A stretch of 32,624 nt of DNA from an uncultured Candidatus Saccharibacteria bacterium (GTDB lineage: Bacteria > Patescibacteriota > Minisyncoccia > UBA6257 > Colwellbacteraceae): contig CAYGDC010000002.1 of the NCBI GenBank assembly GCA_964348605.1, positions 1-32,624 on the forward strand, in the 5' to 3' direction. Numbering within the stretch: position 1 is the stretch's first letter; each line of letters opens with the position of its first letter. Positions 1 through 32,624 of the stretch are shown here, piece after piece. Made by a program: the position numbers and the translations under genes. The notes below the pieces were generated by a model that saw only the letters and a list, made by a program, of their open reading frames with translations, ran no database searches and was not told where the DNA came from.

Positions 1-848
1 GAGGGAATCCTTTTGCTGGTATGGGCAATATGCACGGAGCAAATTTTGATTTTAGCAGTTTTGATATGGGGGATTTATCAGGTATTTTTGAGGGCATCTT
101 TGGAGGAATGGCAGACGTTGCTCGTCCAACCCAAAGGAAAGGCTCGGATATGGAAGCAATTGTGGAAATCACATTAGAAAAAGCCGTTAGCGGGGTTAAA
201 ATACCGATAGTTCTTAAAACATTTGTAAGTTGTGGCGCGTGCAAAGGCAAGGGACACGATCCTAAAAAAGGTTTTACAAAATGTCGCGCCTGCGGTGGAT
301 CTGGGGGGGTAAGAGAAACTAAAAGAACTATTTTAGGTTCGTTTTCCAGGGTATCAGTTTGCAAAGATTGTGATGGCGTAGGAGAGATTCCTGTTAGTCT
401 TTGCAAGGAATGTGGAGGCAAAGGCAGAATTAAGGGAGAAAGAAAAATAGAAGTCGACATCCACCCAGGAGTAGTTGATGGACAGATTATTAAAATTAAA
501 GAGATGAGCGAGGCGGGCGAAAAAGGAGCATCTGCCGGTGATTTATATGTGCGAGTGAGGATTTTACCCCACAAAGTCTTTATAAGGCATGGCGATGATC
601 TAATTATTTCTAAAACAGTTAAGTTTTCCGATATTTTGCTCGGAAATCCAATCAGCGTACAAACTATTCGTGGCAAAGAAGCGCGAGTATCACCTGTGCC
701 TGGAGCCAGCGTTCGCAAAGAAATAAGAATAAAAGGAGAAGGAGCTACCCCCAAAGGCGACTTAATTGTGATACTTGATATTCAAGTTCCTTCAAAAATA
801 GACGAAAAAACAAAGAAAGCACTTGAAGAATTAAAAGGTGAGTGGTAG
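1..848 (+). CDS. dnaJ: Chaperone DnaJ, C-terminal ~280 aa (5' end lies upstream of the window)
   Basis: The frame stays open back to base 3 (GNPFAGMGNMHGANFDFSSF, a G/F-rich linker). Four CxxCxGxG zinc-finger repeats are present (CGACKGKG, CRACGGSG, CKDCDGVG, CKECGGKG), followed by the DnaJ C-terminal domains. No J domain is present, so the gene is cut by the window edge. Confidence 0.9.
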   Translation, partial: GNPFAGMGNMHGANFDFSSFDMGDLSGIFEGIFGGMADVARPTQRKGSDMEAIVEITLEKAVSGVKIPIVLKTFVSCGACKGKGHDPKKGFTKCRACGGSGGVRETKRTILGSFSRVSVCKDCDGVGEIPVSLCKECGGKGRIKGERKIEVDIHPGVVDGQIIKIKEMSEAGEKGASAGDLYVRVRILPHKVFIRHGDDLIISKTVKFSDILLGNPISVQTIRGKEARVSPVPGASVRKEIRIKGEGATPKGDLIVILDIQVPSKIDEKTKKALEELKGEW

Positions 849-862
849 GATATTTTCGTGTC

Positions 863-934
863 CCGCCCATAACTCAATGGTAGAGTAGTTGCCTTTTAAG
901 CAAAAAGTTGGAGGTTCGAGTCCTCCTGGGCGGA
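863..934 (+). tRNA. tRNA-Lys (anticodon UUU), CCA not encoded
   Basis: Hand-folded cloverleaf of 72 nt. Acceptor CCGCCCA/TGGGCGG (863-869 / 927-933), U8 at 870, D arm ACTC-AATGGTA-GAGT. Anticodon arm GTTGC-CTTTTAA-GCAAA with TTT at 895-897. 5-nt variable loop, T arm GGAGG-TTCGAGT-CCTCC, discriminator A at 934. Confidence 0.85.
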
Positions 935-970
935 CTGGGCTTTAATCCCAAAATATATTTTAAAAAAACA

Positions 971-2260
971 ATGAAAAATAAAATATTCTTCTTAATGCTT
1001 TTAATAGTTACTACCATTTCTTCTATTTTTTTTATTTTACCTTCTTCAGCCGGTGAAAAAATCGCAGAAATTATTCCTATTAAAATACCCAATCTTTTTC
1101 TCAATGAATTTTTGCCCTGGAGACTTGGCCTTGATCTTGTTGGAGGGACGGCCCTTGTTTATGATATTGACCTTACGGATGTCCCGCGAGAAAAAGTAGA
1201 GTCTGTAACAAACGGCTTAAGAGATGTTATCGAGCGAAGAATTGATCTTTATGGCGTTGCTGAACCAAGAGTGCGTATTATTACGCAAGGAGAAAGAAAA
1301 CAACTTCTTGTGGAGCTTGCTGGCATAAACGATATCGGGGCAGCTGCTCAAGAAATAGGAGAGACTCCTTTTCTTGATTTCAAAGAAAACTGCACTACTA
1401 CAGAAGATTCTTTTAATTGTGTTCCAACTGGCCTTTCTGGAAAGCATATTCAGCGCGCTTCAGTTGCTACTGACCAACTCGGAATTATTATGCCGGTCGT
1501 AAGTCTTGAGTTTAACGATGAAGGAGCTCAGTTATTTGAAGAAATCACAGCAAGAAATGTTGGACAGCAGGTGGCTATTTTTCTTGATGGCGTTCCGATA
1601 AGTGCCCCCGTTGTTCAAGAGAAAATCATTGGTGGTAATGCACAAATATCCGGAGAAGGTATTACCCTTGAATCAGCGCATGAGCTTGTAGAAAGATTTA
1701 ATGCCGGCGCTCTTGCTGCGCCTATTCGACTTGCAAGTCAGCGCGCGGTTAATGCTACCGCTGCCACAGACTCTCTTTATCGCATCCTTCTTGCGGGAGT
1801 AATTAGTATTTTGCTTGTTATTATTTTTATAATCGCTGTTTATAAGAAAAACGGCATTATCGCTGGCGTTTCTCTTTTACTATATGTTATTTTTTCCCTC
1901 GCTATATTTAAGCTTATTCCTGGATTTACTTTAAGCCTTTCAGGCATTACTGGTTTTATTCTATCTATAGGCGCGGCACTTGACGCAAATATTCTTATTT
2001 TTGAGAGAACCAAAGAAGAATCCCGTCAAGGCGTTCGTGGCCTAGCTGCTATGGAATCCGGATTTAAATTTGCTTGGTCTTCTATTAGGGACTCAAATAT
2101 CAGCACGATTCTCACCGCTCTTGTTCTTTTTTATTTTACCACAGGATTTGTGCAAGGATTTGCCTTAACTCTTCTTGTTGGTATTCTTATTAACCTTGCT
2201 ATGACCTATATAGTTACTAGAAATTTATTAAAAATATTTCCAGGCAGGGCGACAAAATAA
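971..2260 (+). CDS. secD: Protein translocase subunit SecD
   Basis: N-terminal TM helix, LGLDLVGGTALVYDIDL motif, large periplasmic domain and a C-terminal six-helix membrane block typical of SecD. I start it at ATG 971 (MKNKIFF...), because the ORF-track start at 908 overlaps the tRNA. Confidence 0.9.
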   Translation: MKNKIFFLMLLIVTTISSIFFILPSSAGEKIAEIIPIKIPNLFLNEFLPWRLGLDLVGGTALVYDIDLTDVPREKVESVTNGLRDVIERRIDLYGVAEPRVRIITQGERKQLLVELAGINDIGAAAQEIGETPFLDFKENCTTTEDSFNCVPTGLSGKHIQRASVATDQLGIIMPVVSLEFNDEGAQLFEEITARNVGQQVAIFLDGVPISAPVVQEKIIGGNAQISGEGITLESAHELVERFNAGALAAPIRLASQRAVNATAATDSLYRILLAGVISILLVIIFIIAVYKKNGIIAGVSLLLYVIFSLAIFKLIPGFTLSLSGITGFILSIGAALDANILIFERTKEESRQGVRGLAAMESGFKFAWSSIRDSNISTILTALVLFYFTTGFVQGFALTLLVGILINLAMTYIVTRNLLKIFPGRATK

Positions 2261-2285
2261 AAAAATAAATACAAAAAACAACAAA

Positions 2286-3212
2286 ATGCAACTCAATATA
2301 ATCGGAAATAAAAAATGGTTTCTTTCTCTCTCTGCTGTTTTTGTGGCTCTGTCTATTGCTGCTATCGCTATATTCGGATTTACTCCAGGGATTGATTTTA
2401 CGAGTGGAACAATGTGGCAAGTTGCTATCCCAGATACTGACGAGCGCGCTGTTCGCGAATTTGCAGAAAATAATCTTAATCTTGATTCTCCCGTCATCTC
2501 TTATGACGCTCTCACAGAATCGTATGTTTTGATTTTTAGAGAGATTGCTGGAGTTGAGCATGTCGCCTTCAGAGAGTCTTTGCTTACTCGCTTTCCTCAA
2601 GCACAAGAACTTGATTTTGGAACGACCTCTCCCTCTGTTTCTGCCGAATTAACGAATAGAGCAATCTGGTTAGTTGCATTAGTTGTTGTCCTTATTTTGC
2701 TTTATGTTACTTACACTTTTTACAAAATATCGTGGCCTGTTAAATCATATAAATATGGATTTGTAACGCTTGTAGCGTTAGCTCACGATACTTTAATAGC
2801 AGCAGGATTTTTTGCTGTCATCGGTTATCTAAGGGGCATTCCTATGGATACCTATTTCATTGTTGCGCTTCTTACAGTTGCTGGCTTTTCTGTACAAGAC
2901 ACCATTGTTATTTTTGACCGTATTCGGGAAAAACTCTTAGGACAAAAAGGGAAAATTGATTTTTCAGAAATCGCAAACAAAAGCGTTAGCGAAGTCTTTA
3001 TGAGGTCTCTTATTACCGCAGTAGGTGTAATGATTGCATTAATTGTAGTTGCTATTTTTGGTCCGCTGTCTATGAGATATTTTGCCCTTACTATGCTTGT
3101 TGGAATGTTTTTTGGCACTTATTCTTCTATTTTTGTTGCGGCGCCACTCCTCACTGTTTGGAATAATTTCGACAATAAGCGTCAAGCCAAATATAAGCAA
3201 GACAAGCCTTAA
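2286..3212 (+). CDS. secF: Protein translocase subunit SecF
   Basis: GIDFTSGT motif after the first TM helix and a SecD/SecF-type C-terminal membrane domain (FSVQDTIVIFDRIRE). It sits immediately downstream of secD. Confidence 0.9.
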   Translation: MQLNIIGNKKWFLSLSAVFVALSIAAIAIFGFTPGIDFTSGTMWQVAIPDTDERAVREFAENNLNLDSPVISYDALTESYVLIFREIAGVEHVAFRESLLTRFPQAQELDFGTTSPSVSAELTNRAIWLVALVVVLILLYVTYTFYKISWPVKSYKYGFVTLVALAHDTLIAAGFFAVIGYLRGIPMDTYFIVALLTVAGFSVQDTIVIFDRIREKLLGQKGKIDFSEIANKSVSEVFMRSLITAVGVMIALIVVAIFGPLSMRYFALTMLVGMFFGTYSSIFVAAPLLTVWNNFDNKRQAKYKQDKP

Positions 3213-3227
3213 GTCGCATAAAATAAT

Positions 3228-3257
3228 TTGACATAATCTATTTTTCACTGATATATT
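3228..3257 (+). promoter_or_regulatory. Putative sigma70-type promoter of the str operon
   Basis: TTGACA (3228-3233), 18-nt spacer, TATATT (3252-3257). The AATAATTTGACA context recurs upstream of tuf. Confidence 0.4.
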
Positions 3258-3264
3258 TATAAAC

Positions 3265-3684
3265 GTGCCAACAATGAATCAACTCCTGAAGAAGGAGCGC
3301 AAAGTTTTATCTAAAAAGTCAAAATCACCCGCCATGGGTCGCTACTTTAATGTGCTTAAAAATAGATCGGTTTATTCCACTTCTCCTCAAAAAAAAGGAG
3401 TATGTTTGAAAGTGTTTACTACTACTCCCAAAAAACCAAACTCAGCCTTAAGAAAAGTAGCAAGAGTTCGTCTTACAAATGGCATGGAGGTTACTTCTTA
3501 TATTCCTGGCGAACAGCACAATCTTCAAGAACACTCCGTTGTGCTTATCAGGGGAGGCAGAGTTAGAGATTTGCCAGGCGTTCGCTATCATGTTGTGCGA
3601 GGAGCGCTTGACACTGCTGGCGTTACTGGTCGCAAGCAACAAAGAAGCAAGTACGGAGCCAAAAAAGCAAAAACTTCAAAATAA
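3265..3684 (+). CDS. rpsL: 30S ribosomal protein S12
   Basis: A GTG start gives the conserved N-terminus [28 protein letters not shown] and [16 protein letters not shown] motifs are present. Confidence 0.95.
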
Positions 3685-3692
3685 TAATAACA

Positions 3693-4157
3693 ATGAGACG
3701 CAAGAAAAATTATAAAAGGGAACATGCTCCCGACATTAATTACAACAGTATAGCAATTAGCAGATTTATTAATTACCTAATGTATGACGGTAAAAAGTCT
3801 GTAGCTCAAAAAGATCTTTATGGCGCTTTCGCAGTTATAGAAAAAACTGGCAAAGTTCCACTTGAAATATTTGAGACCGCCTTGGATAATGTAAAACCTT
3901 TAATGGAGGTTGTTTCAAAAAGAGTTGGAGGAGCAAACTATCAAGTTCCGCGAGAAGTAAGACCAGAAAGACAATTTATGCTTGCTTCTAAATGGATCAT
4001 TACTGCTGCAAGGTCTAAAAAGGGAAAACCAATTGCTAAAAAGCTTGCCGATGAGCTTATCGCCGCCGCAGGAAACGAAGGCGCCGCCATTAAGAAAAAA
4101 CAAGACATTCATAGGATGGCTGAAGGCAACAGAGCTTTTGCTCATTTTGCGAATTAA
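3693..4157 (+). CDS. rpsG: 30S ribosomal protein S7
   Basis: Motifs VSKRVGGANYQVP and HRMAEGNRAFAHF. Canonical position after rpsL. Confidence 0.95.
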   Translation: MRRKKNYKREHAPDINYNSIAISRFINYLMYDGKKSVAQKDLYGAFAVIEKTGKVPLEIFETALDNVKPLMEVVSKRVGGANYQVPREVRPERQFMLASKWIITAARSKKGKPIAKKLADELIAAAGNEGAAIKKKQDIHRMAEGNRAFAHFAN

Positions 4158-4169
4158 TTTTAATTAAAT

Positions 4170-6275
4170 ATGGAAAACAAGGTCTATGGCATAGAGAAGA
4201 CTAGGAATATTGGTATTGTTGCTCATATTGATGCAGGTAAAACCACTACTTCCGAACGCATTCTCTTTTATACTGGCGTATCACATAAATTAGGAGAGGT
4301 CCACGAAGGAGAAGCTGTTATGGACTGGATGGACCAAGAGCGAGAGCGGGGGATAACTATCACTTCAGCCGCGACAACTTGTTTCTGGACCCCAACTTAC
4401 AGAAATAAAGATAAATCTTACGAACATCGCATCAATTTAATTGATACCCCAGGACACATTGACTTTACAGTTGAGGTCAAAAGGTCTTTGCGTGTCTTAG
4501 ATGGCGCAGTTGTTGTTTTTGACGGCGTGTCTGGAGTAGAGCCACAGTCTGAAACTAACTGGCGCTATGCTGATGAATATAAAGTTCCCAGACTTTGCTT
4601 TATCAATAAACTTGACCGTCTTGGAGCTTCTTTTGATAAAAGTTTTGAATCTATAAAGTCTCGCCTTACTCCAAATGCTATTGCTATTCAAGTCCCTATT
4701 GGTATTGAAGCTGATTTTGATGGCATCATAGACCTTCTTAAAATGAAAGCATATCGCTTTGAGGGCGACAGGGGAGAAAATATTGTTGAAATACCAATTC
4801 CCGAAAGCATGGAAGAAGAAGTTTTAGCAAAAAGAGCTATTTTAATGGAAAAAATAGTAGAAAACGATGAGCTAGCAATGAACGATTATCTTGAAGGAAA
4901 AGAAATTCCTTTAGAAACTCTTAAAAAGATGCTCCGAAAGTGTGTTCTTGACCTTACAATTATACCTGTGCTTTGCGGTAGTGCTTATAAAAATAAAGGA
5001 GTTCAGTTCGTTCTTGATGCTGTAATTGATTATTTGCCATCCCCAACTGACCTACCTCCTGTTAAGGGAAACGATTTAAAAACCGGAAATGATGTTTTGC
5101 GTTATCCAAGCGACACAGAACCCTTTGCCGCTCTTGCTTTTAAAGTTGCCACCGACCCATTTGTCGGAACACTAACTTTTATTCGTGTTTACAGCGGAGT
5201 CCTTTCTAAGGGAAGCTATATCTTGAATGCTACTAAAGATAATCAAGAGCGCGCTGGTCGCATATTACGAATGCATGCAAATTCTCGAGAAGAAGTTGAT
5301 GAGCTTCGCGCTGGGCAAATTGGCGCTCTTGTTGGTCTTAAAAATACTACTACTGGCGATACTCTTTGTTCTCCTGACCAGTCAATTATTCTTGAGCGTA
5401 TTAGTTTTCCAGAACCAGTTATTTCTCAGAAAATTTCTCCTGAATCTAAAGCTGACCAAGAAAAAATGGGAGTTGCTTTAAGGCGCCTATCAGATGAAGA
5501 TCCAACTTTTAGAGTTACAGGCGACATTGAAACTGGCGAAACTATTATCGCTGGAATGGGGGAGCTGCATTTAGAAGTTTTAGTAGAAAGAATGAAACGG
5601 GAGTTCGGGGTAAACGCTACTGCTGGACGACCACAGGTTGCTTATAAAGAAACGATTACTAGCCTTGCATCAGCTGAAGGCAAATATATTAAACAATCTG
5701 GTGGTCGCGGACAATATGGTCACGTAAGACTCAAAATTGAGGCATTAGAAAGAGGAAAGGGGTTTGAGTTTATCGATGCTATTAAGGGAGGAGTTGTTCC
5801 TCGCGAATATATCCCTGCTGTTGAAAAAGGAGTAAAAGAATTTTTAAGCAAAGGTATTACTGCCGGTTTTCCTGTTGTGGATATTAAAGTTACTCTTTAT
5901 GATGGGTCATATCATGACGTAGACTCTTCTGAAATCGCTTTCAAAATTGCTGCTTCTATGTGTATGCAAGAAGGGTGTAAAAATGCCAAGCCAGTTCTTT
6001 TAGAGCCAATCATGAAAGTTCAAGTTATTATTCCTGCTGAATATATAGGCGACATAACTGGAGATATTTCTTCCAAGAGAGGAAAAATTGAATCTATTGA
6101 AGACCGCACTAATTCAAAAGTTGTTGATTCCACTATTCCTCTTTCTGAAATGTTTGGATATGCGACCAAGCTTCGATCTATGACTCAAGGAAGAGGTGTC
6201 TTTACTATGGAATTTAATAATTATGAAATTGCTCCTAAAAATATAGAAGCAGCAATTATAGCGGGAAGAAAGTAA
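4170..6275 (+). CDS. fusA: Elongation factor G
   Basis: G-domain motifs [14 protein letters not shown] and NKLD. Full five-domain length of 701 aa. Confidence 0.97.
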
Positions 6276-6316
6276 AAGATTAAAAAGATAGTTTTTTATC
6301 GGCGCCCTATCTAGTC

Positions 6317-6345
6317 TTCTAAAATCAATGATGACTATTTATAAT
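6317..6345 (+). promoter_or_regulatory. Putative promoter; -10 box lies 6 nt from the ATG (leaderless candidate)
   Basis: TATAAT at 6340-6345 and ATG at 6352. The -35 TTCTAA (6317-6322) at 17-nt spacing is weak. Confidence 0.35.
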
Positions 6346-6351
6346 TAAAAT

Positions 6352-7080
6352 ATGGAAATATTAACTCCTTTATTAGCTTTATTTTTAGGCATTACTACAG
6401 CCGTTTCTCTTCATACTTTTTATTTGTTTCCAGCAGTCTTTGCTTATTCTATTAGTGCTGGAAAACATCACAAACTTAGACCGCTTTTTATTGCAAGCGG
6501 TCATTTTTTAGCAATTATTCTAATTGGTTTTATTACTCTAGGAATTGGTCTTCTTATAGAAGACCATCTTATTTATTTTAAAATTCCAGCGACAATTTTT
6601 ATTTTAATTGTTGGCTTATATTTAATATTTGTTAAAAAAGCTGACCCCTGTGGAGAAGCTTGTGGTTGCAAAAAAGATTCAGTAATTAATAAACTAAAAT
6701 CAGACAGCTTATTTAAGTCATTTTTCTTTGGTTTTTCACTCGGGCTACTATGTATCGCTTGTCTTTTGCCAGTACTTGGCTCAATTATAGCGATGTTCGC
6801 TATTGTCGGTTACGGCACGATTATATTGATTTTGAGTTATGCCTTTGGACATGCTTTACCAATTTTGATTACTGCTTATCTTCCTTATTTTTCTGAAAAA
6901 TTTGCAAAAGAAAAAATAGAAAAAAATATAATAATTTTAAGAAAAATAGCCGGCCTTATTCTAATTATTGTTAGCATTTATCTATTCTGGTATTTATTTA
7001 TTTCCGACCATGATCATAAAGAAGACCATGAAGATAAGTATTATAGCCAACTTAATTATAGGGCTGAAAAGAATTATTAA
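6352..7080 (+). CDS. CcdA/DsbD-family-like polytopic membrane protein with atypical cysteines and a His-rich tail
   Basis: About six hydrophobic helices. TM1 (SLHTFYLFPAVFAYS) aligns by eye with the CcdA SPCxLPLYPAFLSY motif but has no Cys. TM4 has LLCIACLLPVLG (CxxC plus the CxxP-like motif). The loop carries DPCGEACGCKKD and the C-terminus carries DHDHKEDHEDK. Confidence 0.5.
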   Translation: MEILTPLLALFLGITTAVSLHTFYLFPAVFAYSISAGKHHKLRPLFIASGHFLAIILIGFITLGIGLLIEDHLIYFKIPATIFILIVGLYLIFVKKADPCGEACGCKKDSVINKLKSDSLFKSFFFGFSLGLLCIACLLPVLGSIIAMFAIVGYGTIILILSYAFGHALPILITAYLPYFSEKFAKEKIEKNIIILRKIAGLILIIVSIYLFWYLFISDHDHKEDHEDKYYSQLNYRAEKNY

Positions 7081-7091
7081 AATTAACAGCA

Positions 7092-7120
7092 TTGTAAATA
7101 TCTAAGATAAACATTATTAT
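7092..7120 (+). promoter_or_regulatory. Putative promoter; -10 box lies 7 nt from the ATG (leaderless candidate)
   Basis: TTGTAA (7092-7097), 17-nt spacer, TATTAT (7115-7120), ATG at 7128. Confidence 0.35.
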
Positions 7121-7127
7121 ATAATCT

Positions 7128-7805
7128 ATGAAAAAAATAATTGCTACTGCTTCTGTGCCATTAGTAATCGGATTATTAATAGGCGCAGGCGCTTTTTATC
7201 TTATAGGTCCAAATATTGGGCAAGGAATTATCTCAATTGGAGAAGCTAGAGAAAGATTGCTTAGCGCTACTAGTCGATTATTGCCTCCAGAAACAAATGT
7301 TTCTATAACTGAAATTATCACAGAAAGGGGATTATATAAAATTACACTTAATATACAAGGACAAGAAGACGCACAAGGAGAAGAAGTGGATGTTTATCTA
7401 ACTAAAAATGGATCATTTCTTTTATTACCACCAGAACGATTTATTGATTTAGACGCTTTCCTGGCTAACCTTACTCCAGCGGAAGAGGAAAGCGAGCAAG
7501 TATTTACCCCAGAACAATTGACTCAATTAACTGGATTAGCCCAGTGTTTAACTGAAAAAGGGGTTAGATTTTTTGGAACAGCGGAATGTCCGTGGTGCAC
7601 TAGGCAAAAAGAGCTTTTTGGTCCAGCAACCGAATTTTTGCCTTACATTGAATGTTCTCCTAATGTTGCTACTGAACAGGAATTAACAATGTGTGAAGAG
7701 GCGGGAGTAAGGGGTGTTCCTGATTGGAGATTCCCAGGCCAAGAGCCTGTTACAGGAATGCAGTCTATTGAAAGAATAGCTGAGCTTTCAGGATGCGAGA
7801 TATAA
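7128..7805 (+). CDS. Membrane-anchored thioredoxin-fold protein (CPWC active site)
   Basis: N-terminal TM anchor. The C-terminal domain FFGTAECPWCTRQKELFG..YIECSPN..CEEAGVRGVPDW has a CxxC at 7587-7598. From memory it resembles the Trx-like domain fused to bacterial VKOR homologues. Confidence 0.6.
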   Translation: MKKIIATASVPLVIGLLIGAGAFYLIGPNIGQGIISIGEARERLLSATSRLLPPETNVSITEIITERGLYKITLNIQGQEDAQGEEVDVYLTKNGSFLLLPPERFIDLDAFLANLTPAEEESEQVFTPEQLTQLTGLAQCLTEKGVRFFGTAECPWCTRQKELFGPATEFLPYIECSPNVATEQELTMCEEAGVRGVPDWRFPGQEPVTGMQSIERIAELSGCEI

Positions 7806-7850
7806 AGGATGGCAAGAATCAAACTCTCTTTAAGAAATACAAAAAATAAT

Positions 7851-7880
7851 TTGACATTAAACTGTATTATCGCTTAAACT
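7851..7880 (+). promoter_or_regulatory. Putative promoter upstream of tuf
   Basis: TTGACA (7851-7856), 18-nt spacer, TAAACT (7875-7880). Shares the AATAATTTGACA context with the rpsL promoter. Confidence 0.4.
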
Positions 7881-7924
7881 TTATCCAGTCGTAAAATTTT
7901 AATAAATAATAATTACATAATTAA

Positions 7925-9118
7925 ATGGCAGAAAAATTTGAACGTTCAAAGCCTCACGTTAATGTTGGCACTATTGGTCATGTCGACCATGGTAAGACCA
8001 CTTTAACCGCTGCTTTGACTCACGTCCTCTTCCTCAAGGGGCTTGCTAAAAAAGAGGAAAGAGTTGACCAGATAGACAACGCCCCTGAAGAAAAAGCTCG
8101 TGGTATCACGATTGCTTTGCATCACTCTGAATACGAATCAGAAAAACGTCACTATGCACACATAGACGCTCCTGGGCACGCTGACTATATCAAAAACATG
8201 ATTACTGGCGCCGCTCAAATGGACGGAGCAGTTCTTGTTGTTTCCGCTGCTGATGGTCCAATGCCTCAAACAAGAGAACATATTCTTCTTGCAAAACAAG
8301 TAGGTGTTCCGTCCATCGTTGTTTTTCTTAATAAAACTGACATGGTTGATGACCCAGAGCTTGTTGATTTAGTTGAGGCTGAGATTAGAGAGCTTCTTTC
8401 TAAGTACCAATATCCTGGCGCAGAAACTCCTATTATTCGTGGATCAGCCCTTAAAGCATTAGAAACAACAAATCCTGACGATGAAGCTAATAAGCCTATT
8501 ATGGAGCTTGTTAATGCTTTAGACAATTATATTGTTGAGCCAAAACGCGAAACCGAAAAGCCGTTTCTTATGCCAGTTGAAGACATCTTTACAATTGAAG
8601 GCAGAGGAACTGTTGTTACTGGGCGCATTGAGCGAGGCACGATTAAACTAAATGAAAACATAGAAATAGTTGGCTTACAGCCCACTCAGGCTACTGTTGT
8701 TACAGGTATTGAAATGTTCAATAAGCAACTTGATGAAGGACAAGCTGGAGATAATGCTGGACTTCTTTTAAGGGGCACTAAGAAAGAAAATATTCAACGC
8801 GGACAAGTTCTTGCAAAGCCTGGATCTGTTACTCCGCATACTGACTTTGAAGCTGAGGTATTATTGCTTAGCAAAGAAGAGGGTGGTCGTCACACTCCTA
8901 TCTTTGGAGGATATAGGCCACAATTTTATATTCGTACCACTGACGTAACAGGAGAAGTTAAGCTTCCTGCTGGCACAGAAATGGCCATGCCTGGAGACAC
9001 TGTTAAGGTCAATGTTGTTCTTATTTCTCCAACTGCGCTAGAAGAACAACAGCGCTTTGCTATTCGCGAAGGAGGAAAAACCGTTGGTGCAGGAGTCATC
9101 ACTAAAATTAACAAATAA
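7925..9118 (+). CDS. tuf: Elongation factor Tu
   Basis: [14 protein letters not shown] and NKTD motifs in 397 aa. Confidence 0.97.
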
Positions 9119-9128
9119 TTAAACTATC

Positions 9129-9434
9129 TTGGACAAGCTGAGATTAAGGATAAAATCATACGACCAGCGACTAATAGATAATTCTTGTCGCCAAATAGTG
9201 GAGGTGCTAGATCGCTCTAGCGCTGACATTGTTGGACCGATTCCACTACCCACAGAATTTAGAAAATATACTGTAAACAGAGCATCGTTTGTTTACAAAG
9301 ATAGTCGTGAGCAGTTTGAGCTGAGGGTTCATAAAAGAATTATTGATATCCTGAACCCCAATCAGCGTCTCATGGAATCTCTTTCTGACTTGAATCTCCC
9401 AGCAGGGGTAGACATAGAAGTAAAAATGGTATAA
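9129..9434 (+). CDS. rpsJ: 30S ribosomal protein S10
   Basis: TTG start. LRIKSYDQRLID and GPIPLPT motifs. Canonical position after tuf. Confidence 0.93.
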   Translation: MDKLRLRIKSYDQRLIDNSCRQIVEVLDRSSADIVGPIPLPTEFRKYTVNRASFVYKDSREQFELRVHKRIIDILNPNQRLMESLSDLNLPAGVDIEVKMV

Positions 9435-9485
9435 TATGGAAAACATTGATGAGCTAAATACAGAAATAGCCTAAAAACAAAAAAG

Positions 9486-9513
9486 TAACCGAGGCTATCT
9501 CGGTTATTTTTTT
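9486..9513 (+). terminator. Rho-independent terminator between rpsJ and rplC
   Basis: Perfect stem TAACCGAG/CTCGGTTA (9486-9493 / 9499-9506), loop GCTAT, then TTTTTTT (9507-9513). An A-run upstream makes it potentially bidirectional. Confidence 0.6.
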
Positions 9514-9532
9514 GTAAAAGACTTTTATTACA

Positions 9533-9958
9533 ATGACTAATCTAATTATCGGCCGCAAAATAAAAATGGATCAAATCTTTAAAGACACAGATGTTTTTCC
9601 TGTGACTTGGATTATGATTGATAAGCCAGAAAATTTAGATTTTGCAGAAGGTACTACTTTAAGCAAAGTAATTAGTGTTTCTAAAGGCAAGGGGTTTCAA
9701 GGAGTGGTCAAGCGACATGGATTTGCTGGAGGCCCTAAAACTCATGGTCAGAAGAATCGACATCGTGCCCCTGGATCCATAGGAGCTACTGCGCCACAGC
9801 GCGTTATTCCTGGAGTAAAAATGGCAGGCAGAATGGGAGGGGATCAAAAAACCCTAAAGCGCATAAAAGTCATTGAGTGGTCTGTCGAAAACAAAATGCT
9901 TGCTGTTCGTGGGTCTATTCCAGGCACTCGCGGCAGTAAAGTTAAAATTTATCTATAA
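9533..9958 (+). CDS. rplC: 50S ribosomal protein L3, unusually short (141 aa)
   Basis: GKGFQGVVKRHGF, HRAPGSIG and KMAGRMGG motifs. The region between the N-terminal strand and GKGF is much shorter than in E. coli L3. Confidence 0.85.
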   Translation: MTNLIIGRKIKMDQIFKDTDVFPVTWIMIDKPENLDFAEGTTLSKVISVSKGKGFQGVVKRHGFAGGPKTHGQKNRHRAPGSIGATAPQRVIPGVKMAGRMGGDQKTLKRIKVIEWSVENKMLAVRGSIPGTRGSKVKIYL

Positions 9959-9962
9959 ATCC

Positions 9963-10586
9963 ATGCTTACCGAACTTTACAACAATTTAGCTGAATCTAT
10001 TGGAAAGATCGAGCTTCCAGACCGCATTTTTGCTGTTAAATGGAATCCTGACCTTATAAAGCAAGCGCTTGATGCACAGCTTGCTAATTCTCGAGTTGCG
10101 ATTGCTCACACTAAGGGACGTGGAGAAGTGCGCGGTGGCGGTAAAAAGCCATGGAAACAAAAAGGAACAGGCAGAGCAAGACACGGCTCTATTCGTTCTC
10201 CAATTTGGAAAGGAGGAGGAGTCGCGCATGGACCAACCAATCAAAAAATATTTGCTGTAAAAATTAATAAAAAAATGAAACAAGCGGCAATTTTTAGCGC
10301 TCTTTCTAAAAAACTTACTGATGGCGAATTAAAAATTGTTGAATCCCTTGCTATCACTGAGCCAAAAACTAAGTTAGCAGCAAAAAATATTTATGTTTTT
10401 TCTAAAAATGCGTTAATTATTCCTGCAGCTTCCAATAAAAATATGTACAAGGCATCAGCTAATATCCCGAAAGTTAAGAGTATCAGCCCTAAATCTCTTA
10501 ACGTTTACGATATTTTATGTTATAAAAATGTACTGCTTGAAAAAGAAGCAATTGAATCAATAAATAACCACTACCATGCCTCATAA
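9963..10586 (+). CDS. rplD: 50S ribosomal protein L4
   Basis: GGGKKPWKQKGTGRARHGSIRSPIWKGGG motif. I start it at ATG 9963, just after the rplC stop. The ORF-track start at 9873 would overlap rplC with non-homologous sequence. Confidence 0.9.
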   Translation: MLTELYNNLAESIGKIELPDRIFAVKWNPDLIKQALDAQLANSRVAIAHTKGRGEVRGGGKKPWKQKGTGRARHGSIRSPIWKGGGVAHGPTNQKIFAVKINKKMKQAAIFSALSKKLTDGELKIVESLAITEPKTKLAAKNIYVFSKNALIIPAASNKNMYKASANIPKVKSISPKSLNVYDILCYKNVLLEKEAIESINNHYHAS

Positions 10587-10812
10587 AAATCCTATCAAAA
10601 AACTTCACATAACTGAAAAAGCTACTTTTTTAAAAAATAAAAACAAGTATACTTTTCAAGTCGATAGAAATATTAATAAAAGCGAAGTGAAAAAAATAAT
10701 TGAGAAGGCACATAAAGTAAATATTATTTCAGTTAATACAGTACGCATTGGCAAGCTTAAAAAAGCAATAATTTCCTTAAAAGCGGGACAAATTATCAAT
10801 GAAAAAGTTTAA
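10576..10812 (+). CDS. rplW: 50S ribosomal protein L23 (short, 78 aa)
   Basis: The position between rplD and rplB, and ITEKATFL..YTFQVDRNINKSEVKKIIE, are typical of L23. Confidence 0.85.
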   Translation: MPHKNPIKKLHITEKATFLKNKNKYTFQVDRNINKSEVKKIIEKAHKVNIISVNTVRIGKLKKAIISLKAGQIINEKV

Positions 10813-11638
10813 ACCAACAACTCCATCAAGAAGGCAAATGAGCTGTCCTGACTACAGCATTTTAAGTGGTGTTCGACCAGATAGAAAGCTCATGATGAGG
10901 ATTAACCCAAAATCCGGCAGAAACCATTCTGGGCGAATTACTGTACGTCATCAAGGCGGAGGTAATAAAAAACTCTATCGATTAGTTGATTTTGTCACTG
11001 TTGATAAGCTTGATATTCCTGCAAAAATAGAAACCTTAGAATATGATCCTTACAGAACAGCTTTTATAATGAAATTAATTTATAAAGATGGTGAAAGAAG
11101 ATATGCTCTTGCTCCTCATGGGGCTAAAGTAGGGGACTCAATATTTATAGGAGAGACCGCTCCGCTTAATCCTGGAAATAGAATGAGAATTAAAAATATT
11201 CCTGTTGGATTGTCTGTTTATAGCGTTGAAATTAATCCAGGCAAAGGCGGACAGATTGCTCGTTCAGCTGGCTCATCTGTAGAAGTGCAGGGGCACGACG
11301 GTGGCTTTACTCATCTTAAAATGAGCTCTGGTGAAGTTAGAAAAATTCTTTGGAATAATTTTGCTTCTATTGGACAAGTTTCTAATCCTGACTGGCGACA
11401 TGTGAATATAGGCAAAGCCGGTCGTATGAGAGGTATGGGAGTTCGCCCAACTGTTCGTGGCTCTGCTATGAATCCCTGTGACCACCCATATGGTGGTGGT
11501 GAAGGACGCCAACCTCGAGGAACTAGAAAGCCCAAAACTCTTTGGGGTAAAGTTACCGGAGGAAGAAAAACCAGAGATAGAAAAAAGTGGTCGAGCTCCC
11601 TTATAATTAAAAGAAGAGTAAAGAAGAGTAAAAAATAA
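10799..11638 (+). CDS. rplB: 50S ribosomal protein L2
   Basis: KPTTPSRRQM N-terminus. GRNHSGRITVRHQGGG and NPCDHPYGGGEGR motifs. Confidence 0.95.
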   Translation: MKKFKPTTPSRRQMSCPDYSILSGVRPDRKLMMRINPKSGRNHSGRITVRHQGGGNKKLYRLVDFVTVDKLDIPAKIETLEYDPYRTAFIMKLIYKDGERRYALAPHGAKVGDSIFIGETAPLNPGNRMRIKNIPVGLSVYSVEINPGKGGQIARSAGSSVEVQGHDGGFTHLKMSSGEVRKILWNNFASIGQVSNPDWRHVNIGKAGRMRGMGVRPTVRGSAMNPCDHPYGGGEGRQPRGTRKPKTLWGKVTGGRKTRDRKKWSSSLIIKRRVKKSKK

Positions 11639-11644
11639 AAAAAT

Positions 11645-11935
11645 ATGGCAAGAAGCGCTAAAAAAGGACCGTATGTTGACCCAAAGCTTTTGAAAAAAAC
11701 GCTTGTTTGGGATAAAAAAAATCCCATTAAAACATGGTCAAGATCTTCAGAAATTTCTCCCGAAATGGTAGGATGCATGTTTGCTGTTCATACTGGCAAG
11801 AGCTTTGTTGATGTTAGAGTCACAGAAGAAATGGTTGGACATAGACTTGGAGAATTTGCTCCCACAAAAAAGTTCGTACGTCACGGAGGCAAGGTTCAAA
11901 AAGAGGCAGAAAAAACTAGTGGAGCGAAAAAATAA
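11645..11935 (+). CDS. rpsS: 30S ribosomal protein S19
   Basis: [19 protein letters not shown] and [10 protein letters not shown] motifs. Confidence 0.95.
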
Positions 11936-11944
11936 TTTTATTAA

Positions 11945-12517
11945 ATGATTGAAATTAAAGCAAAATTAAATAAGCTAGATATTGCTCCAAGAAAAGTTAG
12001 GGCAATTATTCGTATAATTTCCGGCCTTCCAGTTGGAGAAGCAGAAGCTCAGCTTTTATTTAGAAAAGAACGAGCAACTCTTCCAATTATCAAGCTTTTA
12101 AAAAGCGTTGTTGCAAATGCCGAAAATCAAGGAATAGCTACAACTAATCTTTATGTTAAAAAAATATGGGCTGATGAGGGCCAAGTTATGAAACGCTGGC
12201 TTCCTCGCGCAAGAGGCATAGCTACCCCATTGCACAAAAAGTTTTCTCATGTAACTATTGTGCTTGGTGAAAATACTACAAAAAAGAGTCGTTTTACAAT
12301 TTCTAAATCTTCTGTTGATAAAAAAACATCTAAGACATCTATTAATAAGCACAAAATTGATAAACGGACTAAAGTTGTTCAACCAACTGTAGTAGACCAA
12401 GAGGTGGCTTCCTTAATAAAGCCAGAAAAAACAAAAAAAGAAACCAAGGTTGAAAATGTCGGTAAGGTTAAAGCCGATAATGCAATTAAACGAATGTTTA
12501 GAAGAAAATCTATATAA
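11945..12517 (+). CDS. rplV: 50S ribosomal protein L22 with ~75-aa Lys-rich C-terminal extension
   Basis: The first ~110 aa form the L22 core (PRKVRAIIRIISG, MKRWLPRARG, HVTIVL). The remaining part is a K/T/S-rich tail. Confidence 0.9.
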   Translation: MIEIKAKLNKLDIAPRKVRAIIRIISGLPVGEAEAQLLFRKERATLPIIKLLKSVVANAENQGIATTNLYVKKIWADEGQVMKRWLPRARGIATPLHKKFSHVTIVLGENTTKKSRFTISKSSVDKKTSKTSINKHKIDKRTKVVQPTVVDQEVASLIKPEKTKKETKVENVGKVKADNAIKRMFRRKSI

Positions 12518-12522
12518 ATATT

Positions 12523-13191
12523 ATGGGACATAAGATTAAACCTACTTCATTAAGGCTTGGAATATTAAAGGGATGGAACTCTCGTTGGATTGGCGACCGC
12601 GAACAAACTAGAAACTTTCTTGAAGAAGATATCCTTATTAGGAAAATTATTTCATCTAAATTATCTCAAGCAGGGATTGTTGATATTAATATAGAAAGAA
12701 CAGTTAATGCTTATAAGGTTTTTATTAAAGCAGCTCGTCCGGGTATTATTATAGGTCGCGGAGGCAAAGGAGTGGAAGATCTAAATAAAGAAATTATTAA
12801 AGCAATCGTCAAATTAAGAAAGAAAAAGAAAATTAGCGAAACTTTACCCAATATTAATCTTAATGTTATAGAGCTACCAAGAGGAGATATTTCTGCAGTT
12901 GTCGTGGCTCACAATATAGCCTCTGATCTAGAGCGCAGGTTAAAATTTAGGAGAGTTATCAAAAAATATCTTGATGAAACAATGGCGACAAGAGGAGTAA
13001 AGGGTGTTAAAATAAAAGTTGGTGGCCGATTAGACGGAGCTGAAATTGCAAGAACCGAGTGGCTGGCTGCTGGTAGTCTTCCCTTAACAACTTTGCGCGC
13101 TGATATTGATTATGGTGAGGCGACTTCCTTGACTGCTTATGGAACCATTGGTATAAAGGTCTGGGTTTATAAAGGAGAAATTTTTAAATAA
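12523..13191 (+). CDS. rpsC: 30S ribosomal protein S3
   Basis: [14 protein letters not shown]-terminus, KH domain [10 protein letters not shown] and a C-terminal S3 domain. Confidence 0.95.
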
Positions 13192-13196
13192 ATCTC

Positions 13197-13607
13197 ATGC
13201 TCATACCTAAAAAAGTAAAACATAGAAAGTGGCAAAAAGGACGCTCTTTAAATAGACTTATAGACACGCGTGGCTTAGAGCTAAGCTTTGGTTCTTATGG
13301 ACTTCAATCTCTTGAGTCTGCGTGGATTACTTCCGCTCAAATTGAGGCTGCTAGGAAAGCGCTTACAAACTTTATTAAGAGAGAAGGCAAAGTTTGGATT
13401 CGCATTTTCCCAGATAAGCCAATTACCAAGAAACCGCCAGAGGTCACTATGGGCGCTGGAAAGGGGGCGGTAGACCATTATGTTTGCCCAGTCAAACCAG
13501 GTAGAATTATTTTTGAAATGGACGGAGTAAGCGAAGCTATAGCGCGAAGCGCTTTTCGTCTCGCTGGACACAAATTACCAGTAAAGACAAGAGTCTTAGT
13601 TAAATAA
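13197..13607 (+). CDS. rplP: 50S ribosomal protein L16
   Basis: [11 protein letters not shown] start. [18 protein letters not shown] motifs. Confidence 0.95.
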
Positions 13608-13608
13608 A

Positions 13609-13863
13609 ATGGAAAAAAATATTACAAAAAAATCAAGAAGACTAGAGGGGGTAGTAGTGTCCGATAAAATGGATAAGACCGTTGTTGTTTCCGTACTTCG
13701 CGTTAGGGTCTCTGCTAAATATAAAAAACAGTTTAATTCTCATAAAAAATTTAAAGCGCATGACGAATTAAATATTTATCATATTGGAGACAAAGTCGTT
13801 ATAGAAGAAACTAGGCCCCTATCAAAAGAAAAAAACTGGAGAGTTGTTGAAAAAATATCTTAA
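13609..13863 (+). CDS. rpsQ: 30S ribosomal protein S17
   Basis: [41 protein letters not shown] pattern. It starts 1 nt after the rplP stop. Confidence 0.9.
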
Positions 13864-13875
13864 AAACCAATAACT

Positions 13876-14244
13876 ATGATTCAAGAAAGATCTATATTAA
13901 AAGTAGCTGATAATTCAGGAGCAAAAACTATTCGTTGTTTTCGTATTCTTGGTGGTAGCCGTAAAAAATTTGCTCATATAGGAGATATCATTGTTGCTTC
14001 TGTACAAGTTGCTGAGCCAAGAAAGGGAATTAAGAAAAAAGATATTGTGAAAGCTGTTGTTGTACGGTCCAGAATGAATAATAGAAGGAAAGGAGGTCTT
14101 TATGTTCGCTTTGAAGATAACGCCGCTGTTATTTTAAATGCTAAAAAAGAACCTGTTGGCACTCGTATTTTTGGACCAATTCCTAGAGAATTAAAAGAGA
14201 AAGGTTATGAAAAAATTGTTTCGCTCGCTGCGGACATAGTTTAA
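13876..14244 (+). CDS. rplN: 50S ribosomal protein L14
   Basis: MIQERSILKVADNSGAK N-terminus, 122 aa. Confidence 0.95.
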   Translation: MIQERSILKVADNSGAKTIRCFRILGGSRKKFAHIGDIIVASVQVAEPRKGIKKKDIVKAVVVRSRMNNRRKGGLYVRFEDNAAVILNAKKEPVGTRIFGPIPRELKEKGYEKIVSLAADIV

Positions 14245-14252
14245 ATATTTTT

Positions 14253-14561
14253 ATGAAAATCAAAAAAGGAGATAATGTAATGATTATGAAAGGTAAAGAC
14301 CGCGGTAAAAGCGGTAAAATTACCTTAGTAAATCCTGAAAAAAGCAGGGTACTTATTCATGGATTAAATCAGGTTAAAAAATCAGTTCGTCCCCAAAAAC
14401 AGGGCGAAAAAGGACAAATTATCTCTATATCTCTTCCCATATCTTGGAATAATGTTAAAGTTATTTGCCCTTCGTGCGCTAAGCCCTCACGAATAGGCTA
14501 TTCTATCACGGGAGATAAAAAAACTAGAGTTTGTAAAAAATGCAAAGGAACGCTTTCATAA
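14253..14561 (+). CDS. rplX: 50S ribosomal protein L24 with C-terminal CxxC-X18-CxxC motif
   Basis: KOW motif (KKGDNVMIMKGKDRGKSGKI) and canonical position. Cysteines are encoded at 14466-14543. Confidence 0.9.
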   Translation: MKIKKGDNVMIMKGKDRGKSGKITLVNPEKSRVLIHGLNQVKKSVRPQKQGEKGQIISISLPISWNNVKVICPSCAKPSRIGYSITGDKKTRVCKKCKGTLS

Positions 14562-14568
14562 ATAGCAC

Positions 14569-15066
14569 ATGCAAAAAAAAGAACAAAAATTAAATAATAT
14601 TTCTAAGATTGTTGTATCAATCGGGCTTGGCAAGATGCGTCAACAAAATGCTCAATTTGAAGATAAGATTCTCCCTAATATTATATCAGAGCTTGCGGCC
14701 ATTGTTGGCCAACGACCAGCAATTAGAAAGGCAAAAAAATCTGTTGCCGGCTTTAAGGTTAGGCAAGGTGAAGTTGTTGGCCTTGTAGCCACTTTGCGCG
14801 GTAAAAAGAAAAATGATTTTTTTATTAAATTAACTGAAATCGTATTGCCGCGCGTTAGAGATTTTCGTGGCATTGCAGAGAGCAAAGTAGATGCTAGTGG
14901 CAATCTTAATCTCGGCTTTAAAGATCAATTTGTTTTCCCAGAAGCTAGCCAAGAAGCATCAAAAGTTACTTTTGGTCTTGAGGTTACAATAGTCACAGAG
15001 GGCATGGATCGATCAAAGGCTATTGATTTTTTAAGGGAAAAAGGGATACCATCAATAATCACTTAA
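14569..15066 (+). CDS. rplE: 50S ribosomal protein L5
   Basis: [15 protein letters not shown] and LPRVRDFRG motifs. The N-terminus is ~15-20 aa shorter than in E. coli L5. Confidence 0.9.
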
Positions 15067-15070
15067 TTAT

Positions 15071-15256
15071 ATGGCAAAAGAATCAGTAATAGCGCGAGCT
15101 AAAAAACAACCCAAATTCAGTGTACGTGCCGTTAATCGCTGTTTTAAATGTGGTCGTAAACGAGGCTATATTAGAGATTTTGGTTTATGCCGTATTTGCT
15201 TTCGCGAACTTGCCTCACAAGGCATGATCCCCGGCGTTAAAAAATCTTCTTGGTAA
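15071..15256 (+). CDS. rpsN: 30S ribosomal protein S14, zinc-binding type Z (61 aa)
   Basis: [23 protein letters not shown] (CxxC-X12-CxxC), 61 aa, spc-operon position. Confidence 0.93.
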
Positions 15257-15271
15257 TATATAAACATTCAT

Positions 15272-15652
15272 ATGTATATCAACATGCTCACTAGAATTAA
15301 AAATGCTGTTATGGCCGGAAAGCGGCGAATTAAAGTTCCTTTTGCCAAATTTGATTATAAAATAGCAGAAGCCCTTGTTCAGGCAGGATATTTAGAATCT
15401 GTCGAAAAGAAGGGCAGAAGTATTAAAAAAATTATTGATATTGTTATTAAATATGATGATGAAAAATCAAAAATTAATGATATTAAACTAATTAGTCGCC
15501 CATCACTCAGAACTTATAATGGATATAAAACCTTGCGTCGCTCAAAACAAGGTTATGGCGATTATTTTTTAACAACTCCACGTGGCATAATGACAGGATC
15601 AGAAGCTAGAAAATCTAAAACAGGCGGCGAAATTTTATTTGAAATTTGGTAA
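15272..15652 (+). CDS. rpsH: 30S ribosomal protein S8
   Basis: MLTRIKNA motif near the N-terminus and a C-terminal GGEILFEIW-type end. Confidence 0.93.
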   Translation: MYINMLTRIKNAVMAGKRRIKVPFAKFDYKIAEALVQAGYLESVEKKGRSIKKIIDIVIKYDDEKSKINDIKLISRPSLRTYNGYKTLRRSKQGYGDYFLTTPRGIMTGSEARKSKTGGEILFEIW

Positions 15653-15662
15653 TAATTGAAAT

Positions 15663-16214
15663 ATGTCTAAAATTGGTAAACAAATTATAAATATTCCTGA
15701 AAATGTTAAAGTTGAAATTCAAAACAACATCATTAAGTTTTCGGGAAACAACGGAATTCTTGAAGTTCCTATTCTTGCTGAGATATCTCCAAAATTAGAA
15801 AATAATATTCTTTCTTTTGATATTACCGCTGATAATAAGCAGGCTCGTTCTAACTGGGGCACGATGAGAGCTCTTTCTGCGAATGCTGTTTTAGGAGCTA
15901 CGAAAGACTTTACTAAAGAACTTAAAATTGAAGGAGTGGGATATAAGGCTAGCGTTGATGGAAATGCAGTTGTTTTTAATGTCGGCTACTCTCATCCAGT
16001 TAAAATTAATCTTCCCGAAGGCGTTAAAGCAGTTGTTGAAAAAAATATTGTTAAAATTTCAGGAGCAAATAAAAGCTTTGTCGGAGAAGTTGCCGCGAAA
16101 ATGAGAGCCGTAAGAAAACCAGAGCCATATAAGGGTACTGGCATCATGTATGTCGGAGAGATTATTAGAAGAAAATCCGGCAAAAAGGTTGCGGGAAGTG
16201 GTGAAGGAAAATAA
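15663..16214 (+). CDS. rplF: 50S ribosomal protein L6
   Basis: MSKIGKQIINIP start, two repeated L6 domains, RKPEPYKGTGI motif. Confidence 0.93.
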   Translation: MSKIGKQIINIPENVKVEIQNNIIKFSGNNGILEVPILAEISPKLENNILSFDITADNKQARSNWGTMRALSANAVLGATKDFTKELKIEGVGYKASVDGNAVVFNVGYSHPVKINLPEGVKAVVEKNIVKISGANKSFVGEVAAKMRAVRKPEPYKGTGIMYVGEIIRRKSGKKVAGSGEGK

Positions 16215-16229
16215 GATATAAACACCCAT

Positions 16230-16583
16230 ATGAATAGAATCAAAAAAAATAACTTAAAAGTTAAAAAAAGAGCCTTACGCATAAGAGCAAAACTTTTTGG
16301 TACGGCTACACGACCAAGGCTTTCAATTTTTAGAAGTAATCGCTACACTTATGCTCAGGCTATTGATGATAGCTCAAAAAAGACTCTTGTCGCAGCGTCA
16401 ACCAAAGAGCTCAAAATTAAAGCCAATAAATCGCTTCAAGCTTCATCGTTAGGAGAGGCAATAGCAGAAAAAGCAAAAAAAGCCGGTATTGAAGCTATGA
16501 TTTTTGATAAAGGTCCATATAAATATCATGGCAGAATCAAAAAAGTCGCCGAAGCCTTGAGGGCGTCTGGAATTAAAATTTAA
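16230..16583 (+). CDS. rplR: 50S ribosomal protein L18
   Basis: Basic N-terminus, RPRLSIFRSNRYTYAQ and FDKGPYKYHGRIKKVAE motifs. Confidence 0.9.
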   Translation: MNRIKKNNLKVKKRALRIRAKLFGTATRPRLSIFRSNRYTYAQAIDDSSKKTLVAASTKELKIKANKSLQASSLGEAIAEKAKKAGIEAMIFDKGPYKYHGRIKKVAEALRASGIKI

Positions 16584-16594
16584 ATACAATAATA

Positions 16595-17218
16595 ATGGCG
16601 GAAGAAATACAAAAAACAAGCAATACTCAAATAATAAGCCCAACTAATACTAATGCTCGCGTGGCAACAGCAGGCGATGTTTCAACGAATAGGGGACGCG
16701 GATCATTTGGGCCCTCCACTCGCCGAGACGGCGAAAGAAGAGGTGGCGGTCGTCGTGGCGGCCCTCGTCAAGAAAAAGAAAGAGATGGTTTTAATGAGAC
16801 CGTGCTTGATTTAAGACGCGTAACTCGCGTTGTAGCCGGAGGAAAGCGTTTTCGTTTTAGAGCAACTATTGTAATTGGAGATGGCAAAGGAACAGTTGCT
16901 GTTGGCGTTGCAAAAGGAGCTGATGTTCAGCAAGCAATACAAAAAGCTAAGTCCGCCGCGAAAAAATCTCTTATAACTTTCAAGATTATTAATAACACCA
17001 TAGCTCATGAAGTCACAGCCAAGTTTTCTGCTGCTCAAGTTATGTTACGCCCAGCAAAAGAAGGGCACGGGCTTATGGCCGGAGGCGCAGTAAGGGCCGT
17101 GATGTCTCTTTCGGGCGTGAAAGATGTTACCGCTAAATGTTTAGGCGGGACAAAAAATAAACTCACAAATGCTATGGCAACTATAGAAGCTCTTAAGAAA
17201 TTAAAAACCTCTAAATAA
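16595..17218 (+). CDS. rpsE: 30S ribosomal protein S5 with ~45-65-aa RGG-rich N-terminal extension
   Basis: The S5 core starts at about LDLRRVTRVVAGGKRFRFRA. The preceding region contains NRGRGSF..RRGGGRRGGPRQ. Confidence 0.93.
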   Translation: MAEEIQKTSNTQIISPTNTNARVATAGDVSTNRGRGSFGPSTRRDGERRGGGRRGGPRQEKERDGFNETVLDLRRVTRVVAGGKRFRFRATIVIGDGKGTVAVGVAKGADVQQAIQKAKSAAKKSLITFKIINNTIAHEVTAKFSAAQVMLRPAKEGHGLMAGGAVRAVMSLSGVKDVTAKCLGGTKNKLTNAMATIEALKKLKTSK

Positions 17219-17220
17219 AA

Positions 17221-17409
17221 ATGCAGTTACACGAATTACAACCAAATCATTACAATAAAGAAGCAAAAAGAATTGCTCGTGGAGGCAAGCGTGGTCGCAC
17301 TTCTGGAAGAGGGCAAAAAGGTCAAAAATCTCGTTCAGGTAGAAAAATTCGTCCAGCAATTAGAGATTTTGTACAAAGACTACCGAAATTAAGAGGAAAG
17401 CATGGATAA
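17221..17409 (+). CDS. rplO: 50S ribosomal protein L15, N-terminal part only (62 aa)
   Basis: GGKRGRTSGRGQKGQKSRSG and LPKLRG motifs match the L15 N-terminal extension. The stop at 17407-17409 overlaps the secY start, so there is no room for the C-terminal globular domain. Confidence 0.75.
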   Translation: MQLHELQPNHYNKEAKRIARGGKRGRTSGRGQKGQKSRSGRKIRPAIRDFVQRLPKLRGKHG

Positions 17410-18679
17410 ATTATTAGAAATATTTAGGCATCCCGATATTAAGAAAAAAGTCTTAATTATTTTAGGCTTACTTGTTTTTTTTAGATTACTTGCGGCAATT
17501 CCTTTGCCAGGAGTTAATTTAGAGGCGCTAAGAAACCTTCTTGCTGCTAATAATTTTTTCGGTATTATGAATATCTTCTCTGGAGGAGCAATGGGAAACC
17601 TTTCCATCGCTCTATTAGGAGTCGGCCCTTATATCACGGCAACAATTATTTTACAGGTTTTAACTATGATATTTCCTCACCTCAAAGAGATATATCATGA
17701 AGATGGTGCCGCTGGAAGAGCTAAGTTTAATAGATTAGGAAGACTAATAACTGTTCCGCTTGCCATATTACAAACTTACGCACTATTAACTTTCCTCGTT
17801 ACTCAACAAGTGTTTCCAGCCTTTAGTGTTTTAGATTTTTCTTTTTGGGTTAATGCGCTTACTGCCACAGCAGCATCTATGATTCTATTGTGGGTTGGGG
17901 AAATTATTGATGAGCAAAAATTTGGCAACGGTGTTTCTCTTATTATTTTTGCGGGCATTGTTGCTGGCTTTCCTATGGCGCTTGGCGGTGTTTACCTTCA
18001 ATTAATCCAAGGACTTATGAGATGGGACGCCCTTATTATATTTGCCGTTTTTACGCTTGTGGTTATTGCTGGAGTAGTATTTGTAAATCAAGGAGAACAT
18101 AAAGTAATTGTTTCTTATCCAAAGCGGATAAAGGGCAATAAGGTCTATGGCGGAGTTGAGTCTTATTTGCCTATCAGAGTAAATCAAGCAGGAGTTATTC
18201 CTATTATTTTTGCTATGGCGATGCTTTCTTTTCCGCAGATGATAGGGCAAATTATTATAAGCTTTGCTCCAGGATTTGGCACAGGCATAAACGAAGCAAT
18301 TACTCGATTTATGACCAATCAATTTGCATACGGCATTCTCTATTTTTTGCTTGTTTTTCTCTTCACTTATTTTTATACAGCAGTGGTCTTCAATCCACAA
18401 GAAATATCTAAAAACTTGCAACGCTCTGGCGGATTTATTTCTGGCATTAGGCCAGGAGATCCGACTGCAAAACACCTAAGCTCTATTGTTAGTAAAATTA
18501 CTCTTTTTGGAGCGCTTTTTTTAGGACTTATCGCTGTTCTTCCTATCGTAACACAAGCCTTAGTTAATCAAAATTTTGTAATTGGCGGCACAGCGCTTTT
18601 GATTGTTGTTTCTGTGGCTCTAGACTCCTGGAAACAAATTGACGCTCAACTTAAAATGCGCGAATACGAAATTGCGTAG
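17402..18679 (+). CDS. secY: Protein translocase subunit SecY
   Basis: Ten-TM profile. IPLPGVN, FSGGAMGNLSIALLGVGPYITA and FGNGVSLIIFAGI motifs. Confidence 0.95.
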   Translation: MDKLLEIFRHPDIKKKVLIILGLLVFFRLLAAIPLPGVNLEALRNLLAANNFFGIMNIFSGGAMGNLSIALLGVGPYITATIILQVLTMIFPHLKEIYHEDGAAGRAKFNRLGRLITVPLAILQTYALLTFLVTQQVFPAFSVLDFSFWVNALTATAASMILLWVGEIIDEQKFGNGVSLIIFAGIVAGFPMALGGVYLQLIQGLMRWDALIIFAVFTLVVIAGVVFVNQGEHKVIVSYPKRIKGNKVYGGVESYLPIRVNQAGVIPIIFAMAMLSFPQMIGQIIISFAPGFGTGINEAITRFMTNQFAYGILYFLLVFLFTYFYTAVVFNPQEISKNLQRSGGFISGIRPGDPTAKHLSSIVSKITLFGALFLGLIAVLPIVTQALVNQNFVIGGTALLIVVSVALDSWKQIDAQLKMREYEIA

Positions 18680-18718
18680 AGACTTCAATTTGTATTTTAT
18701 TTTTATTAAAACTTTTTT

Positions 18719-18835
18719 ACTTTTAAGCTTTATCGCAAAACAGGCTTTAAGCTTTTAAGCTTCCCACGAAAGCGAGCTTTTGAAATAGTGACGAGAGAAA
18801 TGCGATCTCTATAAAAGCGGTTCTCGCGTAGCGAA
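18719..18835. repeat. Intergenic cluster of ACTTTTAAGCTT-type units with GCG(A/T)AGC-like mini-hairpins (secY-adk spacer)
   Basis: acttttaagctt (18719-18730), gcttttaagcttcccacgaaagcgagc (18751-18777), cgcgtagcg (18825-18833). Related units recur at 29501-29580. Confidence 0.5.
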
Positions 18836-18862
18836 AAAATTTATGCTTTCAATCTTTAGTCT

Positions 18863-18890
18863 TTGCGTTTTGGTTTTCTTTGCATATAAT
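18863..18890 (+). promoter_or_regulatory. Putative promoter; -10 box lies 6 nt from the adk ATG (leaderless candidate)
   Basis: TTGCGT (18863-18868), 16-nt spacer, TATAAT (18885-18890), ATG at 18897. Confidence 0.4.
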
Positions 18891-18896
18891 TATTAT

Positions 18897-19562
18897 ATGC
18901 AAAAATATGCCATTATTTTTTATGGACCACCAGGAGCGGGCAAAGGAACGCAAGCAGATGGGGTCGCCCAGAAATATGGGTTTACTCATCTTGATTCAGG
19001 CAAGCATATTGAGAAAATAATTCATACTCCATCTTTACAAAAAAGTAGAATTATTCAAAAACAAAGAAAATTATTTTTATCTGGCAAGCTTACTGATCCT
19101 GCTTGGTTTGGTGCTGAAATCAAAAAATATATTAAAAAAATAGCTATTGAGGGGAAAAGCTTGATAATGAGTGGTAGTCCACGCACAATAGAAGAGGCCT
19201 TTGAATTAAAAGGTGGCGGTGTTGCAAACACACTTATTAAAAATTACGGATTAAAAAATATTCTTATTATATTTTTAAATATTCCAGTCGCAGAATCTGT
19301 TAAGAGAAATTCTAAGCGTGGACGAATTGGTCTCGATGAGCCAGCTATTATAAGAGTGAGGTGTTGTGAATATAAAAAAAGAACTTTGCCAGTTATCGCA
19401 GAAATGAAAAAATTAGGAATAAAAGTCGTAAAAATTAATGGCAATGCTCCTAAGGGGGTTATCGCACGCGCTGTTTTAAAAGAAATTAAATTATTTTTAC
19501 AATGTCAAAAATCAAATCCGCAAGAGATATTGAATTGCTCGCGGTGTCGGGAAGCATCTTAA
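18897..19562 (+). CDS. adk: Adenylate kinase (short-lid type)
   Basis: The P-loop GPPGAGKGTQ follows immediately after ATG 18897 (MQKYAIIFYGPPGAGKGTQ). The ORF-track start at 18843 adds a hydrophobic non-homologous leader and runs across the promoter. The 3' end overlaps map by 61 nt. Confidence 0.85.
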   Translation: MQKYAIIFYGPPGAGKGTQADGVAQKYGFTHLDSGKHIEKIIHTPSLQKSRIIQKQRKLFLSGKLTDPAWFGAEIKKYIKKIAIEGKSLIMSGSPRTIEEAFELKGGGVANTLIKNYGLKNILIIFLNIPVAESVKRNSKRGRIGLDEPAIIRVRCCEYKKRTLPVIAEMKKLGIKVVKINGNAPKGVIARAVLKEIKLFLQCQKSNPQEILNCSRCREAS

Positions 19563-20263
19563 AATCTGTTTTAAATGAAACTGTTAAGGCCGCAAAACCA
19601 GGTGTTAAGCTATCTTTTCTTGATCGATTAGCAGCGGATCTAATCGCTTCTCATAACGCCAAGCCATCATTTTTAGGATATAGGCCAGAGGGAGCTAAAA
19701 AAACGTATCCCGCATCTATCACTACTTCGCTGGACAGTGTGGTTGTGCATGGCATACCAAATAATCAAACCCTACAAGAGGGATGCGTATTAAAAATTGA
19801 TATAGGCGTTAACTATAAGGGTTATTTTACTGATTCGGCGCGAACAATTATTATTGGCAATAAAAAAACAAAAGCGATTAAAAAATTAATAAAAGCAACC
19901 GAAGAGGCTCTTTATGCTGGCATAGCAGAAGTCTCGCCAGGTAAAAGATTAGGAGACATTGGCTTTGCTATCTCTGCTGTCGCACAAAAGTATGGCGCTA
20001 ATGTTATAGCAGGACTTGCAGGACATGGAGTTGGTTTTGCACCCCATGAAGATCCATTAGTTTTAAACATAGGTCGTAAAGGGTCAGGCATCCTTATCGA
20101 AGAAGGAATGGTGCTGGCGCTTGAGCCGATGTTCTCACTTGGCAGCTCAGCAGTTTTTGAGCTTCCTGATGGAAGCTTCAAAACTGTAGATAATGCTATT
20201 ACTGCTCATTTTGAACATACGGTAGCGGCACTAAGCTCCGGCCCCAAAATCTTAACTGCTTAA
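19502..20263 (+). CDS. map: Methionine aminopeptidase, type I
   Basis: Pita-bread fold metal ligands in context (DIGVNYKGYFTDSART, GHGVG, LEPM, EHTV). Confidence 0.93.
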   Translation: MSKIKSARDIELLAVSGSILKSVLNETVKAAKPGVKLSFLDRLAADLIASHNAKPSFLGYRPEGAKKTYPASITTSLDSVVVHGIPNNQTLQEGCVLKIDIGVNYKGYFTDSARTIIIGNKKTKAIKKLIKATEEALYAGIAEVSPGKRLGDIGFAISAVAQKYGANVIAGLAGHGVGFAPHEDPLVLNIGRKGSGILIEEGMVLALEPMFSLGSSAVFELPDGSFKTVDNAITAHFEHTVAALSSGPKILTA

Positions 20264-20308
20264 TTTGTATTATTACATTAATAGTCGCTTGTCGTTAGTT
20301 ATATTTTT

Positions 20309-20337
20309 TTGACTTTTAGTCTTTGAATTTCTAATAT
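20309..20337 (+). promoter_or_regulatory. Putative promoter; -10 box lies 6 nt from the mreB ATG (leaderless candidate)
   Basis: TTGACT (20309-20314), 17-nt spacer, TAATAT (20332-20337), ATG at 20344, no SD in between. Confidence 0.5.
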
Positions 20338-20343
20338 GTAGTC

Positions 20344-21354
20344 ATGTTTGTAAAACAAATTGGGATTGATCTCGGAACCACTAATACCGTTGTCTATACT
20401 CCCAGGAAAGGATTTGTTATCAATGAGCCAACAATAGTTGCTTTAAGTCTACCTAGTAATAAAGTTTTAGCTGTAGGCCACGAAGCCAAAGAAATGATAG
20501 GACGCACGCCAGGCGATATTTTAGCTTATCGTCCACTAAAAGATGGAGTCATCGCTGACTACTATATCACCAGAGCAATGCTCACTTATTTTATTAAGAA
20601 GGCATCTGGCAGATTTAATTTTTGGCGGCCAGATGTAGTTATTTCTGTGCCTGCAGGCATTACTCCCACTGAAAAAAGAGCTGTCTTAAATGCCGCTACT
20701 GAGGCAGGCGCAAAAAATTCTTATGTTGTCAGAGAGCCCTTGCTTGCTGCTTTAGGCGCTGGCATTCCGATTAATTCTTCGTCTGGCAATATGATTATTA
20801 ATATCGGTGGCGGAACAAGTGAAGTCGCCGTTATTTCTCTCGGAAGCGTTGTTTGTTTTTCAAGTCTTCGAGTTGCTGGCAATAAGTTTGATGCTGCTAT
20901 TATAGAATATGTTAAAAAGAAACATTCTTTAGCAATTGGTGAGCAAACTGCTGAAGCCGCTAAAATTGCCGCTGGCTCAGCACTGCCTTTAAAAAATAAA
21001 ATTGAATTTGAAATAAGAGGAAGAGATTTAATTAAAGGACTTCCTAAAGATGTTGTTATTACCTCAAATGAAATTGCGGAAGCCCTAAACCCCCTACTTT
21101 TAGATGTTGCCGCTTCTGTTCAAAATGTATTTAACGAAACCCCTCCTGAGCTTGTAGCAGACATTATGGAAAAAGGACTAATTGTTTCAGGCGGTGGCGC
21201 AAACCTAAGAAGCATAGACGAATTCTTTAATAGGATATTAGGCGTAGAGTCTTACATTGCAGAAGACCCTCTTCTCTGTGTTGCAAAAGGCTCTGGCGCG
21301 ATCTTAAATCATCTTGATGCTTATAAAAAAACTCTTCTTAATAAAAATAATTAA
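20344..21354 (+). CDS. mreB: Rod-shape protein MreB (paralog 1)
   Basis: Actin-fold motifs IGIDLGTTNT, NEPT, VVISVPAG, INIGGGTSEVAVIS and IVSGGGANLR. Confidence 0.9.
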   Translation: MFVKQIGIDLGTTNTVVYTPRKGFVINEPTIVALSLPSNKVLAVGHEAKEMIGRTPGDILAYRPLKDGVIADYYITRAMLTYFIKKASGRFNFWRPDVVISVPAGITPTEKRAVLNAATEAGAKNSYVVREPLLAALGAGIPINSSSGNMIINIGGGTSEVAVISLGSVVCFSSLRVAGNKFDAAIIEYVKKKHSLAIGEQTAEAAKIAAGSALPLKNKIEFEIRGRDLIKGLPKDVVITSNEIAEALNPLLLDVAASVQNVFNETPPELVADIMEKGLIVSGGGANLRSIDEFFNRILGVESYIAEDPLLCVAKGSGAILNHLDAYKKTLLNKNN

Positions 21355-22121
21355 TGCTTTTAGGCCGAGATAAAGAAAGTAAAATAATAAAGCGGCTAAA
21401 AGAAAACAATCTTTTAGCGGGGAGTTTTATTTTTTTTGGCGAATCACAAGTTGGAAAATTTACTTTTGCGGATGAACTTACTCGTGAATTAGAAGGCAAT
21501 CCTTTTGTTTGTCAAGAAAGACTAATTATCTGTTCTGGTGAGTCTAAAATTGGTATTGACGCGATAAGAGAAATGAAACTTTTTCTTCGCAAGCGTCCAG
21601 CCATGTCAGCTTTTCGCTCAGTTATTATCAAAGACGCGCACAAAATGACTTCCGAAGCACAAAACGCCGCCTTAAAAATAGTAGAAGAGCCCCCTCCTTA
21701 CGCTTTAATAATCTTTATTGCTCGAGGAATTGATAGTATTTTGCCAACTCTATCATCACGATTAAGAAGACTTTATTTTCCGCGCGTTCCAAAACATGAT
21801 ATGATATCTTGGCTTATAGCAAGCCATAATATTTCTGAAAAAGAAGCGGAGAACATTGCAGAAATTTCTTTTGGCGCTCCAGGCTTTGCTCTTCAAGTTA
21901 TAAAAGAAATGAGTGCAAAAAAAACAAAGTCTGTTACCATCCCTAAAAAATTTAACTCGACAGAAGAATATGACGAATTTATAAAAAAATATCTTATAAA
22001 GCTATATCATGACAAAAATAAAAATTCAGTTATCTTAAAAAAAGTGCTAAGAATAATAGAGTTATCATCAAAATTCAATACTAATAAAAAACTTCAAATA
22101 CAGTCGGTTTTTAATTTTTAA
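21354..22121 (+). CDS. holB: DNA polymerase III delta-prime-like clamp-loader subunit
   Basis: Clamp-loader AAA+ pattern: degenerate P-loop FFGESQVGKFT, then IIKDAHKMTSEAQNAALKIVEEPP and SRLRRLYFPRV (SRC-like). The short length and degenerate Walker A fit delta-prime better than tau/gamma. Confidence 0.6.
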   Translation: MLLGRDKESKIIKRLKENNLLAGSFIFFGESQVGKFTFADELTRELEGNPFVCQERLIICSGESKIGIDAIREMKLFLRKRPAMSAFRSVIIKDAHKMTSEAQNAALKIVEEPPPYALIIFIARGIDSILPTLSSRLRRLYFPRVPKHDMISWLIASHNISEKEAENIAEISFGAPGFALQVIKEMSAKKTKSVTIPKKFNSTEEYDEFIKKYLIKLYHDKNKNSVILKKVLRIIELSSKFNTNKKLQIQSVFNF

Positions 22122-22137
22122 TTAATCAAAAAACACT

Positions 22138-22668
22138 ATGGACCCATTAAAAGAAATATCTATAAAAATGGATGAAATAATTACTTTTGTGAAAGATGAG
22201 TTTTCTAAAATTCGCACAAATAGGCCAACAACTCGGTTAGTAGAGCATATTAAAGTTTCGTACATGAGTACTGAAGTGCAGCTCATTCATATCGCGACTC
22301 TAAGCATTAGTCCTCCGCGAGATATTATTGTTTCTCCTTGGGACAAAAGCGCAATACCAGCGATTACTAAATCAATTGAAGAAGCGGGCATAGGCCTTGG
22401 TATTTCGGCTGATAGCAGTGGGGTACGACTTACAATGCCAGAGCTTACTGGAGAAAGAAAGCAAGAGTTAATTAAGCTTATTAAAATCATCGCTGAAGAA
22501 AACAGAATTAAGATGCGAGCAGAGCGTAATAAAATTGTGAAAGAGCTAGAATCTTTGCCTGAAGATCAAAAATTTAGGGGAAAAAATAATCTTCAGAAGC
22601 TCGTAGATGATTTTAATGATCAGATTGATAATTTAATAGAAGTAAAGATTACAGAGATAGAATCTTAA
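22138..22668 (+). CDS. frr: Ribosome recycling factor
   Basis: 176 aa. FSKIRTNRPTTRLVEHIKV, PWDKS and LTGERKQELIK patterns are typical of RRF. Confidence 0.9.
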   Translation: MDPLKEISIKMDEIITFVKDEFSKIRTNRPTTRLVEHIKVSYMSTEVQLIHIATLSISPPRDIIVSPWDKSAIPAITKSIEEAGIGLGISADSSGVRLTMPELTGERKQELIKLIKIIAEENRIKMRAERNKIVKELESLPEDQKFRGKNNLQKLVDDFNDQIDNLIEVKITEIES

Positions 22669-22674
22669 AAAAAC

Positions 22675-23667
22675 ATGGAATTTATCTTCACAGCGACACT
22701 TGTCATTATTTTCTTTGCTATTTTAATCTTAGGTCACGAAATCGGCCATTTTATGGCCGCAAAATTTCTTAACTTTGAAGTTCAGGAGCTTGGCTTTGGC
22801 TTACCGCCAAAAATTTTTGGACGTAAATGGCGAGGTACGGAATACTCTCTAAATGCTATTCCTTTTGGTGGGTTTGTAAGGGTGCCTGCGCTTGATTATT
22901 CAACAGAAGAATCTTTCACAATTCCTTTATGGAAAAAGGCGATCGTTTTTACTTCGGGAGTTTTTATGAATTTTATTATCGCATGGGCGGTCTTTTCAAT
23001 TATCTTTATGATTGGTGCCCCCAAAGGAGTGTATGTAAGCGCTATAATAGACAATTCCCCAGCACAAATTGCCGGAATAGAGGCGGGTGATAAGTTAATT
23101 GATTTCCAGTATCTCGCTCCGCTTATAAATATGATAGGAAATACTGAGCCTGGAAATTCGCTTACTCTTCGCGTAGAGCGTCAAAGAAAAATTTTAAATA
23201 TCGCGGTGACTCCAATTATGGACGAAGGAGTCAGTCGCATAGGAGTAGAGCTTATGGAAACTGGCTTTCCTAAAGAAGGATTTTTACAAAGCCTTAGATC
23301 AGGTATAGAGACTACTTGGTCTTTTATTGTAAAAATTCTCGAGGCGCTTATAGCAATGCTACGCTATCGTAATTTTGATAATGCTGCTGGCCCAATAGAG
23401 GTCTTTGTTGCTATTCAAGTTACAGAAGATATGGGAATTATCTATTTTTTACAACTTTTAGGAGTGGTTTCGTTAAATCTTATGATAATCAATCTTTTGC
23501 CCTTGCCTGCGCTTGATGGGGGACACATGCTAATTCTGTTGGTTGAAAAAATCAGAAGAAAACCGATTAATAAACAATTGATTTTACGGATAAACTCTCT
23601 ATTTTATTCCCTTTTGTTGCTTTTAATGTTTATTGTTACAATAAGGGGCATAATCAGGCTTTTTTAA
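22675..23667 (+). CDS. rseP: Site-2 (M50) zinc metalloprotease RseP-like with one PDZ domain
   Basis: HEIGHF in TM1, PDZ-like segment (SPAQIAGIEAGDKLI) and NLLPLPALDGGH motif. Confidence 0.85.
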   Translation: MEFIFTATLVIIFFAILILGHEIGHFMAAKFLNFEVQELGFGLPPKIFGRKWRGTEYSLNAIPFGGFVRVPALDYSTEESFTIPLWKKAIVFTSGVFMNFIIAWAVFSIIFMIGAPKGVYVSAIIDNSPAQIAGIEAGDKLIDFQYLAPLINMIGNTEPGNSLTLRVERQRKILNIAVTPIMDEGVSRIGVELMETGFPKEGFLQSLRSGIETTWSFIVKILEALIAMLRYRNFDNAAGPIEVFVAIQVTEDMGIIYFLQLLGVVSLNLMIINLLPLPALDGGHMLILLVEKIRRKPINKQLILRINSLFYSLLLLLMFIVTIRGIIRLF

Positions 23668-23680
23668 ATATTTGCTATCT

Positions 23681-24898
23681 ATGAAACAAAGTTTATTTTT
23701 TGTCAAAACTCTTAGAGAAGGCCCTCAAGGAGAAGAATCACTAAACGCTAAATTACTAATTCGCGCTGGATTTATACATAAGATTATGGCAGGAGTATAT
23801 GCTTTTTTACCTCTCGGCCTTCGCGTTATGAATAAAATAGAATCTATTATTCGTAAAGAGATGGAATTAGTTGGTGGGCAAGAATTACTTATGAGCTCTC
23901 TCCAGCCAAAAGCAGATTGGGTAAAAACTAATCGATGGGATAACTTAGATGTGCTTTTTCGGTTTACAAGTCATTATTCTCAAAACGAATACGTATTAGG
24001 TCCCACTCACGAAGAAGAGGTGGTGCCTATTTTAAAGCAACATATTTTTTCATATCGTGATTTACCGGCTTATGTTTTTCAGTTTCAAAATAAGTTTCGT
24101 GATGAAAAAAGAGCTAAGTCTGGGCTTTTGCGTGGCAGAGAATTTTTAATGAAAGATTTTTATTCTTTCCACGCCGATGAAACTGATTTAGACAATTATT
24201 ACGATGTTATGGCCGGTGCTTATAAACGTGTTTTTGATGCTCTCGGCATTGGAGATAAAACATATTTTACTTTTGCCTCCGGCGGGACTTTTTCTAAATA
24301 TTCGCATGAATTTCAAATGATCGCCCCATCTGGAGAAGACACTATTCATGTTTGCGATAAGTGTAATATAGCTATCAATGAAGAGGTGCTTGAAAACATG
24401 AACAATGCCTGCCCAGAATGCTTATCAAAAGAATTAAAAATTGAGAAAGCGATTGAAGTTGGTAATATTTTTAAATTAAAAGATAAATATTCTGCTCCAT
24501 TTGAGCTTCAATTTAAGGACGTAGGTGGTGCAACAAAAAATGTTCTTATGGGTTGTTATGGTATAGGCGTTAGCCGTCTTATGGGAACGATTGTTGAAGC
24601 ATCATGCGACGCTAAAGGCATTATTTGGCCCGAAGCGGTCGCACCTTTTCGCTATCATCTTTTAGAACAAAACTCAGGCGAAGCAAAACAAATTTATGAA
24701 AAAATGATAGAAGACAAGCATGAAGTGCTATATGATGATCGCAAGATAGGGCTAGGGGAAAAATTTGCCGATGCCGACCTCATGGGAATACCTACAAGAC
24801 TTCTCGTTAGCTCTAAAACAGCAGGAAAAATTGAGGCCAAGAAAAGAAAAGAAGAAAAAACAGAAATTATAAACTATGAAAATATTTCAAAATTTTAA
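23681..24898 (+). CDS. proS: Prolyl-tRNA synthetase, bacterial type without INS editing domain
   Basis: Class II motifs FRDEKRAKSGLLRGREFLMKDFYSF and GCYGIGVSR, plus a C-terminal anticodon-binding domain. Only ~405 aa. ATG 23681 is preferred to TTG 23672, and either is possible. Confidence 0.85.
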   Translation: MKQSLFFVKTLREGPQGEESLNAKLLIRAGFIHKIMAGVYAFLPLGLRVMNKIESIIRKEMELVGGQELLMSSLQPKADWVKTNRWDNLDVLFRFTSHYSQNEYVLGPTHEEEVVPILKQHIFSYRDLPAYVFQFQNKFRDEKRAKSGLLRGREFLMKDFYSFHADETDLDNYYDVMAGAYKRVFDALGIGDKTYFTFASGGTFSKYSHEFQMIAPSGEDTIHVCDKCNIAINEEVLENMNNACPECLSKELKIEKAIEVGNIFKLKDKYSAPFELQFKDVGGATKNVLMGCYGIGVSRLMGTIVEASCDAKGIIWPEAVAPFRYHLLEQNSGEAKQIYEKMIEDKHEVLYDDRKIGLGEKFADADLMGIPTRLLVSSKTAGKIEAKKRKEEKTEIINYENISKF

Positions 24899-25919
24899 TC
24901 ACAGTATTGGCGTTGATTTAGGAACAGTAAACACGCTCATATATTTGAAAGGTAAGGGCATATTAGTAAACGAGCCAACCGTAATTGCCGTAAATAATAA
25001 AACTGATCAGATTATAGCCATTGGAGATGAGGCCAAAAAAATGCTTGATCGCACCCCACGTCATATAAATATAGTGCGTCCCATTGTAAGCGGAGTTGTT
25101 TCTGACTTTGAAATGGCAACAGAAATAATGAAATTTCATTTAAAAAATCTAGATGATAGCGTTTTTAATCGCTGTGGCCTTGCTGTTTTGGGCATACCGA
25201 CAAATCTAACCGAAGTTGAAAGAAAATCAGCAGAAGATGTTCTAATATCAGCAGGGGCATCAAGAGTTTATCTTGTTGAAGAACCAATTGCTGCCGCGCT
25301 TGGGTCTAGGCTTTCAATAGAAGATCCCTCCGCTAATATGATTATTGATATTGGTGGAGGTACTACTGAGCTTGCCATTATTTCAATTGGAGGAACCGTC
25401 GTATCAAATAGCTTAAAAATTGCCGGCGAAAAATTTAACGAAGATATAATCAGATTTATTAAAGATGAGTTCCAGCTTGCAATAGGCGAACCAACTGCCG
25501 AAGAAATTAAGATAAGAATTGGTTCGGCTATGCCGATTGAAGAAAAGCTTGAAATAGCGGTACGTGGTCGAGACTTAGGCACTGGTTTACCGAAGGAGAT
25601 AGTTGTTAAAAACTCATATGTGCGACTTGCTGTTGCTAAATCTTTGCGGATTATAACAGATGCTGTAAAAAACCTTATAGAAGGTGCACCCCCCGAGCTT
25701 GTGGGGGATATTTTAGACAAAGGCATATATATTTGTGGAGGAGGCAGTCTTTTACGTGGCTTTGATAAATATATTGAGAAAGAAACGACTGTTAAGACAA
25801 ATTTAATAGAGGATTCTCAAACTTGCGTCATTAGAGGACTTGGCATTATTGTTGAAGATTTTGCAAGATATGAGAAACTTTTAAATAGCCAATCAAGACC
25901 AAAAGAAATAAGCTTATAA
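24876..25919 (+). CDS. mreB: Rod-shape protein MreB (paralog 2), first gene of the mreBCD-pbp2 block
   Basis: IGVDLGTVNT, NEPT, IIDIGGGTTELAIIS and YICGGGSLLRG motifs. Followed directly by mreC. Confidence 0.9.
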   Translation: MKIFQNFNHSIGVDLGTVNTLIYLKGKGILVNEPTVIAVNNKTDQIIAIGDEAKKMLDRTPRHINIVRPIVSGVVSDFEMATEIMKFHLKNLDDSVFNRCGLAVLGIPTNLTEVERKSAEDVLISAGASRVYLVEEPIAAALGSRLSIEDPSANMIIDIGGGTTELAIISIGGTVVSNSLKIAGEKFNEDIIRFIKDEFQLAIGEPTAEEIKIRIGSAMPIEEKLEIAVRGRDLGTGLPKEIVVKNSYVRLAVAKSLRIITDAVKNLIEGAPPELVGDILDKGIYICGGGSLLRGFDKYIEKETTVKTNLIEDSQTCVIRGLGIIVEDFARYEKLLNSQSRPKEISL

Positions 25920-25923
25920 AAAT

Positions 25924-26580
25924 ATGCAAAAATGGTTGTTAATGCTTTTAATAATTGCTAGTATTTACATCGTTTTTTCAGGTGAGTTTTTTATAGAGGC
26001 CAAGGGAGCCATCTTTTCTTCTATGCAAGGTGGCTTGACGCATGAAAATGAACTGAGTTATATTCGCGAAAAAAATCAACAACTTGAAATAGAGATCCTA
26101 AATCTTAGAAAAGGAAACCTATTAGCTGATAATGAAAAAGGGATTAGCGCTAAAGTTTTTTCTCTATATCCGTTCGCGGATCGCTCAAAAATAATTGTAA
26201 ACGCCGGAAAAGAACAGGGCGTAGAAATTGGCTCTACTGTAAAAAGCGGAAATATTTTAATAGGAAAAGTGATAGGAACAGCGAGAAGAACTAGCGTTGT
26301 TCAGACTATTTTTGATGCTCAATTTGAAATTCCTGTGCGAATAGGTGAGGCCGAGATAGATGCTTTATACACTGGGGGAATGCGCCCTAAGTTACGCATT
26401 ATTGACGCCAATGATCCCCCTCAATATGGAGAAATTGTTGTCTCTGCTTCGCCTGAATTACCGTATGGACTAGGAATAGGCAAAATACTTTATGTTTCAG
26501 AAGGAGTAATGAAAGAAGCGATTATTGAGCCATTTTTAGAAATAAAAAAAATTAGAAATGTATTTATCTCTTCTTTTTAA
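25924..26580 (+). CDS. mreC: Rod-shape protein MreC
   Basis: N-terminal TM helix and coiled coil (IREKNQQLEIEILNLRK). Beta-barrel motifs GSTVKSGNILIGKVIG..SVVQTIFD and GEIVVSASPELPYGLGIGKI. Confidence 0.8.
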   Translation: MQKWLLMLLIIASIYIVFSGEFFIEAKGAIFSSMQGGLTHENELSYIREKNQQLEIEILNLRKGNLLADNEKGISAKVFSLYPFADRSKIIVNAGKEQGVEIGSTVKSGNILIGKVIGTARRTSVVQTIFDAQFEIPVRIGEAEIDALYTGGMRPKLRIIDANDPPQYGEIVVSASPELPYGLGIGKILYVSEGVMKEAIIEPFLEIKKIRNVFISSF

Positions 26581-26842
26581 TTTAGGAAGCATCATTTTTC
26601 TCATTGCGCTCATTAGTGTGTCTGCAACAAAAAATTTTTTTATTAAAGGGATAATTATTCTTGTTGCGACGCTTTTAACAAAGTTTCGCCCAATGATTGA
26701 TGTTGAAAATATCGCCTTTTTATTTTCTTTAGTATTTGGAACAATTTTGCAGGAAAAATTACCATTTACTAGAAACATTAATATTTTATTATCGATTATT
26801 ATCGCGCTTATTGTTTTTAATACATATCTATGGTTCACATAA
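26558..26842 (+). CDS. Small three-helix membrane protein in the mreD position
   Basis: Assigned by position only, between mreC and PBP2. 94 aa, hydrophobic, with no diagnostic motif. Confidence 0.35.
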   Translation: MYLSLLFNLGSIIFLIALISVSATKNFFIKGIIILVATLLTKFRPMIDVENIAFLFSLVFGTILQEKLPFTRNINILLSIIIALIVFNTYLWFT

Positions 26843-28716
26843 AAAATCCAAAAAAAAGAGAAGTTTCTTTTGATGAAGTAACCGCCGATGTCCTAGGGCA
26901 CAAGAGCATGAGTTATCGCGAGCGCCCATTAAGCAGTTTTATTTTTTTTATAAGTGTTACTATATTTATTTTTTTTGCAATTATTGTTCTTTTCCGAATT
27001 ATTTATTTAGGTGGCATAAAAGGAGATTTTTATCGCGTGCGAGCGAGCTCTAATGTTAATAGAATTACTACTGTTATCGCAGACCGTGGTTTTATTACTG
27101 ATAGATATGGGCAAAACATAGTCGCTAATATTCCGGTTTTAAGCCTAAGACTTCGTCCAGCAGAACTTGTTAAATATGAAGAAAAAAACGCAGTTAAATC
27201 TGTGCTTGCTAATTTTGGCATCACGGAGAAAGATTTTAATGAAATCCTTGCTGAATATAATTTAGAAAAAAGCGATGAGATAGTTCTTAAAAGAGAAGTT
27301 TCTAAAGCAGACGCTATTGCTGTAGAGGGATCAGGATTAAAATCTATATATATCGTAAAAAATACAAAACGCGCAGTAACGCCTGAATTTTCTCACATTG
27401 TGGGGCATGTTGGTTTTCCTACTAGAGACATGGTGCGAGAAAGAGGATTTTCATCTTTAGATGTTGTTGGCAAGAATAATTTAGAAGCGATTTTTGATGA
27501 AGTCTTAAGGGGCGTTAATGGGCGAACAGTTGCTTATCGTGATGTAAGAGGAAATCCTTTTGGTGCTGAAACTTTTAGCGAGCCTCGCTCTGGAGATAAT
27601 TTAACAACAACAATTGATGCCGAATTACAAAGATTTTTTTATGAACGCTTAAATAAAGCTCTTAATAAAGATAATCCTGGAGGAGTAGGTATAGTGATGA
27701 GCCCTCTAAACGGTGAGGTTTTAAGCCTAGTTAGTCTTCCTGGATTTGATTCTACTAATCTCACTGAAGCATTAAATGACAGAGCAAGGCCATTGTTTAA
27801 TAGAGCAGTTTCTGGTTTTTATAGTCCTGGCTCAACTATAAAACCTATTGTAGCAGTCGCCGCTCTTAAAGAAGGAATCATAAGAGATAATGAAGAAGTC
27901 CTTTCAACCGGCTATCTTGAAATACCCAATAGATATAATCCAGATAGTCCTGCAAGGTTTGTCGATTGGCGACCGCACGGATGGGTAGATGTTTATTCTG
28001 CCATTGCCCGATCTTCTAATATTTTCTTTTATGCTGTTTCTGGAGGGTTGCCACATAACACTCATTTATTTAGGGGACGCTCCAATATGTCATCTGGGCT
28101 TGGTATTGCGCGACTTAGGCAATATTATGATATTTTTGGCCTTGGAGAAAGAACAGGCATCGCGCTCTCTTCAGAGTCCGCTGGGATTCTTCCTTCTCCA
28201 GAAGATAAAAAAAGAAGAACAGGCGATGATTGGATGTTGGGGGATACCTACAATACTTCTATTGGTCAGGGATATATGCTCGTAACACCAATCAGCTTAA
28301 TAAACTCTATCGCCGCGATTTTTAATGGAGGCATTCTTTATAAACCAAACCTCATTTTAGGCAATAAGCCAGAAAAGCTTTCTGAGTTTACCCATCTTGC
28401 AAGTGAGCTCAATAAATCTAAAGAAGGCATGAAAGATGCTGTCCGCGAGCCATATGGAACCGCGACAATGTTAAATCGTCTTCCTTTTGAGATTGGTGGC
28501 AAAACAGGAAGCGCGCAAGTTACCCCAACACAAACCAATGCTTTTTTTGCGGGATGTGGACCTATGCCGCTTCAATCTGAAAATTATGCGCCAATTTGCG
28601 TGCTTGTTGTTGTTGAACATGCTGTGGCGGGAGCGCTCAACGCTGTGCCAGTAGCATACGATGTTTTTAGATGGTATTATGACAATAGAATAAATATTAA
28701 TAATGAAAACGAATAA
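26830..28716 (+). CDS. mrdA: Penicillin-binding protein 2 (elongasome transpeptidase)
   Basis: N-terminal TM anchor and class B PBP dimerisation domain. Transpeptidase motifs STIK (SPGSTIKP), SSN (ARSSNIFF) and KTGS (GGKTGSAQ). Confidence 0.85.
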   Translation: MVHIKNPKKREVSFDEVTADVLGHKSMSYRERPLSSFIFFISVTIFIFFAIIVLFRIIYLGGIKGDFYRVRASSNVNRITTVIADRGFITDRYGQNIVANIPVLSLRLRPAELVKYEEKNAVKSVLANFGITEKDFNEILAEYNLEKSDEIVLKREVSKADAIAVEGSGLKSIYIVKNTKRAVTPEFSHIVGHVGFPTRDMVRERGFSSLDVVGKNNLEAIFDEVLRGVNGRTVAYRDVRGNPFGAETFSEPRSGDNLTTTIDAELQRFFYERLNKALNKDNPGGVGIVMSPLNGEVLSLVSLPGFDSTNLTEALNDRARPLFNRAVSGFYSPGSTIKPIVAVAALKEGIIRDNEEVLSTGYLEIPNRYNPDSPARFVDWRPHGWVDVYSAIARSSNIFFYAVSGGLPHNTHLFRGRSNMSSGLGIARLRQYYDIFGLGERTGIALSSESAGILPSPEDKKRRTGDDWMLGDTYNTSIGQGYMLVTPISLINSIAAIFNGGILYKPNLILGNKPEKLSEFTHLASELNKSKEGMKDAVREPYGTATMLNRLPFEIGGKTGSAQVTPTQTNAFFAGCGPMPLQSENYAPICVLVVVEHAVAGALNAVPVAYDVFRWYYDNRININNENE

Positions 28717-29428
28717 TAAACTCATAGTGATGAACTGGAAATGCAATCCTCGCTCTACTACGGAGGCATCTTCTCTCGCTGTTGCATCTGATAAAAAAGG
28801 AGTCATTATTTGTCCTCCAGCGGTTTTTTTACATTCTGTCGCACAAAAACTTAAAGAAGCGTCTCTTGGCGCACAAAACGGATTTTGGGAGGAGGGAGCA
28901 TACACTGGCGAATATTCTTTTCATCAGCTTAAAAGCATTGGTGTTAAGTACGCAATAATTGGACATTCAGAGAGAAGGCTTTTGTTTAGCGAAGACTCTC
29001 AAGTTATTTCTAAAAAAATTACTTCCGCACTCGCAGTAAATATTTCGCCAATTTTCTGTGTTGGCGAAAAGAAAAGAACAAGTATTTCTAATGCTATAAA
29101 AACCGTTATAGCAGAACTAAATAATTCGCTTATTGGGGTTCCAAAAGAAAAGATTGGAAAAATAATTTTAGCTTACGAACCAATTTGGGCAATAGGAACA
29201 GGAAAAAATGCCTCCTTAGCTGAAGTTTTGCCTATAATGTCCGCGATAAAAAAATATATGATGGACTTATCAGGCAAAAAAATAAAAGTTATTTACGGAG
29301 GCTCGGTAAATCCAGAAAATGTAATGGAGTATGTTATAAATCCGTTTATTGACGGCGTTCTTGTTGGAGGAGCAAGCACAGACAAACAAAAAAGCGTAGC
29401 AATTATTGATAAGATTAGAAATATATAA
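28703..29428 (+). CDS. tpiA: Triosephosphate isomerase
   Basis: NWKCN, IIGHSERR, AYEPIWAIGTG and YGGSV motifs. Confidence 0.93.
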   Translation: MKTNNKLIVMNWKCNPRSTTEASSLAVASDKKGVIICPPAVFLHSVAQKLKEASLGAQNGFWEEGAYTGEYSFHQLKSIGVKYAIIGHSERRLLFSEDSQVISKKITSALAVNISPIFCVGEKKRTSISNAIKTVIAELNNSLIGVPKEKIGKIILAYEPIWAIGTGKNASLAEVLPIMSAIKKYMMDLSGKKIKVIYGGSVNPENVMEYVINPFIDGVLVGGASTDKQKSVAIIDKIRNI

Positions 29429-29500
29429 CGAAAAAGGGGTAGGCGATGGGCAATAGGCAAAAATGTCATTCCCTCGAAATCGGGAACCCAGAGTTTTTTA

Positions 29501-29580
29501 AACTTTTAAACCTTGAAACTTTTAAGCTTCCTGCGTAGCGGGCCTTAAACTTTTAAGTCTTCTTCCGCGAAGCAGGGCCT
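29501..29580. repeat. Tandem AACTTTTAA(G/A)-type units (tpiA / minus-gene convergent spacer)
   Basis: aacttttaaaccttga (29501-29516), aacttttaagcttcctgcgtagcgggcc (29517-29544), ttaaacttttaagtcttcttccgcgaagcagggcc (29545-29579). The last unit supplies the stop and the last ~8 codons of the minus-strand ORF. Confidence 0.5.
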
Positions 29581-30404
29581 GGACTTGCTTGCAAAGCAAG
29601 CTTTTCTTTAATTTGATTAATGGTGTCTTGAAAATTTTCTACTCGTTTTTTTAGATTTTTTTCTAGATTTGAATTAAGTTCAACCGCTTTAATTTGAGTA
29701 TCAATTGAGCTTATAAAATAATCAAAAATTTTCTTTTCATAATCTGATGGCGGTTTATCAGCTGAAGAGATAAATGCCTGAACTCCTTTTCGGACATGTT
29801 CTGGTGATAGGGCTAGATAAAAAATAGGTATATTTTGAATAGCTCGACTTGGCACGATTTGTCCATTCTTAATAGCTAAAGCATATTTTAAGAAAATACC
29901 GCCTTTATTGTTTTTATGTAAGACTTGCGATTTTTTAGCTTCAAATCTTGCTCCCTTAATCTCTCCAACTTCATCTAATGCGCAAACGAGGTTCCCGTTT
30001 AGGCGGTCAATAATTACATTATCAGCTCCGTTTTTAATATCATCAAATCTAGAAGCGCGTGTAGTTACAAAGTTATCAGGCAAAAATTTATTAAAAATAC
30101 CTGTTTTTAACATCTCTAATTGCTCGCCTAATCGTTGTTCCGGAGTTATTTTTTTAGTATCAACCAAAGACTCAATTCTCGAAACCTCCTGTTTATCTCG
30201 CTCAATTTCCTTAACATCATATATGTCACTAAATTCATCCATTTCAATGCGACAATTATCTCGCACAGGAATTCCTTCTTGTTTTAGCTCTTTTGCCACT
30301 AATCTCAAAAGCTCTTTTAGCGTTCTGGCGTCTTCTTCTGCTTTTTGATGCTCAATCGCTTTATCTTCTTTATGCAAAAGAGCTGTTTCTGGTTTTGTAA
30401 ACAT
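29553..30404 (-). CDS. Hypothetical protein (283 aa), the only minus-strand gene in the window
   Basis: Long uninterrupted ORF with host-like AT-rich codon usage. Charged, helical N- and C-terminal thirds and a mixed central region (RASRFDDIKNGADNVIIDRLNGNLVCALDEVGEIKG). I recognise no family. Confidence 0.6.
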   Translation of the reverse strand: MFTKPETALLHKEDKAIEHQKAEEDARTLKELLRLVAKELKQEGIPVRDNCRIEMDEFSDIYDVKEIERDKQEVSRIESLVDTKKITPEQRLGEQLEMLKTGIFNKFLPDNFVTTRASRFDDIKNGADNVIIDRLNGNLVCALDEVGEIKGARFEAKKSQVLHKNNKGGIFLKYALAIKNGQIVPSRAIQNIPIFYLALSPEHVRKGVQAFISSADKPPSDYEKKIFDYFISSIDTQIKAVELNSNLEKNLKKRVENFQDTINQIKEKLALQASPGPASRKKT

Positions 30405-30520
30405 TTTATTGAATAATTTTTATTATTTCAGCTTAACATATTTTTCTTTATCAAAGCTAATTTTAATAAAAACTTTTTTAAAGTTATCTTCTATAAGATT
30501 GTTAGGCAAATCTAGGGCAT

Positions 30521-30549
30521 TTGACAAAAGTATTTTAATATGCTACTAT
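30521..30549 (+). promoter_or_regulatory. Putative promoter of the high-GC gene
   Basis: TTGACA (30521-30526), 17-nt spacer, TACTAT (30544-30549). It lies in AT-rich DNA and would give a ~50-nt leader containing AAGGAGG (30593-30599). Confidence 0.5.
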
Positions 30550-30606
30550 CTTGTTAGTTGTTTGACAATTTTTTTATATATCAAAGAAAAGAAAGGAGGG
30601 GTACAC

Positions 30607-31290
30607 ATGAGTACCCCAAAGCCGCCAACCCCACCAGCCCCAGTCCCAACTCCAGCCACAGTTCCAACTCCAGCCCCCAATAGTAGCAGCTGGTGGATGC
30701 GAGGACTAGTTGTCCTCGCAGTGGTAGCCATTCTCGTGCTTGTAGCACAAGAATGGCTAGGCACGCAAGTAGAACTTGCGCGCCTACAGGAGAGAGCTGT
30801 GTGGCTTGAGAAAGCCACACAGCCAGCTCCACCGCCGCCTGCCCCTGCGCCTGCTGCGCCGGCTCCTAGGCCGGCACCCCGCCCTGCTGCGCCTGCGCCC
30901 GCACCAACACCAGTTGTGGTGGTGGTGCCTGCGCCCGCGCCGGCCCCTGCGCCTGTGCCAGCACCGCCGGCCTCCGTTCCTGCACCTGCTCCGGCACTGG
31001 CTCCAGCGCCCGCACCGGTGCCCCTCCAGATTGTCTCGTCCCTCAGGGAGGAGACCGCACTGGGAGCCAGATGGCTCTTGGTGCAGGTCTCCCTCCTCGG
31101 GGATTCCAGCGAAGTAATTCGCTGGACCCTGGAGGTGAACGGGGTGCCCCAACCCTGGGGACCCCGTTATGGAACAGAGACTCTCTGGGAGGTGCGATTA
31201 GAGCACCCGCCCAGAGGGACAAACATAGTCCCGCTCGTGCAGTTACGAGACGGGACCATCGTCAGGGGACTGATAATCACAGTTCCCTGA
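30607..31290 (+). CDS. Pro/Ala-rich single-pass membrane protein (227 aa) encoded on a high-GC island
   Basis: ATG 30607 lies 7 nt after AAGGAGG. Order of parts: Pro-rich N-tail; TM helix GLVVLAVVAILVLVA; short helical segment; ~80-aa (P/A)n spacer; ~90-aa C-terminal domain (LQIVSSLREE...GLIITVP). The ORF-track start at 30409 would read through the promoter and SD. Confidence 0.7.
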   Translation: MSTPKPPTPPAPVPTPATVPTPAPNSSSWWMRGLVVLAVVAILVLVAQEWLGTQVELARLQERAVWLEKATQPAPPPPAPAPAAPAPRPAPRPAAPAPAPTPVVVVVPAPAPAPAPVPAPPASVPAPAPALAPAPAPVPLQIVSSLREETALGARWLLVQVSLLGDSSEVIRWTLEVNGVPQPWGPRYGTETLWEVRLEHPPRGTNIVPLVQLRDGTIVRGLIITVP

Positions 31291-31297
31291 CCCTCAC

Positions 31298-31327
31298 GCC
31301 CCTCTCCTTATAGGAAGGGGCTTTTTT
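31298..31327 (+). terminator. Rho-independent terminator of the high-GC gene
   Basis: GCCCCTCTCC / GGAAGGGGC stem with one bulged C (31298-31321), loop TTATA, followed by TTTTTT (31322-31327). Confidence 0.65.
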
Positions 31328-31334
31328 ATTTTAT

Positions 31335-31363
31335 TTGACAATAATATATTTATATGTTAGACT
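31335..31363 (+). promoter_or_regulatory. Putative promoter of the repeat-protein gene (near-leaderless)
   Basis: TTGACA (31335-31340), 17-nt spacer, TAGACT (31358-31363), ATG at 31373. Confidence 0.4.
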
Positions 31364-31372
31364 AGCATCATT

Positions 31373-32624
31373 ATGAAAATACTCACAAAAATATCTATAG
31401 TCGGTGTAAGTGCTTTTATGTTGCTTGGTTTTGCTCCAGGAGCTTTAGCCACTGCTCCTTCAGCTATCACAAGCGATGCAGTAAGCATCACTAGTTCATC
31501 TGCTACTTTCCGTGGCTCTGTTGACCCAAATGGTCTTACTACAGTTTTTTGGTTTGAATATGGTATCGGTAGCTTTACTCATCAAACCTCATCTTCTTCT
31601 GCTGGCGCAGGAAGTGATTTTAGTTCTTTTTCAAGCCCAGTCTCTGGTCTTTCTCCTAACACTACTTATACTTTCCGCATCGTTGCGAGCAATAGCACTG
31701 GCATTAATCGTGGAAATACACAAAACTTCACTACCTTATCTTCGGTTGGCCAGCAACCCACAACAACTTTTAGAGTACAACTATCAGCTAGTCCCCGTGA
31801 TATTAATCAAGGAGAATCCGCTACTCTTAGTTGGGGGTCATCTATGGCTACTGGTTGCACAATTATAACTTCGGTAGGGACAGGACTAGGCGCAGTAGAG
31901 CCAAATGGCACAAGAATAGTTCGCCCAACTACCACAACTAGATATACACTTTCATGCAGGCATATAGATGGCTCTGCTAATATTATAAATTCTGAAGCAG
32001 TAGTGACTGTAGCGCCTCAATCAACTATCATTGCTCCTGTTGTTGTTTTACCCTCTGCCATCACAAATAGTCCAACACATGTTTCTACTTCATCTGCAAG
32101 CTTTCACGGATCTGTAAATCCAAACGGCCTCTTTACTACCTACTGGTTTGAATATGGTATTGGTAACTTTGTTAATCAAACTCCATCATTTTCCGCTGGC
32201 TCTGGCACTAGTTTTATTTCTGGAACATATATAGCGTCAGGCCTTTCTCCCAACACTACTTATGTTTTTCGCATCGTTGCAAGCAATAGTGCAGGTATCC
32301 AGCGTGGAAACACACAGAGCTTTACTACTTTGTCTTTAGCTGCTCCATTGCCTCCACCGCCACCTGCGCCAACTCCTGTTCTGCCCGCAGCCATTACAAA
32401 CGACGCAGTAAATATCACTAGCTCATCTGTTACTTTCCGTGGCTCTGTTGATCCAAATAGTTTTACTACTACCTACTGGTTTGAATATGGTATTGGTAAC
32501 TTCACTCATCAAACCTCATCTTCTTCTGCTGGTTCCGGAACACACTTTGTTTCTGTTACAGATTCAGTCTCAGGCCTTTCTCCCAACACTACTTATGTTT
32601 TTCGCATCGTTGCAAGCAATAGTG
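31373..32624 (+). CDS. Secreted/cell-surface protein with FN3-like beta-sandwich repeats (3' end beyond the window)
   Basis: My own translation from ATG 31373 is open to the last base of the window, and it is not in the ORF track because it has no stop. Signal peptide MKILTKISIVGVSAFMLLGFAPGALA. At least three ~93-aa repeats (..F(R/H)GSV(D/N)PNG..(F/Y)WFEYGIG..SGLSPNTTY.FRIVASNS.G..RGNTQ.FTTLS). One Ig-like insert (GESATLSWGS..TTRYTLSC). Confidence 0.8.
   Translation, partial: MKILTKISIVGVSAFMLLGFAPGALATAPSAITSDAVSITSSSATFRGSVDPNGLTTVFWFEYGIGSFTHQTSSSSAGAGSDFSSFSSPVSGLSPNTTYTFRIVASNSTGINRGNTQNFTTLSSVGQQPTTTFRVQLSASPRDINQGESATLSWGSSMATGCTIITSVGTGLGAVEPNGTRIVRPTTTTRYTLSCRHIDGSANIINSEAVVTVAPQSTIIAPVVVLPSAITNSPTHVSTSSASFHGSVNPNGLFTTYWFEYGIGNFVNQTPSFSAGSGTSFISGTYIASGLSPNTTYVFRIVASNSAGIQRGNTQSFTTLSLAAPLPPPPPAPTPVLPAAITNDAVNITSSSVTFRGSVDPNSFTTTYWFEYGIGNFTHQTSSSSAGSGTHFVSVTDSVSGLSPNTTYVFRIVASNS
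31463..31741 (+). repeat. FN3-like coding repeat, copy 1 (279 nt)
   Basis: Aligns codon for codon with copies 2 and 3. Long identical runs with copy 3, for example actcatcaaacctcatcttcttctgctgg. Confidence 0.8.
32057..32335 (+). repeat. FN3-like coding repeat, copy 2 (279 nt)
   Basis: Shares the run tcaggcctttctcccaacactacttatgtttttcgcatcgttgcaagcaatagtg, and also actacctactggtttgaatatggtattggtaactt, exactly with copy 3. Confidence 0.8.
32390..32624 (+). repeat. FN3-like coding repeat, copy 3 (truncated by the window end)
   Basis: Same unit as copies 1 and 2, preceded by a Pro-rich linker (PLPPPPPAPTPVLP). Confidence 0.8.

Follow-up and report, generated by a model that had tools for sequence, protein, structure and literature searches.

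Results

A GC-rich gene with its own expression signals lies at a surface-protein locus

The DNA analyzed here, a stretch of 32,624 nt (32.6 kb) that we refer to as the window, carries near its end a single gene whose composition is set sharply apart from its surroundings. The ORF at 30607 to 31290 (227 aa) has a GC content of 0.64 and a third-position GC content (GC3) of 0.57, against 0.30 to 0.45 and 0.16 to 0.37, respectively, for the 36 other ORFs. In a profile of 200-nt intervals, GC is 0.215 at 30400 to 30599, 0.575 in the next interval, 0.745 at 30800 to 30999, and 0.425 at 31200 to 31399. The four G+C counts made by hand in an earlier note on this DNA were exact when recounted (16/60, 50/60, 36/60, and 10/60), and the sharp high-GC gene, hereafter the island gene, is confirmed as real.

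The locus is set between the mreBCD-PBP2-TIM genes and infA with ribosomal protein genes. Neighbors within 10 kb are housekeeping genes, and the only tRNA of the window is at 863 to 935. The features of the locus are as follows.

30521 to 30549, + strand: sigma-70-type promoter, TTGACA, 17-nt spacer, TG-extended -10 box TACTAT; 10 of 12 positions match
30556 to 30606, + strand: AT-rich 5' leader, placed from the promoter geometry
30593 to 30599, + strand: Shine-Dalgarno (SD) sequence AAGGAGG, 7 nt upstream of the ATG at 30607
30598 to 30617, + strand: 7-bp hairpin GGGGTAC-ACATGA-GTACCCC, with the AUG in the loop and the last two G's of the SD paired
30607 to 31290, + strand: coding sequence, 227 aa, predicted bitopic membrane protein of a new family; predicted mRNA ≈65% base-paired
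30607 to 30690, + strand: Pro/Thr-rich N-terminal (predicted cytoplasmic) tail with an 18-nt tandem repeat, in the window allele only
30682 to 30816, + strand: predicted transmembrane (TM) helix and juxtamembrane helix, residues 26 to 70; codons form four to five strong hairpins
30820 to 31023, + strand: Pro/Ala(/Val)-rich stalk, 68 aa, varying in length and sequence between strains
31024 to 31287, + strand: predicted C-terminal all-β (Ig/Fn3-like) domain (C-domain), 88 aa, family-defining; GC3 0.70, mRNA with ≈9 conserved helices
31298 to 31327, + strand: intrinsic terminator, GC-rich hairpin and T-run, from sequence and folding
31335 to 31363, + strand: partner-gene promoter; forms a 27-nt direct repeat (81%) with the island gene's own promoter
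31373 to 32624, + strand: first part of the partner gene, which runs off the window; encodes an Fn3-repeat surface protein that has a signal peptide and, in the full-length copy, a C-terminal TM anchor

As the earlier note had proposed, the island gene is served by a promoter and a terminator of its own, both of which are conserved in orthologs. Perfect TTGACA-N16-18-TAnnnT sites occur only four times in the 32.6 kb, the other three lying upstream of rpsL, tuf, and the Fn3 gene; the promoter of the island gene is kept in the related loci L010, L014, L028, and L032, and its motif is also present in distant family members. The terminator hairpin corresponds to helix 10 of the folded mRNA described below and is conserved with covariation, and three Logan contigs terminate at 31334.

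The SD at 30593 to 30599 is the only AAGGAGG in the window positioned as such, because all other copies (9069, 10210, and 14090 on the + strand, plus two on the minus strand) are intragenic. The claim that this is the sole perfect SD thus stands for its position, but the heptamer itself recurs at five more sites inside genes. Likewise, neighboring genes had been said to have no SD at all, which is true of 35 of the 36 other starts, SecY having a weak GAGG. Every family member examined has AGGAGG 7 to 9 nt upstream of its start codon. The start-codon hairpin is retained in L017 with one G-U pair and is missing from alleles with a different 5' module. A search of the literature on SD use in Patescibacteria returned nothing useful.

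The island gene encodes a stalked membrane protein of a new family

An AlphaFold2 model places a helix at residues 26 to 70 (pLDDT 79-93), a low-confidence coil through the Pro/Ala stretch (pLDDT 53-62), and an all-β domain at residues 140 to 227 (pLDDT 86-95). The model supports the architecture that had been read from the sequence, a TM anchor followed by a Pro/Ala stalk and an outward C-terminal domain, which we judge to be right. Foldseek searches of PDB and BFVD with the C-domain returned generic Ig, Fn3, PKD, and CBM modules (E ≥ 5.7e-3, target TM-score 0.5-0.6), and a sequence profile search of PDB gave no match. Pfam (E ≤ 1), NCBIfam, and PHROGs contained no family that matched the protein; weak NCBIfam matches to GltJ and SrfA reflect low-complexity Pro-rich sequence and were not taken as family assignments.

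An exhaustive search of 1.84 billion representative proteins yielded a family of ≈8 clusters and no homologs outside the lineage. A word-indexed protein search with the C-domain alone returned zero matches, its own gene included, and with the family profile it recovered only P0016. The domain is still recognizable at 29% identity in distant homologs, is under purifying selection (dN/dS 0.07-0.19), and is encoded in a reading frame that is intact in all orthologs. The other parts vary. Orthologs have basic N-tails, those of L028 and L017 being short and without the window-type tail; the L017 and L018 proteins are identical except for 12 residues of (PA)n; and in P0022 a PG_binding_1 domain follows the TM helix. 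The product is predicted to span the membrane with its N terminus inside and its C terminus outside and to end, beyond a Pro/Ala stalk that varies, in a new Ig-like domain.

The island gene is a long-term resident of an AT-rich lineage

The earlier note had read the island as a recent, cassette-like acquisition from a high-GC donor, conceivably the host lineage of an episymbiont. An assembly chimera is excluded, since an identical gene with both junctions recurs in at least nine independent assemblies (six ENA assemblies and three Logan runs). Orthologs occupy the same site in L010, L014, L016, L017, L018, and L028, and syntenic homologs are found in L032, L039, and L041. In same-site relatives with AT-rich genomes, the gene has a GC content of 0.61 (L014 and L016) or 0.57 (L017 and L018). 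Its divergence matches that of its flanks: between the window and L014, dS is 0.69 for the C-domain and 0.57, 0.56, and 0.62 for PBP2, TIM, and MreB, respectively, and in the comparison of the window with L017, the C-domain has a dS of 1.24 and flanking genes have 0.53 to 1.03.

Synteny runs deep. Distant homologs retain the order TIM, family gene, Fn3-repeat surface protein: P0018, on a 188-kb contig, lies downstream of mreBCD-PBP2-TIM-GtrA and upstream of an Fn3 protein, P0022 lies downstream of TIM-GtrA and upstream of an Fn3 protein, and P0017 is located between TIM and infA. Six of the ≈8 clusters occur in genomes that are AT-rich or of mid GC, and they share one design of promoter, SD, and terminator; for P0020 and P0023, the available context spans only ≈100 to 260 bp on either side.

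Donors were sought more widely. Pattern scans of GTDB species genomes and viral contigs confirmed no homolog, and searches of GTDB species genomes with a C-domain profile and with a 283-aa neighbor protein returned nothing. A phage DNA match (95 nt, 73%, to a Pro/Ala-type region of an Arthrobacter phage endolysin) was dismissed as low complexity. Nor does the gene appear to be ameliorating toward native composition, as polarized substitutions comprise 12 GC>AT and 18 AT>GC changes, whereas decay would predict 71 to 82% GC>AT (P ≤ 4e-4). Set against the usual properties of genomic islands, the gene has the atypical composition and codon usage, but orthologs are present at the same site in relatives, no closer homolog was found in a plausible donor lineage, and the locus contains no mobility genes, tRNA target, or insertion-type flanking repeats. 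The recent-transfer claim is therefore unsupported, because AT-rich relatives hold orthologs of the same composition at the same site, a finding that the earlier note itself had set against transfer; a host lineage as donor fares no better, with no homolog found outside the small family. The island gene is a long-resident surface-protein gene of an AT-rich lineage, apparently of the CPR/Patescibacteria type, and not foreign DNA.

Two kinds of mobile or variable element were also considered. An integron cassette was rejected because there is no integrase within 10 kb, the gene has its own promoter, and at its 3' end there is a short terminator hairpin followed by a T-run. A DGR target was rejected because there is no RT within 10 kb and the only direct repeats at the locus are Pro/Ala codons and the two similar promoters.

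What does hold of the cassette-like reading is that the unit behaves as an exchangeable module. Homology to L014 breaks at 30545 and restarts at 31021, and homology to L028 breaks at 30563 and restarts at 30699; recombination breakpoints lie just past the -10 box and at the terminator. Because homology to these closest strains stops where it does, the leader belongs to the module. Island-gene and Fn3 alleles reassort among strains. The window and L032 alleles share 54% amino-acid identity, against 82 to 92% in the flanks. P0017, at the same locus in an equally close relative, is an AT-rich, stalk-less allele (GC 0.37, folding z about -3), so members of the family can do without strong folding and high GC. 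In every case with sufficient downstream sequence, an Fn3-repeat-type protein comes next after the family gene; the followers differ in L032, where a 113-aa protein is followed by a 412-aa protein similar to the N-terminal part of the Fn3 protein.

Synonymous G/C choices concentrate in conserved mRNA hairpins

The earlier note was also correct that the GC shift extends beyond Pro/Ala codons: the same protein written with the codon usage of the window would have a GC content of 0.54 and a GC3 of 0.29 (observed 0.64 and 0.57). The excess is greatest in the C-domain, with an observed GC3 of 0.70 against 0.29 expected from window codon usage. The Pro/Ala segment has a GC content of 0.78 that derives chiefly from codon positions 1 and 2, and its GC3 is raised too (0.53 against 0.26 expected), though the segment alone shows no excess folding. 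The gene uses AGA/AGG for Arg and GGA/GGG for Gly, which is unlike a high-GC actinobacterial gene.

The mRNA of the island gene is predicted to fold to an extreme degree, with z scores of -13.2 and -12.9 when dinucleotide shuffles serve as the reference and of -11.7 when the reference is synonymous-codon shuffles, which keep both the protein and its codon usage. Among 216 intervals tiling the 32.6 kb, the four most extreme all lie within this gene. Family members in AT-rich genomes have z scores of -4 to -10, against -0.8 to -2.5 for control genes. That the folding is an artifact of the Pro/Ala repeat can be rejected, as this segment alone has a z of +0.1. The TM/helix segment has a synonymous-shuffle z of -5.9 and contains inverted repeats I1, I4, I6, and I14; its helices show compensatory changes relative to L028 and L017, some of which alter amino acids.

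Conservation of the pairing was assessed with an RNAalifold consensus built on a coding-region alignment of six sequences, four of them close, which contains 93 pairs, 21 with a two-sided (compensatory) change. Across these 93 pairs, 87.4% of alignment cells are paired, against 40 to 55% when partners are slid, and the 21 two-sided changes compare with 7 to 12 after sliding and 11.6 ± 2.5 after shuffling (0 of 500 shuffles reach 21). GC3 is far higher at paired than at unpaired positions, 0.69 against 0.38 in the window, 0.67 against 0.24 in L028, and 0.71 against 0.30 in L014, a contrast to be read against the tendency of predicted stems to favor G/C by construction (0.35 against 0.21 in the TIM control). 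Distant members are strongly folded with other helices and keep 44 to 53% of the window's pairs, no more than slid controls, a pattern that suggests generic foldedness and not a fixed RNA architecture. Rfam 15 contained no matching family, the best match scoring 22 bits against thresholds of 50 to 94. Extreme conserved folding and a GC3 excess in stems are thus both observed, and conserved mRNA hairpins account for that excess better than transfer does.

Discussion

We consider it reasonably likely that the island gene, at a surface locus that undergoes recombination, encodes its stalked surface protein on a strongly expressed monocistronic mRNA that is stabilized by structure. This RNA, of ≈770 nt and ending at the intrinsic terminator, would be driven by a promoter belonging to the class that serves the rpsL and tuf operons. 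The coding regions of the TM/helix segment and C-domain would fold into closely packed hairpins that selection maintains, and we infer that their purpose is to lengthen the functional life of the mRNA and possibly to pace translation, so that the product would be abundant. A strong SD would probably be required because a heavily folded message could not use the SD-less, AU-rich initiation on which the rest of the genome appears to rely. The protein, presumably anchored by its N-terminal TM helix with the N terminus inside, would project its Ig-like β-sandwich through the wall on the variable Pro/Ala stalk, and it most likely works with the Fn3-repeat surface protein encoded directly downstream. 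The island gene would then represent one of the alleles of a surface-protein locus that is both conserved and prone to recombination. The best explanation of the G+C excess, and as a whole a fairly probable one, is that ≈60% comes from the Pro/Ala-rich amino-acid composition and ≈40% from synonymous G/C choices concentrated at base-paired positions.

It is unlikely, in our judgment, that the GC-rich allele instead arrived by homologous replacement from a related lineage of higher GC, with the donor and not selection accounting for its composition. Allele import from relatives does happen and could be how the GC-rich form arrived: recombination has made the locus a mosaic (as the L014 and L028 breakpoints attest) at which island-gene and Fn3 alleles reassort, the classes of allele are far older than the flanking DNA in the comparison with L032, and the family is present in relatives with a genome GC of 0.45 to 0.50. 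In those relatives, however, the gene reaches a GC content of only 0.49 to 0.54 and a GC3 of 0.52 to 0.64, against 0.64 for the window and a C-domain GC3 of 0.70, and divergence among the GC-rich alleles tracks that of the genomes. Replacement accounts for neither a z of -12 under synonymous shuffles nor a GC3 excess specific to stems.

Selection on mRNA pairing, the reading we favor, admits a speculative extension that we regard as quite unlikely: the hairpin array may be an episymbiont-type adaptation by which a surface-protein mRNA resists ribonucleases (its own, or those of host, competitor, or phage), or the transcript may be a dual-function RNA. An SD would then be reserved for one message in an otherwise SD-less genome, and selected RNA structure would give rise to a GC island resembling foreign DNA.

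An old transfer, in which an unsampled high-GC donor supplied the gene to the ancestor of the clade and the copy is still slowly decaying toward AT-richness, appears very unlikely. It would suit the sharply atypical composition bounded by regulatory signals and the variation of GC3 among orthologs (0.70 in the window, 0.55 in L014, and 0.50 in L017), and P0017, being AT-rich, could represent a copy in which decay is complete. Against it, no high-GC organism, GTDB species genome, or virus yielded a homolog, synteny is conserved down to 29 to 38% identity, and polarized substitutions are balanced or GC-ward (12 and 18). Moreover, unpaired third positions have a near-native GC3 while paired ones remain at ≈0.7, and the Arg and Gly codons noted above are in use.

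Highly improbable, too, is that the inverted repeats act at the level of DNA, as a cruciform or recombination hot spot, or in an antisense RNA, or that GC-biased conversion raised the GC content. The antisense strand folds almost as extremely (z -11.5), the locus recombines often, and our strand tests lean toward the sense strand without reaching significance: one-sided pair changes comprise 40 G-U and 27 A-C (P = 0.14), and the sense z is the more negative in six of eight genes. Each sequence nevertheless has 9 to 20 G-U pairs in the consensus structure, and one-sided changes among close orthologs are 19 G-U and 8 A-C. A recombination hot spot alone is insufficient, as the adjacent Fn3 gene recombines as much as the island gene with a native GC3 of 0.26 and a z of +0.6, and biased conversion would not put G/C specifically at complementary positions.

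Least probable of all is that the transcript functions chiefly as a structured RNA of specific shape, a regulator or scaffold with a secondary ORF, for although ≈65% of bases are paired at a z of about -13 in conserved helices with compensatory changes, the protein is under strong purifying selection, has a confident predicted fold and a domain conserved to 29% identity, and the helices of distant members differ and match no Rfam family; a purely non-coding RNA gene is rejected on the same dN/dS values (0.07-0.19) and AlphaFold2 model.

If selection on mRNA base-pairing is correct, the locus offers a caution for the detection of horizontal gene transfer (HGT), as a textbook-looking GC island appears to be a resident gene whose composition reflects Pro/Ala content and selected pairing. 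Island-based HGT calls in AT-rich or reduced genomes may call for similar scrutiny. The gene would also be a natural case of selected coding-region mRNA structure (z ≈ -12 with protein and codon usage fixed), and with foldedness recurring across the family while helices change, and the only SD in an otherwise SD-less region, it may serve as a system in which to study bacterial mRNA folding. Finally, the stalked Ig-like protein and its Fn3-repeat partner suggest a new surface module; encoded at a hypervariable locus beside cell-shape genes, the pair is a candidate for roles in cell-surface or attachment biology in this uncultured lineage.

With HGT compositional islands, the locus shares a sharply bounded block, atypical GC and codon usage, and a single gene with its own signals. 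It is unlike them in its same-site orthologs, its co-divergence with the genome, its lack of a donor homolog, mobility gene, or decay, and the placement of its GC3 excess in RNA stems.

A parallel in protein design is the PTD-repeat surface protein of a Gracilibacterium (CPR), which combines a single N-terminal TM helix with a Pro-rich repeat outside the cell and whose locus, hypervariable within populations, breaks assemblies (mBio 2019, PMC6851277). The repeat and domain differ from those of the island protein, and the accessible text of that paper reports neither a GC island nor mRNA folding. With bitopic proteins of the TonB/FtsN type, the island protein shares an N-terminal TM anchor, a long Pro-rich spacer, and a ≈90-aa C-terminal domain predicted to lie outside. 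It differs in that Pfam at E ≤ 1 gives no match to TonB_C (PF03544), neither Pfam nor NCBIfam gives a match to SPOR (PF05036), the C-domain is modeled as an Ig/Fn3-like β-sandwich, and the conserved neighbor encodes an Fn3-repeat surface protein.

For the message itself, a precedent is E. coli lpp (Braun lipoprotein), which Nakamura, Pirtle and Inouye (J Biol Chem 1980) reportedly described as a short monocistronic envelope-protein mRNA whose coding region forms many stable hairpins, and which is said to combine a strong promoter, SD, and terminator and to be classically tied to long message half-life and high abundance of the product. The island gene likewise is monocistronic, with a strong promoter, SD, and terminator, and its coding region is folded, with conservation, far beyond what composition or protein would predict. 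Its protein is unrelated, however, and its folding is strong enough to produce a GC island within an AT-rich genome and is found again across the family with changing helices. Mauger et al. (bioRxiv 10.1101/549022) report that the structure of an mRNA controls protein expression by altering the functional half-life of the message; that study, as its accessible text describes it, used designed mRNAs and modified nucleotides, and the island gene would, by analogy, be a natural bacterial example.

Composition and expression signals of the target gene

The target gene, a 227-residue ORF at 30607-31290 on the + strand, has a GC of 0.64 and a GC3 of 0.57, compared with GC of 0.30-0.45 and GC3 of 0.16-0.37 in the window's 36 other ORFs, and in a 200-nt profile GC climbs from 0.215 to 0.745 and drops again within ≈100 nt at either side. 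These values bear out the sharp high-GC island described in an earlier note, whose four 60-nt G+C hand counts were all reproduced exactly. The note had added that the shift is not only due to Pro/Ala codons, and this holds: because the protein recoded with the window's codon usage would have GC 0.54 and GC3 0.29, ≈60% of the excess above the 0.38 background is attributed to amino-acid composition and ≈40% to synonymous choice, and the C-terminal domain has a GC3 of 0.70 versus the 0.29 expected from window codon usage. An 18-nt tandem repeat at 30634-30677 (2.4 copies, 88% matches) encodes a Pro/Thr-rich N-terminal tail seen in the window's allele only.

Both proposed flanking signals were recovered:
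30521-30549, + strand, promoter of the target gene (TTGACA, TG-extended)
31298-31327, + strand, hairpin terminator of the target gene

AAGGAGG at 30593 is the sole copy of this heptamer in the window positioned ahead of a start codon, as the note had it; its further statement that neighboring genes have no Shine–Dalgarno (SD) sequence at all is true for 35 of the 36 other starts. Perfect TTGACA boxes followed 16-18 nt later by TAnnnT number just 4 in the 32.6 kb, preceding the rpsL-rpsG-fusA operon, tuf, the target gene, and its Fn3 partner, the Fn3-repeat surface-protein gene directly downstream. In the predicted fold of the mRNA, the first five SD bases are single-stranded and a 7-bp hairpin, which the more distant relative L017 retains with one G-U pair, presents the AUG in its loop. 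The target and Fn3 promoters form a 27-nt direct repeat (30519-30545 and 31333-31359, 81%) bracketing the unit; the target gene could be lost or duplicated by unequal crossing-over at these repeats.

Elsewhere in the window, S5 is followed directly by SecY across a 184-bp gap (17219-17401), with L30 and L15 absent from their usual place in the spc operon, an arrangement consistent with a CPR-type bacterium. For a SecD-like ORF (908-2260), the TTG start assigned mechanically overlaps a tRNA-Lys gene (863-935), and the true start probably lies downstream of 908.

The gene appears to be a long-term resident of its locus

An assembly chimera is ruled out, as the exact 227-residue protein or its 293-residue over-call is encoded in six ENA assemblies and three Logan runs, on contigs that align to the window at 95-100% over both junctions. 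Recent acquisition from a high-GC donor, the origin favored in the note, is not supported. A metagenome scan anchored on the upstream 283-residue neighbor (29553-30404, minus strand) recovered related strains with an orthologue at the same site, both where the neighbor is 97% identical (L014, L016, and L010) and where it is 72% identical (L017 and L018). Every one of these orthologues has an SD, a transmembrane (TM) helix, a Pro/Ala stalk, and the common C-terminal domain, at a gene GC of 0.57-0.61. A search of 185,579 GTDB species genomes and of viral contigs gave no donor homologue.

The C-terminal domain is under purifying selection (dN/dS 0.07-0.19), and the divergence of the gene tracks that of the genome: dS between the window and L014 is 0.69 for the domain and 0.57, 0.56, and 0.62 for PBP2, TIM, and MreB, and against L017 it is 1.24, with 0.53-1.03 for flanking genes. 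Decay toward native composition would predict 71-82% GC>AT changes, but substitutions polarized with L017 as outgroup comprise 12 GC>AT and 18 AT>GC (P ≤ 4e-4 against decay) and show no such trend.

With the C-terminal domain as query, HMMER was run exhaustively over 1.84 billion representatives and gave ≈8 real clusters. Protein P0018, on a 188-kb contig, comes after mreB-mreC-mreD-PBP2-TIM-GtrA and before an Fn3 protein; P0022 has TIM-GtrA upstream and an Fn3 protein downstream; P0016 has a sortase gene upstream and an Fn3 protein, adjoining mraZ, downstream; P0017 has TIM on one side and infA and the ribosomal protein genes on the other; and P0020 and P0023 are encoded by genes of GC 0.59-0.64 with AT-rich flanks on short contigs. 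All members in these contexts have the TTGACA/TG-extended promoter, an AGGAGG SD, and a hairpin terminator. P0022 (L039:2781-4052) is a distant member enlarged to 423 residues, with an N-terminal CxxC...CxxC, a TM helix, a peptidoglycan-binding domain, and the family C-terminal domain ending in TWTPSN. Related AT-rich contigs (L021:2986-3417, L036:1-60, L037:1-50) share a GC-rich intergenic repeat with the sequence '...GCGGGAATCCAG...', one copy of which lies immediately 5' to the P0020 promoter; this element, perhaps a short palindromic or mobile one, may also cause contig breaks.

Alleles are exchanged within the lineage

Homology between the window and L014 ends at 30545, just past the -10 box, and restarts at 31021; with the relative L028, it ends at 30563 and restarts at 30699. 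The window's 5' module is common to the more distant L017 and not to L014, and N-terminal modules are swapped between strains. In L028 the Fn3 partner matches the window's at 99% identity and the target gene at just 78% in DNA, whereas L001 has an identical target gene and an Fn3 N-terminal part 82% identical in protein. Between L017 and L018 the stalk changes in length by 12 residues, the rest being identical, and L032, an equally close relative (PBP2 92% identical), carries at the same locus the stalk-less, AT-rich allele P0017 (domain identity 54%, GC 0.37, GC3 0.28). From these mosaic breakpoints, swapped modules, and variant alleles, the module is exchangeable, so the cassette-like character proposed earlier stands in that respect, but what is exchanged are alleles from within the gene pool of the lineage itself.

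L032:1347-2110, which separates TIM from the intact P0017 gene, holds a decayed tandem copy, a 52-residue fragment (P0021) followed by broken frames, with its own terminator like that of the window; copies have therefore been gained by duplication and lost at this locus. The 283-residue neighbor, of unknown function, has a dS against L014 of 0.12 (≈0.55-0.62 for PBP2/TIM/MreB), and thus represents a recent recombination patch; neither L032 nor L041 has its gene at the locus. The Fn3 gene (window 31373-32624; L001:10767-13301) is itself mosaic and internally repetitive, its N-terminal part differing by 18% between strains with an identical target gene, with the converse also seen.

The mRNA is predicted to be strongly folded

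The transcript (30556-31330) has a predicted folding energy of -405 kcal/mol versus -294 ± 8.5 for dinucleotide shuffles (z -13.2; coding sequence in separate shuffles, z -12.9). When synonymous codons were shuffled among positions, holding protein, codon usage, and GC3 constant, the coding sequence still gave z -11.7. By segment, z was -5.9 for the TM/helix region, -7.8 for the C-terminal domain, and +0.1 for the Pro/Ala segment, ruling out a repeat artefact. In a sliding scan of the whole stretch (216 windows of 300 nt; median z -0.28, sd 1.64), the target gene supplies the four most extreme z, which range from -7.0 to -10.6; the next lowest is -4.3. A 242-residue ORF without a Pfam family (6352-7080), which has the window's lowest GC (0.30) and a GC3 of 0.19, accounts for the next most negative values outside the target (-4.3, -3.9). 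Family members from AT-rich genomes gave z of -4.1 to -10.0, the AT-rich allele and members from mid-GC genomes ≈-3, and control genes -0.8 to -2.5.

The folding is also conserved. An RNAalifold consensus of six C-domain-plus-terminator sequences has 93 pairs, 21 with two-sided changes (7-12 with partners slid; 11.6 ± 2.5 shuffled, with 0 of 500 shuffles reaching 21), and 87.4% of its cells are paired versus 40-55% when slid. Several TM-region hairpins are kept through paired changes, amino-acid replacements included (e.g., CATTCT/AGAATG to CACTCT/AGAGTG). As a test of which strand the folding acts on, one-sided changes comprise 40 G-U versus 27 A-C (not significant, P = 0.14; 19 versus 8 in close orthologues only), and z is lower for the sense than for the antisense strand in 6 of 8 genes. 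GC3 at confidently paired versus unpaired positions is 0.69/0.38 in the window, 0.67/0.24 in L028, and 0.71/0.30 in L014; unpaired third positions are thus near native. No Rfam family matches the transcript.

Close orthologues retain 93-97% of the window's helices, P0016 74%, and P0017 61%, whereas the distant group, also strongly folded, retains them no better than slid controls; selection therefore appears to favor generic folding rather than one fixed shape. The island mimics foreign DNA but appears to arise from Pro/Ala codons together with a selected, conserved mRNA folding.

Predicted protein architecture and expression

AlphaFold2, run with eight family sequences, predicts:
residues 26-70, helix (TM plus juxtamembrane)
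residues 71-139, Pro/Ala stalk, low confidence
residues 140-227, all-beta domain, pLDDT 86-95

Foldseek matched the C-terminal domain to generic Ig, Fn3, PKD, or CBM sandwiches only (E at least 5.7e-3 in the PDB), and the domain thus represents a sequence family not described before, probably built on a common fold. The basic N-tails of the orthologues, together with the position of P0022's peptidoglycan-binding domain after its TM helix, indicate an N-in/C-out topology. The architecture and surface display suggested in the earlier note are supported by inference. Wherever enough DNA was recovered on the downstream side, the gene is followed by one for an Fn3-repeat protein bearing a signal peptide and C-terminal TM anchor; in L032, it is followed by genes for a 113-residue and a 412-residue protein, of which the second is similar to the Fn3 N-terminal part. 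Functional pairing of the two proteins is likely. Full-length Fn3 copies show a signal peptide, repeated 'WFEYG' modules, a CLIPPER/DUF11-like domain, and the C-terminal TM anchor.

The other genes of this genome would initiate without an SD on AU-rich leaders, and the heavily folded target message would need one. The combination of promoter, SD, folding, and terminator points to a monocistronic mRNA that would be both stable and highly expressed, resembling the classical lpp message. The proposed stability and expression can also be likened to the principle in bioRxiv 10.1101/549022. At the protein level, the target is comparable to a hypervariable surface protein described in a Gracilibacterium (PMC6851277), which likewise combines a TM helix with a Pro-rich repeat.
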